Part shown: positions 1 through 64,000 of the stretch, piece after piece | How the letters are laid out: every line of letters starts with the position of its first letter | Numbering within the stretch: the stretch's first letter is position 1 | DNA from: Alphaproteobacteria bacterium | Lineage (GTDB): Bacteria; Pseudomonadota; Alphaproteobacteria; Sphingomonadales; Emcibacteraceae | Reading direction: 5' to 3' | Length of the DNA: 64,000 nucleotides | Assembly (NCBI GenBank): GCA_030428615.1 | Contig: JAUIDN010000018.1 | Span: forward strand, 2,279 to 66,278 | Position numbers and translations under genes: made by a program | Notes under the pieces: model-generated | Databases searched by the model: none | Told to the model about the DNA's origin: nothing | Seen by the model: only the letters and a program-made list of their open reading frames with translations

Positions 1-396
1 AATATCGAGCTAGGCAAGCATGGGCGTAATCGCACCAACGTGTGGGAATACCCGTCAGTGAACAGCATGGATCCTTCTCGAAAGGGAGACTTGGCACTTC
101 ATCCAACGGTCAAGCCCGTCGCCATGATCGCTGACGCCATTCGCGATAGCTCCAAGCGCGGCCAAATCATTCTTGATCCTTTCGCCGGCAGCGGCACCAC
201 TATTATTGCTGCGGAGATGACAGGACGGATCGCTCGATGTATTGAGCTTGATCCGCACTATTGCGACGTCATCTTATCGCGTTTCGAAGCATTAACTGGG
301 CAGACACCCATAAAGGTTAGTGAGGCTACAAACAACCTGGATAAAGCTGCTGACGCTCAACCTAACAATGCTGATAAGGGGACCGAAAATGAATGA
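1..396 (+). CDS. DNA N4/N6 methyltransferase, C-terminal part (5' end upstream of the window)
   Basis: Frame 1 is open from base 1. HPTVKPV and ILDPFAGSGTT (SAM-binding) motifs are typical of phage/plasmid N4/N6 methylases. Stop at 394-396. Confidence 0.8.
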   Translation, partial: NIELGKHGRNRTNVWEYPSVNSMDPSRKGDLALHPTVKPVAMIADAIRDSSKRGQIILDPFAGSGTTIIAAEMTGRIARCIELDPHYCDVILSRFEALTGQTPIKVSEATNNLDKAADAQPNNADKGTENE

Positions 397-784
397 TTAT
401 GAAATTGGCTACAAAAAACCCCCACCGCATACGCAGTTTAAGCCTGGCCAAAGTGGAAACCCCAAGGGCAAACCCAAAGGTACCAGAGATTTCAAAACCG
501 ATTTGGCCGAAGAACTTCGGGAACGAATTGCGATTAATGAAAGTGGTAAATCGAAAAAAATCTCCAAGCAGCGAGCTCTCATTAAAAGCCTGACTGCTAA
601 AGCTATTAAAGGCGATACTCGATCGGCCACTCTCATCTTAGCCGCTATTGGTCGTTATATGGGCGATGTACCCGAAGACACGAGCGAAACCCCGAGTTCC
701 AACGATATTGAAATAATTGACCGCTTCAAGAAGCGCCTCTTGAACGAACTCAAGGCCGAACAAGAGGAGAAAAATGATGCCTGA
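389..784 (+). CDS. DUF5681-type phage protein (small-terminase-like position)
   Basis: MNDYEIGYKKPPPHTQFKPGQSGNPKGKPKG N-terminus is characteristic of DUF5681. The ATG at 389 overlaps the methylase stop, and the gene sits directly upstream of and overlapping the large terminase. The 320 start in the ORF track is probably an over-extension. Confidence 0.6.
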   Translation: MNDYEIGYKKPPPHTQFKPGQSGNPKGKPKGTRDFKTDLAEELRERIAINESGKSKKISKQRALIKSLTAKAIKGDTRSATLILAAIGRYMGDVPEDTSETPSSNDIEIIDRFKKRLLNELKAEQEEKNDA

Positions 785-2225
785 CATATCACTAGAAGCA
801 ATAATGAGGCAAAACTATAGCGCTTTTTGTCACAAAGGATTTATTACACTTCATCCCGACATCGAATTTGATGATAATTTTCATCTTGAAGCAATTGCCT
901 ATAAAATGGAAAAATGTATCAAAGGCGAAAATACCAGACTGATTATTAATCTTCCCCCCAGAAGTGGTAAGACTCTTTTTGGTTCGGTTTTTTCCGCTGC
1001 ATGGGCGCTCGGTCAGAACCCGAGTAAAAAGATCATCATTGTAACTTATGCTGATGAGCTTTCTAAACAGATAATGCGTCATATAAAACAACTAATGCAG
1101 GAGAGTTGGTATAAATCTACTTTTCCGTCGAGTAAAATTAGCCCTGCTAAAAATACTGAAGCATTGTTCGAAACAACTGAAAATGGGGGCGTTTTCGTAA
1201 CAACAGTTGGAAGTACATTAACAGGTTTCGGCGCCGATATAATAATCGTAGATGATCCGATGAAACCTGGTGATATGAAGTCAGATCCATTGAGATCGAA
1301 AACAAACGAGTGGTATAAAAGCACCCTAAGAACTCGGCTGAACAATGTTAACACCGGTAGTATTATTGTTATCATGCAACGACTACATCAAGATGACCTG
1401 ACCGGACATATCCTTCCGTTAGAGAAATGGACTCACTTAAACCTTCCCGCAAAAAACAATGAAACAAGATCGATTAAATTAAGTGATAAAGTGGAACATC
1501 TTTGGCTCGCAGGCGATCTTCTTCATCCTAGCCGTTTGAATAACGAAGCTCTCAAAAAGATCAGACGAGTTGTCGGAGAATATTTGTACAATGCACAGTA
1601 TCAACAAACCCCCATTCCAGTTGGTGGAAATATGATAGACCCAAGTTGGTTTGGTACTTATGACCCCTCAAAGGCGCTAGTACCGGATAGTTATGTACAA
1701 GTTTGGGATACCGCGACAGATACTGGAGAGAATCACGATTACAGTGTTTGCTTAACCTTCGGCATCATAGGCAAGCATACATATCTCGCTGACATGTATA
1801 GAGAGAAAGTTCAATATCCTACTTTAAGGAAAGCGGCAATAGATCGTGCAAAACATTTTGAACCAAAGACAATTGTTGTGGAAAAAACTAATGTGGGATT
1901 TTCACTTATACCTGAGCTCCGAATTGAAACTGGGTTAAATATAATAGCGGACACACCCAAGCACAGCAAAGAAGAACGATTGGCTTCAGTAAGTCACTAT
2001 ATTGAAATGGGCGTTATCTTATTGCCAAAACAGGGTGATAAATTTCATCCAAGCGTACAGACCTATATTGACGAACTTACTGGTTTCCCGTACGCAAAGA
2101 ATGATGACCTGGTAGACGCAACAAGCTTATTCCTTAAATGGTATAACAAATTAGGCCCTGGAAACCTGATGCCATCGCCGGGCGGGTTCTGCCTTTATGA
2201 TGACGGAAGCATAAAAAACTACTGA
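774..2225 (+). CDS. Phage terminase large subunit
   Basis: 483 aa. Walker A-like LPPRSGKT and Walker B-like IIIVDDP. C-terminal nuclease-type motifs (WDTA..., NDDLVDA) as in PBSX/psiM2-type large terminases. Confidence 0.8.
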   Translation: MMPDISLEAIMRQNYSAFCHKGFITLHPDIEFDDNFHLEAIAYKMEKCIKGENTRLIINLPPRSGKTLFGSVFSAAWALGQNPSKKIIIVTYADELSKQIMRHIKQLMQESWYKSTFPSSKISPAKNTEALFETTENGGVFVTTVGSTLTGFGADIIIVDDPMKPGDMKSDPLRSKTNEWYKSTLRTRLNNVNTGSIIVIMQRLHQDDLTGHILPLEKWTHLNLPAKNNETRSIKLSDKVEHLWLAGDLLHPSRLNNEALKKIRRVVGEYLYNAQYQQTPIPVGGNMIDPSWFGTYDPSKALVPDSYVQVWDTATDTGENHDYSVCLTFGIIGKHTYLADMYREKVQYPTLRKAAIDRAKHFEPKTIVVEKTNVGFSLIPELRIETGLNIIADTPKHSKEERLASVSHYIEMGVILLPKQGDKFHPSVQTYIDELTGFPYAKNDDLVDATSLFLKWYNKLGPGNLMPSPGGFCLYDDGSIKNY

Positions 2226-2329
2226 TTTATGAGTGCCGCCTACTCAAAAAACTAAGTTGTTAAAAAATGACTGGACTTCCTTGCTGAACAGAGCGGTACT
2301 GTCTCCTGCAGTCAAACAAGGAGACAGAC

Positions 2330-2719
2330 ATGCCCGATTATGACCGAAAAGCACTCGTTGAAAAATGGACCAGAATCTATGGTGCGGCACCGCCAAAAGG
2401 GCTTAGCCGCACTACACTTGAACTAGCTAACGCATATGATGAACAGGCCAAAAAATATGGTGGCCTACCTCGGGAGACCGAGCAGCTTCTCTTACGTATT
2501 GCACGGGAGGACAAAGTAGACCTCACCCTGCCCCAAAAACTAAAACCCGGCGCGCGTCTGGTTCGTGAATGGAATGGAACATCTTATGTGGTGGATATCA
2601 TCGAGAGCGGATATCTATGGCAAGACCAGGTCTATAAATCGCTATCAGTTATCGCAAGAGAGATAACAGGCACGAGATGGTCGGGCCCACGCTTCTTTGG
2701 TCTCAGGAGCGCCTCATGA
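2330..2719 (+). CDS. DUF2924 domain protein (commonly paired with serine recombinases)
   Basis: C-terminal WNG..Y.V......Y.W....YKSLS.IAR.ITG..WSGP.FFGL pattern typical of DUF2924. AGGAG is 6 nt upstream of the ATG. ATGA overlap with the recombinase start. Confidence 0.65.
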   Translation: MPDYDRKALVEKWTRIYGAAPPKGLSRTTLELANAYDEQAKKYGGLPRETEQLLLRIAREDKVDLTLPQKLKPGARLVREWNGTSYVVDIIESGYLWQDQVYKSLSVIAREITGTRWSGPRFFGLRSAS

Positions 2720-4296
2720 GCACTAAAAAGCTTAAAGCCGCTATCTATACTCGTAAATCCACAGAATATGGCCTGGAGCAGGATTTTAACAGCCTTGCCG
2801 CGCAGCGGGAAGCGGCGGAAGCCTATATCACCAGTCAGAAGTCACAAGGATGGATTCTCGTCAATAACAACTATGATGATGGTGGCATCTCTGGCGGCAC
2901 CATGGAGCGCCCTGCCCTTCAGACGTTGCTAGATGATGTTAAACGTGGGCGGGTAGACATCATCGTTGTTTACAAAGTAGATCGCCTTACACGGTCCCTC
3001 GCTGACTTTTCAAGGATCATTGATTTGTTGGATGAAGCGGACGCTTCCTTCGTCTCCGTCACCCAGCAATTTAATACGACCGATAGCATGGGGCGTCTTA
3101 CTCTAAATGTGCTCCTGTCCTTCGCTCAGTTTGAACGGGAGGTCACTTCAGAACGTATCCGCGACAAGATCCTCGCCTCCAAACAAAAAGGTATGTGGAT
3201 GGGTGGCACAGTTCCCCTTGGATATGACAACGTGGGAAAAAAGCTGGTGATAAACACAGAAGAAGCAGAACTCATAACACTCATCTTCAAAACGTATCTC
3301 AAGTCTTCTGGGATCAAGGAAACTTGCCAGAAGATCAACGATTTGGGGTACAGAACAAAATCAAGAAACGGAGGGCGGGGCAAAGGAAGTAAGTTCTGGT
3401 GTGGTCATGTTACTTACATTCTGAAGAACCGTTTATATATCGGTGAGATTACGCACAAGCGAAAGTACTATTTGGGAAAACATGAAGCGATCTTAGATCA
3501 GGATATATGGAGCAAAGTTCAAGACAAGATCGAAGCCTCGAAAGCAAATATCAAAAATGGCGTCCACTTTATAAATCCGAGCCTACTTACCGGGATGTTA
3601 AGAACGGACAAGGGAGAAATCCTTAGCCCAACTCATACTAAAAAGAATGAAAATCGCTATCGCTACTATATTACCAAGTCTGATGATCGAAATCATATAT
3701 CGACAAGGTATCCCGCTCAGAAAATTGAGCGCGCTGTCCTTAAAGTACTAAAAAGCGAAATGAGTGATATTTTAAAATGTGAAATAGAAACCTCGGAAAT
3801 GATAACCCGTCTTCAAGCGCCTAACCCAGTTGAAGTCCGGTCGGCATTGCTCGAATTTGTTACGGCCATTTCTGTATCTAATGATAAATTGGAAATCACA
3901 TTGTCTTCCGACTTCGGAAGCAACGATCAACCAATCCTATCGGTGCCCATAGATATAAGTGAATGTTCGCGCGGTCGCAAGAGCATCATCCCATGCGGCG
4001 AGCAAGTCATCCATGAACCGGATCAAAAACTGATCAAACTCATCGCCAATGCATACCTTTACGCAAAGGAACTTCAATCTGGAAAATATAAAACGATGGG
4101 TGAACTCGCCGACAAACTAAGCACCAACAAATCAGATTTAGGTAAGATAGTTCGCCTCTCGTATTTGGCACCTGATATTATCAATGCAGTTATACGAGGC
4201 GAGCAATCCCTACTACTAAATGCAACTTTTCTAAGAAGATTGAAAACGATTTCCGCCGATTGGAAGAATCAAAGAATAGCATTTAATTCAGCCTAA
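2716..4296 (+). CDS. Large serine recombinase (integrase/resolvase family)
   Basis: N-terminal AAIYTRKSTE (catalytic Ser), DGGISG, VDRLTRS and QREVTSERI resolvase motifs, followed by a long recombinase/zinc-ribbon-type C-terminal extension. Start chosen at ATG 2716 (MSTKKLKAAIY), overlapping the DUF2924 stop. Confidence 0.9.
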   Translation: MSTKKLKAAIYTRKSTEYGLEQDFNSLAAQREAAEAYITSQKSQGWILVNNNYDDGGISGGTMERPALQTLLDDVKRGRVDIIVVYKVDRLTRSLADFSRIIDLLDEADASFVSVTQQFNTTDSMGRLTLNVLLSFAQFEREVTSERIRDKILASKQKGMWMGGTVPLGYDNVGKKLVINTEEAELITLIFKTYLKSSGIKETCQKINDLGYRTKSRNGGRGKGSKFWCGHVTYILKNRLYIGEITHKRKYYLGKHEAILDQDIWSKVQDKIEASKANIKNGVHFINPSLLTGMLRTDKGEILSPTHTKKNENRYRYYITKSDDRNHISTRYPAQKIERAVLKVLKSEMSDILKCEIETSEMITRLQAPNPVEVRSALLEFVTAISVSNDKLEITLSSDFGSNDQPILSVPIDISECSRGRKSIIPCGEQVIHEPDQKLIKLIANAYLYAKELQSGKYKTMGELADKLSTNKSDLGKIVRLSYLAPDIINAVIRGEQSLLLNATFLRRLKTISADWKNQRIAFNSA

Positions 4297-4507
4297 GGTT
4301 GATTTTATTGTGCTAATCAATTAAACTATCAATTGTTAGTTGGGGACTTTTTATGGATAACAAAAAGCTAAAACAAGAATAAATTTGAGCTCCAATCTAA
4401 CGGTAGGTGGATTGAGCTGAGTTGGTATTAAGTTGCTTCCATTTTCAACTCGAAGCGGAAATTGTGAAAGCAATTAGAGCGATTAGTTTAAGCAGAATGG
4501 AAAAATC

Positions 4508-6835
4508 ATGGAACCGGTCTTCGTTGATCTTCATATCCACACTTCGTCAAATTTTGAGCAACCAAATGAAGGTTATGATTTGAAGCAGCTAAAAGCGGGT
4601 ATCGAAGCGATTGCCGGTGAACAACCATATCTCATATCGATCACTGATCACAATTTTGTTAACAAGAAGGTGTACCTGGAAGCTGTTCAAGAAATCGAAC
4701 ACATATTGCTTGGTGTAGAACTTCATATAAGGAACTACCCTGAATGTAAGCCATATCATTGCCACATGATCTTCAATATAGAAGCAATTGACGCCGCAAC
4801 AATTGACGATGTAAATGATAAATTAGATGAACTCTTTCCTAAGAAAACTGTCAGCAACGATGATAATATACCTAGCTTGGAAACAATAATGAATTGCTTC
4901 GATAGTTATGAGTTCTTACTTCTTCCACACGGAGGACAAAATCACTCTACTTTTGACACATCCATCCCTCATGGAGTTGAATTTGACAAAACAATGGAAA
5001 GAAACATTTACTATAATCACTTTGATGGATTTACGGCTAGAGGCACTGGTGGTTTAGAGAGGACGCTAAGATATTTCGAACGCTTGGGTATTAAGGACTT
5101 TGTTAATTTGGTAACGGCGACAGATAATTATACCCCGAATACTTACCCGGACTGCAAAGCTGGTCGGGCCGCATCCGATTTCGTACCCACATGGATGCTT
5201 GCATCTCCAACTTTTAATGGATTGAGATTGTCTCTCTCGGAATCGTCTCGGTTGGTTTATGGTGATAAGCCGGATTCTTGGTTTGAGTATATTGAATCAG
5301 TATCATTAAATAATGAAAATATTGATATAGATGTGAAGCTTACCCCAGGACTGAATGTGGTAATTGGCGGGTCTTCAAGTGGAAAATCATTATTTGCAGA
5401 CTCTCTATATCGCAAAATCACAAATGATTTTGAAGATAGCGACTATATCGATACCCCATACCAAATAGAAAAAATTGAGGTAACAAATCCAGCTGGGCAG
5501 CATCCGCATTATTTCAATCAAAATTACATTCTGAAAGTGTGTGATCAGAAGGACCAGAACAACACGATTGATAATATATCAATTCTAAAAAGTGTGTTTC
5601 CTCCTGACGACATTGAAAGAAACAAAATCGTAAATGCCCTACATGGGCTAAGTTCAAGCCTAAAGGATCTCGTTCAATCAATTACAGAAATTGAATTATT
5701 GCAAGAGGCCCTGAATAAGATTCCTGTCTTGTCAAGATTAATCGTTACAGAGGAAATTCATGACAATCCAATACGCCTAATTCTTCCAAGGCACAGAGAC
5801 ATGGAGCTAATTAGTTACTCAGAGGCAGACTATGACCGACACAATCAAATTCTTGAAGAAATCGATCAAACCCTTGCAAAAAACCCTCTAGTTGTGCACA
5901 ACACGGATTTAGTAACAGAACTTCAGCAAGAGCTGATTGAGGCATTCAATAATTCTCTTTTTGAAGAAATTGTCAGAGCTAATATTACTGAACATAAGTC
6001 TCTATTAGACGACGCTCAGATAAAGGAAAATCAAAAGGTCAAGTTGAGAACCAACGAATTTCAAAACTTGTTGGATTGTATAAAGAAATATCTGAGATTT
6101 GAGAAACAATTTTACGAATCTCTAGTTGAAATATCTAAGTTCTCAATAAAGATTCCAAACAAGCCTATAACGTCTATGGGGCATAAACTATCCATTGAGA
6201 ATAAGTTTGAACTCTCCAAAGAGAAATTCTTAGCTGTAATCAATGAAACTCTCAAAGCGGAGTATCAAATCGCGTCCTTTGAAGACTTGACCCCAGAATT
6301 ATTATTTAAGCATCGATTTAAAAGAAGAGACCCTAAAATTGTCGAATATCAAGATTTTGAAAACTATGTAAATCATAGGTTTTCTGAAATGAACAAGAAG
6401 ACCTACAAAATTATTACAAATGATGGCCGGAATTTTGATGAACTGAGTGCTGGATGGAAGACATCTGTTATACTGGACTTGGTGCTTGGATGGGATGCCG
6501 ATCGTGCTCCACTAATAATCGATCAGCCTGAGGATAATCTAGCCACAGGTTATATTAATGCCGGACTACTCTCAGCTATCAAAGAATGCAAATCGAAGAA
6601 GCAGATAATACTTATTTCTCATAACGCTACGATTCCAATGCTAGGGGATGCTCAAAACATCGTCTTCTGCACCAATGACAATAATAAAATATCAATTGCA
6701 TCCAATCCACTTGAGGGAGAGATTAATGGTAAAAATGTCGTGGATTTGATTGCCGAAGTAACTGATGGAGGAAAATCGTCAATCAAGAAGCGTGTGAAGA
6801 AATACAATCTTAAAGACTTTCGAGGTGAAGAATGA
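4508..6835 (+). CDS. PHP-domain phosphoesterase fused to a coiled-coil SMC/Rad50-like ABC ATPase (Ppl-like candidate defence protein)
   Basis: PHP motifs in order: VDLHIHT, ITDHN, GVELH, LLPHGG. ATPase motifs: LNVVIGGSSSGKS Walker A (nt 5366-5389), a ~330-aa E/K/L/Q-rich insertion, ELSAGWKT signature-like, PLIIDQPEDNL Walker B (nt 6512-6541) and ILISHN His-switch. No competing ORF on other frames. Confidence 0.8.
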   Translation: MEPVFVDLHIHTSSNFEQPNEGYDLKQLKAGIEAIAGEQPYLISITDHNFVNKKVYLEAVQEIEHILLGVELHIRNYPECKPYHCHMIFNIEAIDAATIDDVNDKLDELFPKKTVSNDDNIPSLETIMNCFDSYEFLLLPHGGQNHSTFDTSIPHGVEFDKTMERNIYYNHFDGFTARGTGGLERTLRYFERLGIKDFVNLVTATDNYTPNTYPDCKAGRAASDFVPTWMLASPTFNGLRLSLSESSRLVYGDKPDSWFEYIESVSLNNENIDIDVKLTPGLNVVIGGSSSGKSLFADSLYRKITNDFEDSDYIDTPYQIEKIEVTNPAGQHPHYFNQNYILKVCDQKDQNNTIDNISILKSVFPPDDIERNKIVNALHGLSSSLKDLVQSITEIELLQEALNKIPVLSRLIVTEEIHDNPIRLILPRHRDMELISYSEADYDRHNQILEEIDQTLAKNPLVVHNTDLVTELQQELIEAFNNSLFEEIVRANITEHKSLLDDAQIKENQKVKLRTNEFQNLLDCIKKYLRFEKQFYESLVEISKFSIKIPNKPITSMGHKLSIENKFELSKEKFLAVINETLKAEYQIASFEDLTPELLFKHRFKRRDPKIVEYQDFENYVNHRFSEMNKKTYKIITNDGRNFDELSAGWKTSVILDLVLGWDADRAPLIIDQPEDNLATGYINAGLLSAIKECKSKKQIILISHNATIPMLGDAQNIVFCTNDNNKISIASNPLEGEINGKNVVDLIAEVTDGGKSSIKKRVKKYNLKDFRGEE

Positions 6836-7068
6836 AATTAGTATTTTGCAAGAACGAAGACCTGGAAATATCCGTGTTCAAAGAAGTCTCCGGCAATAGG
6901 GAGGAATTTAGTTATATTGATATGATAAAAGATCTTATTGCAACAAGAGAGTTAGAAGCCTCTGAATTGGAAGGTGAATTTTCTGATGCAGAAATTAACA
7001 GTATTAATTCAATGGTTGATCACATCAATGATGAGATCGCTGAATTCTACTCTGAAGACGAAGAATAA
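6832..7068 (+). CDS. Small, highly acidic protein translationally coupled to the PHP-ATPase
   Basis: ATG overlaps the upstream stop (ATGA at 6832-6835). 78 aa with 23 Asp/Glu versus 6 Lys/Arg by my count. No family recognised. Confidence 0.55.
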   Translation: MKLVFCKNEDLEISVFKEVSGNREEFSYIDMIKDLIATRELEASELEGEFSDAEINSINSMVDHINDEIAEFYSEDEE

Positions 7069-7185
7069 CTTCTAAGAACTATTCGAAATGTGGTTATCCA
7101 ACTTTCAATTAGTAGAAATAATTTTTAAGCAGCTGCCCATTTTTGGCTGAATGCAGTTATTAATCAACTTACTTTAGGTAATTTG

Positions 7186-7265
7186 AAAAACAGCGGACAC
7201 TTTGGATAGGATCAGAGACTTTGGGAGAAAATGCATCGAATTTCCGGATAATTAGACGTCTCTGT
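7186..7265. repeat. Copy A of a ~80-nt conserved element
   Basis: Motif blocks: AAAAACAGCGGACACTTTG, N8, CAGAGACTYTGGG, ~20 nt, GATAAT, N3-4, CGTCTCTGT. They are shared with 8842-8919 in the same order and spacing. The first 40 nt match at 33/40 ungapped, including a perfect 19-mer. Contains a 7-bp inverted repeat CAGAGAC/GTCTCTG. Confidence 0.75.
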
Positions 7266-7357
7266 CCGCTTGTTAGCACAAACAACCAAGCTAATCCATT
7301 GATACTTAAACACTAAGTATATAGTGATAATAATACCAAGGTTAGCAGGAGAATGGA

Positions 7358-7392
7358 TGGTGGCACGTAGTAAGTTCGAACTAGTCTCCTCC
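7358..7392 (-). pseudogene. Decayed tRNA 3'-half fragment (att-like remnant)
   Basis: TGGTGGCACGTAGTAAGTTCGAACTAGTCTCCTCC aligns ungapped with the 3' 37 nt of tRNA-Val (9013-9049) at 26/37. The match includes the CCA-acceptor end and the TTCGAAC T-loop. T-stem pairing is only partial, so it is not a functional tRNA. Confidence 0.45.
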
Positions 7393-7593
7393 TTACTATC
7401 AACCCATTGAATCCATTATACTAATATCTCTCAATTTCAGCTTTCACACGAAAATGGATACTTGAGCATCCATTAAGAGGGTTTTTCTTAATGTAACTGT
7501 ACATAATAAAGGATTAACTTGACTTCAATACTATATTTATATACTTATAATATATATATGTATTATTCTATGATTATTAACAAGGAGGTTAAT

Positions 7594-8031
7594 ATGCCTG
7601 CCGTAAAAGAAAATACAAATGCCACAGCCGCTTTTAGCCCTGAAATTCTGCGGGATCCCGAAAAACGCAGAGCTTATTCTGCAACCGCTATGAAAGCGTT
7701 TGTGCGAATGATGGATGAATGGAACGCACCCGTTGCGCAGCGTTGTGCGATATTGGGCGATATTCCTCAACAAACTTACTACAAATGGGCAAGAGGTGAG
7801 GTAACTACGCTCAGCCGCGACCAGTTAGAACGCATTGGAGTTACGCTTGGGATCTACAAAGGTCTTCGCATTCTCTTTAATGATGAGGGTGGTCGAAACA
7901 GATGGTTTAAAAGTGCCAATCATGATTACGCTTTCAGAGGTCAAACACCTGTTGATAGGATGGCTGCAGGAAGCATTACCGATCTTTATGCTGTGAGAGA
8001 ATACGTAGATGGTATGCGTGGTGCTCACTAA
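7594..8031 (+). CDS. Xre-family antitoxin with DUF2384 toxin-binding domain (MbcA/ParS type)
   Basis: AGGAGG lies 5 nt upstream of ATG 7594 (the 7519 start in the ORF track is likely an over-extension). HTH-like middle region and a C-terminal P.DRM....I.DLYAV..Y.D pattern typical of DUF2384. The stop abuts the RES gene start. Confidence 0.85.
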   Translation: MPAVKENTNATAAFSPEILRDPEKRRAYSATAMKAFVRMMDEWNAPVAQRCAILGDIPQQTYYKWARGEVTTLSRDQLERIGVTLGIYKGLRILFNDEGGRNRWFKSANHDYAFRGQTPVDRMAAGSITDLYAVREYVDGMRGAH

Positions 8032-8736
8032 ATGTCCGAATTCGATTATGTCACTGATGAACGTAATATAAGTCGCCTAATAAATAGTGCATATCCTACA
8101 GTCAGTGTATTTGAAACGTTGGCCGATACACCCGAAGAAATACGGGATCTCTTTGCGTTGGAAATGAGTACAAATCCAAGACTAAATGCTCCCCTCGGTA
8201 GGCTTGCCCTAATTCCCGATGAAGGTATAGTCACTGGTGATTCAGCAACATATGTTATGGCAGCATTTGTCCATTCCAATGAAGATGGCGGCCGCTTTAA
8301 TGATGGACGACTTGGCGCATGGTATGCTGCTTTTGAAGTCGAAACAACTATAAGTGAAACTGTGTATCACCTGAGCAAGCGATTAGCTATGTCTGAAGGT
8401 GGCTTTCCTCAAAGAATACAAATGAGGGAATTAATCACTTCCATTGGCGTTCCCTTATTAAATCTTTGTGGCTGTCGAGAAACTCATCCAGAGTTATACG
8501 ATTTGGACGACTATTCTAAATCCCAAGACTTTGCTAATTCAATTAGATGGCCGTTCGCCAAGGATGGTAATGCGGGAATCCTATTTGATAGTGTTAGACG
8601 AGAAGGATACAAAAATGTATGTATTTTCAATCCAACTGCACTTAATCGCCCTGTGAATCAAGGGGATCACTATCAATATGATTGGGATAGTGAAGGTAAG
8701 GTAACTGTTTCAAAAATTATTAACATTGTTGTATAA
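8032..8736 (+). CDS. RES-domain toxin (NAD+-targeting MbcT/ParT family)
   Basis: GGRFNDG (Arg), WYAAFEVETTISE (Glu) and LFDSVRREG (Ser) motifs in RES order. Starts 1 nt after the antitoxin stop, which is the classic Xre-RES operon layout. Confidence 0.85.
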   Translation: MSEFDYVTDERNISRLINSAYPTVSVFETLADTPEEIRDLFALEMSTNPRLNAPLGRLALIPDEGIVTGDSATYVMAAFVHSNEDGGRFNDGRLGAWYAAFEVETTISETVYHLSKRLAMSEGGFPQRIQMRELITSIGVPLLNLCGCRETHPELYDLDDYSKSQDFANSIRWPFAKDGNAGILFDSVRREGYKNVCIFNPTALNRPVNQGDHYQYDWDSEGKVTVSKIINIVV

Positions 8737-8841
8737 GATTTTAGCGAACCTGACTATGATCAGAGCAAGCTTTATTCTCTAATAAAATATCAAATTTGAA
8801 AATAATCCTTAATATGAAGAATCTAGCTTCGGTACAAATTC

Positions 8842-8919
8842 AAAAACAGCGGACACTTTGATTTGCTCCAGAGACTCTGGGTTATTTTGCCATATACTAT
8901 TGATAATAACCGTCTCTGT
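8842..8919. repeat. Copy B of the ~80-nt conserved element
   Basis: Same motif blocks and spacing as 7186-7265. Lies 93 nt from the 3' end of tRNA-Val, while copy A lies 92 nt from the tRNA-like fragment. Confidence 0.75.
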
Positions 8920-9012
8920 ACCCGAATTTACACAGATAAACTATACGTAAGTCTTTGAAATATAAACATTACTTCTTTAGCGTGTATAATATTATATTTC
9001 TTCAATTATAGA

Positions 9013-9087
9013 TGGTGGGCGGTACAAGGGTCGAACTTGTGACCTCCTCGATGTCAACGAGGCGCTCTACCACTGAGCTAACCGCCC
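9013..9087 (-). tRNA. tRNA-Val (anticodon GAC)
   Basis: The reverse complement folds as a cloverleaf: GGGCGGT/ACCGCCC acceptor, GCTC/GAGC D-stem, CCTCG-TTGACAT-CGAGG anticodon arm and ACAAG-TTCGACC-CTTGT T-arm. CCA is encoded. Confidence 0.95.
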
Positions 9088-9220
9088 GCACAGTGTGAAT
9101 TGGGATTTATACCCAATTTATTAAAAGAAGCAAGTCCAAACATTTACCAAACACTATATTTTATTCATGGAACATTAAGGCATCTTTTGATAATCTTATC
9201 CAAGTCAAAGGATCAATGTT

Positions 9221-9820
9221 ATGAATATGATTTTTAAAATATGTATCTTCCTCTTGGGGTCATTCATTCTCGCGGCCTGTTCACGAAGCGTGGAAAGTAA
9301 TGTAACCCGCTTTCATCAATTACCAACACCGAGCGGAGAAACCATCGAAGTTATCGCCATGGACCCGACACTGCAGCAGTCGATCGAATTTGGAACCTAT
9401 GCCCAGTTGATTGGTAAGAAACTAGGCGATGTGGGATATGCCCCACCACAGGGAAACAGATCCAAGTTGATCGCTGAAATTGGCTATAGTCTCATCCCGT
9501 TGCAGGACGCCATTATCGAAAACAGGTCACCGGTTTCCGTTGGTGTTGGCATTGGCAGCGGTAGTCGTCGCGGCACATCCGTAGGAGTTGGTGTCTCAAC
9601 AGGTTTTGGCTCATCAAGTAGTTCAGCACAATATATCGGCCATCTCAGCATGAATATTGTTGACCTGACCACGGGCACCCGACTATATGAAGGCCATGCG
9701 GAAAGCATAAGCCGGGATCAGAATTTAGCACAGATAATGCCGTTTCTAATTGACGCCTTATTTAAAGATTTTCCCGGCGAAAGCGGCACGTCAAACAAGG
9801 TAAAAGTGACTCCGAATTAA
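9221..9820 (+). CDS. Putative lipoprotein with a Gly/Ser-rich segment
   Basis: Signal peptide with lipobox (FILAAC). Internal VGVGIGSGS...GFGSSSSS low-complexity stretch. Family not recognised with confidence. Confidence 0.6.
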   Translation: MNMIFKICIFLLGSFILAACSRSVESNVTRFHQLPTPSGETIEVIAMDPTLQQSIEFGTYAQLIGKKLGDVGYAPPQGNRSKLIAEIGYSLIPLQDAIIENRSPVSVGVGIGSGSRRGTSVGVGVSTGFGSSSSSAQYIGHLSMNIVDLTTGTRLYEGHAESISRDQNLAQIMPFLIDALFKDFPGESGTSNKVKVTPN

Positions 9821-9844
9821 AGTATAAAACCAACTGGATTTTCC

Positions 9845-10480
9845 ATGATTTCATCGAAAAAGTCACCCCAAACATGTGACCGGTTACCCGCGAGCAACCC
9901 GTCGGAATCAACGCTTGATCTGCTTATGCTGCGCAGGTCCCTTACGGTTAAGGACATGGCTCATCCCGGCCCGAGCGCGGCACAGCTTGAGCAGATCCTT
10001 ACGATTGGCTCACGCGTACCTGACCACAAAAAACAGGTGCCGTGGCGCTTTCTCACTTTCGAAGGGAAGAGCCGTGCTGACATCGGTAAAATATTAAGGG
10101 CCACGTTTGAGGAAAAAAATCCCGATGCAGACAATACTATATTGGAATTTGAACAAAACCGCTTTATGCGGGCACCATTGATTATTGCTGTTATTTCAAC
10201 CGCCACACCGGAAAATCCAAAGGTTCCCGAATGGGAGCAGATACTGACCGCAGGGGCCGTTTGCCAGAATATTCTGATTGCCGCCAATGCAATGGGGTTT
10301 GCTGGCCAGTGGCTGTCAGAATGGTATTGCTATGATGATGACGTGCTAAAGGCGATGAACGTGGCACCCGTCGAACGTGTCGCAGGATTTATTTATATTG
10401 GCACCGCGACAAAAGAACCCGCCGAACGCGGAAGACCCGATCTCACTGAAATTACGCAGTCGTGGTCAATAAACGCTTAA
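9845..10480 (+). CDS. Nitroreductase family protein
   Basis: 211 aa. PDHKKQVPWRF and AAGAVCQNILIAANAMGF motifs typical of NAD(P)H nitroreductases. Confidence 0.75.
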   Translation: MISSKKSPQTCDRLPASNPSESTLDLLMLRRSLTVKDMAHPGPSAAQLEQILTIGSRVPDHKKQVPWRFLTFEGKSRADIGKILRATFEEKNPDADNTILEFEQNRFMRAPLIIAVISTATPENPKVPEWEQILTAGAVCQNILIAANAMGFAGQWLSEWYCYDDDVLKAMNVAPVERVAGFIYIGTATKEPAERGRPDLTEITQSWSINA

Positions 10481-10935
10481 AAAAAGTCGTGAGAGACAAT
10501 TATTTTATTCACATTTTCACCGTCGTCAGATAACGGCAAGACAACGAAGGATGTGCTGACGTAGTTTTTGTTTATATTTCCAAGATTTTTGATCGCGTAA
10601 TACGGTTTCCTGTTCTTTACGCACCATAATAAACGTTTGACCGCCTTCTGGTGAGGTTTAAGATCATTCATCTTCTCACCCGTATGTTCTCCGTATAAAT
10701 TCACACATGCCGTACCAATGAGGCGGAAAATAAATGCTTCATCGCTCTTATCAAAATCAATCAACATTATGCTGGGTAAGTAATCTTTAAGTTCAAAAAT
10801 ATCAATATCGGAACGGGAAGGCATGAGCCGACCTTCTTTTAATTCTGTCCAATATTTATACAGAGTGAGCTGATGCGGCGCCGTGAAGTCATCATCATTA
10901 AATTTCAAGAATAATTTTATATCTTCATCATCCAT
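10477..10935 (-). CDS. PAS_5 (DUF1457)-type PAS domain protein
   Basis: L..YW...K.GR.MPSRSDID..ELKDYLP..MLID pattern is typical of the small alphaproteobacterial PAS_5 family. Confidence 0.6.
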   Translation of the reverse strand: MDDEDIKLFLKFNDDDFTAPHQLTLYKYWTELKEGRLMPSRSDIDIFELKDYLPSIMLIDFDKSDEAFIFRLIGTACVNLYGEHTGEKMNDLKPHQKAVKRLLWCVKNRKPYYAIKNLGNINKNYVSTSFVVLPLSDDGENVNKIIVSHDFF

Positions 10936-10979
10936 AGCTTAGTTATAGCCGCCTTCAAATCATAAATATATAGCCAAAC

Positions 10980-12569
10980 TTAAACCAATTGTTCTTTTGT
11001 TTTAAGAAATCTCAAATCGGGGTTTTCTTCTATCGCTTTATCAAGGCGCCATGAATTACGGGCAAGAAAAACCGGGGATCCGTTATGGTCTTCCGCCATA
11101 TTGGCTTTATTACTATCAATGAATTTCTTTACTTTGAACGGATCGTCCCCTTCTACCCAGCGTGCCGTATAGAGGGACGTGTTTTCAAACCTGCAGGGTA
11201 CATCATACTCCGTCCGGATGCGGTCCGCCATGACTTCAAACTGAAGCATACCGACAACACCGACGTACCACTCTGCGCCGATGACCGGCTTAAAAACGCG
11301 CGCGGCGCCCTCTTCGGCCAGTTGGTATAATGCCCGTGACAAATGCTTTGCTTTCATGGGATCTTCCGCACGCACCGTTTGAATATGCTCCGGCGCGAAG
11401 CTTGGAATACCGGTGAATTTCAGGTCTTCGCCTTCTGTCAGGCTATCCCCGATACGAAGGTTCCCATGGTTCGGAATACCTATAATGTCACCGGGCCATG
11501 CTTCTTCGGCGAGTTCACGGTCCTGCGCCAGAAAAAGAACGGGGTTATGAAGATTAACTGTCTTGCCGTCGCGGACATGTTTTAATTTCATCCCTCTTTT
11601 GAACTTTCCCGACACAAGACGAAAAAATGCGATACGGTCGCGGTGTTTGGGATCCATATTCGCCTGAATTTTAAATACAAATCCGCTTACCTTCGTTTCA
11701 TGCGCGTCAACGTCCCTTAGGGTTGTCGCATAGCGACCCGGAACAGGCGCATATTCAGTCAATCCGTTTAAGAGTTCCTTTACACCAAAAGTATTAATGG
11801 CGGATCCAAAATATACCGGTGTCAACGTGCCTTCAAGATAGGCCTGCTGATCAAACGCCGGGCACAATTCCCTCACCATTTCAACTTCTTCCCGTAACTG
11901 TTCCACCAGATTATCGGGTAAAAGTTCATCAAGTTTCGGGTCATCAATCCCCTGACATACAACACCGGCGTCGGGAATATCCCCCTTACTTCGTTCAATC
12001 AGGATCAGTCTATCATTGATAAGATCATAACAACCTTTAAAATCCCGCCCCATGCCGATCGGCCAGGTGGCTGGCGCCACATCAAGAGCAAGTTTATCCG
12101 CAAGGTCATCCAGAAGATCAAAGGGGTTCAGCGCTTCACGGTCCATTTTATTAAAAAATGAAATCACTGGCATATCGCGAAGGCGGCATACCTCGAACAG
12201 CTTTTTTGTTTGTCCTTCTACCCCTTTCGCAGAATCCAGAACCATAACCGCACTATCAACCGCAGTAAGAACCCGGTATGTATCTTCGGAGAAATCTTCG
12301 TGCCCCGGCGTATCGAGCAGATTAAACATCCGCTTCTCATATTCGAATGACATTACGGAAGACGCTACGGAAATACCCCGCTCCTGCTCCACTTTCATCC
12401 AATCGGAGCGCGCTCGGCGACGGTCACCGCGCGCCTTAACCTCACCCGCCAATTGTATGGCACCACCGAAAAGCAGCAACTTTTCAGTCAGGGTCGTTTT
12501 ACCGGCATCCGGATGGGCGATGATCGCAAATGTTTTTCGACGGTCTACTTCTTTATCAAGTAAAGACAT
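10980..12569 (-). CDS. prfC: Peptide chain release factor 3
   Basis: RRKTFAIIAHPDAGKTT G1 motif, DTPGHEDF and NKMDR GTPase motifs, with length and C-terminus typical of RF3. ATG at 12569 is preferred over the TTG at 12581. Confidence 0.93.
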   Translation of the reverse strand: MSLLDKEVDRRKTFAIIAHPDAGKTTLTEKLLLFGGAIQLAGEVKARGDRRRARSDWMKVEQERGISVASSVMSFEYEKRMFNLLDTPGHEDFSEDTYRVLTAVDSAVMVLDSAKGVEGQTKKLFEVCRLRDMPVISFFNKMDREALNPFDLLDDLADKLALDVAPATWPIGMGRDFKGCYDLINDRLILIERSKGDIPDAGVVCQGIDDPKLDELLPDNLVEQLREEVEMVRELCPAFDQQAYLEGTLTPVYFGSAINTFGVKELLNGLTEYAPVPGRYATTLRDVDAHETKVSGFVFKIQANMDPKHRDRIAFFRLVSGKFKRGMKLKHVRDGKTVNLHNPVLFLAQDRELAEEAWPGDIIGIPNHGNLRIGDSLTEGEDLKFTGIPSFAPEHIQTVRAEDPMKAKHLSRALYQLAEEGAARVFKPVIGAEWYVGVVGMLQFEVMADRIRTEYDVPCRFENTSLYTARWVEGDDPFKVKKFIDSNKANMAEDHNGSPVFLARNSWRLDKAIEENPDLRFLKTKEQLV

Positions 12570-12650
12570 TTGAATTCTCAAAAATAAAAGCTCTTAAACT
12601 CGCCGGAATTTAAGAGCTTCACGCATTTATGTACAGCTTTATTTTCTCGA

Positions 12651-13064
12651 TTAATCCATATCGAACTCGGAAAGGGCCCTCGCCGCGTCTTCACGACCAT
12701 TTTTCAGCGCTTCCTTGAGCCATATTTTCGCCCGGTGAAGGTTTTTATCAACCCCTTCGCCGTAAGCATAAAGAAGACCTGTCACAAGCTGCGCATCACG
12801 AAACCCAAGATTAGCAAGCGGCGTACAAATGTCATATGCTATTTCAAAATCTGAACGCGAAAAAGCCTCAAGACAGCGTTCCTGCTTACTTTCATAATAA
12901 GCCAAATCAAAGAGGACGGGTTCGTCGGCAGTTGGAATTTGCTGGTGGGTTGAAGCAATGCTTTGCGAAATCATAAAAGTGATAAAAACTAAAGACAATG
13001 AACAAAACTGAACAATCGATTTCAACATCTGGCGGTTCCCTATAATTGAGAAATGCTTACGCAT
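12651..13064 (-). CDS. Secreted Sel1/TPR-like repeat protein
   Basis: N-terminal hydrophobic signal. AQLVTGLLYAYGEGVDKNLHRAKIWLKEA matches the Sel1 repeat pattern. Confidence 0.55.
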   Translation of the reverse strand: MRKHFSIIGNRQMLKSIVQFCSLSLVFITFMISQSIASTHQQIPTADEPVLFDLAYYESKQERCLEAFSRSDFEIAYDICTPLANLGFRDAQLVTGLLYAYGEGVDKNLHRAKIWLKEALKNGREDAARALSEFDMD

Positions 13065-13299
13065 TAACTATTTATTAACTAATTGTACATTAATTAGCAA
13101 AAGCCATGCCAGAAATATTTTATTGTTATTTTACAACATGTTAAATTGATTTAATTCAACAAAATTCGAAACAAAGAGAAGCGCCTGTAAATATATTTTA
13201 CAGTATTTTGGACAATGTATCATAATAGGAAAAGTTAAAAACTTGATGAATGCACCCTGTATGCGCTAAAATATTGCATATTAGCGGAAGGGGAAAAAA

Positions 13300-13419
13300 A
13301 TGAGTAAATTTCACCGGAATAAAAAAAAGAATACGTTTAATGCGAAAGACAAGCGCACCGTCATTATTCTGGTCGTATCGGTTGTTTTATTAATCGTTAT
13401 ATTGTCTACGGTTTCATAA
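13300..13419 (+). CDS. Possible 39-aa single-pass membrane peptide (not in the ORF track)
   Basis: MSKFHRNKKKNTFNAKDKRTVIILVVSVVLLIVILSTVS has a basic N-terminus followed by an 18-residue hydrophobic helix. GGAAGGGG lies 7-14 nt upstream of the ATG, and a hairpin terminator follows immediately. Confidence 0.35.
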   Translation: MSKFHRNKKKNTFNAKDKRTVIILVVSVVLLIVILSTVS

Positions 13420-13420
13420 A

Positions 13421-13452
13421 ATAAGGGAGCATAGAAATATGCTCCCTTATTC
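13421..13452. terminator. Intrinsic terminator hairpin (serves ppdK; possibly bidirectional)
   Basis: AAGGGAGCA (13423-13431) pairs with TGCTCCCTT (13440-13448) across an 8-nt loop. A T-rich run follows on the minus strand. Confidence 0.7.
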
Positions 13453-13469
13453 TTAGCTACAAGATATTA

Positions 13470-16133
13470 TTAGCTATTTTTTAGCGCTGCCTGTGCCGCT
13501 GCAAGGCGGGCGATCGGAACCCTGTAAGGAGAACAGGATACATAATCAAGTCCGATATTATGACAAAACTCTACGGATGCCGGGTCCCCACCATGCTCAC
13601 CGCAGATACCAACCTTCAGATTATTTTTGGTTGAACGTCCCCGTTCAACGCCAATTTTAACCAATTCACCAACACCGTTCTGATCCAGGCTGACAAACGG
13701 ATCCTGTTCATAAATATCCGCTTTTAAATAATCTTCTAAAAAGCGTGCACTATCATCGCGGCTGATACCGTATGTGGTTTGTGTTAAATCATTTGTACCG
13801 AAACTGAAAAAGTCCGCATCGTTGGCAATTTCGCCCGCCTGTAAAGCCGCGCGCGGCAGCTCAATCATCGTACCGACCATATAGTCAAGTTTTTCGCCAG
13901 AAGCTGCTATAACGTCATCGGCGATATTGCAAATCAGTTTCTTTAATATCTCAAGCTCTTTTCGTGACCCTACCAATGGTACCATAATTTCCGGAATAAC
14001 CGCTTCACCAAGGTTTTTTGAAACTTCAAGAGCCGCTTCAGTAATAGCACGTGCCTGCATTTCGTATATCTCGGGGAAGGAAATACCCAAACGGCATCCA
14101 CGGTGGCCAAGCATCGGGTTAAATTCGTGTAACTCTTCCGCGCGGCGACGCAGAAAGGCCACGTCAACACCCATCGCTTTAGCAACATCCTGAAAATCAT
14201 CCTCATGTTGCGGAAGAAATTCATGAAGTGGCGGATCAAGAAGACGTACGGTTACTGGCAGCCCCTTCATAATCGTAAACAGGTCAATAAAATCCTGCTT
14301 TTGAACCGGAAGAAGTTTTTCAAGCGCTGCACGGCGCCCCGTTTCGCTATCAGACATGATCATTTGACGCACGTTAATGATACGGTCAGCGTCAAAAAAC
14401 ATATGTTCGGTCCGGCAAAGGCCGATACCTTCCGCCCCAAACTCCCGCGCTGCCGATGCATCAAGTGGCGTTTCAGCATTGGTACGGACATTAAGGGTGC
14501 GTTTCTCATCAGCCCACCCCATAAGCTCACCGAAGTGCCCTCCGAGTTCAGGTTTGATTGTCGCTACTTCACCTGCCATAACTTCGCCATTACTGCCATC
14601 AATAGTAATGATATCGTGGTTCCCTATGACACGGCCACCCACCGAAATTGTTTTATTAGTCAAATCAATATGAAGCGAACCGGCACCGGAGACGCAAGGT
14701 CGACCCATCCCACGTGCCACAACCGCTGCATGTGATGTCATACCACCGCGGCTGGTAAGTATCCCTTTAGCCGCATGCATACCATGGATATCTTCCGGGC
14801 TTGTTTCTATTCTCACCAGAACGACATCCTTCCCCTCTTTCGCAAGTTCTTCCGCTTCATCTGCGGTAAAACAGACCATACCGCTCGCCGCGCCGGGAGA
14901 AGCAGGCAATCCTTTTGTCAGAACATCTCTTTCTGCCGCAGGGTCCAGTGTCGGATGAAGTAATTGATCAAGAGCGCCAGGTTCAACCCGAAGAAGCGCC
15001 TCATCAACGCTGATAATGCCGTCGTGAACCATTTCAACCGCTATTTTAAGAGCTGCCGGTGCAGTTCTTTTGCCGCTTCGAGTCTGCAATATCCATAGTT
15101 TTCCCTGCTGCACGGTAAATTCGATATCCTGCATATCACGGTAATGAGATTCCAGTTTTTGAAACACACTTGCAAGATCATTATAAACATCCGGCATGCT
15201 TTCTTCCATAGACGGCATGTCGGAACCCGCCGCTATTCTTGATACTTTCGTGAGGTTTTGAGGTGTGCGGATACCAGCCACAACATCTTCGCCCTGCGCA
15301 TTAATCAGATATTCACCGTAATACGCGTTTTCACCGGTTGACGGGTCACGTGTGAACGCAACACCGGTAGCGCAATCATCACCCATATTCCCAAATACCA
15401 TTGATTGCACATTAACGGCGGTACCCCATGTATGGGGAATATTATGAAGTCTGCGGTAAACCATCGCCCGCTCAATCATCCAGGAGCCGAATACTGCATC
15501 AATTGCGCCCCAGAGCTGCTCATTTACATCCTGCGGGAAAGGGTGGCCCAATTCTTCTTCGGCTTTTTCCTTGAAGGCCTGAGAAAGTTTTTTCCAGTCT
15601 TCTGCTTCAAGTTCAGTGTCGAGCACAAAACCATTTTCTTCCTTGTGAATTTCAAGAAGTTCTTCAAACAGATAATGATCAACGCCAAGCACAACATCCG
15701 AATACATCTGTATAAAACGTCGGTAGCTGTCGTATGCAAAACGTTCGTCACCGGATTTTCTGGCGAGCGCTTCAACAGTAACATCATTGAGGCCAAGGTT
15801 TAAAACCGTATCCATCATACCCGGCATAGACACACGCGCGCCGGAGCGAACAGAAACGAGCAACGGATTTTCTTCATCACCAAATTTCGCGCCGACGGTT
15901 TTTTCAATCGCCGCGATGGATGCTTCTACCTGCTGCGTGAGCCCTTCCGGATAATTTTTATTATTTTCATAAAAAGCGGTACAGACCTCGGTTGTGATCG
16001 TGAAGCCCGGTGGAACAGGAAGGCCCAAGTTTGACATTTCTGCCAGATTTGCCCCCTTTCCCCCAAGAAGATCTTTCATGGAAGCTTCGCCCTCAGCCGA
16101 TCCATCACCGAAATTATATACCCATTTTGCCAT
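13470..16133 (-). CDS. ppdK: Pyruvate, phosphate dikinase
   Basis: ~887 aa. N-terminal KWVY.F....EG, catalytic GGMTSHAAVVARG phospho-His motif and C-terminal PEP-utilising TIM-barrel motifs (GICGE). ATG at 16133 is preferred over the TTG at 16139. Confidence 0.95.
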   Translation of the reverse strand: MAKWVYNFGDGSAEGEASMKDLLGGKGANLAEMSNLGLPVPPGFTITTEVCTAFYENNKNYPEGLTQQVEASIAAIEKTVGAKFGDEENPLLVSVRSGARVSMPGMMDTVLNLGLNDVTVEALARKSGDERFAYDSYRRFIQMYSDVVLGVDHYLFEELLEIHKEENGFVLDTELEAEDWKKLSQAFKEKAEEELGHPFPQDVNEQLWGAIDAVFGSWMIERAMVYRRLHNIPHTWGTAVNVQSMVFGNMGDDCATGVAFTRDPSTGENAYYGEYLINAQGEDVVAGIRTPQNLTKVSRIAAGSDMPSMEESMPDVYNDLASVFQKLESHYRDMQDIEFTVQQGKLWILQTRSGKRTAPAALKIAVEMVHDGIISVDEALLRVEPGALDQLLHPTLDPAAERDVLTKGLPASPGAASGMVCFTADEAEELAKEGKDVVLVRIETSPEDIHGMHAAKGILTSRGGMTSHAAVVARGMGRPCVSGAGSLHIDLTNKTISVGGRVIGNHDIITIDGSNGEVMAGEVATIKPELGGHFGELMGWADEKRTLNVRTNAETPLDASAAREFGAEGIGLCRTEHMFFDADRIINVRQMIMSDSETGRRAALEKLLPVQKQDFIDLFTIMKGLPVTVRLLDPPLHEFLPQHEDDFQDVAKAMGVDVAFLRRRAEELHEFNPMLGHRGCRLGISFPEIYEMQARAITEAALEVSKNLGEAVIPEIMVPLVGSRKELEILKKLICNIADDVIAASGEKLDYMVGTMIELPRAALQAGEIANDADFFSFGTNDLTQTTYGISRDDSARFLEDYLKADIYEQDPFVSLDQNGVGELVKIGVERGRSTKNNLKVGICGEHGGDPASVEFCHNIGLDYVSCSPYRVPIARLAAAQAALKNS

Positions 16134-16140
16134 TTTCAAC

Positions 16141-18177
16141 TTAACCTTCTATCTTCGAAAATTCGATAATCAAATTCATGGTTGTTCTTATTTGCGTTAA
16201 CAATTTTAATCTGTTTACACGTATTTCTTGTTCGTCACTATTCACTGTTACTTCGTCAAAGAAATTATCAATCGGCCCGCGGAGTTTTGACAGATGCGCC
16301 ATTGCACCTTCGAAATTTTCTTTCTCAAGGGCCGAAGATGCGTTCTTCTCAACGTCCGAAAGAGCATCAAACAGAGCTTTTTCTTCGGCCATATTTAACA
16401 TCTCAATCTTAACAATTCCCTTATATTGTTTGGCATCCTTTTTTTCTTCGGCTTTTAGTATATTTGCTGCCCGTTTATATCCGGCGAGCAGGTTTTCACC
16501 ATCATCCGTTAAAATAAAATTCTGTAGTGCATCTGCTTTTGCCATCAGCTTGACAAAATCCCAATTAAACTCTGCCCCGATAATGTCGTGACGAATACCC
16601 TGGTCTTTCGCGTAAACCTTCAGGCGATCCCAGAAAAATTCCTCTAATTCCTCCAATACAAAATCAAAACCGTACGTTTGAGCGGATTTGTTTATGGTGT
16701 TGGACAGGTCAACCCGAATATTATTTTCGATAATCAGGCGAATGATACCAAGGGACGCCCGCCGAAGCGCAAATGGGTCTTTGGAACCAGTGGGCTTTTC
16801 ACCAATTGCGAAGAAACCGACCAGCGTATCCACCTTTTCCGCCAATGCCAAAGCGATACTTACCGGTTGGTCCGGACAATTATCCGATGGCCCTTTTGGT
16901 GAATAATGATCAGCTATCGCATTTGCGACATCATCATCCAAACCTTCTTCAAGAGCAAAATATTTCCCCATCAGACCTTGCAGTTCAGGACATTCATCGA
17001 CCATGCCTGTCACCAAATCAGATTTTGACAATCTGGCCGCCAGAGTTGATTTTTCAATATCCGCGTTGATTTCCCGGGCAATGTATCCTGCGAGCGTCTC
17101 CAGCCGTTTTACCCGCGCACCAACGGTGCCAAGCTTCGCATGAAAAACGATATCATCAAGCGGGGGCAGGTGATCAGCCAATTTGAATTTTAAATCCTGA
17201 TCCCAGAAGAATTTTGTATCGCTCAATCGTGCTCGCAGCACACGTTCATTTCCATCGATAATTTTCGCCCCATCATCATCAGTTTTCATGTTTGAGACAA
17301 AAATAAACTTGTTGGCAAGCTTTCCGTTGCCGCCTTTAAGTGAGAAATATTTCTGGTGCGTGCGCATAGCCGAAGTTAATGCTTCCTGCGGTACATCAAG
17401 AAAGTCTTCATCAAAAGTTCCCATCATCGATACCGGATATTCCGCGAGCCCCGCCACTTCAGCAAGAAGTGCTTTGTCTTCTACTAGCTCAAGACCGGCA
17501 TTGGCGGCAATTGAAAGTGAATCCCTTTCAATTTTTTCCATACGTTCATTACGGCAAATAACAACATATGCCTTTTCAAGGGCGGATTTATATTGTGCAA
17601 AATCAGATACCTCAATGGCAGATGGGGCCATAAAGCGATGACCGTATGTTAATTTTCCGGACCTAAAGCCATCAATTTCAAAATCGATAACTTCACCATC
17701 CAGTAAACAAAGAATTGAATGGATAGGGCGTACCCATCGCAGTGTCCCCGTCCCCCAACGCTGTGATTTAGGCCACGGGAAATTGCGAATAATTTCTGGC
17801 ATAAACTCACTGATCACATCTTTTGATTGCCGCCCTTGCTGATCAATTATCGCGTACAAGAATGTGCCTTTTTTTTCTTCCCGCTCAACAAGTTGATCGC
17901 GTTTAACACCAGCGCTGCGAGCAAACCCTTCAATAGCCTGATCCGGTGCATCAACACGGGGACCGCGACGTTCTTCCGACACATCGGGTTGTTCGGAAGA
18001 AATATCAGTAATATGCAATGACAACCGACGCGCCGTAACATATGCAGTACCCTCACTGTGCTCAAGCTTTGCGGCTTTCAGTTTATCCGTTACCAGTTGT
18101 TTCAGGTCGGCCGCAGCCTTTTTCTGCATGCGAGCAGGGATTTCTTCAGAGAAGAGTTCAAGTAAAAATTCCGCCAT
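16141..18177 (-). CDS. glyS: Glycine--tRNA ligase beta subunit
   Basis: MAEFLLELFSEEIPARMQ N-terminus and overall length are typical of GlyS. The start lies 1 nt after the glyQ stop. Confidence 0.93.
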   Translation of the reverse strand: MAEFLLELFSEEIPARMQKKAAADLKQLVTDKLKAAKLEHSEGTAYVTARRLSLHITDISSEQPDVSEERRGPRVDAPDQAIEGFARSAGVKRDQLVEREEKKGTFLYAIIDQQGRQSKDVISEFMPEIIRNFPWPKSQRWGTGTLRWVRPIHSILCLLDGEVIDFEIDGFRSGKLTYGHRFMAPSAIEVSDFAQYKSALEKAYVVICRNERMEKIERDSLSIAANAGLELVEDKALLAEVAGLAEYPVSMMGTFDEDFLDVPQEALTSAMRTHQKYFSLKGGNGKLANKFIFVSNMKTDDDGAKIIDGNERVLRARLSDTKFFWDQDLKFKLADHLPPLDDIVFHAKLGTVGARVKRLETLAGYIAREINADIEKSTLAARLSKSDLVTGMVDECPELQGLMGKYFALEEGLDDDVANAIADHYSPKGPSDNCPDQPVSIALALAEKVDTLVGFFAIGEKPTGSKDPFALRRASLGIIRLIIENNIRVDLSNTINKSAQTYGFDFVLEELEEFFWDRLKVYAKDQGIRHDIIGAEFNWDFVKLMAKADALQNFILTDDGENLLAGYKRAANILKAEEKKDAKQYKGIVKIEMLNMAEEKALFDALSDVEKNASSALEKENFEGAMAHLSKLRGPIDNFFDEVTVNSDEQEIRVNRLKLLTQIRTTMNLIIEFSKIEG

Positions 18178-18178
18178 T

Positions 18179-19060
18179 TTACAGCCCCTCTCCCAAAGAT
18201 ACCAGATAAGCCTCACAACATGCTTTTGCCAGCGCCCTGACCCGACCTATATATGCTTGACGTTCCGTGACACTAATCACCCCACGCGCATCAAGTAGAT
18301 TAAAAACATGGGATGCCTTAATGCACTGATCGTAAGCAGGTAACGGATAATTACCTTGCTTTAGAATATCTTGGCATTCTTCCTCGGCATCACTGAAATG
18401 TCTAAAAAGCGCATCGGTGTTAGCAAGTTCAAAGTTATAGGCGGAAAATTCCTGTTCATTTTGCAGGAATACATCGCCGTATTTAACACCGTCATTGTTC
18501 CAGCGAAGATCGTATACATTGTCGATCCCCTGAATATACATCGCCAACCTTTCAAGGCCGTAGGTAAGTTCACCCATCACAGGTTTACAATCGAAACCGC
18601 CAACCTGCTGAAAATAAGTAAACTGACTTACTTCCATACCATCACACCAAACTTCCCATCCCAGTCCCCATGCGCCGAGCGTCGGGCTTTCCCAATCATC
18701 TTCAACAAAGCGGATATCATGTTGGCTGCTATCGATACCCAGGACCGCGAGGCTGTTTAAATAAAGTTCCTGGATATTTTGCGGCGACGGTTTAAGAACC
18801 GTTTGGAACTGGTAATAATGCTGCAATCGATTTGGGTTCTTACCATAGCGCCCGTCTGTGGGACGCCGGCATGGCTGAACATAAGCCGCTTTCCAGGGCT
18901 TACTGCCAAGTGACCTTAGGGTCGTCGCGGGATGGAACGTACCGGCGCCAACCTCATTATCGTAGGGCTGCAATATAACGCACCCCTGGTCGGCCCAAAA
19001 ATGTTGTAATTTCAAAATCAGGTTTTGAAAGCAATTATCTTCCAAACTATCAGCGCTCAT
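18179..19060 (-). CDS. glyQ: Glycine--tRNA ligase alpha subunit
   Basis: [17 protein letters not shown]...QPSRRP-like core and 293 aa, matching highly conserved GlyQ. Confidence 0.95.
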
Positions 19061-19240
19061 GAGGCGGGATCATCCCTATAAAAAATGTGGAAAACTGCGT
19101 GAAAACTACCCATCAGACCCCCTCAGGTCAAGAGTAGATATAATAATTCGTTCAAACTTAAGCAGTTGTTCATTATTAAGACATATAATGCCGTGGTTTA
19201 AATCAAAATAGTACATTGTTTATATAGAGTTAATTTAAAT

Positions 19241-20290
19241 TTGTCGGGATTAAAAGCTGTGAAAGACTTAATCAAAATTGCCATACTGTCGATTGCTAAA
19301 TATACAGGCCTGTTTAGTTTGGCCAGATCATATTACAAAAACAGAATCCGTATTCTTTGTTACCACGGGTTTAGCCTAAGAGATGAGGAACAATTTGTAC
19401 CCGGATTATTTGTAAAACCTGAAATTTTTGACAAACGAATGAAATATTTAAAAGATAAAGGGTACAATATTATTTCTCTGGACGAGGCTTATGAAGCGGT
19501 AAAGTCGGATAAAATTGAAGATAATTCTGTGGTAATCACCATCGACGACGGGTTCTACAGCACATTTGCAGCAGCGTTACCGATCTTAAAAAAATATAAT
19601 TTCGCATCCACACTTTATCTGACCTCCTTCTATTTTGATAAACCATTCCCCATATTCACTTTAACCCTTGACTATATGTTTTGGCGCAACGAACAGTCGG
19701 TTATCGACTTTTCCACCATTGGTATTGAAGAACTGGAAACGTTTACAGCGGTTAAAGCAAAATCAAAAGAATTTGAAAAAGCACAGGAAATAGTAAAATC
19801 AGCCGGGCGCTCCTATAAAAATGAGGAGAAACGTTTTGAATTGCTGCAAAAACTGGGAGACACTTTGAAGCAGGACTTTGATGATATAGCAGAAAGCCGT
19901 ATACTGGCGATGCTTGATGAAGACGAACTCAAGGAATGTATAGATGCCGGTATGGATATTGAAATCCACACCCATGGCCACAGCTTTCCTACAGACATGG
20001 AAAAAGCAAAACGTGAAATTCAAGAAAACAAAAAACGGATTGATCCTTTGTTACCTCGCCCGATGCGCCATTTTTGCTATCCGAGCGGCAGATGGTCTAA
20101 AGAACATTGGCCGCTTCTTGATCAGCAAAATATCAAAACCTCTACCACTTGTGATAACGGCCTTGTCACAACAAAAACTCCCGTTCATGCCTGGAGCCGA
20201 TATCTCGATAGTGCACGCATCTCACAGCTCGAATATGAAGCGGAACTGGCGGGTTTCAACGAATTGTTACGAGCTGTCCGTGGCAAATAA
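19241..20290 (+). CDS. Polysaccharide deacetylase (NodB-homology) family protein
   Basis: VVITIDDGFYS (NodB motif 1) and HTHGH metal motif. N-terminal hydrophobic segment. Non-ATG (TTG) start inferred. Confidence 0.7.
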   Translation: MSGLKAVKDLIKIAILSIAKYTGLFSLARSYYKNRIRILCYHGFSLRDEEQFVPGLFVKPEIFDKRMKYLKDKGYNIISLDEAYEAVKSDKIEDNSVVITIDDGFYSTFAAALPILKKYNFASTLYLTSFYFDKPFPIFTLTLDYMFWRNEQSVIDFSTIGIEELETFTAVKAKSKEFEKAQEIVKSAGRSYKNEEKRFELLQKLGDTLKQDFDDIAESRILAMLDEDELKECIDAGMDIEIHTHGHSFPTDMEKAKREIQENKKRIDPLLPRPMRHFCYPSGRWSKEHWPLLDQQNIKTSTTCDNGLVTTKTPVHAWSRYLDSARISQLEYEAELAGFNELLRAVRGK

Positions 20291-20318
20291 TCTGATCCCT
20301 ATAGAATAAAAAGGAATC

Positions 20319-21653
20319 TTGGTGAAAATATTAATCGTCGCAGGCACGTTTCCCCCCTACGCTCCCTCCTCCGCGAGCAGAGCGAATAAATTCGCCAAAT
20401 TTCTGGAGCTGCAAGGCCATGATGTAAAGGTTTTGGCGCCGAAATTGCCGGGGCAGGATATGTCGCTGACGCCTGAAATTTCAGAAGAAAAAATAATTTT
20501 CACCGATTACTATGATATCAATGATTTTCCGACATCTGTAAAGAATACTATCAAAAGCCTGTTTTCTTCGGTCAAGAAAGAACCATCGGCGGGTCCCACG
20601 GAAACGCCGTCCACCATTGATGACAATAATAAACAATATGCAGAATCCGCCATTAGTAAGGCATACAGGTATCTTACCAATATACCGGACAGAACGATCG
20701 GATGGTATCCATCCGCCATGAGAGCAGGCAAAAAATTATTTGGACACTGGTGCCCCGATATCATTTTTTCAACGGCCCCCCCCTATACCAGTTTTGTTGT
20801 CGCTCACCGTTTGGCCAAATTAATTGACATACCTTGGGTCGCGGATTACAGGGACTTGTGGATTGACGAAAGTAATTTGCAATATCGAACCATCAGAGGC
20901 CGGGTCAATAAACAGGTGGAAAAATGGCTATTATCCAATTGCAGCGGGCTGGTCACGGTTACCGATAACTGGGCAAAGAACCTTCAAAAAAAATATGATG
21001 TGCCTGTCGTATTGGCCATGAACGGATTTGATCCTGATGATTTTGATGAAAGAAACAAGAACGTCCTTTATCCTGATCATTTTACCATTCTTTATGCTGG
21101 CGTTTTATATGGTGATCGGCGGGATCCTTCTATCCTGTTTGAAGCGATGGGAAAAATCGGAGAAAAGGCAAAAAAGATCAAAGTTCTTCTTTATACGCCA
21201 AACGGTATAAATGATTTGAGTGACCAACAGAAAAAAATCATCGAAACCTATAATCTTCACGATCAGGTTATTGCCAAAAGCTTTATTCCGCAATCTGAGC
21301 TTCTTGATATACAATTGGGTGTTGATGAGCTTCTACTTCTGAGATGGAACGACCCACGAGAAAATGGAGTGATCGCCGGGAAATTATTTGAATATATCGG
21401 TGCCAACAAACCGATCCTTTCCATAGGAAGCGTTACTGGCGAAGCCGCAGACATTATTCGTGATAACGAATTTGGAATCGTAAGCGATAATCCGGATGAA
21501 GTTGCAAGCTATCTTGAAGAGCGCATTGATAATATGGAGAGCCAACGTCAAATGGTCCGGTCGAATCCAAACCGCGATAATTTCGCCAGAGCGATACAAT
21601 TCGAAAAAATCGAAAAACTTATGCTGGACCTCGCCGAAAAAGGCGAAGACTAA
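20319..21653 (+). CDS. GT-B fold glycosyltransferase (GT4-like)
   Basis: MVKILIVAGTFPPY...SRANKFAKFL..GH.V.VLAP N-terminus and a C-terminal E..GKLFEY pattern typical of GT4-type enzymes. GTG start. Confidence 0.65.
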   Translation: MVKILIVAGTFPPYAPSSASRANKFAKFLELQGHDVKVLAPKLPGQDMSLTPEISEEKIIFTDYYDINDFPTSVKNTIKSLFSSVKKEPSAGPTETPSTIDDNNKQYAESAISKAYRYLTNIPDRTIGWYPSAMRAGKKLFGHWCPDIIFSTAPPYTSFVVAHRLAKLIDIPWVADYRDLWIDESNLQYRTIRGRVNKQVEKWLLSNCSGLVTVTDNWAKNLQKKYDVPVVLAMNGFDPDDFDERNKNVLYPDHFTILYAGVLYGDRRDPSILFEAMGKIGEKAKKIKVLLYTPNGINDLSDQQKKIIETYNLHDQVIAKSFIPQSELLDIQLGVDELLLLRWNDPRENGVIAGKLFEYIGANKPILSIGSVTGEAADIIRDNEFGIVSDNPDEVASYLEERIDNMESQRQMVRSNPNRDNFARAIQFEKIEKLMLDLAEKGED

Positions 21654-21660
21654 CCTCGCT

Positions 21661-22515
21661 TTAAAGCCCGAACCGGCCCCATTCACTTCTCGTCTCGAGC
21701 GTATTAACAATTTCGTCCGCTATCGATGCTTTCGAGCCACGCATGCCGATCAAACCTTTTAGGAACCCTTTTTCATCCTTGATCCGTTTGAATTTCACAT
21801 CATCACCAAGTTTCTCTTTCATCACAGACCGCATATCACCTACACCGTCAATCAAGCCCAACTTGGTGGCTTCCGTACCGTTCCAGACCCTCCCTGAAAA
21901 AAGTGTTTTTTGCACACCCTTGAGCCTATCTCCACGCGCTTCTTTAACGAAATCCTTAAAGAAATCATGAATCTCTTTGAGAATCTCTTTCATCATTTTG
22001 ACGTCCTTCTCAGCCTCGGGCTTAAACGGGTCAAGAAGTGATTTGCTTTCGCCTGCGGTATAAACACGCCTTTCCACACCTAGTTTTTCAATAGCGCCCG
22101 TATAACCAAAACCCGCGTTTATTACGCCAATACTGCCGACGATTGATGCTTTGTGAGCATAAATTTCATCACCTGCGAGTGCGAGCATATATCCGCCGGA
22201 AGCAGCAACATCCTCCGCAAAGGCGTATACTGGGATTTTCTTTTCTTTTGATAATTCGCGTATTCGCATTACGATCAGCTCTGATTGAACCGGGGAGCCA
22301 CCCGGTGAATTAATAGCAAGAGCAACTGCCTTCACATTATAAACATCAAACGCGTCTTTAATTTTATCTTCGAGATTTTCCAGATTGATTGCGTTGCTAA
22401 ACCGCCCCGATGCCCCAATAACCCCCTCCAACGGTAATATGGCAACAACAGGATCAGGGTTTGCCAGACTTTCGATAGGAAGTTTTGAGATCAGGTTTTG
22501 GATGGCTTTTTTCAT
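21661..22515 (-). CDS. S49 family signal peptide peptidase (SppA-like)
   Basis: INSPGGSPVQSE and AASGGYMLA motifs of ClpP/crotonase-fold S49 peptidases. Confidence 0.8.
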   Translation of the reverse strand: MKKAIQNLISKLPIESLANPDPVVAILPLEGVIGASGRFSNAINLENLEDKIKDAFDVYNVKAVALAINSPGGSPVQSELIVMRIRELSKEKKIPVYAFAEDVAASGGYMLALAGDEIYAHKASIVGSIGVINAGFGYTGAIEKLGVERRVYTAGESKSLLDPFKPEAEKDVKMMKEILKEIHDFFKDFVKEARGDRLKGVQKTLFSGRVWNGTEATKLGLIDGVGDMRSVMKEKLGDDVKFKRIKDEKGFLKGLIGMRGSKASIADEIVNTLETRSEWGRFGL

Positions 22516-22527
22516 AAAAATTCTTCT

Positions 22528-23271
22528 TTATTGTTCAATATTCAAAAAATGTGCATGCCTAAGTATGTTTTCAGCAGCTTCGGTATAATTTCCATCAGAT
22601 TTATGCACGATCAACCCGGATTGCAAGGTTAAAAGACCTTTTCCACCTTTTTGGGCGCGAATAATGACCCTGTTGGCTTCCTTTCCCTTTTTTGGATAAA
22701 ACGGAAATACAATGATCGAGCCCGCCTTGGGCTTAAGCGCGATCAATATATCGTCCAGTCGGTCCGCCCGGTGAATGAGTGTCAGATACCCCTTTGGTCT
22801 TACCATGCGCAGGCATCGCTCCACCCAAAGATTTAGCGCATCCATTTCTTCTCCGTGAGCAACTGCCTTGGACTGATAAGGTGAAGATGTTACTGTTCCC
22901 TTCTCATAATAAGGAGGATTACTGACCACATGGTGAAAGCTGTTTGGATCACATCCTTCAACTTTATCCATAATATCCCCTTTAATGTAGGTCACATTTT
23001 TACTGTTTTTTCTTGCCAGGTCGATAAGCTCTGACTGAATTTCAATCCCTGTCATTGAAAATTCAATTGCTTTCTTGCCCATCCTTTCTTCCAGACAGGA
23101 CAAAATTCCCCCACTTCCCGCACCCACATCAAGAATATCTTCGCAGGGTTTCGGCAAAATGGTCGCCGCCAAAAAAACCGTGTCACTGCTGATCCTGTAC
23201 CCCTTTTTGGGTTGCATAAGACTGACCCGCCCGCCAAGGAAATCATCCTGTGTTGTCTCTAACCCCATCAA
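22528..23271 (-). CDS. SAM-dependent methyltransferase (TrmN6/YfiC-like, NPPY motif)
   Basis: ILDVGAGSG SAM-binding motif and VVSNPPYY catalytic motif. Confidence 0.75.
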   Translation of the reverse strand: MMGLETTQDDFLGGRVSLMQPKKGYRISSDTVFLAATILPKPCEDILDVGAGSGGILSCLEERMGKKAIEFSMTGIEIQSELIDLARKNSKNVTYIKGDIMDKVEGCDPNSFHHVVSNPPYYEKGTVTSSPYQSKAVAHGEEMDALNLWVERCLRMVRPKGYLTLIHRADRLDDILIALKPKAGSIIVFPFYPKKGKEANRVIIRAQKGGKGLLTLQSGLIVHKSDGNYTEAAENILRHAHFLNIEQ

Positions 23272-23495
23272 GTTATAAGCTCCACATCATTTTCCATATT
23301 CTCATCGCGAATCAATTTTATTGCCTTCGTATATTTGCTGCTATCAACCATCACCCTGCTTTGTATCGGGCCGATACCACCTCCCAATAAGCTTGCATGT
23401 CCGCCAAGAACAACAAAATCAATATCTTCCGCCGCGAGAAGCGCGGAAATCCTTGATATCACAACCGGGTTATCGCTAAAAAGCAGATCTTTCAC
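23268..23495 (-). CDS. DUF2007-like small protein
   Basis: 75 aa with pattern and position (overlapping the methyltransferase start) as seen for DUF2007 proteins in alphaproteobacteria. Confidence 0.5.
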   Translation of the reverse strand: MKDLLFSDNPVVISRISALLAAEDIDFVVLGGHASLLGGGIGPIQSRVMVDSSKYTKAIKLIRDENMENDVELIT

Positions 23496-23619
23496 GTAAA
23501 GTTTATCCTTTTTTTATGGTTTATCGTTTGTATTCTTGCCAATATGGCCCGAGATGACTATTTTGCAGTAACATTTTATATGTAGCCTAATCAAACAAAC
23601 CACAACAGGAAAAAGAAAA

Positions 23620-24642
23620 GTGGGCCTTGTAATAAATTTTGAAGATGAAAAGAAGGACAAAGGTAAGGAAGCTCTTGCCACACTTCTTGACCTTGTGAGC
23701 GATGATCTCGATAAGGTCAATCAGACGATCCTCCTGAAAATGCAAAGCCCTGTTGCGCTAATCCCGCAACTAGCAGGGCATCTCATTGCTTCCGGCGGTA
23801 AAAGATTGCGCCCGATGCTTACGCTTGCCGCCAGCCGACTTTGTGAGTACGAAGGCGACCGTCATATTCATTTGGCAACCTGTGTGGAATTTATCCATTC
23901 GGCGACACTTCTTCACGACGATGTGGTTGATAAAAGTGACCTACGCCGCGGCGAAGACACGGCAAATGCAATCTGGGGAAACAAGGCCAGCGTTCTGGTG
24001 GGGGACTTCCTGTTCAGCCGTTCATTCGAACTCATGGTTGAGGATGGCTCCCTTGAGGTGCTACGCATTCTTTCAAGTGCGTCTTCCGTGATTGCGGAGG
24101 GCGAGGTGTTGCAACTAGTAACAGCAAATGATACCGACACCACCGAACACGCCTATATGGAAGTAATCTGCGCCAAAACGGCGGCACTTTTTGCAGCGGC
24201 ATGTGAAATTGGCGGCGTAATTGCCGGCAAACCGTCATCAGAATGTGAAGCATTAATGAGTTACGGTAAAAATCTTGGCATTATTTTCCAGCTTATTGAT
24301 GATGTTCTTGATTATTCGGCAGAACAAAAAACACTTGGTAAATCAGTGGGGGACGATTTTCAGGAAGGTAAAATTACGCTTCCCATAGTCCTGGCATTCC
24401 GCCGCGGCACAGACGATGAACGGTCATTCTGGAGACGGACGATGGAAGATCTGGATCAAAATCCGGGTGATCTTGAACATGCGATAGAACTGATGACAAA
24501 ACATAATGCGCTGGAAGATACAATCAAGCGTGCCCGCCATTATGGCTCCATCGCCCGCGACGCTCTTGCGATCTTCCCGGACAATGAATACCGCCGTGCG
24601 CTTACAGGAATTGTCGATTTTTGCATCAACAGAGCATATTAA
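23620..24642 (+). CDS. Polyprenyl diphosphate synthase (octaprenyl/IspB-type)
   Basis: First and second Asp-rich motifs LLHDDVVD and QLIDDVLD, plus GKRLRP. 340 aa. Confidence 0.88.
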   Translation: MGLVINFEDEKKDKGKEALATLLDLVSDDLDKVNQTILLKMQSPVALIPQLAGHLIASGGKRLRPMLTLAASRLCEYEGDRHIHLATCVEFIHSATLLHDDVVDKSDLRRGEDTANAIWGNKASVLVGDFLFSRSFELMVEDGSLEVLRILSSASSVIAEGEVLQLVTANDTDTTEHAYMEVICAKTAALFAAACEIGGVIAGKPSSECEALMSYGKNLGIIFQLIDDVLDYSAEQKTLGKSVGDDFQEGKITLPIVLAFRRGTDDERSFWRRTMEDLDQNPGDLEHAIELMTKHNALEDTIKRARHYGSIARDALAIFPDNEYRRALTGIVDFCINRAY

Positions 24643-24645
24643 TAT

Positions 24646-25524
24646 ATGCAGGAATTCTCACCCCCATATGGTGAAATACAACAAATAAGCGCGAAAGTGC
24701 GCAGAATTACCGCACCTAACCCCGCCCCATATACTTTTAAAGGGACGGGCACATATATCGTCGGTGAAAATGAGGTTGCTGTAATTGACCCGGGCCCCAA
24801 CATTTCATCCCATATTGATGCCATCATGACGTCATTAAAGGATGAGCGCATAAGTCACATCTTGATCACCCATAATCATAAGGACCATTCACCCGGTGCT
24901 CAGCCACTTGCTGAAAAGTGTGGAGCAAAAATATACGCTTATGAAGTTACCGGGCAGCAATATGCAGATATTGAAGCCGAAGAAGGACTGGATAAGGAAT
25001 TTCATCCTGATGTCGTGCTCGTCGACGGAGACGTTATCAACGGTACAAACTGGACTATCGAGGCGGTTCATACGCCCGGCCATCTTTCAAATCACCTCTG
25101 TTTCTCCTTTAAAGAAGAAAAGGCCCTTTTCACCGGTGACCATGTTATGGGCTGGTCGACGACCATAATATCACCGCCTGATGGTAATATGACAGATTAT
25201 TTGAACAGTCTTGAAAAGCTCCGGCAAAGGGATGAACAAATTTATTATCCGACCCACGGCCTGCCTATTGAAAACCCTAAACAGTTTGTGACGCAACTCA
25301 TTGGTCACCGCCTGCGGCGTGATAAAGAAATCATCCGCGCTGTATCAAATGGTGCCCAAACAATAGACGAAATCATGGATGTTGTTTATCCGGGACTAGA
25401 TAGTAAATTGTCTCTGGCCGCGTCGCGGACAATATTTGCCCATTTGATCCGGTTGGTAAATCTTAGCGACTTGAGATGTGACGGACATCCGACCGAATTA
25501 TCAAAATACCAATTGGCCAAATAA
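24646..25524 (+). CDS. MBL-fold metallo-hydrolase
   Basis: ITHNHKDH (HxHxDH) motif, with downstream HTPGH and GDH motifs. Confidence 0.85.
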   Translation: MQEFSPPYGEIQQISAKVRRITAPNPAPYTFKGTGTYIVGENEVAVIDPGPNISSHIDAIMTSLKDERISHILITHNHKDHSPGAQPLAEKCGAKIYAYEVTGQQYADIEAEEGLDKEFHPDVVLVDGDVINGTNWTIEAVHTPGHLSNHLCFSFKEEKALFTGDHVMGWSTTIISPPDGNMTDYLNSLEKLRQRDEQIYYPTHGLPIENPKQFVTQLIGHRLRRDKEIIRAVSNGAQTIDEIMDVVYPGLDSKLSLAASRTIFAHLIRLVNLSDLRCDGHPTELSKYQLAK

Positions 25525-25552
25525 AAACCCCGCAGAACAGGTGCGGGGTTTA
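25524..25552. terminator. Bidirectional intrinsic terminator between convergent genes
   Basis: AAAA-CCCCGCA-gaacagg-TGCGGGG-TTT, a GC stem flanked by an A-run and a T-run. Confidence 0.8.
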
Positions 25553-25572
25553 AATTAATCAAATTAAAAAAA

Positions 25573-26076
25573 TTAATGCAGTTTCGCGTCCAGTTTTTCA
25601 GTGCTGGATTTAATCAACGCTTCGTGATCTTCTTTTTTCATATTGGCTTCAATAAGGTCACGTGCGGCGGATGTTGCAATATCAACGGTTAGCGTCCTGA
25701 TTTCTTTTAACGCAGCGGCTTCCGCCTGGGCAATCTTCTGCTCCGCAACTTCGCCGCGACGCTTTGTCAATTCAGAGAGTTGCACTTTGCTTTCCGCGAC
25801 CAGATTATTAACCTCAGCTTCGGCGTTTTTCATTAATTCCTCAGCCTGCTTCTCGGCTTCGCGCTGATCACGTTCGTATTTGGCAACAAGCGCTGCCGCC
25901 TCCTCACGTAAACTGCGAGCATTTTCAAGCTGATCCTCAATTTCTCTGGAACGTTCATCAAGCATTTTGGCAAAAATTGCCGGAATTTTTTTCCAGATGA
26001 TCAATATAAAGAATAGTGTTATCGCAACAGAAACCCAGGTTGCCGGATCCCCAAAGAAAGATACGTGTTCTTCCAT
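25573..26076 (-). CDS. atpF: F0F1 ATP synthase subunit b
   Basis: N-terminal TM helix followed by a long Ala/Glu/Lys-rich helix. Last gene of the F0 cluster. Confidence 0.85.
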   Translation of the reverse strand: MEEHVSFFGDPATWVSVAITLFFILIIWKKIPAIFAKMLDERSREIEDQLENARSLREEAAALVAKYERDQREAEKQAEELMKNAEAEVNNLVAESKVQLSELTKRRGEVAEQKIAQAEAAALKEIRTLTVDIATSAARDLIEANMKKEDHEALIKSSTEKLDAKLH

Positions 26077-26579
26077 TATCTTTCTCCCTTTGTTGCGGCG
26101 TCAGTTTTCGCATTCACTTCTTTGGCAATCGTCTTTTCATCAAGCTTAATGCCGGAGATTCGTGAAACGATATCCGCACAAACGTCTTTCGCGACGTCGC
26201 GTATTTCACCAACCGCTTTGTCCTTTGCGGCATCAATACGTTTCTGTGCTTCATCTGCCTTGGCGGCAAGTTCATCAGAAAGCTTCTGATAGGCTGCTTC
26301 AGCTTCCGCTTTCAATGCGTCCCTTTTGGCGATGACAACGGCAGCAGCATTATTACGAGCATCCGTTTGCGACTTTTCGTAAGCCTGTCTCGCTTCTTCC
26401 GCTTGCTTCTGCAAGATTTCAGCTTCCGCCAAGTCATCCGCAATTTTATCCTGACGTTTTTTAAGCACGTCCGCGATCTTTGGCGCTGCACTGCGGGACA
26501 TAAAAATATAAAGTACCGCAAAAACGACAAATAACCAGAAAATCTGGGGTACAAATACCGCTGGGTCTAATTGTGGCAT
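26076..26579 (-). CDS. atpF2: F0F1 ATP synthase subunit b'
   Basis: MPQLDP..F.PQIFWL N-terminus is typical of alphaproteobacterial b'. Overlaps the atpF start. Confidence 0.85.
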   Translation of the reverse strand: MPQLDPAVFVPQIFWLFVVFAVLYIFMSRSAAPKIADVLKKRQDKIADDLAEAEILQKQAEEARQAYEKSQTDARNNAAAVVIAKRDALKAEAEAAYQKLSDELAAKADEAQKRIDAAKDKAVGEIRDVAKDVCADIVSRISGIKLDEKTIAKEVNAKTDAATKGER

Positions 26580-26647
26580 GGTTTCCTCCTTATCCTTTAT
26601 GGATCAGGTCTGATCAATAATAATCTATGAAATTAACTTTTAGATTA

Positions 26648-26905
26648 TTATCCGAACAGGATAATGAAGGCGATAACCAGACCGAAGAGGCCCGTTGCTT
26701 CCGCAAGCGCAAAACCAAGCATAGCCTGACCGAACACTGGGCCGGCAGCAGATGGGTTGCGGATCGCCGCAGACACATAGTTACCAAAAATCACACCGAT
26801 ACCAACACCGGCACCGATAAGCGCAGTACAGGCAAGGCCAGCACCAATATAGCGTGCAGCATCTGTTTGAGCCGTAGCGGCGAGTTGAGCGATTTCCATT
26901 TCCAT
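26648..26905 (-). CDS. atpE: F0F1 ATP synthase subunit c
   Basis: Two-helix proteolipid with a GAGxGxG motif, an R.P loop and the conserved carboxylate (LAEATGLF). Confidence 0.9.
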   Translation of the reverse strand: MEMEIAQLAATAQTDAARYIGAGLACTALIGAGVGIGVIFGNYVSAAIRNPSAAGPVFGQAMLGFALAEATGLFGLVIAFIILFG

Positions 26906-26968
26906 TTTATTTTCCTTTAATTATGAAAAGTTTTCATTCGTATTTAATTAAGTTAACCCCATACACCA

Positions 26969-27718
26969 TTAGTGCATATGAAGAGCATCGTTTAAGTAGA
27001 GACAGGTCAGCATAGCGAAAACATACGCTTGCAAACATGCCACCAACAATTCAAGTCCAGTGAGCGCCACGATGAACGCAAGCGGGAAAAGTGCTCCCGC
27101 GACACCAGCCGCGCCAATTGCACTTAGGCTTACCACGAATCCACCGAATACCTTCAGCATCGTGTGGCCCGCCACCATATTAGCGAATAGCCGGACAGAA
27201 AGGCTGATAGGACGTGAAAGATATGAAATAATTTCAATTGGCACCAAAATCAAAAGCAGATACCAAGGCGCACCGTGCGGGACAAAAAATGTAAGAAATT
27301 TAAAGCCATGGGTGATAAAGCCAATAAGTGTTACGCCAATAAAAACAAACGCCGCCATCGCAAATGTCACGGCTATATGACTTGTGAACGTAAATGGATG
27401 TAGCCACGGCAACATGCCGATCAGATTAGCGGCCAATACAAACATAAAAAGGGTAAATACGAACGGGAAATATTTTCTGCCCTCAGGACCGGCGGCATCA
27501 CCAAGCATTTTTGCGACAAACTCGTAGCACATTTCGACACTTGACTGCCAACGCCCAGGGACCAGTGCATTTTTGCGCATTCCCATTGTAACGAAAACAG
27601 TTATGACAATCACCGAAGCAACCATAGCTGCAGCAGAATTCGTAAATGAAATATCGTAACCAGCGACTTCAATTGGAACCCAAGGTTTAACCGTAAACTG
27701 ATCGAGCGGACTTGCCAA
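26969..27718 (-). CDS. atpB: F0F1 ATP synthase subunit a
   Basis: 249 aa polytopic protein. SLSVRLFANM contains the essential Arg. Confidence 0.92.
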   Translation of the reverse strand: MASPLDQFTVKPWVPIEVAGYDISFTNSAAAMVASVIVITVFVTMGMRKNALVPGRWQSSVEMCYEFVAKMLGDAAGPEGRKYFPFVFTLFMFVLAANLIGMLPWLHPFTFTSHIAVTFAMAAFVFIGVTLIGFITHGFKFLTFFVPHGAPWYLLLILVPIEIISYLSRPISLSVRLFANMVAGHTMLKVFGGFVVSLSAIGAAGVAGALFPLAFIVALTGLELLVACLQAYVFAMLTCLYLNDALHMH

Positions 27719-27729
27719 TTTATTTTCCT

Positions 27730-28068
27730 CTACTTTTCTTCATCTTTATTATCCACATCCTTCGGCGATAACTGCTTCGCGGCGCGCATAACATTCGTAA
27801 TTCCAGCCGCAGCACCCAACATGATCAAAATAATCATCAGCCACGGTTTTGTACCAAAAAGTCGGTCCAAATACCAACCAAAAAGCACCCCAACCAGTAT
27901 TCCGGCAACCAATTCAGCAACTAGTCTAGTGGCAATACCATATGCTGTCGCTTCATTTAGTCCGCGAGGTTCCTTTATTTTACTCGCCTCGCGTGCGGCA
28001 CTTACACGGGTGTTCAAATCATCCAAAGTTGCCTTCATTTCTTCCGACTTTTTTTTATCGTCAGCCAA
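27730..28068 (-). CDS. atpI: AtpI/AtpZ-like ATP synthase protein I
   Basis: Small two-TM protein immediately upstream of atpB in the F0 operon. Confidence 0.65.
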   Translation of the reverse strand: MADDKKKSEEMKATLDDLNTRVSAAREASKIKEPRGLNEATAYGIATRLVAELVAGILVGVLFGWYLDRLFGTKPWLMIILIMLGAAAGITNVMRAAKQLSPKDVDNKDEEK

Positions 28069-28273
28069 TGAAAGCTCCTTATTTTGTCAGTAAAGATAAG
28101 TTACAAACAATATCTGAACCCACACCCTTAAAATTGAGTGCAACATAGTTTCAGACGCCCCCCCTGTCAAGCATCAAAAAACACAGACTTCATACCCAAT
28201 TTTGCTTTTTTAACTAATTGAAATTAATAAGTTTTCCCAAACGTATATTTTAAATTATCCGGTTAAATAAATG

Positions 28274-31200
28274 TTACGCAGTTTGAAAATGAGAATCCCC
28301 AACGCGATCACGTATTTTTTCCGCACTCTCAAGGTCGACAGATACCAGTTGGGAGACACCACGTTCGGCCATCGTTACACCGAAAAGCCTGTTCATCCTG
28401 CTCATGCTTATCGCATTGTGGGTGACAATCAGAAAACGTGTTGACGTGTTTTTGTTCATTTCATCCAACAGACCGCAAAAGCGCTCCACGTTGGCGTCAT
28501 CAAGTGGTGCATCAACCTCATCGAGCACGCAGATCGGTGATGGGTTTGTCATAAAGACTGCAAAGATCAGCGACAAAGCGGTAAGCGCCTGCTCACCCCC
28601 ACTTAAAAGACCAAGATTTTGCATTTTCTTGCCCGGCGGACTTGCCATAATTTCAAGTCCGGCATCAAGTGGATCATCCGATTCTGTAAGCTCAAGATAG
28701 GCCTCCCCACCACCAAATAACGTCGTAAACAAATTTTTGAAATGATTATTTACTTCATCAAAAGCCTTAAGCATACGCGCGCGACCTTCACGGTTTAAGT
28801 CGGAAATTGCTTTATTAAGCCGCTTTATGGCTTCTTCAAGCTCTTCGCGCTCTTTGACCGAAACTTCAAGTTGATCATTTATTTCCGCGAGCTCACTCTC
28901 TGCTCTCAAATTCACGGCTCCAAGCCTTTCGCGCTCTATTTTAAGCCGTTCCAGCTTGTGATGGGATGTATCTTCGTCTGGTAAATCTTCGTCATCTTTG
29001 AGTTCAGTTAACGCGTAAAGCTCCGACGGTTCACAATCAAATTCCTCATGAATGCGCCTAGATAAATTTTCCTTTTGCTCACTATATTGCTCAAGGTTGG
29101 TTTCGAGTCTCACCTTTTGCTCTCTCGCTTCACTGACGCGGGTTTGAACCTCTCGCATTTCACGTTCTTTGGTTGCTAGTTCCTCTTCCGCTTCCGCAAG
29201 CTTGATAGCGGCCTCCTTACGTTCCAGCCCGGCTTCATCAATAAGTGCATTCAGCTTCCTGCGTTCAATGACAATTTCACCCGGCCTGTTTTCAAGTGCA
29301 ACAAGTTCTTTTTTTGCTTCTTCAGCGCGAATAGAAAGGTTTTCCAAATGGTCATTTACGTTTCGAATGCGCGCCTGCCAGGTGTCATATTCCGCATTAA
29401 TCTGCTCCAGACGGTTGTGTCTCATTTCGCTTTGATTATAGTGGCTATCATGCGCAATTCGTGCCTCGGAAAATTCCTGCCGCTTTACTTCAACAATATC
29501 GCGTTTTTTTGCAATTTCATTTTCAAGATCGACCGTTTCGGGGAGCTTTTCAAGATTTTCAATCGCCGCCCGATACCGAATATTCTGATCTTCAATATCC
29601 TGAAGAAGATGTTCCAACCGGTCTTTTAGAGCCGTTTCTTCTGACTGGTGGCGTGCGGCCAGTTTCTCAGCTTCGGTAAGTTCACGGCGCGCGATAATGG
29701 CGGCTTCGTCTGCCTTTCTCCACTCGTCACGAGTATTGTGACTTACCTGCTTTATATCAATCAGCTCTTTTTGTATTTTTTCATGTTTTTCAGCCGCCGA
29801 TGCCACTTCTTTTTCTTTATTCAGATAATCGTCACTCAAATTTTTCAGGCGATTTTTTTGCGCAAGCCGTATGGCCGCACCGGAAGGCGCATCAGGAGAA
29901 ACACAAAGGCCGTCCCACCGCCACACTCCACCGGACAAGGTCACCAAACGCTGACCCGCTTTAAGATCTTTGAGCAGCCGCAACGCTTCTTCTTCAGATT
30001 TCACAACACCGATTTGGCACAGACGACGCTTCAAAATCGGTGGTGCCTTCACGAATTTATCAAGTGTTTCTATACCTTCTGGAAAATCTGCCCCACCCTC
30101 AAGAGGCGGAAGCTCACGCCAATGAACCGCTGACGACTGATCATCACTGGCATCCAGGTCGCTATCAAGTGCCGCACCCAGTGCTGTTTCATATCCTTTA
30201 TTTACAGACAATTTTTCAAGTAGCGGTATGCCTTCTTCGCCAAAATCAGAACTTAGCACTTCTTCCAGCGCTTCTTTTTCCGCCTTGACGCGTGCCATTT
30301 TTCCTTCAACCGCCTGAAGCATGTTTCTCGCTTCCTGCTCCATTTGCTGGATTGATTGACGCTTATCCTCCGCTTCGTTAAAGGAAAGCCGCATTTCGGT
30401 TATGCGCTGCTCCGCGTCCTTTAGTTTCTTTTCCGCACCCGTCAAACTCTGCGTAAACAGGTTATTATCTTCCAGCGTTGACAAGCGCTCTTCAACTGTA
30501 ACTTTTTGATCTTCCAAATTCTGAATTTGCTCACGCCGTTCTTCAATTTCCCTTGTGAAATTAATTCGGTCCGCATTTCGCTCTGCCTGGCGGGTCATCA
30601 ATTCCTCAAGAACAAGTTCCGCATCCAGAGTATCAGACTGTTTTTCCTGCAGTATTTTAGCCAGTTCTTCCATATTCCCGGTAGAGTTCGAGATTTCCGC
30701 TTCGATCAGTTTCTTTTCAACTTCAAGTCGTTCGATCGTCGTCATAGAATCCTTCACGGCTTCTTTTTCGCGGATTTCATCCTGGGCAATCTGTTCCAAC
30801 TGCGCTTTTAGTTTTTCCTGTGTCTCAACAATTCGCTGTTCTTCACCATCAAGGCCATCACGGCTTACGGTAATGCGATGCAATTTCGCCGCTAGCTCCG
30901 CCTCATTCTGTCTTAAATCAGGAAGTTTCGCCGCCAATATCGCCTGTTCCTTGCTCAATGCAGCAAGTTCATTGCTTACTTTTGATACAAGAACGGAAAT
31001 TTCCCGTTCGCTGCGTGACGCTTCAGACATATTTTCCTGATTATTTTTCCATTCTATATAAAGCAGAAGCGATTGTAGTTTGCGTATTTCATGGGCAACA
31101 TTTTTGTATCGTGTGGCTTGCCGTGCCTGATTTTTCAGGCTTCTGATCTGTTCATTTAAGCCAATTTCTATATCACCGAGACGCTCCAGATTTTTATTCG

Positions 31201-31759
31201 CACTTCTAAGCTTGCTTTCGGCTTCCTTGCGGCGCGTATGAAGACCGCTTATGCCCGCCGCCTCTTCAAGAATGGCCCGTCTTTCTTTTGGCTTGGCGCT
31301 GATTAATGAACCAATGCGGCCCTGACTGACCAATGACGGTGAATGAGCCCCCGTGGAGGCATCGGCGAACATGAGTTTAATGTCTTTGCCACGGATTTCC
31401 TTGCCGTTGATACGATATGCCGAGCCGCTATCCCGCTCAATCCGGCGTGAAATTTCCAAATCCCGTTCGTCGTTGAAGGCCGCCGGCGCCGTACGCTCTT
31501 CATTATCAAGGCTTAATGTCACCTCAGCGAGGTTTCTTGCCGGGCGCGTCGATGTTCCCGCGAAAATGACATCATCCATGCCGTTACCGCGCATGCTTTT
31601 AGCGGAATTTTCCCCCATCACCCATCGGAGCGCCTCAAGAAGATTTGATTTTCCGCAACCATTAGGGCCGACAACACCCGTTAATCCAGGCTCAATAACA
31701 AGCTCTGTCGGATCAACGAATGACTTAAAGCCGGATAATCTTAGTCGCGTAAAATGCAA
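28274..31759 (-). CDS. smc: Chromosome segregation protein SMC
   Basis: 1161 aa. N-terminal FKSF....GLTGVVGPNGCGKSN Walker A, long coiled coils with a hinge, and C-terminal LSGGEQALTAL signature plus ICVLDEVDAPLD Walker B. Confidence 0.95.
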   Translation of the reverse strand: MHFTRLRLSGFKSFVDPTELVIEPGLTGVVGPNGCGKSNLLEALRWVMGENSAKSMRGNGMDDVIFAGTSTRPARNLAEVTLSLDNEERTAPAAFNDERDLEISRRIERDSGSAYRINGKEIRGKDIKLMFADASTGAHSPSLVSQGRIGSLISAKPKERRAILEEAAGISGLHTRRKEAESKLRSANKNLERLGDIEIGLNEQIRSLKNQARQATRYKNVAHEIRKLQSLLLYIEWKNNQENMSEASRSEREISVLVSKVSNELAALSKEQAILAAKLPDLRQNEAELAAKLHRITVSRDGLDGEEQRIVETQEKLKAQLEQIAQDEIREKEAVKDSMTTIERLEVEKKLIEAEISNSTGNMEELAKILQEKQSDTLDAELVLEELMTRQAERNADRINFTREIEERREQIQNLEDQKVTVEERLSTLEDNNLFTQSLTGAEKKLKDAEQRITEMRLSFNEAEDKRQSIQQMEQEARNMLQAVEGKMARVKAEKEALEEVLSSDFGEEGIPLLEKLSVNKGYETALGAALDSDLDASDDQSSAVHWRELPPLEGGADFPEGIETLDKFVKAPPILKRRLCQIGVVKSEEEALRLLKDLKAGQRLVTLSGGVWRWDGLCVSPDAPSGAAIRLAQKNRLKNLSDDYLNKEKEVASAAEKHEKIQKELIDIKQVSHNTRDEWRKADEAAIIARRELTEAEKLAARHQSEETALKDRLEHLLQDIEDQNIRYRAAIENLEKLPETVDLENEIAKKRDIVEVKRQEFSEARIAHDSHYNQSEMRHNRLEQINAEYDTWQARIRNVNDHLENLSIRAEEAKKELVALENRPGEIVIERRKLNALIDEAGLERKEAAIKLAEAEEELATKEREMREVQTRVSEAREQKVRLETNLEQYSEQKENLSRRIHEEFDCEPSELYALTELKDDEDLPDEDTSHHKLERLKIERERLGAVNLRAESELAEINDQLEVSVKEREELEEAIKRLNKAISDLNREGRARMLKAFDEVNNHFKNLFTTLFGGGEAYLELTESDDPLDAGLEIMASPPGKKMQNLGLLSGGEQALTALSLIFAVFMTNPSPICVLDEVDAPLDDANVERFCGLLDEMNKNTSTRFLIVTHNAISMSRMNRLFGVTMAERGVSQLVSVDLESAEKIRDRVGDSHFQTA

Positions 31760-31785
31760 TATGCTCCCTTCCCGTAACTGATTGC

Positions 31786-32595
31786 TTAGTTTAATGCCTG
31801 CTCAATGGCGCGCTCAATTGATCCATAGTCATTACCCGTTTTATTCCCATTAACAATAATGGTCGGCGTGGCATCCACTTTATACTTCTGAACACCTTCT
31901 TGATAAATGGAGAAAAGATATTGACCAATTTCCTCGTTAGCGATGCACGCATCAATTTTCGCTTTATTAAGCCCGACCTGACGTGCGATTTTCGATAATT
32001 CTTCCATAGTATGCGCGATAAACATTTGATTGGCGGTCTGCTGATCATGCAAGCCACTTAACCGTTGATATTCAGGTATGTCATACCATTGTGTTTGACG
32101 CTCGTACAAAGCATTCATAAACATGAAATATCTTTTTTCGGGAACACAGCGCGATATTGCCGACCCCTGAGCATCAATACCATTTAGCAGAAAGCTTCTC
32201 ATCACAATCTTCGCTTTACCGGTATCGATATAGTTTTCTTTGATTCTGGGAAGCACCTGCGTATGAAATGTTGCACAGTGGTTACAGGTTATAGACGCAT
32301 ATTCGATAATTTCAACGGGTGCATTCGGGTCACCCAGCACCATGTCGTAATTGAGAAAACCTGCGTCTGCTTGTGGCTCTGACGGCATTTCCGGCGCCGG
32401 GCTTTCGGCCTGTGCTTCGGTTTGTGCCTGTTGTTCAGCAATAACTTCTTCGGCATTGGCATCAGTAACCATCGTTGCCGGAGTATTTTCCTGATCGGCA
32501 TCATCGCCGCAACCCGTCAATATCAGCGCGAACACACCAAATACAAAAAATTTCCTGAAATTGCTTATTTTTAGCCTATATAGTTGTTTATTCAT
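31786..32595 (-). CDS. DsbA-family thiol:disulfide oxidoreductase
   Basis: Signal/lipoprotein-like N-terminus (LTGC), a CNHC (CxxC) active site and a thioredoxin-fold length. Confidence 0.8.
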   Translation of the reverse strand: MNKQLYRLKISNFRKFFVFGVFALILTGCGDDADQENTPATMVTDANAEEVIAEQQAQTEAQAESPAPEMPSEPQADAGFLNYDMVLGDPNAPVEIIEYASITCNHCATFHTQVLPRIKENYIDTGKAKIVMRSFLLNGIDAQGSAISRCVPEKRYFMFMNALYERQTQWYDIPEYQRLSGLHDQQTANQMFIAHTMEELSKIARQVGLNKAKIDACIANEEIGQYLFSIYQEGVQKYKVDATPTIIVNGNKTGNDYGSIERAIEQALN

Positions 32596-32676
32596 AAATC
32601 ACCTACAATATATTGTTGATACTATAAAAATGAATGGTCGGACAAATCAAGCTTAGATTGACATTCTTATGCTCTT

Positions 32677-33273
32677 TTAGTCCTCTTTTTTTCCCGTTCC
32701 CGCAATACTGCCTTTCCCGCGTCTCGTGAAACGCTTAGTTTGCTTTGCTTCCGGCGGTTTTTGGCGGCCCATAATTTCAGCGCCAACGGTAAATAAACTT
32801 TTCCGCAACTTATCATCTTTTACATCCTGAAGAAGTAAATCGAGTTCACTTTTTTGAGAATCGGTAAGAATCGGTGGGGAATATTTTCTGGTTTCTGCAT
32901 CCTGTTGGACAGCACCATGATGAAATATAAGTTTTTCTACCGCTTTAAATCCATAATAGGAATTGATACGGTCAATAACCAACGCTTCCAGATGCTGCAT
33001 TTCCGGCGCGAAACTGCCGTCGATGCGGATATGCAAAACACCCGCTTTATTTGACGTTGAATTTTCATGGTCCCTTGGCATTACAAGTCGTTCTGGCAGG
33101 CTGGAACGGGACAATAATTCGCCGACGATATCACGCCAGTGAAGTATGATATCACTTTTCGCAAAACCAAACCTTCGAAACGCACTGTTATTTATTCCAC
33201 CTGCAAGGTCGGCGATCGATTTTGTCTTAAAGGTTCGTTTTGAATTTACATGATTATTCATGACAGACACCAT
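32677..33273 (-). CDS. DUF721 (DciA-like) protein
   Basis: Pattern and position divergent from mutY are typical of alphaproteobacterial DUF721 proteins. Start codon uncertain. Confidence 0.55.
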   Translation of the reverse strand: MVSVMNNHVNSKRTFKTKSIADLAGGINNSAFRRFGFAKSDIILHWRDIVGELLSRSSLPERLVMPRDHENSTSNKAGVLHIRIDGSFAPEMQHLEALVIDRINSYYGFKAVEKLIFHHGAVQQDAETRKYSPPILTDSQKSELDLLLQDVKDDKLRKSLFTVGAEIMGRQKPPEAKQTKRFTRRGKGSIAGTGKKED

Positions 33274-33402
33274 AACGTGTTATTCCTGTTCAGCATATAA
33301 AAATTGATGTCAGGAATATGGCAAGGGAACCCGCGCTTTAATTCCCGACTGTATTTAACAATGCATTATTGTATAGTTTCAAATGAGAATCAGTAAAACT
33401 GG

Positions 33403-34506
33403 GTGATTATGAACAGCATTATTGAAAATACTGACAAAAGGCACGAACTCGTTGATGCACTGCTTGATTGGTATGATCTTAATGCCAGAGCATTACCGTG
33501 GCGCGTTTCTCCAGAAGCAAAAGTTGGTGGTATTTCGCCGGATCCGTATCAGGTGTGGCTTAGTGAAATCATGCTCCAGCAGACAACGGTTGCAACCGTT
33601 ATCCCCTATTTCGAAAAATTCATCTCAGAATGGCCGACCGTTGAACTTCTTGCTGCCGCAAATCTAGATGATATTTTAACCGCGTGGGCCGGGCTCGGAT
33701 ATTACGCAAGGGCAAGAAATCTACATAAATGCGCAAAATATATTACCGAGCAGCTCAGCGGAAAATTTCCTGTCTATTACGATGACTTGCTGAAACTACC
33801 GGGCGTTGGCGCCTACACCGCGGCGGCAATCAGTTCAATTGTGTATGATGTGCCGGAAGCTGTTGTCGATGGTAATGTGGAAAGGGTTATATCAAGGCTT
33901 TTCAGCATTGAAACACCATTGCCGGATTCGAGACCCGAAATAAGGGATTATGCCAAGAAATTAACGCCAGACCATAGACCAGGAGATTACGCACAGGGCG
34001 TGATGGACTTGGGTGCCACCGTCTGTACGCCAAGATCCCCGAAATGCGGACATTGTCCCTGGGAAAATGACTGCCTTGCAAATAAACAGGGCATCGCGTC
34101 CGAACTCCCGGTTCGCATAACAAAAAAAGAACGCCCGACAAGACGCGGGTATGCCTTTTGGGCCGAATATGATGGCAAAGTCTGGTTAAGGCGCAGACCG
34201 GAGAAAGGATTGCTCGGCGGTATGATGGAGGTTCCGTCTGATGAATGGGCGCCCAGCAACAGTTGGGAAAATATCCCTGCACCGCGAATTCCGATTATCG
34301 CAAACTGGGAACTTCTGCCTGGGATCGTAAAGCACACGTTCACACATTTTCATCTTGAACTTAAAATCGTCCGATTGGAACTGGAAGAAATCATTAACCT
34401 GCAGGAAGGCGAATGGTGCCCGGTGCATGACGTTGACAGTTATGCTTTACCCACAGTGATGAAAAAAATATTTAGCCACGCGCAACAACCCTTACTGGAT
34501 TTATAA
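33403..34506 (+). CDS. mutY: A/G-specific adenine DNA glycosylase
   Basis: LPWR..PDPYQVWLSEIMLQQT, HhH-GPD (LPGVGAYTA), a 4Fe-4S Cys cluster C.P..P.C..CP....C and a C-terminal NUDIX-like domain. Confidence 0.92.
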   Translation: MIMNSIIENTDKRHELVDALLDWYDLNARALPWRVSPEAKVGGISPDPYQVWLSEIMLQQTTVATVIPYFEKFISEWPTVELLAAANLDDILTAWAGLGYYARARNLHKCAKYITEQLSGKFPVYYDDLLKLPGVGAYTAAAISSIVYDVPEAVVDGNVERVISRLFSIETPLPDSRPEIRDYAKKLTPDHRPGDYAQGVMDLGATVCTPRSPKCGHCPWENDCLANKQGIASELPVRITKKERPTRRGYAFWAEYDGKVWLRRRPEKGLLGGMMEVPSDEWAPSNSWENIPAPRIPIIANWELLPGIVKHTFTHFHLELKIVRLELEEIINLQEGEWCPVHDVDSYALPTVMKKIFSHAQQPLLDL

Positions 34507-34509
34507 AAT

Positions 34510-35112
34510 ATGCTTTTGCTTCATGACAATATTGAATCAGGAAACGCCTATAAGGTGAGATTACTTCTTTCCCTTCTTGGTATCGCGTTTGAAACCAAAC
34601 AATATGACGTTGTAAACGGTGAAACCAGAACGAAAGAATATCTGGAAAACATCAACAAAAACGGTCGCATACCGGTCCTTCAATTTGAAGATGGACGATG
34701 CCTCGCCGAATCCAATGCAATACTTTACTATATGGCCAACGGAACACAGTATTTCCCGCAGGATAAATGGCAACAGGCGAAAGTCATGGAATGGATGTTC
34801 TTTGAGCAATATTCGCATGAACCTTTCGTCGCTGTCGCCAAATTTATTTTGACAATGCTGCCGGAAGACACGCCGCGGCGCGCGGAAATACCGACATTGC
34901 ATGAAAAAGGCTACGCTGCGCTTCAGATAATGGAAGACCGGCTTGAAGAAGCAGCCTTCCTCGTTGGTGACAGCCTGAGCATCGCGGATATTGCGCTTTA
35001 TGCCTACACCCATAAAGCGCATATGGGCGATTTTGATATGAACCGTTACCCGGCGATCAACAGATGGTTTAGCCGCGTTGAAAAAACTCCAAATTATATA
35101 GAGATGTTTTAA
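34510..35112 (+). CDS. Glutathione S-transferase
   Basis: 200 aa. N-terminal thioredoxin-like G-site (SGNAYKVRLLL, GRIPVL, ESNAIL) and a helical C-domain. Confidence 0.85.
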   Translation: MLLLHDNIESGNAYKVRLLLSLLGIAFETKQYDVVNGETRTKEYLENINKNGRIPVLQFEDGRCLAESNAILYYMANGTQYFPQDKWQQAKVMEWMFFEQYSHEPFVAVAKFILTMLPEDTPRRAEIPTLHEKGYAALQIMEDRLEEAAFLVGDSLSIADIALYAYTHKAHMGDFDMNRYPAINRWFSRVEKTPNYIEMF

Positions 35113-35113
35113 A

Positions 35114-35512
35114 ATGACTAAACAAATACATACCGCGAGGTGCATGTGCGGCGATATTACGCTGGAAGCACGGGGCAAGCCTGAATATGTAGAATATTGC
35201 CACTGCAAATGGTGCCAGCAGTCTGCGGGCTCCAGTTACATAATCTGGGTGATATTTAAAAAAGATAAAGTGAAAGTCACATCCGGCAATCTGAGCCACT
35301 TTAAAAAAAGCGAAGAACTTGAACGTGGCTTCTGCGCCCGTTGCGGATCAACCATGACCGTAAAATCATACCGACATTTTGATATCGCTCTGGGAGTCAT
35401 GGATCACCCTGAAAATTTTGAAATTAATCAACATATCTGGACATCGCGTGCTTTCAAACAAATCAAGCTTGATGATGATCTGCCGAAATATGAAGAAAGC
35501 GCCCCTGATTAA
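35114..35512 (+). CDS. GFA (CENP-V/glutathione-dependent formaldehyde-activating) family protein
   Basis: C.CG....EA.......CHC..CQ....S and FC..CGS Zn-binding Cys pattern. Confidence 0.8.
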   Translation: MTKQIHTARCMCGDITLEARGKPEYVEYCHCKWCQQSAGSSYIIWVIFKKDKVKVTSGNLSHFKKSEELERGFCARCGSTMTVKSYRHFDIALGVMDHPENFEINQHIWTSRAFKQIKLDDDLPKYEESAPD

Positions 35513-35523
35513 AAAATGCGTTG

Positions 35524-36780
35524 TTAGAAAAGCGCAGCAATTTTATCATAATCATCAAGTGAGCCAAGGGGGCCAATCGCTCCAAGACTTGGTTTAGCGC
35601 CACCGAGAATTCGGGATGCACACTTCGCCACTGAATCAGCATCCACCTGTTCAATCCTAGCCAATATCTCTTCGCGCGGTATATGGCGCTCAAATATCAT
35701 TTGCTGCCTGCCAAGCTGTTCCATTCTGCTGGTCGTATTTTCAAGTGACATTAATATGCCAGCCTTTATTTGCGCTTTCGCGCGGCTCACTTCTTCATCA
35801 CTTACGTCCTGAGTAAGTTTAAAAAACTCATCCGCAATCACGGGTATTAATTCACTCACCTGATCTGGCCCGGTGCCCGCATGAATGCCAAACGTACCGC
35901 CATCGACATATGATCCCATGTAAGAATATATGGAATAAACAAGGCCGCGTTTTTCACGAACCTCCTGAAACAGTCGCGATGACATGCCGCCGCCAAACAC
36001 CATGGACATGACCTGAGATGTGTAACAATCGGGATCGGAAAAAGAAAAACCGTCAAATCCAAACAGCAGATTAACCTGTTCAAGTGGGCGATGAATGCGG
36101 TTATCACCACCGGAATATATGGCTGAAATTTTGTTATAATCCCTTTTTGGCGCGAGGGCGCTGAACCGATCCTCAACCATTTGCACAAATTCATTGTGAT
36201 CAAGGTTTCCCGCCGCAGCAACGACCATATTTTCAGCTTTATAATGCGCGGACATATAATCCGCGAGGTCGGCACGACTGAAATTGTTTACAAGATCGAT
36301 TGTCCCGAGAATGGGGCGTCCCATCGGTTGATCATGATAAGCGGCCTTTTGCATCAGATCAAAAACAACATCGTCGGGCGTATCTTCAGCCTGACCGATT
36401 TCCTGAATGATAACACCGCGTTCACGTTCAAGTTCATCACTATTGAACAGGGAGTTTTGCAGAATATCGGCAAGCACATCTACCCCTAACAATAAATCCT
36501 CTTTTAATAGGCGTGCATAATAAGTGGTATGTTCTCGCGACGTGTAGGCATTCAGGTAGCCACCGACGTTTTCAACTTCTTCCGCGATGTCTAGTGCCGT
36601 TCTTTTTTTTGTGCCTTTAAATGCCATATGTTCAAGCATATGGGACAAGCCATTTTCATGTTCTTCTTCACACCGGCTACCAACATCGACCCATACGCCG
36701 ACCGTGACCGTTTCCACGTTGGGAATTTGATCACTAACAACCCGAAGCCCGTTTTTCAGGGTCGTTACTTCGACATTCAT
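35524..36780 (-). CDS. M16 family (pitrilysin-like) metallopeptidase
   Basis: GLSHMLEHMAFKGT inverted zinc motif (HxxEH). 418 aa. Confidence 0.9.
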   Translation of the reverse strand: MNVEVTTLKNGLRVVSDQIPNVETVTVGVWVDVGSRCEEEHENGLSHMLEHMAFKGTKKRTALDIAEEVENVGGYLNAYTSREHTTYYARLLKEDLLLGVDVLADILQNSLFNSDELERERGVIIQEIGQAEDTPDDVVFDLMQKAAYHDQPMGRPILGTIDLVNNFSRADLADYMSAHYKAENMVVAAAGNLDHNEFVQMVEDRFSALAPKRDYNKISAIYSGGDNRIHRPLEQVNLLFGFDGFSFSDPDCYTSQVMSMVFGGGMSSRLFQEVREKRGLVYSIYSYMGSYVDGGTFGIHAGTGPDQVSELIPVIADEFFKLTQDVSDEEVSRAKAQIKAGILMSLENTTSRMEQLGRQQMIFERHIPREEILARIEQVDADSVAKCASRILGGAKPSLGAIGPLGSLDDYDKIAALF

Positions 36781-38165
36781 AAGTTTTCCAGAATATATTT
36801 TTTCAGTGCATCAAGGTTGTTTGGCAGGATGTCGAACTTTTCGTCACGCTCAAAAAGGTCTGCCATATGGGCCGGTAGCTCAGGATGTTGACCGGTCACT
36901 TCCTCAACGGCATCCGGGAATTTTGCAGGATGGGCCGTACTTAAGGAAATCATGGGTGTTTTCTTATCGGACCATTTGGCGCGGGCAGCTTCAATGCCCA
37001 CAGCAGTATGAGGATCAATTAATTGTCCGCTGGACGTGAATACGGAAGCTATCATTTTTCGGGTTTCTTCTTCGGAAACACGCAGAGCATCAAAGGCTTC
37101 CTTGGCTCTGGCAAGCTGCGGCGGCTGTATGACGAATAATCCACTTTGTTTTAAATTTTCCATAAGGTTTCGAATAGCAGCGCCATCCCCCTCATAGATA
37201 TTAAAGAGCAAGCGTTCAAAATTACTGGAAACCTGAATGTCCATGCTGGGGCTGATTGTCTGGATGGTCTCCCCCACTTTATATTCACCAGCGTTTAGAG
37301 TGCGTGACAGAATATCATTGACGTTCGTTGCGACAACCAATTGATCAATTGGCAGCCCCATTTGCTTTGCAATATAACCGGCATACACATCCCCAAAATT
37401 TCCGGTGGGAACACTGAAGGACACTTTACGGTTCGGTGCACCGAGCGCAACCGCGGATGTAAAGTAATACACGATCTGTGCCATAACCCGCGCCCAGTTA
37501 ATACTGTTCACAGCAGACAAATTTATCTTGTCGCGAAAATCCAAATCATTGAACAATGCTTTAACCAATGCCTGACAATCATCGAAGTCACCTTCTATTG
37601 CAATGTTATGGACATTGTCCTTAATCACGGTGGTCATTTGCCGGCGTTGCACGTCCGACACACGTCCCTTTGGATGCAACATAAAAATATCGGCACATGC
37701 CCGGCCCTGAACGCAATCAATGGCCGCTGATCCAGTATCGCCTGACGTTGCCCCAACAATGGTTATTTTGTCACCGCGTTTTGTCAGAACGTAATCAAAC
37801 AAGTGGCCCAGGAGCTGTAATGCGACATCCTTGAAAGCGAGTGTGGGGCCATGAAACAGTTCCAGTATCCATTCGTTATTATCCAGTTGGGCCAAAGGAA
37901 CAATGGCATCATGGCGAAAGCTTGAATATGCCTTATTTATTAACTGTTTGAAGTCATCTTCCGGTATATCCGGGCAAGCGTAGGGGGACATCACATCAAA
38001 CGCGATCTCCTGATAGCTTTTCCCCCGCATTTCTTTGATTTGATCGAACGTAAATGTTGGCCAGGACTGTGGCAGATATAAACCTCCATCACGGGCGAGG
38101 CCAGATAGCAATACTTCCTCAAAATTCAGGTCCGGCGCCTCAGCGCGCGTGCTAATATATCTCAC
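36777..38165 (-). CDS. thrC: Threonine synthase
   Basis: MRYISTRAEAP N-terminus, HGPTLAFKD PLP-Lys motif and 462 aa. Confidence 0.92.
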   Translation of the reverse strand: MRYISTRAEAPDLNFEEVLLSGLARDGGLYLPQSWPTFTFDQIKEMRGKSYQEIAFDVMSPYACPDIPEDDFKQLINKAYSSFRHDAIVPLAQLDNNEWILELFHGPTLAFKDVALQLLGHLFDYVLTKRGDKITIVGATSGDTGSAAIDCVQGRACADIFMLHPKGRVSDVQRRQMTTVIKDNVHNIAIEGDFDDCQALVKALFNDLDFRDKINLSAVNSINWARVMAQIVYYFTSAVALGAPNRKVSFSVPTGNFGDVYAGYIAKQMGLPIDQLVVATNVNDILSRTLNAGEYKVGETIQTISPSMDIQVSSNFERLLFNIYEGDGAAIRNLMENLKQSGLFVIQPPQLARAKEAFDALRVSEEETRKMIASVFTSSGQLIDPHTAVGIEAARAKWSDKKTPMISLSTAHPAKFPDAVEEVTGQHPELPAHMADLFERDEKFDILPNNLDALKKYILENL

Positions 38166-38246
38166 TTATAAATCCTCTAAAGATGACAATATTTTTCGAA
38201 ACAGACATTAGCAATAAAACCTCAACATGCAAGCCTTTCTTGATGC

Positions 38247-38957
38247 TCAGACTTCCTTCTTTTTGATATGGGCAATCAGATAAATCACCACCAAAACAAT
38301 GGCAAGTCCAAACCATGTAAGCGCGTAATCAAGATGGTTATTAACGATATTAAATTCTGTCCGTCCCGCAACCGGATAGCTGTTATCCCCATCCATTTTG
38401 GCAGCATAAAGAAACATTGGGTATACGTCTTTAATATTTTGTGCTTTTGCCATTCCTGCAAGGTCACGGTAAAACCAATTATTATTCTCCGGCTCATTTT
38501 CAGGACCATACCATAACTTTGTGCCCGGTTTACGAAGCAGCCCGGTTACTGAAACAATACCCTCAACAAGGGTGTCTGGCCGTGCGACCTGATTCTTAAT
38601 CTGTTCGGGAACCCATCCCCGATTAATAATTATTATTTGTCCTAACTGATCGGTAAAAGGCGTATAAAGATCATAACCCGGCTCGCCATTTGGACCTACG
38701 CTGTACACGGTCATTTCCTGATCATTATTAAATGTGCCCATGAGCGAAACAGACTGGTATTCCAATTCATCCAGATTGTTTATTCCGATAGGTAGCGGCA
38801 CCGGATCCATAAAAGCGCGTTCTTCAATCTGCTCTATTAACCCGAGCTTCCATTCCAATCGCTGCAACTGCCAATTACCAAGAAGCAATAGGGCGATTAA
38901 AATAGGAATGGTTGTAACCGTGGGCCAAAATTTTGGCTTAAATACATATGAAGACAT
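38247..38957 (-). CDS. SURF1 family cytochrome oxidase biogenesis protein
   Basis: N- and C-terminal TM helices, the GNWQLQRLEWK motif and a position within the cta cluster. Confidence 0.85.
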   Translation of the reverse strand: MSSYVFKPKFWPTVTTIPILIALLLLGNWQLQRLEWKLGLIEQIEERAFMDPVPLPIGINNLDELEYQSVSLMGTFNNDQEMTVYSVGPNGEPGYDLYTPFTDQLGQIIIINRGWVPEQIKNQVARPDTLVEGIVSVTGLLRKPGTKLWYGPENEPENNNWFYRDLAGMAKAQNIKDVYPMFLYAAKMDGDNSYPVAGRTEFNIVNNHLDYALTWFGLAIVLVVIYLIAHIKKKEV

Positions 38958-38958
38958 A

Positions 38959-39339
38959 TCAATCGCCCAATTTACCCTCGCGCGCTTTATAAAGATATTG
39001 CATCGCCACCATTATGCCCTTCATCGGCCTGAGCATCGCGATAGATCCACCGATAATCAATGGACCCCAAATCAGTGCGTGAAGCCACAAAGGAGGATGG
39101 AATTTCACTTCAACCACCAAGGCAAAACCGACAATGATAAAACCTAATATCAAAATGATGAAAACAGCGGGCCCATCACCCGCATCAAACATTGAATAAT
39201 CAAGTCCGCAATTTTCACATTCTTCCGCGAACCCGAGAAACCCGCTGTAAAGTTTTCCTTTACCGCACCTGGGACAACGACACCCCAGCCCTGCTTTTAT
39301 CGGCGAGACTGGGGTGTCTGAATTTTCGAAATCTGACAA
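38959..39339 (-). CDS. DUF983 domain protein
   Basis: CPRCGKGKL...C..CGL zinc-ribbon followed by two TM helices. Typical neighbour of ctaE/SURF1 in alphaproteobacteria. Confidence 0.7.
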   Translation of the reverse strand: MSDFENSDTPVSPIKAGLGCRCPRCGKGKLYSGFLGFAEECENCGLDYSMFDAGDGPAVFIILILGFIIVGFALVVEVKFHPPLWLHALIWGPLIIGGSIAMLRPMKGIMVAMQYLYKAREGKLGD

Positions 39340-39344
39340 ATGCT

Positions 39345-40142
39345 TTAGCCTGTAATCCCGATATAGATGCAGAAGAACAATACCAACCAGACAACGTCAA
39401 CGAAATGCCAGTACCATGCGGCAGCTTCAAATCCGAAATGATGATCTTTTTTGAAATGACCGGCATAAGCACGAAGTAAATTAACCGTCAAGAAGATGGT
39501 CCCGATCAAAACGTGAAAACCATGAAATCCGGTAGCCATATAGAATGTTGAACTATAGATACCATCCGCAAAACCGAAAGTCGCGTGACTGTATTCATAT
39601 GCCTGAATAGCAGTGAAACACGCACCAAGCAGGATCGTAAACAGAAGCATCTGCTTAAACATAGCGCGGTCTCCCTCCACGAGTGAGTGATGCGCCCATG
39701 TTACCGTACATCCGGAAAGCAGAAGAATCAAAGTGTTGACCAAGGGCAAGTGCCATGGGTCAAGAACTTCGACACCTTCTGGTGGCCAAACAAAATTAAT
39801 CGCTTCTGTCGGGAAGATACTTGCGTTAAAAAAAGCCCAGAACCAAGCCACGAAGAACATTACTTCTGAAATAATAAAAAGGAACATACCATATCTAAGA
39901 CCAAGCTGGACAATCGGTTTATGATGGCCTTCATATTCAGCTTCCCTGATAACATCGCCCCACCAGCTATAGGCGCCAAAAATGGTCATAAGTGTTCCTA
40001 TGCTGACAAGCCATACGTTGTCATAATGCATGTAAAGCACACCACCAAAGAACAAAAGAAATGCCGAGAATGAGCAAAATATTGGCCAGATGCTGGGATC
40101 TACCAAGTGGTAATTATGGTTAGGCGCATGTGAATCTGACAT
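39345..40142 (-). CDS. ctaE: Cytochrome c oxidase (aa3) subunit III
   Basis: HNYHLVDPSIWP N-terminus, seven TM helices and a HFGFEAAAWYWHFVDVVW C-terminal motif. Confidence 0.93.
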   Translation of the reverse strand: MSDSHAPNHNYHLVDPSIWPIFCSFSAFLLFFGGVLYMHYDNVWLVSIGTLMTIFGAYSWWGDVIREAEYEGHHKPIVQLGLRYGMFLFIISEVMFFVAWFWAFFNASIFPTEAINFVWPPEGVEVLDPWHLPLVNTLILLLSGCTVTWAHHSLVEGDRAMFKQMLLFTILLGACFTAIQAYEYSHATFGFADGIYSSTFYMATGFHGFHVLIGTIFLTVNLLRAYAGHFKKDHHFGFEAAAWYWHFVDVVWLVLFFCIYIGITG

Positions 40143-40160
40143 AAATTATTCCTTATATAT

Positions 40161-40727
40161 CTATTCAAATTGTTTGTTATAATCTTCTGATGGGAAGAAT
40201 GTATACGAAAGCGTCAGTTCCTTGATTTCATCAACGTCTTCATCTTCGACGAACTCTGGATCAATATAGAAACTTACCGCCATGTCAACTTCTTCACCGG
40301 GTTGTAATGTTTGTTCCGTAAAACAAAAACATTCAATCTTGTTAAAATAGTATGCCGTTTTAAATGGCGTCACGTTAAATGTCGCAACACCGGTTATCGG
40401 CTCGTCACTTTCATTTACCGCTTTATAAAAAATCAGCGCTTCCTCGCCAACTTTTACTTTTACTTTTCTTTGCGCGGGCTTGAAATACCATGGAAGTTTT
40501 CCGTTTATATCTGCGTTAAACAACACTGTAACCTCACGGTCCTTTATCATGCTTTCATCGGGTGCATAGTCCGCAACCCCCGTTGTCCCGCCGATGCCGG
40601 TAGCCTGACAAAACATCTGATATAGTGGCACTGATGCAACAACCAGTACACTCATTGAAAATATGATTCCCAACGCTATCATAAGTGTTTTTGTGTGAAT
40701 ATTTTTTTGGGGAGCAGGACTATTCAT
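40161..40727 (-). CDS. ctaG: Cytochrome c oxidase assembly protein CtaG/Cox11
   Basis: VPLY..FC..TG N-terminal region and the CFCF copper-binding motif. Confidence 0.9.
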   Translation of the reverse strand: MNSPAPQKNIHTKTLMIALGIIFSMSVLVVASVPLYQMFCQATGIGGTTGVADYAPDESMIKDREVTVLFNADINGKLPWYFKPAQRKVKVKVGEEALIFYKAVNESDEPITGVATFNVTPFKTAYYFNKIECFCFTEQTLQPGEEVDMAVSFYIDPEFVEDEDVDEIKELTLSYTFFPSEDYNKQFE

Positions 40728-40731
40728 AATG

Positions 40732-40851
40732 TCTATACTACCCCCAGCTTCACAAGCGTCACAACAAAGAACAATACCACGAGCCCGCCTAAAACAGCGG
40801 CCAAAGCAAAATTGCGACCAGCACGTTTTTTATGTTCTTCATGGAGCGGCA
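40732..40851 (-). CDS. Possible 39-aa membrane peptide between ctaB and ctaG (not in the ORF track)
   Basis: [39 protein letters not shown]. The ATG directly follows the ctaB stop, and the stop lies 4 nt before the ctaG start. It fills an otherwise unexplained 124-nt gap in a tightly packed operon. Confidence 0.45.
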
Positions 40852-41775
40852 TTAAATTATCCTCCCGATTAAGTTTTCCAGCCCCAGCATTGCAAAAAGA
40901 CCAAACAAGTAAAAAATCGAAAATATGAAAACACGTTTTGCACTTCGGTTATCGTCAGTGGCAGGTTTAGTATCGACTGCCAATGCATATGAAAGCCATA
41001 TGAACATACCGCCCAGCAACCCCGCAAATACGGCATAATAAATACCGGCAAAACCAAAATACCACGGCATAATAGTCACCGGCACCATTAAAATAGTGTA
41101 TAATAAGATTTGATTTTTTGTGTTTCTTTCGCCCTTGACCACCGGGAGCATCGGTATACCTGCTCTTTCATAATCCTTACAGGCAAAAAGCGACAACGCC
41201 CAAAAATGGGGAGGCGTCCACATAAAAATAATGGCAAATAAAATTGCACTTCCAATGCTGACATCACCTGTCACAGCGGCCCACGCGACCATCGGCGGAA
41301 AGGCTCCTGCCGCACCGCCGATAACGATATTTTGTGCAGTCCGACGTTTTAGCCATATTGTATAAACAACAACATAAAACAGGATCGTTACCGCGAGCAA
41401 AATCGCCGAGACAACATTAACCAGAAGCCCCATAATCAATACGGACGCGACAGAAAGGGCTACACCGAAGTGAAGCGCCGATGTCCTGTCTATCCTACCC
41501 GATGGTATCGGTCGATTTGCGGTACGGTTCATTTTCGCATCGATGTCCGCCTCATACCACATATTGAGACAACCCGACGCACCCGCCGCCACCGCAATAC
41601 ACAAGATTGCCGTAAATCCGATAACCGGATGAATTTCTCCCGGCGCAACAAGAAGACCGATAAAAGCCGTAAAAATCACTAGAGACATTACCCGTGGCTT
41701 AAGCAGACTGAAATAATCACCCGCACTAGGCAGGTTATAGTCAGCGATATTTCTGTCAGATGATGTAATGTCCAT
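40852..41775 (-). CDS. ctaB: Heme O synthase (protoheme IX farnesyltransferase)
   Basis: UbiA-type polytopic protein with [21 protein letters not shown] and Asp-rich motifs. Confidence 0.92.
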
Positions 41776-41841
41776 TTTATATTTTCTTCAAACTCAAATT
41801 TAAAATCGCCGGGCCAATGAATAGCCCGGCAAAAATCAGAA

Positions 41842-43485
<1,644 letters not shown>

Positions 43486-44364
43486 TTATTCTGTTATGCT
43501 TTGCGCTGATGCATATTGCCTCAAGCGCGGTGCATCGTTGGATGCATATTTAACTTTCGCTTCTTCAAGCCACGCTTCATATTCAGCTTGAGAAACAACT
43601 TCGACCATAATCGGCATAAAACCGTGATTGATGCCGCATAATTCCGAACATTGTCCGTAATACATACCTTCCTTGGTAGCTTTGAACCAGGTCTCATTCA
43701 AAACGCCGGGTACTGCGTCAATTTTCGCGCCAAACGCAGGTATCGTCCAAGCATGGATAACATCATTAGCCGTCACCTGTACACGAACCACTTTATTCAC
43801 CGGGACTACAACATGCTCATCAGTACCAAGAAGTCTTGGGTGGTCATTATAACCTTCGTCACCTTCATTAAGAATTGTCGCATCAAATGCGATTTCCTCA
43901 TAGTCAGGATATTCATAAGACCAGTACCACTGGTTGCCTATCGCTTTAATGGTCACATCCGCTTCAGGTATTACGTCCTGATTGTAAAGTAGTCTGAATG
44001 AAGGGATTGCGATAACAACCAGTATCAGAACAGGAACTGCTGTCCAGACTATTTCGAGCACTGTGTTGTGAGTTGTTTTCGATGGAACAGGATTTGCTTT
44101 CGCATTAAACTTAAGCATAATATAAAGCAAAATCAGCGTTACAAAAATGGTAATCCCTGTGATAATCCACATAAGCAGATTATGAAACGCTATCGTTTCT
44201 TCCATGATTGGTGAGGCAGCTTGCATGAAACCAAGCTGACCTGGCGCTGCACTGTGAATACCATCAGAAGCCGGATGTACGCTGTTTTGAGCGCTCGCGA
44301 AACCAGTGCCGATGATCGTCATCATTAGTGCTACAACCATCAAATATGTTTTTTTGAACAACAT
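43486..44364 (-). CDS. ctaC: Cytochrome c oxidase (aa3) subunit II
   Basis: Signal peptide plus two TM helices. CuA site QCSELCGINHGFMP. Confidence 0.95.
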   Translation of the reverse strand: MLFKKTYLMVVALMMTIIGTGFASAQNSVHPASDGIHSAAPGQLGFMQAASPIMEETIAFHNLLMWIITGITIFVTLILLYIMLKFNAKANPVPSKTTHNTVLEIVWTAVPVLILVVIAIPSFRLLYNQDVIPEADVTIKAIGNQWYWSYEYPDYEEIAFDATILNEGDEGYNDHPRLLGTDEHVVVPVNKVVRVQVTANDVIHAWTIPAFGAKIDAVPGVLNETWFKATKEGMYYGQCSELCGINHGFMPIMVEVVSQAEYEAWLEEAKVKYASNDAPRLRQYASAQSITE

Positions 44365-44551
44365 GTTCCTTTTTACCCCTTAAAATACGGATATGAACGT
44401 TAATGTTGGCGCAAATGTTGAAAGATTGTGGAGCTTCATCGATTACTAAAGTCTTCCCCTTCCCAACAAAAACGACCTTCGGGTGAGTTTATACCAGAAT
44501 TTTGATCCAGCTCAAGACCGCATATGCAAAAAAAATGTAATTTTATCACGT

Positions 44552-44565
44552 TTGATATAGATCAA
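44552..44565. promoter_or_regulatory. Perfect FNR/FixK-type box TTGAT-N4-ATCAA
   Basis: TTGATATAGATCAA lies in the 350-nt divergent intergenic region between ctaC (start 44364) and tldD (start 44715). Confidence 0.45.
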
Positions 44566-44714
44566 TAGAATCATTTAAGTCCCTATTCCACCAAAGAGGG
44601 GCAAATAAAGCTCATTTTTCGCACTTTTACTTGGACTTGCAAAAATTTCGTTTAGTCGATATTACTAAACTTCATTTTAAATAGTCCTCGAACGTGTAAA
44701 GCTTATTTTCTCTC

Positions 44715-46163
44715 ATGAATAACAATATAACAGATAAATCATATTTTTTTTCGAATTCCGACATCGAATCTGGCCTGTCGTCCCTCAGGACGCAGCGTTT
44801 TGTTGATGAAGCATTGCACGGGATGGACGATGGTGAACTTTATTTGCAATATTCGCAATCCGAGACATTCTCCTTCGATGACGGGAGACTAAAAAATGCG
44901 GCCTACGACACCTCAAAGGGATTTGGGCTTCGCAGTATTCTGGATGAGGCGACCGGCTATGCACATTCATCAGAACTAAGTGAAGATGCGCTCGCACGGG
45001 CGGTAAACACCGTTCAAAGCGTCAAGTCCGGTCAAAGCGGCACCCTTTCAATACCCCCACAAAGAACCAACAGAAAATTATATAGTGACCAAAATCCCAT
45101 TGTCAGCACCGTGGATTTTAAAGACAAAATCCGAATATTGCAGGAAATCGACGAATATGCGCGCACAAAAGACCCTAGGATTTGTCAGGTCAGCTGTTCG
45201 ATTGCAGGAGAGTGGCAGGTAATTGAAATCATCCGACCGGGAGGACACAGGGTTCAGGATATACGCCCGCTCGTGCGTCTTAATGTTAGTGTCGTTGCAA
45301 AAAAGGGCGACCGGATGGAAAGCGGATATGAAGGATCCGGTGGACGTTACACTTACGAGGAGCTTCTAACCTCGGAAAACTGGAAACAGCAAACCGACAA
45401 TGCCATCCGCCAGGCTATCCTGAATTTGGATAGCGTCCCCGCCCCTGCCGGTGAAATGGATGTTGTTCTTGGGCCAGGCTGGCCGGGTGTTCTTCTTCAT
45501 GAAGCGATCGGCCATGGACTTGAAGGAGATTTTAACAGAAAAGGGACTTCTGCGTTCGCGGGCCTTATGGGAGAACGCATTGCCGCAAAGGGCGTTACCG
45601 TCGTTGATAACGGAACAATGGAAAACAGGCGTGGCTCACTTTCCATTGATGATGAAGGAACCCCCACTAGCTGCACAACCCTTATAGAAGACGGAATTCT
45701 TGTAGGATACATGCAGGACCGAATGAATGCCCGGCTTATGGGCAAACAGTCGACCGGAAATGGCCGCAGGCAAAGCTATGCGCACCAACCAATGCCCCGC
45801 ATGACAAACACTTATATGCTAAGTGGAAATCAGGAACCGGAAGAAATACTGGCCGGGGTCAAAGATGGGCTTTACGCGGTAAATTTCGGCGGCGGGCAGG
45901 TTGATATCACAAATGGCAAATTTGTATTCAGTTGCACAGAAGCTTATCGTGTTAAAAATGGGAAAATACAGGAACCCGTCAAGGGCGCTACACTCATCGG
46001 TAATGGCCCTGACGCACTTAAACGGATCAGCGCGGTCGGAAACGATCTAAAATTGGATAATGGTGTTGGTATTTGTGGCAAAGCGGGCCAATCAGTCCCC
46101 GTCGGTGTTGGACAACCAACACTTCGACTTGATGGTATTACAGTTGGCGGTACTGATATTTAA
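44715..46163 (+). CDS. tldD: Metalloprotease TldD
   Basis: 482 aa. HEAIGHGLE zinc motif and a C-terminal GxC...G pattern typical of TldD. Confidence 0.92.
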   Translation: MNNNITDKSYFFSNSDIESGLSSLRTQRFVDEALHGMDDGELYLQYSQSETFSFDDGRLKNAAYDTSKGFGLRSILDEATGYAHSSELSEDALARAVNTVQSVKSGQSGTLSIPPQRTNRKLYSDQNPIVSTVDFKDKIRILQEIDEYARTKDPRICQVSCSIAGEWQVIEIIRPGGHRVQDIRPLVRLNVSVVAKKGDRMESGYEGSGGRYTYEELLTSENWKQQTDNAIRQAILNLDSVPAPAGEMDVVLGPGWPGVLLHEAIGHGLEGDFNRKGTSAFAGLMGERIAAKGVTVVDNGTMENRRGSLSIDDEGTPTSCTTLIEDGILVGYMQDRMNARLMGKQSTGNGRRQSYAHQPMPRMTNTYMLSGNQEPEEILAGVKDGLYAVNFGGGQVDITNGKFVFSCTEAYRVKNGKIQEPVKGATLIGNGPDALKRISAVGNDLKLDNGVGICGKAGQSVPVGVGQPTLRLDGITVGGTDI

Positions 46164-46183
46164 AACCCACTTTAGGAAATCCG

Positions 46184-47182
46184 ATGTTGAGAAGAGTATT
46201 ATGGGTAGAATATGCCAAGGCGATTGGTATCATTTTGGTTGTTTACGGACACGTTGCAAGAGGTATCCATACTGCCGGACTTCCCATTAACCCGGATTTC
46301 TTCAAAATAACTGACGCAATTATATACAGCTTTCATATGCCGCTCTTCTTTTTTCTGTCGGGTCTTTTTTTGATCCATTCTTTGGAAAAACGAGGCCGAA
46401 TGGCTTTTATCGCTTCGAAATTAAGTACAGTAGTCTACCCTTATCTGTTGTGGTCTATTTTGCAGGGCATCATTGAAGTTAAGATGAATTCATATACGAA
46501 CGCCGGAATCGACATCGTGGACATGATGCCTCTTCTGTATCAGCCGCGGGCTCAATTCTGGTTTCTATATGCGCTATCCATGATTTTTGTTTTTTCTGCA
46601 TTGGTTTACCGGAGTTATAAATATTCATTCGCAATAAGTGTTTTTATTGTCGCCGCTATTGCTTATATTTTTAACAATCACATTCCAAGCGCATTCAATC
46701 TCGTCTATCTCAAAGGTTATTTTGTCTATTTCGCATTTGGCGTTTTATTCAGCTTCTGGAAAAACCAAGAAGTTCTTGGTAAAAAAGCTACTTTATTCAT
46801 TCTATTTGTCATTTTTGTTCTCGGACAAATCCTATATCAAAACATTGATATGTTTACTGACATCTACGTACAAAATATTATAAAATTAGCCTCAACAATA
46901 TCCGCCATATTGTTTGTTGCAAGTAGTACGAAATACTTATCAGGGATGTCATTGAATTTCCTGATTAATCTTGGGCGATATTCATTACCGATCTATTTAA
47001 TGCACATCATATTCGGCAGTGGCACAAGAATTATACTCTTCAATATCTTCCATGTCACATCGGCATTCATTCACACTATATTGGGGTGTTTAATCGGAAT
47101 TATTGCACCTCTTATGATTGCAACGATCATTAACAAATATAAGATTCATTATATATTTTCTTTTCCGACAAAATCCACCTAA
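46184..47182 (+). CDS. Acyltransferase family 3 membrane protein
   Basis: W.EY.K..GI.LVV.GH N-terminal motif and about 10 predicted TM helices. Confidence 0.8.
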   Translation: MLRRVLWVEYAKAIGIILVVYGHVARGIHTAGLPINPDFFKITDAIIYSFHMPLFFFLSGLFLIHSLEKRGRMAFIASKLSTVVYPYLLWSILQGIIEVKMNSYTNAGIDIVDMMPLLYQPRAQFWFLYALSMIFVFSALVYRSYKYSFAISVFIVAAIAYIFNNHIPSAFNLVYLKGYFVYFAFGVLFSFWKNQEVLGKKATLFILFVIFVLGQILYQNIDMFTDIYVQNIIKLASTISAILFVASSTKYLSGMSLNFLINLGRYSLPIYLMHIIFGSGTRIILFNIFHVTSAFIHTILGCLIGIIAPLMIATIINKYKIHYIFSFPTKST

Positions 47183-48321
47183 CGAAGATAAGCACTATAA
47201 ATTTCAAAAAAAATTGAAATGCCGCCTTCTATCAGTTCATCGGGAAAGTCATAGTCAGGATTATGTATCTGTGGGTTCTCCTCTCCCGCACCATACGCAA
47301 ACATCGCCCCCTTCGCGCTTGCACTTATGGCACCAAAGTCCTCGGACCAGCGAAATGGCGCTTCGAGCAAAACCGCGTCATGTTTTGTTTTTTCTGCTGC
47401 CTCAAGAACATCGTTGACACACCCCTGATCATTCACGCTTGCATCAAAAATATCTGCCCAATCAATTGAAAATTCAAGATTATTTTCTTCTGCTACCTTT
47501 TGCACCTCTTCCTCGGCCTTTTGAACCAGCAAATCCATACCATCGTTGGTTTCGCTTCGAAGTGTTACCAATAGAGCCGCATCTGCTGGCGCTGTACCAA
47601 AGGCTTTTTCTCCCATGCTAGCGTGCACCGTTGTCGTCATGATAAGCTCGTCTATTTCTACTTTTGATGCCAATATCGGAAAAATTTGCAATAGTGCTGA
47701 CAGCGCCGCCGCAGGGCTATTCCCTGTTTCAGGGTAGGCCGCATGTGCAGTCTTGCCGGATAAATGAATAATCATCCCCCTTGAGGCACAATTGAAAGTT
47801 CCCGCGCGGATCAGTATCTGCCCCATGGGATAACCCGGAAGATTATGAAGCGCATAGCAATAATCAGGGTTTAGTTGTTTATACCGAGGGTCGGCAACCA
47901 CGGCTCTCGCCCCTTCTCCGGTTTCTTCGGCTGGCTGGAAAAGCAAAATTACACTGCCGCAGTCAGGTCTGTTTTGAGAAATCCTCGCGGCCAAACCGTA
48001 AATAATTGCCATATGTCCATCATGACCGCATTTATGCGAAATGCCCGGATTTTTGGACCGGTAGGAAAAATCATTTATTTCTTCGATGGGAAGAGCATCA
48101 AGTTCCGAGCGAAATAAAATCCGCGGCCCCGGTTTTTCAGCGTTAAATATGGCCGCTATACCACAACCACCAATATCGGTTACAATTTCATCGGGGTTGA
48201 GTTCCCTCAACCAACCTTTCAAAAAAGCGGCGGTTTCATATTCCACCCCTGACAATTCGGGGTTTTGATGAATAACACGGCGCATTCCTATTAATTGTTC
48301 AATTTCATTACTCATCATCAA
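47179..48321 (-). CDS. M20D family amidohydrolase
   Basis: RR.IHQNPELS..E..TA.F, HKCGHDGH and QPAEE metal-binding motifs. Three consecutive Met codons leave the exact start ambiguous. Confidence 0.85.
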   Translation of the reverse strand: MMMSNEIEQLIGMRRVIHQNPELSGVEYETAAFLKGWLRELNPDEIVTDIGGCGIAAIFNAEKPGPRILFRSELDALPIEEINDFSYRSKNPGISHKCGHDGHMAIIYGLAARISQNRPDCGSVILLFQPAEETGEGARAVVADPRYKQLNPDYCYALHNLPGYPMGQILIRAGTFNCASRGMIIHLSGKTAHAAYPETGNSPAAALSALLQIFPILASKVEIDELIMTTTVHASMGEKAFGTAPADAALLVTLRSETNDGMDLLVQKAEEEVQKVAEENNLEFSIDWADIFDASVNDQGCVNDVLEAAEKTKHDAVLLEAPFRWSEDFGAISASAKGAMFAYGAGEENPQIHNPDYDFPDELIEGGISIFFEIYSAYLR

Positions 48322-48754
48322 CCGTTCCAGTTAATTTTAAGAGCGCTACAATAGCATCATTTGCTTTTGCTTCCTGCACAAAAATATGATCATGATAATA
48401 ACCCGCCACCACATTCGCACTGATCCCGCTTTCCATCAAAGCCTTTGCAAAAGCAGCCGTCAGCCCCACTGCTTCCAGGCTCGAATGTACGAGGAGCGTG
48501 ATTTTTCTGTAAATTCCTTCGTAAGCCAGACGGGCTGCGTCTGCATCTTCTTTTTTCAGGATAAGCGTTAAACCTTCTTCTTCGCGAATTACACAATGTG
48601 GTTTTAAGGATATGATTTCATTATCAAATTCACGGTCAACACTGCAAAAAATATATTTTTCTTTGCCCAGAGAAGGTTCCATATTCTTTAAAAGGATATC
48701 CAAATCTTTAATACCTTCCTTATTTGCGATTGAGTTCGACGAATAACCGCTCAT
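48308..48754 (-). CDS. ACT-domain-containing small protein
   Basis: C-terminal EAVGLTAAFAKAL...GISANVVAGYYHDHIFV pattern of ACT_7-type proteins. Start set at ATG 48754, which has AGGAG 8 nt upstream. The longer 48904 start is likely an over-extension. Confidence 0.6.
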   Translation of the reverse strand: MSGYSSNSIANKEGIKDLDILLKNMEPSLGKEKYIFCSVDREFDNEIISLKPHCVIREEEGLTLILKKEDADAARLAYEGIYRKITLLVHSSLEAVGLTAAFAKALMESGISANVVAGYYHDHIFVQEAKANDAIVALLKLTGTVDDE

Positions 48755-48958
48755 AAATAAAACTCCTGTTTTAAATGTTCTTTTTCTGTCTATCACAAAA
48801 TTCGCCCGATAGAAGCACTTATCCTTTTCGCAGAGTTTGGTTGACGCGAATCCTATCATTGAAGTTGTAGACATACGGCCCATAAATATAATAGCCTGAT
48901 GCATCAGAACATATCACGGGCTATTGATCAATTTTAAGGCGCCGGGGACAGGAAACAA

Positions 48959-50464
48959 TTGAACAAGAATAAAAAAACGGTGATGGGAATTGATCTGGGA
49001 ACCCAGAGCATAAAAGTCATCATATACCAACCTGAAACGCATGAAATATTAACCACGCAGTCACAACCCCTGGATCTGATCTCAAAACAGGATGGTTCAA
49101 TGGAACAACAATCCGACTGGTGGATTGACGGATTAAAACAATGCCTTAGAGACATCGACCCGGAATTAAGACAAACGATCACGGCTATTGGCATATCCGG
49201 TCAACAACACGGCTTTGTCCCGATTGATAAAAAAGGGACTGTTCTGGCACCCGTGAAGCTTTGGTGCGATACATCGACCGCAGTGGAATGCGAAGAAATT
49301 ATGGATGATGTTGGCGGCGAACAAAAATGTGTTGAGATCGCCGGGAATTCCATCGCTGTCGGATACACGGCCTCAAAAATCCGTTGGCTTAAAAAGAATA
49401 ACTCCGAAGCCTACGCCCGCATGTCAACCATTTTATTGCCACATGACTATCTGAATTTTTATTTAACCGGAAACCGTGTCATGGAATGTGGCGACGCATC
49501 AGGCACCGGAATTTTGAACGTTAGAAACCGTCAGTGGAGCAAACGCATCGCTGCGGCAATCGATAATAAACGGGATCTGATGCCGTGCCTTCCTACCCTG
49601 GTAGGACCCGATGATATAGCTGGCACCATTGTGAAAACCATCGCTAATGATCTTGGTCTTCCAACGGATATTATTGTATCTGCCGGTGGCGGGGATAATA
49701 TGATGGCCGCAATCGGTACGGGCAATGTTAAATGCGGGCAATTGACCGCAAGCCTTGGAACATCGGGCACTCTCTTTGCTTATCACAATCAGCCCGCCAT
49801 AGACCCGGAAGGCGATCTTGCGGCTTTTTGTTCATCAACTGGGGGGTGGCTGCCCCTTCTTTGCACGATGAACTGTACAGTAGCAACAGAACGGATGCGT
49901 AACCTTCTGGAAGTCGGTCTGGAAAAAATGGAAAAACTGGCATCATTTATCCCTCCGGGTGCGGATGGGGTTATCACCGTTCCATTTTTTAACGGTGAAC
50001 GCACACCTGCTCTTCCCAATGCAAAAGCATCCATTTTTGGGCTGGACATGCACAACACAACCAATGCACATTTAATTCGTTCCGCCATGGAAGCTGCTAT
50101 CTTTAATCTCAAAGCCGGTCTGGCCGCATTTGAGCGTTGCGGAATGACATTCAGTGAAGTAACCCTGACTGGCGGCGGCAGTAAAAGCAGTCTTTGGCGA
50201 CAAATTTGCGCAGATATCCTCAATCTTCCGGTTCGAGTGTTAGATATTGAGGAAAATGCTGCCTTCGGCGCCGCACTACAGGCATTATGGGCCCACAAAA
50301 AACATACAGGAAAACACTCCCCCCTTAATATCATTTGCGAAGAACATTTGCGGGAAGATAAAAGCAAACGCTGCTCACCCGACGCGCAGGCGGTTGCCCG
50401 GTACGCAATAATATATCAGGAATACCAATCATTTGTGAATTTGATCGGTCAACATTACAAATAG
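48959..50464 (+). CDS. xylB: Xylulokinase
   Basis: MGIDLGTQS FGGY-kinase N-terminus, GISGQQHG and GGG...W.Q..AD C-terminal motif. Adjacent to xylA. Start (TTG 48959 versus ATG 48983) uncertain. Confidence 0.88.
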   Translation: MNKNKKTVMGIDLGTQSIKVIIYQPETHEILTTQSQPLDLISKQDGSMEQQSDWWIDGLKQCLRDIDPELRQTITAIGISGQQHGFVPIDKKGTVLAPVKLWCDTSTAVECEEIMDDVGGEQKCVEIAGNSIAVGYTASKIRWLKKNNSEAYARMSTILLPHDYLNFYLTGNRVMECGDASGTGILNVRNRQWSKRIAAAIDNKRDLMPCLPTLVGPDDIAGTIVKTIANDLGLPTDIIVSAGGGDNMMAAIGTGNVKCGQLTASLGTSGTLFAYHNQPAIDPEGDLAAFCSSTGGWLPLLCTMNCTVATERMRNLLEVGLEKMEKLASFIPPGADGVITVPFFNGERTPALPNAKASIFGLDMHNTTNAHLIRSAMEAAIFNLKAGLAAFERCGMTFSEVTLTGGGSKSSLWRQICADILNLPVRVLDIEENAAFGAALQALWAHKKHTGKHSPLNIICEEHLREDKSKRCSPDAQAVARYAIIYQEYQSFVNLIGQHYK

Positions 50465-50476
50465 AGAGAGCACCAG

Positions 50477-51820
50477 ATGACAAGCACATTCATTGGCGAC
50501 AAAGAATATTTTACCGGCATCCACAAGATCGGCTATGAGGGGCCCCATTCCGATAACCCACTTGCCTTTAAATTTTATGATGCGGACAGGAAAATCGCCG
50601 GCAAAACGATGAAAGAACATCTTCGTTTTGCCGTGTGCTACTGGCATACTTTCTGTGGGACCGGCGCAGACCCGTTTGGCCCTGGCACTCAAATGTTTGA
50701 GTGGGATATGGCACCGGATGCGATAACCGCCGCGCACCAGAAAATGGATGCGGCATTTGAGTTATTCTCCAAATTAGGGGTTCCCTATTACTGCTTCCAT
50801 GATATCGATATCGCACCCGACGCCGATAGTGTCATCGAGAGAGAAAGAAACTTACAAACGATGGTCGCGCTTGCCAAAGAACGACAGCAAGAAACAGGGG
50901 TAAAACTGCTTTGGGGAACAGCCAATGTATTCAGTCACCCACGCTATATGAATGGTGCATCGACCAACCCTAATTTTGAAGTGCTAACCCATGCCGCGGC
51001 GCAGGTCAAAGGGGCAATTGATGCGACAATTGAACTTGGTGGTGAAAATTACGTTTTCTGGGGCGGACGTGAAGGATATGCCTGCTTACAAAATACAGAC
51101 ACACAGCGCGAACTTGAACATCTGGCGCAATTCCTGACCGTCGCACGGGACTATGGCCGCGCAAACGGTTTTAAAGGCACGTTTCTGATTGAGCCCAAAC
51201 CGATGGAGCCAACCAAACATCAATATGATTTCGATGCGCAGACGGTAATCGGTTTTTTACGCCATCACGGGCTTGATAAGGATTTTAAACTTAATATCGA
51301 AGCCAATCATGCGACCCTCGCGGGCCATACATTTGCCCATGATCTTCAGATGTGCACGGATGCCGACATGCTTGGCAGCATTGATGCCAATCGCGGGGAT
51401 CCGCAAAATGGCTGGGACACAGACCAGTTTCCCATAGATATATATGACACCGTTCATGGAATGATGGTGGTACTCGCATATGGCGGGCTTGGTTCAGGCG
51501 GCCTTAATTTTGACGCCAAAACAAGGCGCGAAAGCACCGATATGGAAGATATTTTCATTGGTCATATCGGCGGGATGGACGCTTTTGCCCGCGGGCTTGA
51601 AGTCGCCCACAGAATTCTGACGGAAAGCCCGCTTCCAAGCCATAAGGCCTCCAGATACACCAGTTTTGATAGCGGAAAGGGTTCAGAATTTGAAGCGGGT
51701 AAACTGTCGCTCAACGAGCTTCGTGACCTTGCAGTGGAATATGGAGAACCGAAAAGCATCAGCGCCAAGCAGGAATGGTACGAAAATGTTATCAATCAAT
51801 ATATTTTTGAAACGAAATAA
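50477..51820 (+). CDS. xylA: Xylose isomerase
   Basis: 447 aa. [25 protein letters not shown] and [11 protein letters not shown] motifs. Confidence 0.96.
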
Positions 51821-51851
51821 TATTCTCGATCAGGTTGTTTGGCGTAAAATG

Positions 51852-51887
51852 AAAAAAACCACCTCACTTTTGTGAGGTGGTTTTTTT
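51852..51887. terminator. Bidirectional intrinsic terminator (xylA / tRNA-Ala)
   Basis: A7-CCACCTCAC-tttt-GTGAGGTGG-T7, a perfect 9-bp stem. Confidence 0.9.
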
Positions 51888-51893
51888 CATTTT

Positions 51894-51969
51894 TGGTGGA
51901 GCTAAGCGGGCTCGAACCGCTGACCTCTACACTGCCAGTGTAGCGCTCTCCCAGCTGAGCTATAGCCCC
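51894..51969 (-). tRNA. tRNA-Ala (anticodon GGC)
   Basis: The reverse complement is GGGGCTA-TA-GCTC-AGCTGGGA-GAGC-G-CTACA-CTGGCAG-TGTAG-AGGTC-AGCGG-TTCGAGC-CCGCT-TAGCTCC-ACCA. It carries the G3:U70 Ala identity pair. Confidence 0.95.
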
Positions 51970-52063
51970 GTATTCTTCATTTATTTCTGGTTTCAAACGA
52001 AGCCGGCATATTTAACGGGCGAAATCTATTCGCCCCTTTTCATTTTTTCAATACAAAAATGAA

Positions 52064-52426
52064 TTAATCATCTGAAGTGGGTTTTACAATCGGCGCATCA
52101 ACAACCGCTTCAACTGGTGTATCATCTTCATCACTTAACACCACGGTATTGTCGTCCGCTTCCAAATCAATATCATCATCATCGTCGTCATCACTTAGGA
52201 GCGCATCATCATCAAGTAGATCTGCTGCTTCATCGTCGTCCTCAGTCTCGACCTCCTGCTTCTCTGAAATAAGTTCGATGGAGTGAGTTTTGCTCTTCAA
52301 GATAATCTCAGGTTTAAACTTATGTTTGCATTCGATACATACAATCGGCTCATATTCACCAAGGTCGTAAAATCTTGTTCCACATTTTGGGCACTGACGT
52401 TTTTCGCCCCATTCAGCTTTTGCCAA
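52064..52426 (-). CDS. TIGR02300 (FYDLN_acid) zinc-ribbon protein with an acidic tail
   Basis: KRQCPKCGTRFYDLGEYEPIVCIEC N-terminus followed by a long Asp/Glu-rich tail. Confidence 0.75.
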   Translation of the reverse strand: MAKAEWGEKRQCPKCGTRFYDLGEYEPIVCIECKHKFKPEIILKSKTHSIELISEKQEVETEDDDEAADLLDDDALLSDDDDDDDIDLEADDNTVVLSDEDDTPVEAVVDAPIVKPTSDD

Positions 52427-52624
52427 AGTATTTCTCCTTAGAACATTTAAAAAACTGTTCGCGGTCGGTTAAAAAAAATATCATTTGCCATTTTATAAGG
52501 CCACTGTCAAAGCCTATTATGACATTTATCTTATCTTTACTCCTAAAAGTGAGATAAATATCTTAAAAAGTTACACATTTATTATTTATATGGTATTTGA
52601 CAGCAGAAATTACGAAAACAAGAA

Positions 52625-53944
52625 TTGGATAAATTCATCAGTATGAATCAGCTATCATCGTCAAAATCCGGCCCCCTTGACGGCACAATTACGGTACCCG
52701 GTGACAAGTCCATTTCCCACCGCTCACTGATAATGGGTACGCTCGCCGTCGGTGAAAGTAAAATTTCAGGCCTCCTTGAAGGGGAAGACGTTCTTGGAAC
52801 AGCGGAAGCGCTAAAAGCACTTGGCGCAGATATTTATAAGGATAATACCGGAATCTGGCATGTTCATGGTGTTGGAATTTCCGGCCTTCGCGAACCTGGA
52901 AAGCCACTTGATATGGGCAATAGCGGGACAGGTGTAAGGCTAATGATGGGCTTGTTGGCAACACACCCGATAGAAGTCACCTTTAGTGGTGATCCTTCAT
53001 TATCATCGCGACCGATGAAACGCGTGACAGAGCCACTTACGCTATTTGGTGCTGCATTTACAGGCAGCGAGAAAGATACCCTGCCCATTACTGTAAAGGG
53101 TGCCAGAATGCCAATACCGGTTCGCTATGAATTACCCGTCGCATCTGCACAGGTAAAATCCGCGGTCATGCTGGCGGGCTTAAACACGCCCGGGCGGACC
53201 ACGGTCATCGAAAAAATACCGACTCGCGATCATTCTGAACGTATTTTTGATTATTTTGGTGTGCCAATCGAACTCAATGGCGATGAAATTACTGTGACCG
53301 GACAGGTCGAACTGCAAGCAAAGGATATGGCCGTGCCTGCGGATCCTTCCTCCGCAGCATTTCTGGTGGTAGGAGCCCTGATTACAAAGGGATCTGACAT
53401 CACTATAAATAATGTTGGCATCAACCCGGCGCGAACCGGTTTATTTACGACGTTGATCGAAATGGGCGGTAAAATAGATTTCAATAACCTGAGACAGGAA
53501 TGCGGTGAGGATGTTGCAGACATTCGCGTCCGGTATTCCAACCTGAAAGGCGTTGACGTGCCAAAAGAACGTGCTCCCTCAATGATTGATGAATATCCCG
53601 TTCTTTGCGCTGCGGCGGCGAATGCGGATGGCGAAACCGTTATGAGAGGACTCGAAGAATTACGTGTCAAGGAAAGTGACAGGATCTCAGTAATGGTTAA
53701 GGGACTTAAATCCTGTGGCGTTAATGTCACCGAACATGAAGATGGTATGACAGTCCGGAATTCTGTTACAAAGGGCGATGCCACAATAGAAACAAAACTC
53801 GATCACCGAATAGCAATGTCATTTTTGGTGCTTGGTCTGAATGCCGAAAAGCCTATAACCGTCGATGATGGCGCCGTGATAGAAACCAGTTTCCCGGGAT
53901 TTGTAGAACTCATGAACAGCGTGGGGGCAAATATATGTCCCTGA
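52625..53944 (+). CDS. aroA: 3-phosphoshikimate 1-carboxyvinyltransferase
   Basis: PGDKSISHR, LDMGNSGT and DHRIAM motifs. 439 aa. Confidence 0.95.
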   Translation: MDKFISMNQLSSSKSGPLDGTITVPGDKSISHRSLIMGTLAVGESKISGLLEGEDVLGTAEALKALGADIYKDNTGIWHVHGVGISGLREPGKPLDMGNSGTGVRLMMGLLATHPIEVTFSGDPSLSSRPMKRVTEPLTLFGAAFTGSEKDTLPITVKGARMPIPVRYELPVASAQVKSAVMLAGLNTPGRTTVIEKIPTRDHSERIFDYFGVPIELNGDEITVTGQVELQAKDMAVPADPSSAAFLVVGALITKGSDITINNVGINPARTGLFTTLIEMGGKIDFNNLRQECGEDVADIRVRYSNLKGVDVPKERAPSMIDEYPVLCAAAANADGETVMRGLEELRVKESDRISVMVKGLKSCGVNVTEHEDGMTVRNSVTKGDATIETKLDHRIAMSFLVLGLNAEKPITVDDGAVIETSFPGFVELMNSVGANICP

Positions 53945-54588
53945 AAACAAAACTGCTGATTGCGCTTGATGGTCCGGCCGCTTCGGGCAAAGGAACGCTC
54001 GCCCGAAAACTTGCAGAACATTATAATCTCGCACTTCTGGATACAGGAAAGCTTTACCGCGCGGTCGGCTGGAATGTCCTTAAGGCCGGTGGTGACCCGG
54101 AAAACGAGGATGACGCGGTTGCAGCCACCAAAAAAATACCGACCACTGACTTGTCAAACCCCGAACTTAAAAGCGAATCAATGGGCGCTGCCGCATCGAA
54201 AGTTGCAGCGATCCCCGCCGTACGGCAGCTTTTAGCCGATTTCCAGCGTCATTTTGCCAATAATCCCCCTGCCGATAAAAACGGTGCTATTCTTGATGGC
54301 AGGGATATAGGCACTGTTATCTGCCCCGACGCCCCGATAAAAATATTTATCACAGCAGACGTTGAAACCCGTGCAAAACGGCGGTTTCTGGAAGAATTTG
54401 GCAATACCGGAAGCGAAGAAGAATACCGAACGATTCTGGAAGAACTTAAGGCCCGAGACACACGCGATGTGAATCGCGCCACATCCCCCCTGAAAAAAGC
54501 TGATGACGCGCACTTGATCGACACAACAAATTCAGATATAGAGGCCGTGTTTGAAGCTGCAATCACTTATGTTTCAAGCAAAGAGTAG
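53935..54588 (+). CDS. cmk: Cytidylate kinase
   Basis: IALDGPAASGKGT P-loop and LDGRDIGT motifs. Overlaps the aroA stop by 10 nt. Confidence 0.93.
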   Translation: MSLKTKLLIALDGPAASGKGTLARKLAEHYNLALLDTGKLYRAVGWNVLKAGGDPENEDDAVAATKKIPTTDLSNPELKSESMGAAASKVAAIPAVRQLLADFQRHFANNPPADKNGAILDGRDIGTVICPDAPIKIFITADVETRAKRRFLEEFGNTGSEEEYRTILEELKARDTRDVNRATSPLKKADDAHLIDTTNSDIEAVFEAAITYVSSKE

Positions 54589-54773
54589 AGCAAAAATACC
54601 AGAAAATACTATCTTTAACCGATCAAAACGATGGGTTAGAGGTGTATTTGTTTTTGCTTATAATTTTAACACTAACCTTTTTATTAAGACCGTCGGAAAC
54701 AACCGACTGGCCTATATAAAAACAGGGTGCCCGAATAATCGGATAGATCACCCACTTTGAATAGGTAATTATA

Positions 54774-56708
54774 ATGACTGAACTTAATGTTCCAACAACC
54801 GAAGACTTCGCAGCAATGCTCGAAGAATCATTTGGTCCCGAAGGCAAATTTGACGGCAAAGTTGTCACAGGAACCATCATCGCAGTGGATAAAGAATCTG
54901 CGACTATAGATATCGGCCTTAAAGCAGAAGGCCGCGTCCCTCTAAAAGAATTCGCCGCTCATGGACAAAACGCCGAATTAAATGTAGGTGATCAGGTAGA
55001 AGTATTTGTGGAGCGTATTGAGAACGCCAAAGGCGAAGCAATGCTTTCACGCGAGAAAGCACGCCGCGAAGAAGCCTGGACCGTTCTTGAAAAATCATAT
55101 GAAGCAGAAGAACGCGTTAACGGTGTTATCTTTGGCCGCGTAAAAGGTGGCTTCACAGTAGACCTCGCCGGCGCAGTTGCATTCCTTCCTGGAAGTCAGG
55201 TAGATGTTCGTCCGATTCGCGATGTAACTCCACTTATGAATATTGAACAACCATTCCAGATTCTGAAAATGGACCGCAAGCGTGGTAATATTGTTGTGTC
55301 GCGCCGCGCTATTCTTGAAGAAACACGCGCCGAGCAACGCACTGAAATTATCGCCAATCTCGCTGAAGGCAAAACGGTTGAAGGTGTTGTTAAAAATATC
55401 ACAGATTACGGTGCATTCGTTGATCTTGGTGGTATCGACGGCCTGTTACACGTAACGGATATTTCATGGAAACGTATCAATCACCCTTCAGACATTCTGA
55501 ATATCGGTGATACAATTGACGTTCAGATCATCAGGTTAAATCCAGATACACAACGTATCTCACTTGGTATGAAGCAACTTACTGAAGATCCTTGGGAAAC
55601 AATAACCAGTAAATACCCGATTGGATCAAAACTTACCGGCCGTATAACAAATATTACAGATTACGGTGCGTTTGTTGAGCTTGATGACGGCGTGGAAGGT
55701 CTTGTACACGTATCTGAAATGAGCTGGGTTAAGAAAAACGTCCATCCGGGTAAAATCGTCTCAAGCAGCCAGGAAGTTGAAGTTATGGTGCTTGAAATTG
55801 ATTCAGAAAAACGACGTATCAGCCTTGGACTTAAACAATGCATGGATAACCCATGGCTTTCATTTGCCGATAAATATCCGGTTGGAACCGAAATCGAAGG
55901 TGAAGTTAAAAACATCACAGAATTCGGTCTTTTCGTCGGCCTTGAAGGTGAAATGGATGGCATGGTCCACTTGTCCGACCTGGACTGGAATAAAACCGGT
56001 GAAGAAGCTATTGCCGAATATAAGAAAGGCGACATTGTAAAAGCTGTCATTCTTGATGTGGATACGGAAAAAGAACGTATTTCACTTGGTGTCAAACAAC
56101 TGACTTCTGATCCGGTAAATTCAGTTTCCGGTCTTAAGAAAGGTGGAACGGTTACCTGTACTGTCACTGAAGTGACAGAAAACGGTTTGGAAGTTTCCGT
56201 TGGTGAAGGAGAAGGTATCAAAGCTTTCATTCGCCGTTCGGACCTTAGCCGTGATCGTGCAGAACAACGTCCTGAAAGATTTTCTGTCGGTGACAAGCTT
56301 GATGCCAAAGTGACAACACTTGACAAGAAAGCCCGTAAAGTTGGTCTTTCTATCAAGCAACTTGAAATTTCTGAAGAGAAAGAAGCAGTGGCACAGTACG
56401 GATCTTCGGACAGTGGTGCGAGCTTGGGTGATATTCTGGGCGCTGCGATAGCCGATGCTGCTCCGGCAGCGGATGCAAAACCAGCTAAGAAAAAAGCAGC
56501 TCCAAAAAAGGCTGCGGCCAAGAAGGAAGAAGCACCAGCCGAGGAAGCTGCAGAAGAAGAAAAACCAGCGAAAAAGAAAGCTGCCCCTAAAAAAGCGGCG
56601 CCAAAGAAAGCTGCTGCAAAAAAAGCTGATGATGCTGATGCAGAGAAAAAACCAACAAAAAAGAAAGCAGCGCCAAAAAAAGCTGCTGCAAAAAAAGACG
56701 ATAAATAA
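54774..56708 (+). CDS. rpsA: 30S ribosomal protein S1 with a Lys/Ala/Pro-rich C-terminal extension
   Basis: Six recognisable S1/OB repeats (e.g. GVVKNITDYGAFVDLGGIDGLLHVTDISW). The last ~85 aa (from nt 56451) are AKP-repeat sequence. Confidence 0.95.
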   Translation: MTELNVPTTEDFAAMLEESFGPEGKFDGKVVTGTIIAVDKESATIDIGLKAEGRVPLKEFAAHGQNAELNVGDQVEVFVERIENAKGEAMLSREKARREEAWTVLEKSYEAEERVNGVIFGRVKGGFTVDLAGAVAFLPGSQVDVRPIRDVTPLMNIEQPFQILKMDRKRGNIVVSRRAILEETRAEQRTEIIANLAEGKTVEGVVKNITDYGAFVDLGGIDGLLHVTDISWKRINHPSDILNIGDTIDVQIIRLNPDTQRISLGMKQLTEDPWETITSKYPIGSKLTGRITNITDYGAFVELDDGVEGLVHVSEMSWVKKNVHPGKIVSSSQEVEVMVLEIDSEKRRISLGLKQCMDNPWLSFADKYPVGTEIEGEVKNITEFGLFVGLEGEMDGMVHLSDLDWNKTGEEAIAEYKKGDIVKAVILDVDTEKERISLGVKQLTSDPVNSVSGLKKGGTVTCTVTEVTENGLEVSVGEGEGIKAFIRRSDLSRDRAEQRPERFSVGDKLDAKVTTLDKKARKVGLSIKQLEISEEKEAVAQYGSSDSGASLGDILGAAIADAAPAADAKPAKKKAAPKKAAAKKEEAPAEEAAEEEKPAKKKAAPKKAAPKKAAAKKADDADAEKKPTKKKAAPKKAAAKKDDK

Positions 56709-56741
56709 ACTTAACCTTTTTTCTTTGTTAAATTATATAAA

Positions 56742-56770
56742 ACGCCCGGAATTTCCGGGCGTTTTTTTTG
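56742..56770 (+). terminator. Intrinsic terminator after rpsA
   Basis: CGCCCGG-aattt-CCGGGCG followed by T8. Confidence 0.9.
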
Positions 56771-56986
56771 ACTTCAGAACTGAAATGATTCTCTTAAACC
56801 ACCGCCCTACGCGAGCTGAATATCTCTTAAAACAGGTTAATTTGCGCGATTTTTTAAAATTTACCTCTAATTTATTAAAAAAACATGGCTTATAAGGTAC
56901 TTAGCCTTGACGACCTTGACAGTCTCTGGCACCTTATATTCTCCAAGCAACCAAAAGTAATATTAACAACATATAGGGGTCTGAGG

Positions 56987-57268
56987 ATGATAAAGTCGGA
57001 GCTGATAGCAAGATTGGTTGATGCCAATCCCCATCTTTATCAACGCGATGTTGAACGTATCGTCAATACCATATTCGAGGAAATCACTAATACCCTTGCA
57101 GAAGGTAACCGGGTTGAGCTCCGTGGTTTTGGTGCTTTTTCGGTCAAACACCGCCCAGCGCGGACAGGACGTAACCCACGCACTGGACAAGCTGTTGATG
57201 TACCCGCAAAAAGCGTCCCTTATTTCAAAACCGGTAAAGACCTTCGGGAAAAATTGAACAAAAAATAA
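56987..57268 (+). CDS. ihfB: Integration host factor subunit beta
   Basis: [10 protein letters not shown]...[23 protein letters not shown] is canonical IHF-beta. GAGG precedes ATG 56987, so the 56885 start is an over-extension. Confidence 0.93.
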
Positions 57269-57317
57269 TTTGTTCCAAACAAACAGAATAAGACAAGGGT
57301 TTAAAAGGCCTTAAAAT

Positions 57318-57644
57318 ATGCGCTTTATCTTTTATGCTGCTTTTGCCCTGTTTACGCTTCTCTGTATCATTATTGCAGTATCAAATAGCACCCCGGTACA
57401 GTTTAGTTTATCGCCAATCCCTATTAACATGGAAATACCAGCTTTTGGTTTGGTATTTATTGGTATTCTTATCGGTATTGGCGGCGGTTGGATTGTATCC
57501 ATATATTCAGGAATTCGCCACGCCAGACGACATCGATTGGCAGATAAAAAAATCCGCGAGCTGGAAGAAAAAATAAAATCCAGCGAATCCGAAAATATTA
57601 ATTTGTCAAATGCCCGCAACCATGGCAAAAGTTCTGCAGAATAA
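57318..57644 (+). CDS. LapA/DUF1049 family inner-membrane protein
   Basis: Two TM helices followed by a short helical basic tail. Conserved position downstream of ihfB. Confidence 0.6.
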   Translation: MRFIFYAAFALFTLLCIIIAVSNSTPVQFSLSPIPINMEIPAFGLVFIGILIGIGGGWIVSIYSGIRHARRHRLADKKIRELEEKIKSSESENINLSNARNHGKSSAE

Positions 57645-57661
57645 ACGATCAGGAAACTACG

Positions 57662-58384
57662 GTGGACAAGTTAAAACCTTCAGAACGCATCCTATGCGCA
57701 CTTGATACAACAGATGTCAATGAGGCATGCGATCTCGCAAAAATACTTGGTCCTCATGTCGGTGGAATAAAATTGGGCTTGGAATTTTTTGGCGCCCATG
57801 GTCCTCAAGGTTTCAGGGAAGTTGCCAAAGCGCATAATAATATTTTTCTGGATCTGAAACTTCATGATATCCCGAACACTGTCGCAAAAGCCATCCATGC
57901 TTTAATGCCGTTACGGCCAAAGATAATGACCGTTCATACAGCGGGTGGCCCCGCCATGATGAGCGCTGCTGCTGATGCCGCCAGCGCTGCGGCGCAGGAT
58001 ATCAGATGCGAGCGCCCGATAATTGTTGGTGTCACAATTCTCACGAGTCTGGACGGCGACGATCTTAACGCAATAGGTTATCAGGATGATGTATCGAAAC
58101 AGGTCGTTAAACTGGCAATGCTCGCGAAGGAAAGTGGTCTTGACGGTGTTGTGTGCTCACCCCATGAAATTCGACTGATAAAAGAAGCATGCGGCGAAAA
58201 TTTTAAACTTGTTGTGCCAGGCATTCGCCCTACCGGAAGCGTTAAGGGGGATCAGAAAAGGGTTATGTCACCATCCGAAGCGGTAGAAAGTGGCGCAGAT
58301 TACCTGGTGATCGGTCGACCTATAACCCAAGCTGCTAGTCCCGCCGATGCAGCGCGGATGATCGCAAAAGAAATCAACAGTTAG
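57662..58384 (+). CDS. pyrF: Orotidine 5'-phosphate decarboxylase
   Basis: CALD, FLDLKLHDIPNT and LVIGRPI motifs. GTG start. Confidence 0.92.
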   Translation: MDKLKPSERILCALDTTDVNEACDLAKILGPHVGGIKLGLEFFGAHGPQGFREVAKAHNNIFLDLKLHDIPNTVAKAIHALMPLRPKIMTVHTAGGPAMMSAAADAASAAAQDIRCERPIIVGVTILTSLDGDDLNAIGYQDDVSKQVVKLAMLAKESGLDGVVCSPHEIRLIKEACGENFKLVVPGIRPTGSVKGDQKRVMSPSEAVESGADYLVIGRPITQAASPADAARMIAKEINS

Positions 58385-58385
58385 C

Positions 58386-59039
58386 ATGACACCAAAAGCA
58401 AAAATATGCGGCTTATCAACTATAGAAACCGTGCAGGCCGCCATTGACGCGGGGGCAAGTTATATCGGGTTTGTGTTTTTCCCTCCTTCGCCCCGCAACA
58501 TAACCGTTGAGACGGCAAAGCTACTCGCTTCCTCTGCCGGGAACAATGTGTTAAAGGTCGGTGTTTTTGTTAATCCTGATGACGCCCTACTCGATGATGT
58601 GATAAAGAATGTCGCTATTGATATTATCCAGCTTCATGGCAATGAAACAATTGAACGCGTTAAGTTTATTAAAGAAAAATTTTTAAAGCCCGTCATGAAA
58701 GCAATTTCTGTTGCGTCTGTGGAAGACATCAAGCGGGCGAAAATGTATGATACCAAAACCGACATGCTTTTATTTGATGCTAAAGCACCGGTTGAAATGG
58801 AGGGCGCCCTACCGGGCGGTAATGGTCTGGCCTTTGATTGGAATTTAATTGCCGGACATCAATGGGCTGTACCATGGATGCTTAGTGGCGGTCTGGATAT
58901 AACTAACGTGTCCGACGCGATAAAAATAAGTGGTGCAAAAATCGTGGATGTATCTAGTGGGCTTGAAACTTCGCCGGGAAATAAAGATATTAGTAAAATA
59001 AATGCGTTCATGAAAGCGGTTCGGGAAACAAAAGAATGA
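58386..59039 (+). CDS. trpF: Phosphoribosylanthranilate isomerase
   Basis: KICG, GFVF...SPR, QLHG and GGL motifs. Position upstream of trpB. Confidence 0.9.
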
Positions 59040-60250
59040 AAGAAAAGCAAGTTAACAGTTACCGCACGGGTCCGGATGAAGATGGCCATTTTGGCATCTT
59101 CGGGGGACGATATGTTGCCGAAACACTTATGCCGCTTATCCTTGAAGTTGAGAAAACTTATAAACAGGCTAAAAATGACCCCGCTTTCAAGCAGGAATTT
59201 CATGAACTGCTTAAAGAATATGTAGGACGGCCCAACCCGCTTTATTTTGCCAAACGCATGACAGAGCATCTGGGCGGGGCAAAAATATATTTCAAACGCG
59301 AAGAATTGAACCACACCGGCGCGCATAAAATAAACAACTGCATCGGTCAGATTTTATTAGCGCGTCGCATGGGTAAAACCCGGATTATTGCAGAAACCGG
59401 TGCCGGACAGCATGGGGTTGCTACCGCGACGGTTTGTGCCCTTTTTGGTATGCCCTGCGTTGTCTATATGGGTGCAAAAGACATGGAACGGCAAAAACCG
59501 AATGTGTTTCGTATGAAACTTCTGGGTGCCGAAGTCATTCCCGTTACTTCCGGTTCAGAAAGCCTAAAAGACAGTATGAATGAGGCCCTTCGAGACTGGG
59601 TTACGAATGTTAATGACACGTTTTACATCATCGGTACTGCGGCCGGACCTCATCCGTATCCTGAACTCGTACGGGATTTTCAGAGTGTAATTGGTAACGA
59701 AGCGCGCACGCAGATACTTGAAAAAGAAGGGCGCCTTCCCGACAGCCTTGTTGCCTGCGTTGGTGGTGGATCAAACGCCATTGGCCTTTTTCATCCGTTT
59801 CTTGATGACGAGGTTGATATTTACGCTGTCGAAGCGGCTGGTCACGGGGTGGATACCGATAAACACGCAGCTTCGCTAAGTGGTGGAGCACCGGGAGTGC
59901 TTCACGGAAACCGAACTTATCTTTTGATGGATGATGACGGTCAAATTCTGGAAGCTCACTCAATTTCCGCCGGCCTTGACTACCCAGGTATCGGGCCTGA
60001 ACATAGTTTTTTGAACGACGTAGGTCGCGTGAACTATGTGCCCATCGATGACAATGAAGCACTTGAAGCATTTCAACTTTGCACCCGGCTTGAAGGTATC
60101 ATTCCTGCCCTTGAAAGTGCACACGCTATCGCGTACGTGATGAAACTGGCCCCCACTCTTCCCAAGGATCACATCATGATCATGGGGTTAAGCGGACGGG
60201 GGGACAAGGATATATTCACTGTAGCAAAAGCATTGGGTGAGGAAATATAG
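59036..60250 (+). CDS. trpB: Tryptophan synthase beta chain
   Basis: [20 protein letters not shown] (PLP Lys) and GGGSNA motifs. Confidence 0.97.
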
Positions 60251-60252
60251 TA

Positions 60253-61080
60253 ATGCCAATATCCAGGATTGAACAAAGGTTCCGAAACCTTAAAGAAGAC
60301 AATCGCGCCGGGTTGATTACATTTATAACGGCGGGTGACCCAGACCAAGAAACATCGTTGAATATTTTAAAGGGTTTGCCATGTGCTGGTGCGGACATTA
60401 TTGAGCTTGGCATGCCATTCTCAGACCCGATGGCTGATGGTCCGGCGATACAGGAAGCAAGCATTCGCGCCTTAAAAAATAAAATGACTCTTTCCAAAAC
60501 ATTGGAAATGGTTGGTAAATTCCGTGAGAACGACAAAGAAACCCCGATCATCCTTATGGGATATTATAACCCTATCTATATTTACGGTGTTGATAAGTTT
60601 CTGGGTGATGCCAACCGGGTCGGCGTAGACGGTTTAATTATCGTTGATCTTCCACCCGAAGAAGACAGCGAACTCGCCATTCCGGCAAAGCATGCAGATA
60701 TTGCGATGATCCATTTGGCAACACCAACAACGGATAAAAACCGGCTTGAGCGAATATTGGAAAATGGATCAGGATTTCTTTATTATGTTACCATAGCGGG
60801 CATAACAGGATCCGCCAAACCGGACCTCAGTCCTGTGAAAGGTGCGTTGGCGGGTTTTCGCGAAATATCAACAATTCCAATGGCTATCGGGTTTGGCATT
60901 AAATCTCCGGAAGACGCCGCACGGTTCGCAGAATTCGCCGATGCCGTCGTTGTCGGGTCTGCGATCGTTGATGTGATCAAAAATAATCTTGAACAAGAAA
61001 ATCTTGCAAATTCTGTATTAGAGAGTAGAGTCCTATCTTTTGTAGGCGAACTTGCTCAGGGCGTAAGAAACGCCCGTTGA
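60253..61080 (+). CDS. trpA: Tryptophan synthase alpha chain
   Basis: ELG.PFSDP.ADGP.IQ and GFGI motifs. 275 aa. Confidence 0.95.
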   Translation: MPISRIEQRFRNLKEDNRAGLITFITAGDPDQETSLNILKGLPCAGADIIELGMPFSDPMADGPAIQEASIRALKNKMTLSKTLEMVGKFRENDKETPIILMGYYNPIYIYGVDKFLGDANRVGVDGLIIVDLPPEEDSELAIPAKHADIAMIHLATPTTDKNRLERILENGSGFLYYVTIAGITGSAKPDLSPVKGALAGFREISTIPMAIGFGIKSPEDAARFAEFADAVVVGSAIVDVIKNNLEQENLANSVLESRVLSFVGELAQGVRNAR

Positions 61081-61097
61081 AAAAGTGAGGTATCGAT

Positions 61098-61955
61098 ATG
61101 AACTGGTTGACAAATTTTGTACGTCCAAAAATCCAAAACATCATTGGACAAAAATCAGAGACCCCTGACAACCTTTGGCACAAATGTAGAAATTGCGGTC
61201 AGTTGCTTTACGTAAATGACATCGAAAAAAATCTTCATATTTGCCCCAACTGCGATCATCATGAACGAATTGGCCCAACGGAACGGTTTAAAAACCTTTT
61301 TAATAACGGTGAATATAAACTGGTCGACTTGCCCCCGACAAATGAAGACCCGCTAAAATTTAAAGATCAGAAAAAATATACCGAACGCCTGAAGGCGGCC
61401 CGAAATAAAAGTGAATTCCAGGATGCTATAGCGGTTGCCTACGGAAAAATGGGTACTGTAAATACGGTGGTTGCTGTACAAAATTTTCTTTTTATGGGTG
61501 GATCAATGGGGGTTGGCGTCGGCAATGGAATTGTCACCGCCGCCGAAAAGGCAATTGAAAAAAAGACCCCCCTTATTTTATTCACAGCCGCCGGAGGCGC
61601 GCGTATGCAAGAGGGCATTTTATCCCTCATGCAAATGCCGCGTTGCACCGTGGCCGTACAACGCCTTCGCGATGCAGGGCTCCCTTATATCGTGGTGCTG
61701 ACAGACCCGACAACGGGGGGCGTCACCGCGTCATACGCTATGCTTGGTGATATTCAAATTGCCGAACCAAATGCATTGATTTGTTTTGCCGGACCCCGCG
61801 TCATTAAAGATACCATAAGAGAAGAGCTTCCGGATGGGTTCCAAAGGAGTGAATATCTCCTTGAGCATGGAATGATTGATATGATTGTTCACCGTGCAAA
61901 AATGAAAGAAACGCTTACCCAGCTTCTTAGTCTTTTGGTGAATAAAGCGGCGTAG
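61098..61955 (+). CDS. accD: Acetyl-CoA carboxylase carboxyltransferase beta subunit
   Basis: Zinc ribbon C..C......C..C, then FMGGSMG and GGARMQEG motifs. Confidence 0.95.
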   Translation: MNWLTNFVRPKIQNIIGQKSETPDNLWHKCRNCGQLLYVNDIEKNLHICPNCDHHERIGPTERFKNLFNNGEYKLVDLPPTNEDPLKFKDQKKYTERLKAARNKSEFQDAIAVAYGKMGTVNTVVAVQNFLFMGGSMGVGVGNGIVTAAEKAIEKKTPLILFTAAGGARMQEGILSLMQMPRCTVAVQRLRDAGLPYIVVLTDPTTGGVTASYAMLGDIQIAEPNALICFAGPRVIKDTIREELPDGFQRSEYLLEHGMIDMIVHRAKMKETLTQLLSLLVNKAA

Positions 61956-61969
61956 GTATAGCTACAATT

Positions 61970-63238
61970 ATGCGCGAAAGCGATCAAATATTAGAGCGAT
62001 TATTAACGCTTCACCCAAAAATTATAGATCTGTCCTTGGATAGAATGCATGACATTCTTGAAAAAATGGGAAATCCGCACAAAAAACTGCCTCCTGTTAT
62101 CCATGTCGCGGGCACCAATGGTAAAGGATCAACGATATCATATCTGCGATCCATACTGGAAGCGGCTAACTTGTCTGTACATGTATATACATCTCCGCAT
62201 TTGGTAAAATTTGCCGAACGGATTCGGTTGAATGGCAAAATTATTGATGAAGACTATCTGAAACAAATTCTCGAATATTGCGAAACGATAAATGAAGGAA
62301 GTCCCATAACCTATTTCGAGATCACGACTGCGGCAGCGCTCAAGGCATTTTCTGAAACCCCTGCTGATGTGTTGATACTTGAAGTCGGCCTTGGCGGACG
62401 ACTTGACGCAACAAATGTTGTTGACCTGCCGATGTCCACAGTAATTACGCCCATTTCCATTGATCATGAACAGTTCTTGGGGACCAACCTCCATATGATT
62501 GCGATAGAGAAAGCCGGCATCGCCAAAAAGGGAATCCCACTTATTGTTGCCAAGCAAAATGCCAAAGTGGAGGAAAAAATTCAGGAAATCGCCGCTAAAA
62601 ACGGGGCTAATCTAATGAATGATTGGTCTTTTGAGAAACTTAAAAAAGGATTTAGATATAAAGACGCAACAGGCGAATTCAACTTGCCGGCGCCAAATTT
62701 AATTGGCGACCATCAGGTGAGCAATGCTGCCACCGCAATCGCCGCGCTCCGACACCAGACAAACTTAACGATAACACCCGAACATTGTAAGACGGGCGTA
62801 ACAAAAGCGAAATGGCCCGCGCGGATGCAGAATATAACTGATAGTCCTTTTGGACGGCTTCTGCCAAATGGTAGCGAACTCTGGCTGGACGGCGGGCACA
62901 ACCCTGCAGCAGGAAAAATAATCGCCGAACATTTTAAAGGCGAAAAAATGATACTGATTTGCGGCATGATGAAAAATAAGGACGTGAAAGGGTTGCTTGA
63001 GCCCTTGGCTGCACATACACAAAAATTATTTGGCGTCGACATAGAAGGCGAAGTGAGCCATACCGCGACGGAAATTGTAAAGTTTGCCTGGGCGCTCGAA
63101 ATAACGGCGCAAACGGCGACAAGCGTCGAAGATGCCCTCAATCAGATCGATAACAAAGACCCTGTTAAGGTGCTTATTTGCGGTTCATTATATCTCGCCG
63201 GGCAGGTACTTGGTGATAATGACTTGATCCCGGATTAA
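61970..63238 (+). CDS. folC: Bifunctional folylpolyglutamate synthase / dihydrofolate synthase
   Basis: HVAGTNGKGS P-loop and EVGLGGRLDATN motifs. Position after accD. Confidence 0.92.
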   Translation: MRESDQILERLLTLHPKIIDLSLDRMHDILEKMGNPHKKLPPVIHVAGTNGKGSTISYLRSILEAANLSVHVYTSPHLVKFAERIRLNGKIIDEDYLKQILEYCETINEGSPITYFEITTAAALKAFSETPADVLILEVGLGGRLDATNVVDLPMSTVITPISIDHEQFLGTNLHMIAIEKAGIAKKGIPLIVAKQNAKVEEKIQEIAAKNGANLMNDWSFEKLKKGFRYKDATGEFNLPAPNLIGDHQVSNAATAIAALRHQTNLTITPEHCKTGVTKAKWPARMQNITDSPFGRLLPNGSELWLDGGHNPAAGKIIAEHFKGEKMILICGMMKNKDVKGLLEPLAAHTQKLFGVDIEGEVSHTATEIVKFAWALEITAQTATSVEDALNQIDNKDPVKVLICGSLYLAGQVLGDNDLIPD

Positions 63239-63281
63239 GGCCTGATAAAATAACCGAAACCCTTAAAATCAGGTATGCCTA

Positions 63282-63908
63282 ATGACTGACACACGTCTAT
63301 ATTTAATCACCCCTTCAAAATTTGATCTTGATACCTTTTCCGCCCAACTGAAGGACGCCCTGGAAGGCGGTGATGTTGCAAGTGTCCAATTACGCATGAA
63401 AGAAAGTTATGATGAGGAAATAATCAAAGCAGCGCGTACTTTAATGCCAATTTGCCATGCAAGAGATGTGGCCTTTATTATTAATGATCGGCCCGATATT
63501 GCCGTCAAGGTAAATGCCGATGGCGTTCATATAGGACAGGAGGATCAAAGTTATAAAGAAACCCGGGAAATGTTGGGCGACGATAAAATTATCGGGGTCA
63601 CATGCAAGAGCAGCAAACATTTGGCAATGACTGCCGGTGAACAAGGGGCAGATTACATTGCATTCGGATCATTTTTCCCAACCACAACGAAAATTACGAC
63701 GTCCATGGCGAAACCCGAGATACTCACATGGTGGCAGGAATTATTCGAAATACCCTGTGTGGCGATTGGCGGCATAACGGAAGATAATGCCGATATAGTG
63801 GCAAAAGCAGGCGCAGATTTTGTCGCTGTGTGCGCCGGCGTATGGGACCACGAAATGGGCGCAAAGGAAGCGGTTAAAAAAATCAATCAGGTTATCAGCG
63901 AGGTTTGA
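63282..63908 (+). CDS. thiE: Thiamine-phosphate synthase
   Basis: LYLIT, INDR.D.A....ADGVHIGQ.D and GGI motifs. Confidence 0.9.
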   Translation: MTDTRLYLITPSKFDLDTFSAQLKDALEGGDVASVQLRMKESYDEEIIKAARTLMPICHARDVAFIINDRPDIAVKVNADGVHIGQEDQSYKETREMLGDDKIIGVTCKSSKHLAMTAGEQGADYIAFGSFFPTTTKITTSMAKPEILTWWQELFEIPCVAIGGITEDNADIVAKAGADFVAVCAGVWDHEMGAKEAVKKINQVISEV

Positions 63909-63920
63909 CAATATTTTTTT

Positions 63921-64000
63921 ATGAATGACCATCCTGTTTTATACAGCTTCCGAAGATGCCCTTATGCGATGAGAGCTAGGCTGGCACTCACGGCTAGTGA
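63921..64000 (+). CDS. N-terminal fragment of a GST-N/glutaredoxin-2-like protein (runs off the window)
   Basis: MNDHPVLYSFRRCPYAMRARLAL matches the N-terminal thioredoxin-like motif of that family. Only 26 codons are visible. Confidence 0.4.
   Translation, partial: MNDHPVLYSFRRCPYAMRARLALTAS

Follow-up and report, generated by a model that had tools for sequence, protein, structure and literature searches.

The locus described here, two overlapping genes in a 64 000-nucleotide stretch of an alphaproteobacterial contig (Emcibacteraceae; hereafter the window), raises a simple question: is it a known single-gene defence protein trailed by an incidental small reading frame, or a two-gene module in its own right? 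An earlier note, made from the sequence alone, had taken the large product for a Ppl-like fusion of a PHP phosphoesterase with a Rad50/SMC-type ATPase and the small one for its dedicated partner, an arrangement that it did not recognise as described. The ORF listing places the large gene, which encodes the 775-aa PHP-domain/ABC-ATPase fusion, at 4508..6835 on the forward strand (ATG start, stop codon included) and the partner gene, which encodes a 78-aa acidic protein, at 6832..7068 on the same strand, again from an ATG. Read directly, the sequence has the stop of the first and the start of the second overlapping as ATGA; coordinates and overlap are both as the note had them. A Shine–Dalgarno-like GAGGTG (6822..6827, forward strand) lies within the 3′ end of the large gene, 4 nt ahead of the partner ATG, and a promoter and terminator scan around the pair gave counts no different from those in shuffled sequence.

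The surroundings are those of a mobile island, as had been proposed. Upstream, a DUF2924 gene (2330–2719; Pfam DUF2924 1.3e-36) precedes a large serine recombinase (2677..4296, forward strand; Pfam Resolvase 7.7e-37, Recombinase 2.2e-16), which is likely to be the mobility gene of the island. Downstream, Pfam identifies an Xre-type antitoxin (7519–8031; Xre_MbcA_ParS_C 2.4e-9, Xre-like-HTH 3e-6) and a RES-domain toxin (8032–8736; RES 6.1e-23), both on the forward strand, followed by a tRNA-Val(GAC) predicted by ARAGORN on the reverse strand (9013..9087), with its 3′ end toward the island. This tRNA (Rfam tRNA, 70.3 bits) was the sole match in an Rfam scan of positions 1–12000. The AT-richer cargo DNA reported from first inspection is borne out, with a GC content of 0.36–0.39 over 4000–9000 compared with 0.46–0.51 in the housekeeping DNA on the flanks.

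The first 255 residues of the large protein (4508..5272, forward strand) are likely to adopt the PHP metal-phosphoesterase fold. Every motif named in the earlier note is found where it was placed: VDLHIHT (6–12, with H9 and H11), ITDHN (45–49), GVELH (69–73) and LLPHGG (138–143), giving the ligand-type residues H9, H11, D47/H48, E71, H84, H141 and D206. In an alignment of 45 sequences with identity down to approximately 20%, D7, H9, H11, D47, H48, E71, H84 and D206 are invariant and H141 nearly so; since the key residues of the ATPase (below) are likewise invariant, neither set of motifs can be put down to chance matching. The ligand set is nevertheless incomplete. The canonical last PHP ligand, the His of SD-x-H, is replaced by Y208 (TDNY); TDNY is invariant throughout the tight family, every member having Tyr at this ninth position, and catalytic competence or chemistry may differ as a result. 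The assignment rests on remote homology and fold, without a direct Pfam match: the Pfam check that the note had proposed failed, PF02811 being absent from the whole protein at E ≤ 0.01 and from residues 1–261 alone at E ≤ 10. Distant relatives in the alignment do match PF02811 at their N-termini (the best, P0204, with 28.8 bits, above the gathering score of 26.4). A comparison by hhalign with longer proteins that carry the canonical SDAH and pass the TrlF cut-off was full-length (probability 100, E 3.5e-77), and Foldseek matched the AlphaFold2 (AF2) model (pLDDT 86.9, pTM 0.69) to the PHP phosphoesterase 3o0f with E 2.1e-5, though with a TM-score of only 0.44.

The remainder is an ABC ATPase of Rad50/SMC/AriA type with a helical insertion between its lobes, and all of the expected motifs are present. 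The N-terminal lobe of the head (aa 262–345; 5291..5542) carries Walker A at G287–S294 (GGSSSGKS, with K293) and the Q-loop Q338; the C-terminal lobe (aa 546–735; 6143..6712) carries the signature LSAGW (646–650, within ELSAGWKT 645–652), a Walker B/D-loop IIDQPEDN (670–677, within LIIDQPEDNL 669–678, with D672 and E675) and the H-loop H705 (ILISHN, 701–706). G292, K293, Q338, D672–D676 and H705 are invariant in the 45-sequence alignment, and S647 and G649 nearly so. A search of PDB sequences with the large protein alone gave only noise (E ≥ 0.03); the alignment profile matched AriA (7.2e-10) and Rad50 (7.6e-10) as well as SMC5/6, and Foldseek returned the heads of SMC, condensin, RecN, Rad50, JetC and AriA with E-values from 3e-8 to 1e-4. 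The proposed architecture is therefore upheld by invariant motifs, the PDB profile, PF02811 in relatives, Foldseek and hhalign alike. Between the lobes, DSSP of the AF2 model gives a helical arm (aa 358–543; 5579..6136) composed of helices 368–404, 421–457 and 466–543. The coiled-coil-like insertion of approximately 330 aa that the note described is indeed helical, but measures approximately 300 aa, of which the arm accounts for only some 175, far less than the arm of Rad50 or SMC. Helices at the C-terminus (6737..6832, like the lobes and arm on the forward strand) carry a very basic and nearly invariant 16-mer, GGKSSIKKRVKKYNLK, of net charge +7. Across the tight family this charge is +5 to +8 and mostly +7, except in P0137 (+3); in distant short forms and in long forms it is 0 to +4. 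G754, G755, R762 and Y766 are invariant in the alignment, and the GG..R...Y core of this tail is common to Ppl and TrlF.

An ABC head that is interrupted by an antiparallel helical arm and associated with a nuclease recalls Rad50–Mre11/SbcCD, Wadjet and Lamassu, to which Foldseek E-values reach 3e-8, and invites the suggestion that the protein is a housekeeping DNA-repair complex like SbcCD or Mre11–Rad50 with PHP in place of the Mre11 nuclease. The Rad50/SMC-like head, the arm and the fused nuclease-type domain all fit this. The details of the arm do not: those of the known complexes span 500–900 aa, whereas that of the window protein is very short and lacks a zinc hook, no CxxC being present in it and no Cys being invariant in the alignment. 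The window module also lacks a kleisin-like or Mre11-like subunit. The short, hookless arm, the distribution of the module (below) and its position on an AT-rich island make a repair function very improbable. PARIS offers a closer parallel, AriA being the best solved-structure match by sequence profile and also a Foldseek match, and PARIS, too, combining two genes into an immune module around an ABC ATPase whose coiled coil is short. However, its AriB is a TOPRIM nuclease, whereas in the window the nuclease-type domain is of PHP type and shares one polypeptide with the ATPase, and the second gene encodes a 78-aa acidic protein without a nuclease fold.

By sequence, the large protein belongs to the TrlF/Spaf_1101/Ppl superfamily but falls outside all three curated models, scoring 66.8 bits against a cut-off of 1000 for Ppl (NCBIfam NF042955), 190.4 against 350 for TrlF (NF045780; true members in the same searches scored 465–667 bits) and 114.4 against 475 for Spaf_1101 (NF045781). 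The Ppl-like identity first suggested thus does not hold. The NF042955 match is confined to aa 633–764, and the PADLOC Ppl model PDLC02208 (E 3.6e-16) is aligned only over positions 764–890 of 894 (127 positions, approx. 14%). Ppl does share the N-terminal PHP and C-terminal NTPase in one polypeptide, along with a homologous C-terminal ATPase lobe and GG..R...Y tail (the aa 633–764 region), but the window protein is about 100 aa shorter and has Tyr for the last PHP His.

The nearest named family, judged by these scores, is TrlF, with which the window protein shares full-length homology (the hhalign result above) and the same PHP, ABC and helical-arm architecture; the proteins that pass the TrlF cut-off differ in being 860–990 aa long, with the canonical SDAH and without a small ORF downstream. 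Among TrlF loci, only the TRL operon of Photorhabdus, trlR-trlF-trlG, has been studied; its trlG encodes AlbA_2 and HATPase_c_4 domains, and the operon restricts growth at 36°C (PMC7554251). With TrlF the closest match at 190 bits, the window pair might likewise be a stress- or temperature-triggered growth-arrest locus and not an immune system. We consider this distinctly improbable: the window protein is below the TrlF cut-off, no trlR lies upstream of it (the serine recombinase is there instead) and no trlG downstream (the partner is followed by Xre/RES), and the growth-arrest phenotype of the operon was mapped to trlG, trlF itself being free of mutations (PMC7554251).

What most clearly sets the family apart is the second gene. 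A homologue of the partner lies directly downstream of the large gene in 59 of 59 assessable loci elsewhere, across several phyla (11/11 other genomic contexts and 48/48 assessable metagenome loci), so the dedicated partner postulated in the note withstands the homologue tabulation that it had called for. Large and small proteins vary together in their identity to the window pair (Spearman 0.69, n = 39). Homologues of the large protein form 1104 clusters, the best 120 of them full-length at no less than 62% identity; those of the partner form 296 clusters, all of 73–98 aa. It is accordingly scarcely credible that the protein is an ordinary single-gene Ppl or TrlF and the 78-codon ORF a chance or non-functional frame. 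Significant partial matches to both models are what speaks for that view; all three curated cut-offs are failed, the ORF is kept as protein, with invariant residues, at every one of the 59 loci, its product folds in AF2 with a pLDDT of 90.5, and in integrons it falls within the cassette boundaries (below). Ppl itself is described as a single-gene system, in contrast to this strict pairing.

The pairing follows the length of the large protein. Among relatives of 773–858 aa, an acidic ORF lies at the stop codon in all 17 (10 and 7 from two sets), whereas a small downstream ORF was found in none of about 40 long relatives of 860–990 aa. The TrlF cut-off divides the two classes in the same way, with five of five scored short relatives below it and five of five scored long relatives above. 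Full-text literature searches retrieved no described arrangement of a PHP-ATPase with a small partner, and the partner matches no Pfam, PHROG, NCBIfam or PADLOC model; both results agree with the view that the arrangement is undescribed.

The partner itself is strongly acidic (pI 4.05; 23 D/E against 6 K/R), and its tail ends EFYSEDEE, not PF. Its AF2 model consists of three β-strands, a helix, a strand and a long helix, for which Foldseek yielded no significant match (best E 0.19 in the PDB and 0.089 in BFVD); neither the winged helix of a kleisin nor an Mre11 fold was found in this β3-α-β-α arrangement. The idea that the partner is a split-off domain of the long forms was rejected at the sequence level, hhalign against TrlF-class proteins giving a probability of 0.1.

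The pair is mobile as a unit. Repeat analysis and sequence reading placed homologous pairs in attC-rich integron arrays in four genomes: in Endoriftia and Pseudohongiella (L001, L003/L004) the two genes, and no others, lie between attC sites on either side, while in Shewanella algae and Cycloclasticus (L005/L006, L093) there is a clear attC downstream and only an R′-box-like sequence upstream. No attC-like site adjoining the window pair was found by regular-expression search, repeat analysis or sequence reading. Elsewhere the islands that hold the pair have different neighbours at every locus, among them toxin–antitoxin genes, MmeI-type restriction-modification, a DEAD helicase, T5orf172, integrases, nSTAND, PIN, TIR and SMODS, which matches the variable, mobile neighbourhoods anticipated in the note. 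The distribution across phyla is patchy at 60–80% identity, which implies horizontal transfer. This distribution, the carriage in integron cassettes and the changing neighbours all weigh against the housekeeping repair complex considered above. In phage contigs (IMG/VR) and PLSDB plasmids the tight family is absent at high identity and only distant relatives (up to 40% identity) occur, which leaves any tie to phages an indirect one; the superfamily matches in PLSDB comprise 852 plasmid records, mostly conjugative and largely annotated as TrlF family.

This company also suggests a module whose chief role is toxin–antitoxin (TA) addiction, a nuclease-ATPase toxin with a labile acidic antitoxin that stabilises integron arrays, islands or prophages without sensing phage. 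In its favour are the classic TA cassettes around the pair in integron arrays, the Xre/RES genes next to it in the window, the translational coupling of a small acidic protein to a potentially toxic nuclease of complementary charge, and the toxicity of the relative Wukong when derepressed. Even so, we think it unlikely as the main function, because typical TA toxins are much simpler than a 775-aa enzyme gated by an ATPase, it is unusual for the toxin gene to come first, and the characterised relatives work in phage defence. The two roles are not exclusive, as many defence systems are TA-like.

The reading to which we lean, at slightly better than even, is that of a self-contained, horizontally mobile system against phages or plasmids, in which a stoichiometric acidic subunit regulates a nuclease-ATPase. 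The pair is related to Ppl and TrlF and presumably to Wukong, all known as anti-phage proteins, and is probably a version of these that has come under regulation. Reviews describe E. coli Ppl as a 3′–5′ exonuclease on single-stranded (ss) DNA that bound NTPs hold inactive and that nucleotide depletion together with 3′-OH ends switches on. Wukong, a CRISPR-supervised single-protein defence of approximately 1026 aa that combines a PHP exonuclease and an ATPase, degrades DNA in vitro and needs both active sites for immunity. Compared by description only, it has the same domain order as the window protein and is the best experimental precedent for how the latter may act, as a DNase dependent on both sites; it differs in being about 250 aa longer, encoded by a single gene and restrained at the level of transcription, by Cascade with a crRNA-like RNA, instead of by a protein partner. 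Homology to Ppl and Wukong suggests nuclease activity for the large protein, and genomic context suggests its role in defence. The large protein would be sensor and effector in one: two ABC heads, carried on the short helical arm, would bind nucleotide as well as DNA, the latter probably at its ends or at single-stranded 3′ ends, and this binding would control the metal-dependent PHP nuclease at the N-terminus. The nuclease would degrade invader DNA and, if unchecked, host DNA too.

The partner would be made in fixed proportion to the large protein through translational coupling and bind it as a regulatory subunit, most likely as a lock, its acidic tail covering the basic surface at the C-terminus, or the DNA-binding one, and being removed only on a signal of infection. 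That the two proteins form a physical complex and that the partner inhibits are suggested by the coupling of the genes, by charge complementarity (the tail is net acidic in 83% of 121 partner homologues, and the C-terminal 16-mer of the tight-family large protein has a charge of +7) and by features of relatives: two of them have the partner domain in one chain with a LexA-like Peptidase_S24 domain (E about 1e-22), and a D-D-L/I-P-F ending resembling the C-terminal tip of SSB occurs in the partners of another clade and in some homologues of the window partner. HMM and hhalign comparisons between the partner families of different short clades were not significant; as these families are not detectably homologous, the implications of the S24 fusions and of most DDLPF endings may not transfer to the window partner.

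The same features allow a more specific, and in our estimate quite unlikely, version, in which the partners are decoys of the acidic SSB tip or tails released by DNA damage, and the PHP 3′–5′ exonuclease/ABC-ATPase would use them to keep watch on ssDNA, SSB and RecA in the cell. At rest, the acidic partner tail would plug the SSB-tail or DNA-binding site of the enzyme; its removal by phage SSBs, by phage proteins that bind SSB tails or, in the LexA-type protease fusions, by RecA*-stimulated self-cleavage would set the nuclease free. If true, this would be a new sensing principle and would explain why a partner is needed in short but not in long forms.

As a class of bacterial proteins for immunity or growth control, PHP-ATPase fusions such as Ppl, Wukong and TrlF are recognised, but they have received little study. 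The pair described here defines a large unnamed branch of this class, with more than 1000 clusters at 90% identity across phyla, mostly in environmental genomes and metagenomes. It merits entry in defence-system annotation tools, by which it is now missed or would be mislabelled, and its small size (2.6 kb) and carriage as an integron cassette make cloning and testing easy. A testable rule separates the branch from the studied forms, short proteins having a small acidic partner and long ones none. This rule provides a handle on how potentially self-destructive nucleases are silenced, and it points to candidate regulators in the form of acidic tails, ends that resemble the SSB tip and fusions to LexA-type proteases.

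The two genes lie on the forward strand, with the large protein (775 aa) encoded at 4508-6835 and the small protein (78 aa) at 6832-7068, each from an ATG start. The end of the first ORF and the start of the second have the four bases ATGA in common, and a Shine-Dalgarno-like GAGGTG is present on the same strand 4 nt upstream of the second ATG. Across the pair, the opposite strand holds only ORFs of 51-58 aa, none of them supported. The rival explanation that the 78-aa ORF is spurious has to be weighed against its recurrence elsewhere. A homologue is found at the stop codon of the large gene in all 11 other genomic contexts examined (L001, L003, L005, L007-L010 and L092-L095), starting between -64 nt (more likely -25, from an alternative ATG) and +6 nt relative to that stop. 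Of 51 tight-family metagenome loci, which include near-duplicates, 48 encode the partner; in the remaining three the contig stops before, or no more than 55 nt past, the stop of the large gene, making the count 48 of 48 assessable loci. At these loci, the dedicated small partner proposed in the earlier note is a constant companion of the tight-family large protein.

A profile search with the partner yielded 296 clusters, all of 73-98 aa and none annotated, with K7, F26, Y28, E54 and N66 invariant. Many of these clusters come from contigs whose lengths coincide with those of large-protein matches. Large and small proteins are correlated in their identity to the window's pair (Spearman 0.69, p 1e-6, n=39), with the partner diverging faster than the large protein in these 39 pairs. 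Its Alphafold2 model (pLDDT 90.5) comprises three β-strands, a helix, a further strand and a long helix, and yielded no significant structural neighbour in the PDB or BFVD. The protein is acidic (pI 4.05) and ends in EFYSEDEE. At least three net acidic residues are present in the last 12 positions of 83% of 121 partner homologues, and the F-[YF]-[SA]-acidic ending recurs in 43 of the 121. The large protein carries a segment of opposite charge near its own C-terminus: the 16-mer GGKSSIKKRVKKYNLK (aa 754-769, window 6767-6814; net charge +7) is near-invariant in the tight family, where the net charge is +5 to +8 with the sole exception of P0137 (+3). In other clades the corresponding segment has a net charge of 0 to +4; the strongly basic form is confined to the tight family, where the acidic tail of the partner, or DNA, could dock on it.

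All eight sequence motifs quoted in the earlier note for the large protein were found at the residues it gave, but its assignment of a PHP domain needs qualification. The Pfam PHP model matched neither the full protein nor isolated aa 1-261, and the only Pfam matches, to SMC_N and AAA_21, are both sub-threshold. Alignment of 45 sequences, with identity down to about 20%, revealed invariant residues on the PHP side (D7, H9, H11, D47, H48, E71, H84 and D206), in the ABC ATPase (G292, K293, Q338, D672-Q-P-E-D676 and H705) and at the C-terminus (G754, G755, R762 and Y766). The Alphafold2 model (pLDDT 86.9, pTM 0.69) is divided into an N-terminal α/β domain, a split ABC head, a helical arm (368-543) and short C-terminal helices. 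We accept a PHP fold, as predicted from profiles and model, because Foldseek matched the model to the PHP-family phosphoesterase BAD_1165 (3o0f; E 2.1e-5, TM 0.44), because the N-terminus of distant relatives in the alignment matches Pfam PHP (best P0204, 28.8 bits against a gathering score of 26.4), and because the profile of the short forms can be aligned over its whole length with TrlF-class proteins, which have SDAH in its canonical form (hhalign probability 100, E 3.5e-77). The last metal ligand is a different matter: the histidine of SD-x-H is replaced by tyrosine in the TDNY motif (aa 204-208, window 5117-5131), and each of the 28 tight-family sequences in the alignment has [ST]DNY, whereas TrlF-class forms and most distant short forms retain histidine.

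For the ATPase, comparison of the alignment profile with PDB sequences yielded AriA of PARIS (7.2e-10) and Rad50 (7.6e-10), along with SMC5/6, and Foldseek yielded the heads of SMC, condensin, cohesin, RecN, Rad50, JetC and AriA (E 3e-8 to 1e-4). A repair complex, to which the Rad50- and SMC-like head would point, is an improbable rival explanation for the pair.

NCBIfam places the large protein in one superfamily with TrlF, Spaf_1101 and Ppl, under all three curated cut-offs: 190 bits against 350 for TrlF, 114 against 475 for Spaf_1101 and 67 against 1000 for Ppl. The earlier note had described a Ppl-like effector; this label does not hold, as the Ppl match is confined to aa 633-764 and in the PADLOC Ppl model only the last 127 positions match. 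A further rival, that the pair is a TRL-like growth-arrest locus, has to be judged from the same scores, with TrlF the highest-scoring of the three models and the protein still below its cut-off. We found 1104 homologue clusters at E <= 0.001. The best 120, which match over the full length at 62-83% identity, derive from Shewanella, Cycloclasticus, Pseudohongiella, Endoriftia, Sedimenticola and many metagenomes, and genome matches at 46-79% identity extend to Alphaproteobacteria, Planctomycetes, Desulfatiglandales and Bacteroidales. An exhaustive search returned 5432 relatives, including approximately 17 full-length representatives of 50% clusters, with 39-46% identity, and, below these, a broad shell at 20-30%. 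In PLSDB, superfamily relatives are present on 852 plasmid records, mostly conjugative and from Enterobacteriaceae; the best matches (H1-H15, e.g. NZ_CP053380.1 79609-82230) are mostly annotated as TrlF family, and some of those in Pseudomonas have a gene annotated 'RNA-binding domain' (TrlG-like) after them.

Sampling of superfamily relatives from viral and metagenome contigs revealed that possession of a partner follows length. In short relatives (773-858 aa), the stop codon is overlapped or directly followed by an acidic ORF (pI 4.1-4.7, 93-124 aa) at 7/7 viral and 10/10 metagenome loci, whereas such an ORF is absent from all of the approximately 40 long relatives (about 860-990 aa; viral and metagenome sets pooled, including viral L015 and L076 with large ORFs of 862 and 887 aa). 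The five short relatives scored fall below the TrlF cut-off (139-306 bits) and the five long ones above it (465-667 bits). The partners of distant short relatives have no homology to the window's partner detectable by HMM or hhalign comparison, and none is in PADLOC. At two loci, L150 (3725-4405) and L160 (6312-7019), the partner domain forms one protein with a LexA-like Peptidase_S24 domain (Pfam, E 7e-22 and 5e-22), which hints at control through RecA-stimulated self-cleavage. In another group of short relatives, 5/6 partners end in D-[DA]-D-[LFV]-P-F. True homologues of the window's partner have endings of this kind too: SDEDLPF or SDENLPF at L116, L119 and L125, ESIPF at L117, and ESDIPF for P0385 and P0393. 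The C-terminal tip of E. coli SSB, through which exonuclease I, RecQ and other enzymes are recruited, reads D-D-D-I-P-F, and in our reading of the sequences the partner endings resemble that tip. Many partners have a C-terminus of the D-D-[LIV]-P-F type, among them those at L147, L148, L157, L050 and L079.

A third class of approximately 620-710 aa is matched in the C-terminal ATPase lobe alone, and the next protein is always of approximately 362-386 aa with a recurring 'KWEVR' (L017, L024, L027, L032, L036, L039, L040, L043, L044, L046, L053, L055, L058, L066, L073, L078 and L084). These loci appear to represent a separate two-gene system.

The surroundings of the pair are as the earlier note had them. 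GC content falls to 0.36-0.39 over about 4000-9000, and the gene order runs from phage-type genes (40-2225; a methylase fragment, DUF5681 and large terminase by domain matches) through DUF2924 and a large serine recombinase (Pfam) to the pair, an Xre/RES toxin-antitoxin pair (Pfam) and a tRNA-Val on the reverse strand (9013-9087; tRNA and Rfam scans). Within 40-4296, the packaging-type genes adjoin DUF2924 and the recombinase with no structural genes between, and this stretch may form one terminus of a prophage or satellite, with the opposite terminus beyond the window. Between the pair and the Xre/RES genes lies an AT-rich gap of 450 nt (7069-7518), in which there is neither an ORF of at least 50 aa nor a match to Rfam. 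The true start of the Xre ORF is probably further downstream, since its annotated TTG start (7519) adds approximately 50 residues without a domain.

In four other genomes, attC sites adjoin the pair. In Ca. Endoriftia persephone (L003/L004) and Pseudohongiella spirulinae (L001), within long attC-rich arrays, attC sites lie directly before the large gene and directly after the partner (L003 7888-7966 and 10568-10640; L001 ~7906-7962 and 10597-10660), with the stop codon of the partner inside the R'' box in L003. The cassette therefore consists of exactly the two genes; at about 2.6 kb it is a large one. A canonical attC is also present after the pair in Shewanella algae (L005/L006) and Cycloclasticus (L093), where only an R'-box-like sequence was seen before it. 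Pattern search and sequence reading revealed no attC near the pair in the window, whose vehicle is a different one. Integron cassettes are reported to carry phage-defence systems (Kieffer 2025; Darracq 2025). Elsewhere, the neighbours differ at each locus: an MmeI-type restriction-modification enzyme, DEAD helicase and T5orf172 gene at one; HigB and Xre fragments at another; and, at further loci, a tyrosine integrase; nSTAND, Imm32 and PIN_12 genes; or SMODS, TIR and HNH genes with four TA pairs.

The PHP and ABC-ATPase architecture of the large protein is already known. The strict two-gene form, the partner family and the rule that short relatives have a partner and long ones do not appear to be undescribed, in line with the earlier note, which had not recognized the arrangement: PADLOC-DB 2.0.0, NCBIfam 20, Pfam, PHROGs and the published literature searched contain no description of them, although newer tool releases or further papers may.

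Experimental work exists for two relatives. Wukong, a PHP exonuclease and ATPase of about 1026 aa, breaks down ssDNA in vitro, as well as several forms of dsDNA, and its immunity against T-even phages requires both active sites. Wukong is also toxic once derepressed, and a plain addiction module is the remaining rival explanation for the window's pair. E. coli Ppl is, according to a 2026 review, an ssDNA 3'-5' exonuclease that is inhibited while NTPs are bound to both domains and becomes active on nucleotide depletion together with 3'-OH ends. By homology, the window's large protein would be a PHP nuclease gated by NTPs, with DNA ends or ssDNA as its substrate. The most economical reading of the partner is a stoichiometric regulatory subunit that would keep the enzyme off, because it is obligatory, translationally coupled, acidic and set opposite a strongly basic conserved tail, and because the partners of relatives are tied to a self-cleaving protease or end like the SSB tail. 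Infection would then displace or destroy the partner, releasing the nuclease.

What the first reader, a model, noticed from the sequence alone, without database searches (positions are those of the whole stretch)
7186..8919. Two copies of a ~80-nt block-conserved element bracket the Xre-RES cassette, each ~90 nt from a tRNA 3' end
Seen in sequence:
- 7186-7265 and 8842-8919 share AAAAACAGCGGACACTTTG (19/19), then 8 unrelated nt, then CAGAGACT[T/C]TGGG, then ~20 unrelated nt, then GATAAT, 3-4 nt, and CGTCTCTGT.
- The blocks keep the same order and spacing.
- CAGAGAC and GTCTCTG form a 7-bp inverted repeat 35-38 nt apart in both copies.
- Copy B ends 93 nt from the 3' end of tRNA-Val. Copy A ends 92 nt from the decayed tRNA 3' fragment.
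- The motif blocks are better conserved than the tRNA-like part (26/37), which argues for selection on the blocks rather than a recent duplication.
- Read on the minus strand, the element ends in GTGTCCGCTGTTTTT. In copy A only, AGCGGACA...TGTCCGCT can close a long hairpin before the T-run.

Inference, with three alternatives:
(a) protein-binding arm or accessory sites of an integrative element, present at the tRNA-proximal end of two tandem islands;
(b) a structured tRNA trailer/terminator or small RNA that was duplicated together with the att region;
(c) a small mobile repeat.
I cannot tell these apart from sequence alone.
Basis: partly seen in the sequence, partly recalled or inferred. Interest (0 to 1): 0.6.

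Follow-up and report, generated by a model that had tools for sequence, protein, structure and literature searches.

The report
Serine-recombinase island arm at tRNA-Val
The two 80-nt copies are real: each is the conserved end piece of a mobile island that inserts beside a tRNA gene using a large serine recombinase, and the same block pattern lies beside related recombinase genes and tRNA genes in many Proteobacteria, an enzyme class usually thought to need only short, simple sites.

Summary
It runs from the AAAACAGCGGACAC block, through GAGAC-N38-GTCTC and a conserved spacer, to TGGTGG, which is the CCA end of the tRNA.

**Where it occurs**
- The window's genome has four copies.
- Eight of 17 genus genomes carry it directly at tRNA-Val(GAC).
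- Others have an empty site (tRNA-Val then cysD), so the unit belongs to the element and is not the native trailer.
- In G005 and G007 a large serine recombinase (LSR) gene ends 10-25 nt before the unit.
- G009 repeats the window's layout, with a Phd-PIN pair in place of Xre-RES.
- No tyrosine integrase lies in these arrays.

**Wider family**
- Of 80 loci with LSR relatives (38-45% identity), 41 of the 72 with enough downstream DNA have a convergent tRNA within 600 nt.
- A DUF2924 gene lies directly upstream in 76 of 78.
- Many share the same blocks: span about 48 nt, 84-107 nt from the tRNA end.

**Best reading (about 0.5)**
The unit is the element-side arm of the attachment site. The palindrome is probably a non-crossover accessory site. 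In this genus a covarying outer stem plus a T-run adds a terminator for tRNA read-through.

**Rivals**
Pure terminator, or non-coding RNA. It is not a dispersed repeat and not a decaying duplication.

The parts
7186..7270 (.). Copy A of the block-conserved element. Block 1 is at 7186-7204. The outer arms are AGCGGACA (7192-7199) and TGTCCGCT (7263-7270). GAGAC is at 7215-7219 and GTCTC at 7258-7262, a 48-nt span.
   Evidence: The span and block order match the wider LSR family.
7271..7363 (.). Conserved spacer of module A up to TGGTGG (7358-7363). It holds TAATCCATTGATA (7292-7304), which matches the IHF consensus when read on the minus strand, and an ACACTAAGTA block.
7358..7393 (-). tRNA-Val-like core fragment at the inner junction. 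It probably belongs to the Xre-RES cassette's own arm. The same variant letters occur in G011 (L010).
7394..7518 (.). Other arm of the cassette. It contains the inverted repeat AATGGAT-N8-ATCCATT (7453-7474), followed by a T-run.
Evidence: The function was not tested.
7519..8031 (+). Xre-type antitoxin gene.
   Evidence: PF20432, PF09722.
8032..8736 (+). RES toxin gene. G000 is the only one of the 42 family genomes with a match. It also holds a 64% paralogue (C1) and a short fragment (C40).
8842..8924 (.). Copy B of the element. Block 1 is at 8842-8860, GAGAC at 8871-8875 and GTCTC at 8912-8916. The outer arm TACCCG (8919-8924) pairs with block 1 only through G-U pairs in the tRNA sense.
8925..9018 (.). 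Spacer of module B up to the 3' end of tRNA-Val.
9013..9087 (-). tRNA-Val(GAC), the target gene.
2330..2719 (+). DUF2924 gene, a near-constant partner upstream of this recombinase family.
   Evidence: 76 of 78 loci.
2677..4296 (+). Large serine recombinase of the element that ends in module A.
4508..7068 (+). Cargo inserted between the recombinase gene and module A: a 775-aa ATPase and a 78-aa acidic partner.
Evidence: Not re-tested here.

Best explanation
Each copy is the recombinase-proximal part of a conserved non-coding end module of about 180-225 nt. The module is the element-side arm of the attachment site of integrative elements driven by a DUF2924 plus large-serine-recombinase (LSR) operon. 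These elements insert at the 3' end of tRNA genes.

In the window:
- Module A closes a phage-like element (methylase, terminase, DUF2924, LSR, ATPase cargo).
- Module B closes a 1.65-kb Xre-RES cassette with no recombinase, which later inserted between that element and tRNA-Val.

Shown:
- The module is element-borne.
- It is linked to the LSR gene.
- It recurs once per island in arrays.
- Its block order and spacing are shared across a wide LSR family.

Inferred:
- The crossover lies at or next to TGGTGG, where homology between modules stops.
- The roughly 48-bp GAGAC...GTCTC inverted repeat is a second, non-crossover site bound by the LSR or by DUF2924. It sits about 8-10 helical turns from the crossover and, together with a bend, controls synapsis or direction, as accessory sites do for small serine resolvases.
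- In this genus the palindrome is enclosed by a covarying outer stem followed by an invariant T-run in the tRNA sense. The same DNA probably also stops read-through from the tRNA promoter into the island.
For: **Element-borne**
- Eight of 17 genus genomes have the module at tRNA-Val(GAC).
- G008, G010, G014 and one site in G006 have tRNA-Val followed directly by cysD.

**Linked to the LSR**
- The LSR stop lies 10-25 nt before the module in G005 and G007.
- G009 repeats the order DUF2924, LSR, cargo, module, toxin-antitoxin pair, module, tRNA-Val, with Phd-PIN as the pair.
- No tyrosine recombinase lies inside the G009 array or on G011:C110. The LSR is the only recombinase in the G009 array.

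**Family-wide**
- 41 of 72 LSR-relative loci have a convergent tRNA within 600 nt of the stop, and none of the 80 loci has a tRNA upstream of the LSR gene.
- DUF2924 lies directly upstream in 76 of 78.
- Strict GAGAC-N36-40-GTCTC occurs in 16 of 43 loci, against 0.0005 per shuffled sequence.
- The commonest span is 48 nt. The distance to the tRNA end clusters at 103-107, 94, 84-86 and 77-78 nt.
- The window's units align collinearly with these loci.

**Crossover not in the palindrome**
- The left and right halves always belong to the same subfamily.
- Relatives have a subfamily-1 module abutting tRNA-Val directly.

**Terminator layer**
- The outer stem has three pairs with changes on both sides, and 0 of 500 shuffles reach the observed score.
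- 84% of cells pair in the tRNA sense against 75% in the other sense, with 13 against 4 wobble cells.
- The arm duplex is more stable in the tRNA sense in 12 of 14 copies.
- AAAACA is near-invariant before the stem: 11 of 12 copies, and AAAAAA in the twelfth.
Against: - No binding or recombination data exist. LSRs are generally held to need only short sites and no accessory factors (my own knowledge).
- G011 keeps four copies, one with a perfect 12-bp stem, yet has no LSR of this clade at E<=1e-20. That fits a role independent of the recombinase.
- Covarying stems are the signature of base pairing, not of protein recognition.
- The distance classes follow relatedness, so the helical phasing rests on few independent cases.
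- The outer stem is absent from most distant relatives.
- Fold energies are unremarkable.
Confidence: 0.5

Rival explanations
1. The element is only a transcription terminator or insulator. It is an RNA hairpin plus U-run in the tRNA sense, which each island carries to stop read-through from the tRNA promoter or from a neighbouring island.
For: - The outer stem covaries and pairs better in the tRNA sense.
- The T-run is near-invariant (11 of 12 copies).
- The element sits between convergent genes.
- Copies persist in G011 without the cognate LSR.
- The C17 element has a simple hairpin-plus-T-run about 165 nt after its tRNA-Met.
Against: - The GAGAC and GTCTC blocks and block 1 keep their sequence, span and distance to the tRNA in GC-rich relatives that have no T-run and mostly no outer stem.
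- The enclosed loop is 63 nt, which is unusual for a terminator.
- Fold z-scores are weak.
Confidence: 0.2
2. The module encodes a conserved non-coding RNA. It could be a tRNA-trailer small RNA or a 3'-UTR element of the recombinase mRNA, acting on recombinase expression or on the reaction itself.
For: - Short conserved blocks are separated by variable stretches.
- Covarying stems of quite different sequence occupy the same geometry in the genus and in L112, L155 and L171.
- A second small hairpin has ACAC in its loop in some copies.
Against: - Mean fold z-scores are only -1.0 and -0.5.
- There is no Rfam match.
- The fifth base of GAGAC varies without compensation.
- There is no guide-like complementarity to the target tRNA: own pairings 6.95 and 7.53 against 7.22 and 7.48 for cross pairings.
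- The two tests of strand preference disagree.
Confidence: 0.15
3. The two copies are a decaying segmental duplication with no function, or a small dispersed mobile repeat.
For: Two copies lie 1.66 kb apart in direct orientation.
Against: - The blocks are 19/19 identical while the DNA between them has diverged.
- The same blocks occur in other genera beside recombinases only about 40% identical.
- There are at most five matches per genome, and the complete units lie at island ends.
Confidence: 0.03

Closest known systems
Staphylococcal cassette chromosome (SCC) elements with CcrAB/CcrC large serine recombinases
   Same: - An LSR drives insertion at the 3' end of a conserved gene without inactivating it.
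- Repeated insertion at the same site builds tandem composite islands.
- Some cassettes in the array lack a recombinase.
- CcrB is the nearest NCBIfam model, though far below its cut-off.
   Different: - The target here is a tRNA gene.
- The partner gene is DUF2924.
- A roughly 200-nt conserved arm with a 48-bp palindrome has no known SCC counterpart.
- The hosts are Proteobacteria.
Cis-mobilisable elements and tandem accretion of islands at tRNA genes (tyrosine-integrase systems; tycheposons in marine bacteria)
   Same: - Arrays of islands sit at one tRNA, each with its own att-like junction.
- Some members carry cargo only and no recombinase.
- The tycheposon preprint (10.1101/2020.12.28.424599) reports 910 of 937 elements with a tyrosine recombinase and the rest with an LSR.
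   Different: - No tyrosine integrase lies in the arrays examined.
- The tRNA-like fragment appears to be part of the arm rather than a displaced tRNA end.
Accessory sites of small serine recombinases (res sites II and III of Tn3/gamma-delta; Sin site II with an HU/IHF-type bend)
   Same: An inverted-repeat site lies at a fixed distance from the crossover site, with a possible host-factor box between or beside them.
   Different: This architecture is not described for large serine integrases. Binding was not tested here, and the span (48 bp) is that of an LSR site rather than a resolvase site.
Integron attC sites
   Same: Imperfect palindromes of variable sequence bracket small cassettes, including toxin-antitoxin pairs.
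   Different: - The ends have no GTTRRRY core.
- No IntI gene lies nearby.
- Each copy comes with a spacer and a tRNA-like core.
- The left and right halves are never mixed between subfamilies.
Serine-recombinase phages in Alphaproteobacteria (Wolbachia phage WO; Paracoccus phage vB_PamS_Pami6)
   Same: - The WO recombinase is 35% identical over 97-99% of the length.
- Papers on Wolbachia mention DUF2924.
- Pami6 is predicted to use a tRNA-Met site (PMC6536676).
   Different: I found no description of a conserved arm module or palindrome in the papers I read.

Membership tests
Large serine recombinase integrative element | The recombinase has a Resolvase catalytic domain followed by Recombinase and zinc-ribbon domains. 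| tested here: met
   PF00239 at 7.7e-37 and PF07508 at 2.2e-16. The zinc ribbon is weak, at 0.0044. The last 140 residues match no family.
Large serine recombinase integrative element | The attachment site lies next to the recombinase gene at the element's end. | tested here: met
   The module starts 10-25 nt after the stop in G005 and G007. A tRNA lies 157-469 nt after the stop in 43 distant loci.
Large serine recombinase integrative element | Simple att sites of about 50 bp, with no accessory sites or host factors. | tested here: inconclusive
   A conserved arm of about 200 nt with a separate 48-bp palindrome argues against a minimal site. Whether the arm is needed for recombination is untested.
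Large serine recombinase integrative element | Recombination by this enzyme at these junctions. | not testable with these tools
   Support is circumstantial only: it is the sole recombinase in the G009 array.
tRNA-targeting island of the tyrosine-integrase type | A tyrosine integrase gene lies next to the tRNA-proximal end. | tested here: not met
   There is no PF00589 hit near any module in G000, in the G009 array or on G011:C110.
Intrinsic (Rho-independent) terminator | A stable stem is immediately followed by a U-run on the transcribed strand. | tested here: inconclusive
   A GC-rich stem of 6-12 bp plus GUUUU(U) is present in the tRNA sense in 11 of the 12 aligned genus copies; the twelfth has an uninterrupted T-run. 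It encloses 63 nt, is not picked up by the simple scan and is absent in distant relatives. Transcript data were unavailable.
Integron attC site | R''/R' core sites (RYYYAAC and GTTRRRY), with IntI nearby. | tested here: not met
   Neither core is present at the ends of copy A or B. No integron integrase lies nearby.
Dispersed small repeat (MITE/REP type) | Many copies scattered in intergenic DNA, unrelated to island ends. | tested here: not met
   There are three to five matches per genome. The complete units lie at tRNA ends or island junctions, and the weaker or partial matches were not followed up.
Known RNA family (Rfam 15) | A match to a curated covariance model. | tested here: not met
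   Only the tRNA itself matched at E<=1.

The most novel reading that the evidence does not exclude
[quoted passage not shown] Unlike the textbook minimal LSR sites, it needs a complex arm: a second 48-bp GAGAC...GTCTC site held at a phased distance from the crossover, possibly with a host bending protein. If so, directionality and repeated insertion at the same tRNA are set by DNA architecture. The alternative reading is that the module is an RNA partner of the recombinase.
Probability: 0.35. Interest if true: 0.8.

Novelty: new variant of a known kind. Interest (0 to 1): 0.62.

Why it matters
Large serine integrases are valued as genome-engineering tools because their sites are short and need no cofactors. 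They are usually described as avoiding tRNA genes: the Islander paper (PMC4383910) states they were not known to target them.

The pattern found here is a large clade that sits against tRNA genes in over half of the loci with enough downstream DNA. It has a conserved arm of about 200 nt and a fixed-geometry palindrome. Three consequences would follow:
- It would widen the known target range of these enzymes.
- It would point to a regulated, arm-dependent mode of LSR recombination.
- It would give DUF2924 a testable role.

It also explains how small toxin-antitoxin cassettes without a recombinase accumulate next to tRNA-Val. Each carries its own copy of the arm.

Tried and rejected
- **Native tRNA trailer.** Rejected, because about half of the genus lacks the unit at tRNA-Val and four sites have cysD directly after the tRNA.
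- **Crossover inside the palindrome.** Rejected, because the left and right halves never mix between subfamilies and the spacer is absent from empty sites.
- **RNA guide for target choice.** The module's matches to its own tRNA are no longer than matches to other tRNAs.
- **Integron attC.** There are no core sites.
- **Known RNA family.** No Rfam match.
- **Strongly structured RNA.** Fold z-scores are weak.
- **Far end of the window's element.** Not found. The contig starts 2.3 kb before the window, and cysD in G000 (C11) has no tRNA fragment beside it.
- **The sequence after TGGTGG in the C18, C25 and G009 copies.** It matches no tRNA, tmRNA or Rfam family. I read it as a diverged arm variant.
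- **Broad-family covariation on the MAFFT alignment A8.** Not attempted, because the right-hand blocks are misaligned by 2 nt between lineages.
Full report
**1. Observation**

The two copies are as described.
- Block 1 (19/19 identical) lies at 7186-7204 and 8842-8860.
- GAGAC and GTCTC lie at 7215-7219/7258-7262 and at 8871-8875/8912-8916.
- tRNA-Val(GAC) is at 9013-9087 on the minus strand.
- TGGTGG starts at 7358 and 9013, which gives the stated gaps of 92 and 93 nt.
- AACAGCGGACAC occurs only three times in the 3.39-Mb genome, each time in a copy of this unit.

Homology does not stop at 80 nt. It runs through a conserved spacer to TGGTGG.

A profile search of the whole genome finds two more copies: C18:2197-2424 and a partial one at C25:51567-51686.

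**2. Distribution in relatives**

DNA, profile and covariance-model searches find the unit only in the window's genus, which has 18 species genomes. No hit came from the other four genera of the family. Public MAGs with the unit are labelled Emcibacteraceae or Kordiimonadaceae. Three marine metagenome contigs also carry it.

At tRNA-Val(GAC):
- Eight of 17 genomes have the unit next to the tRNA.
- One has a partial unit.
- The rest have none there.
- Four sites (G008, G010, G014 and one copy in G006) have the tRNA followed after about 90 nt by cysD.
- G002, G016 and G017 carry unrelated DNA with other direct repeats.

The unit is therefore brought by a mobile element and is not the native trailer.

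**3. Link to a recombinase**

- In G005 the remnant of a large serine recombinase (LSR) gene, 44% identical to the window's LSR at 2677-4296, stops 25 nt before the first of three tandem units.
- In G007 the LSR gene ends about 10 nt before a unit that abuts tRNA-Val.
- G009 repeats the window's layout: DUF2924, LSR, cargo, unit, a Phd-PIN pair, unit, tRNA-Val.

So two species carry different toxin-antitoxin pairs between two units at the same place.

The RES toxin has no homologue in the other 41 genomes of the family.

No tyrosine recombinase lies within the G009 array or on the G011 contig that holds three units about 24 kb apart. The LSR is the only recombinase in the G009 array. Units occur once per island, always at the tRNA-proximal end.

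**4. The wider recombinase family**

Relatives of the LSR (38-45% identity over the full length) were fetched from 80 loci in Alpha-, Gamma- and Deltaproteobacteria and others.
- A DUF2924 gene lies directly upstream in 76 of 78 loci.
- Of the 72 loci with enough downstream DNA, 41 have a convergent tRNA gene within 600 nt of the stop. The median distance is 267 nt, and no tRNA lies upstream in any of the 80 loci.
- Most targets are tRNA-Ser. Met, Thr, Tyr, Lys, Ala and Gln also occur.

These intergenic stretches share the window's block order:
- a GGTACCAC-like block;
- GAGAC, about 38 nt, GTCTC;
- a TAACCC block;
- then the tRNA end.

Strict GAGAC-N36-40-GTCTC occurs in 16 of 43 loci against 0.0005 per shuffled sequence. 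A looser form occurs in 30 of 43 against 0.048. The commonest span is 48 nt. The distance to the tRNA end clusters at 103-107, 94, 84-86 and 77-78 nt. The window's copies have spans of 48 and 46 nt at 95 and 96 nt.

These GC-rich relatives have no T-run beside the element. Most also lack the outer stem.

**5. Structure in the genus**

The outer arms (block 1 and the letters just after GTCTC) covary:
- AGCGGAC/GTCCGCT in the window;
- AGAGGGC/GCCCTCT in G007;
- CACAGGTC/GACCTGTG in G011;
- GAGGTCA/TGACCTC in G009.

On 12 copies, three pairs show changes on both sides. No shuffle out of 500 reaches the observed score, and slid controls pair at 47% or less.

Read in the tRNA sense, 84% of cells pair, with 13 wobble cells. 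In the other sense 75% pair, with four wobble cells. The arm duplex is more stable in the tRNA sense in 12 of 14 copies. AAAACA precedes the stem in 11 of the 12 copies, and the twelfth has AAAAAA, so a U-run follows the stem in that sense.

Three distant loci have 11-14-bp outer repeats of unrelated sequence in the same geometry.

Whole-element fold energies are unremarkable.

**6. Where the crossover is**

- All units share sequence up to ATGGTGG and then diverge. What follows is the tRNA, a tRNA-like fragment, or a third variant shared by the C18, C25, G009, G016 and TARA copies.
- Relatives have a subfamily-1 unit abutting tRNA-Val directly. That is the state expected before the cassette arrived.
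- The left and right halves of the palindrome always belong to the same subfamily.

I therefore place the crossover at or next to the tRNA 3' end and treat the palindrome as a non-crossover site. This step is inference.

**7. Mechanism**

The best-supported reading has two layers.

First, the GAGAC...GTCTC repeat has the size of an LSR dimer site and sits at a fixed distance from the crossover, possibly in helical phase with it. I take it to be an accessory site for the LSR or DUF2924.

IHF-consensus boxes add weak support for a bent nucleoprotein complex:
- 6 of 12 genus units have one in the spacer;
- 14 of 43 distant loci have one ending 2-6 nt before the tRNA.

Second, in this genus the outer stem plus T-run probably stops transcription coming from the tRNA.

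Against the first layer:
- There are no binding data.
- G011 keeps good copies without a cognate LSR.
- The distance classes are not independent of relatedness.

The rivals are a pure terminator and a non-coding RNA. A guide-RNA role is not supported.

**8. Comparison with known systems**

- The closest analogue in behaviour is the SCC family. There an LSR inserts at the 3' end of a conserved gene, tandem composites form, and some cassettes lack a recombinase. CcrB is the nearest NCBIfam model, far below its cut-off.
- Accretion of islands at tRNAs and cargo-only members are known for tyrosine-integrase systems and tycheposons.
- The Islander paper stated that serine integrases were not known to target tRNA genes.
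- One Paracoccus phage with a serine recombinase is predicted at tRNA-Met.
- The Wolbachia phage WO recombinase belongs to the same family.
- I found no description of the conserved arm or the palindrome, but my literature search was limited.

**9. Verdict**

The finding is real and functional. It is best filed as a new variant of a known kind: the arm of a tRNA-targeting LSR element. Its function is not yet established.

Noticed in passing
G000:C18:2376-2460 (L027), G000:C25:51716-51792 (L026), G009:C25 near 198800 (L025), G016:C101 (L080), TARA contig L100:340-440: In these copies TGGTGG is followed not by a tRNA but by a shared stretch of about 80 nt (TGTTGGCAGT..., then a CCCTG...CAGGG hairpin and a T-rich tail). 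It matches no tRNA, tmRNA or Rfam family. It may be the other arm of the attachment site, with its own terminator-like hairpin.
   Followed up: partly
L108, L111, L123, L129 (about 45 nt before the tRNA-Ser 3' end): Hyphomicrobium-type modules contain a T-arm-like GAGTTCGAATCC segment in inverted orientation relative to the target tRNA-Ser. This is unexplained.
   Followed up: no
L108, L110, L118, L142, L144, L168 and eight more loci, ending 2-6 nt before the tRNA 3' end: A full match to the IHF consensus WATCAANNNNTTR lies at a fixed position beside the tRNA end in 14 of 43 LSR loci, mostly in GC-rich hosts.
   Followed up: partly
G006:C66:77265-77344 and 120283-120362 (L060, L049): Two full tRNA-Val(GAC) genes lie 43 kb apart in the same orientation. 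One is followed by cysD and the other by a degenerate module. This looks like an island bounded by whole tRNA copies.
   Followed up: no
L046 (G017), L047 (G002), L051 (G016), just downstream of tRNA-Val(GAC): A different insert with direct repeats of GGTCACAA(TT) occupies the same tRNA. tRNA-Val(GAC) is therefore a hot spot used by at least two island families.
   Followed up: no
window 4508-7068; L038:8909-11640: The slot between the recombinase gene and the module holds different cargo in different species. In the window it is an ATPase with an acidic partner. In G009 it is a CDP-alcohol phosphatidyltransferase and a polysaccharide-synthesis protein.
   Followed up: partly
G000:C17:5783-7408 with tRNA-Met at 14631-14707; G012:C142: A second LSR (45% identical) lies 7 kb upstream of a convergent tRNA-Met. 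It has no recognisable module but has a simple hairpin-plus-T-run about 165 nt after the tRNA.
   Followed up: partly
G000:C25:78291-78400, beside a third LSR at C25:77508-77948: A weak relic of the subfamily-2 element lies about 330 nt upstream of the start of a third serine recombinase gene. This arrangement is unlike the others.
   Followed up: no
window 8963-8990 (+) and 9034-9005 (-): Promoter-like hexamers lie in the spacer of module B. One has its -35 hexamer in the tRNA T-arm and TATAAT right after the CCA end. These are consensus matches only.
   Followed up: no
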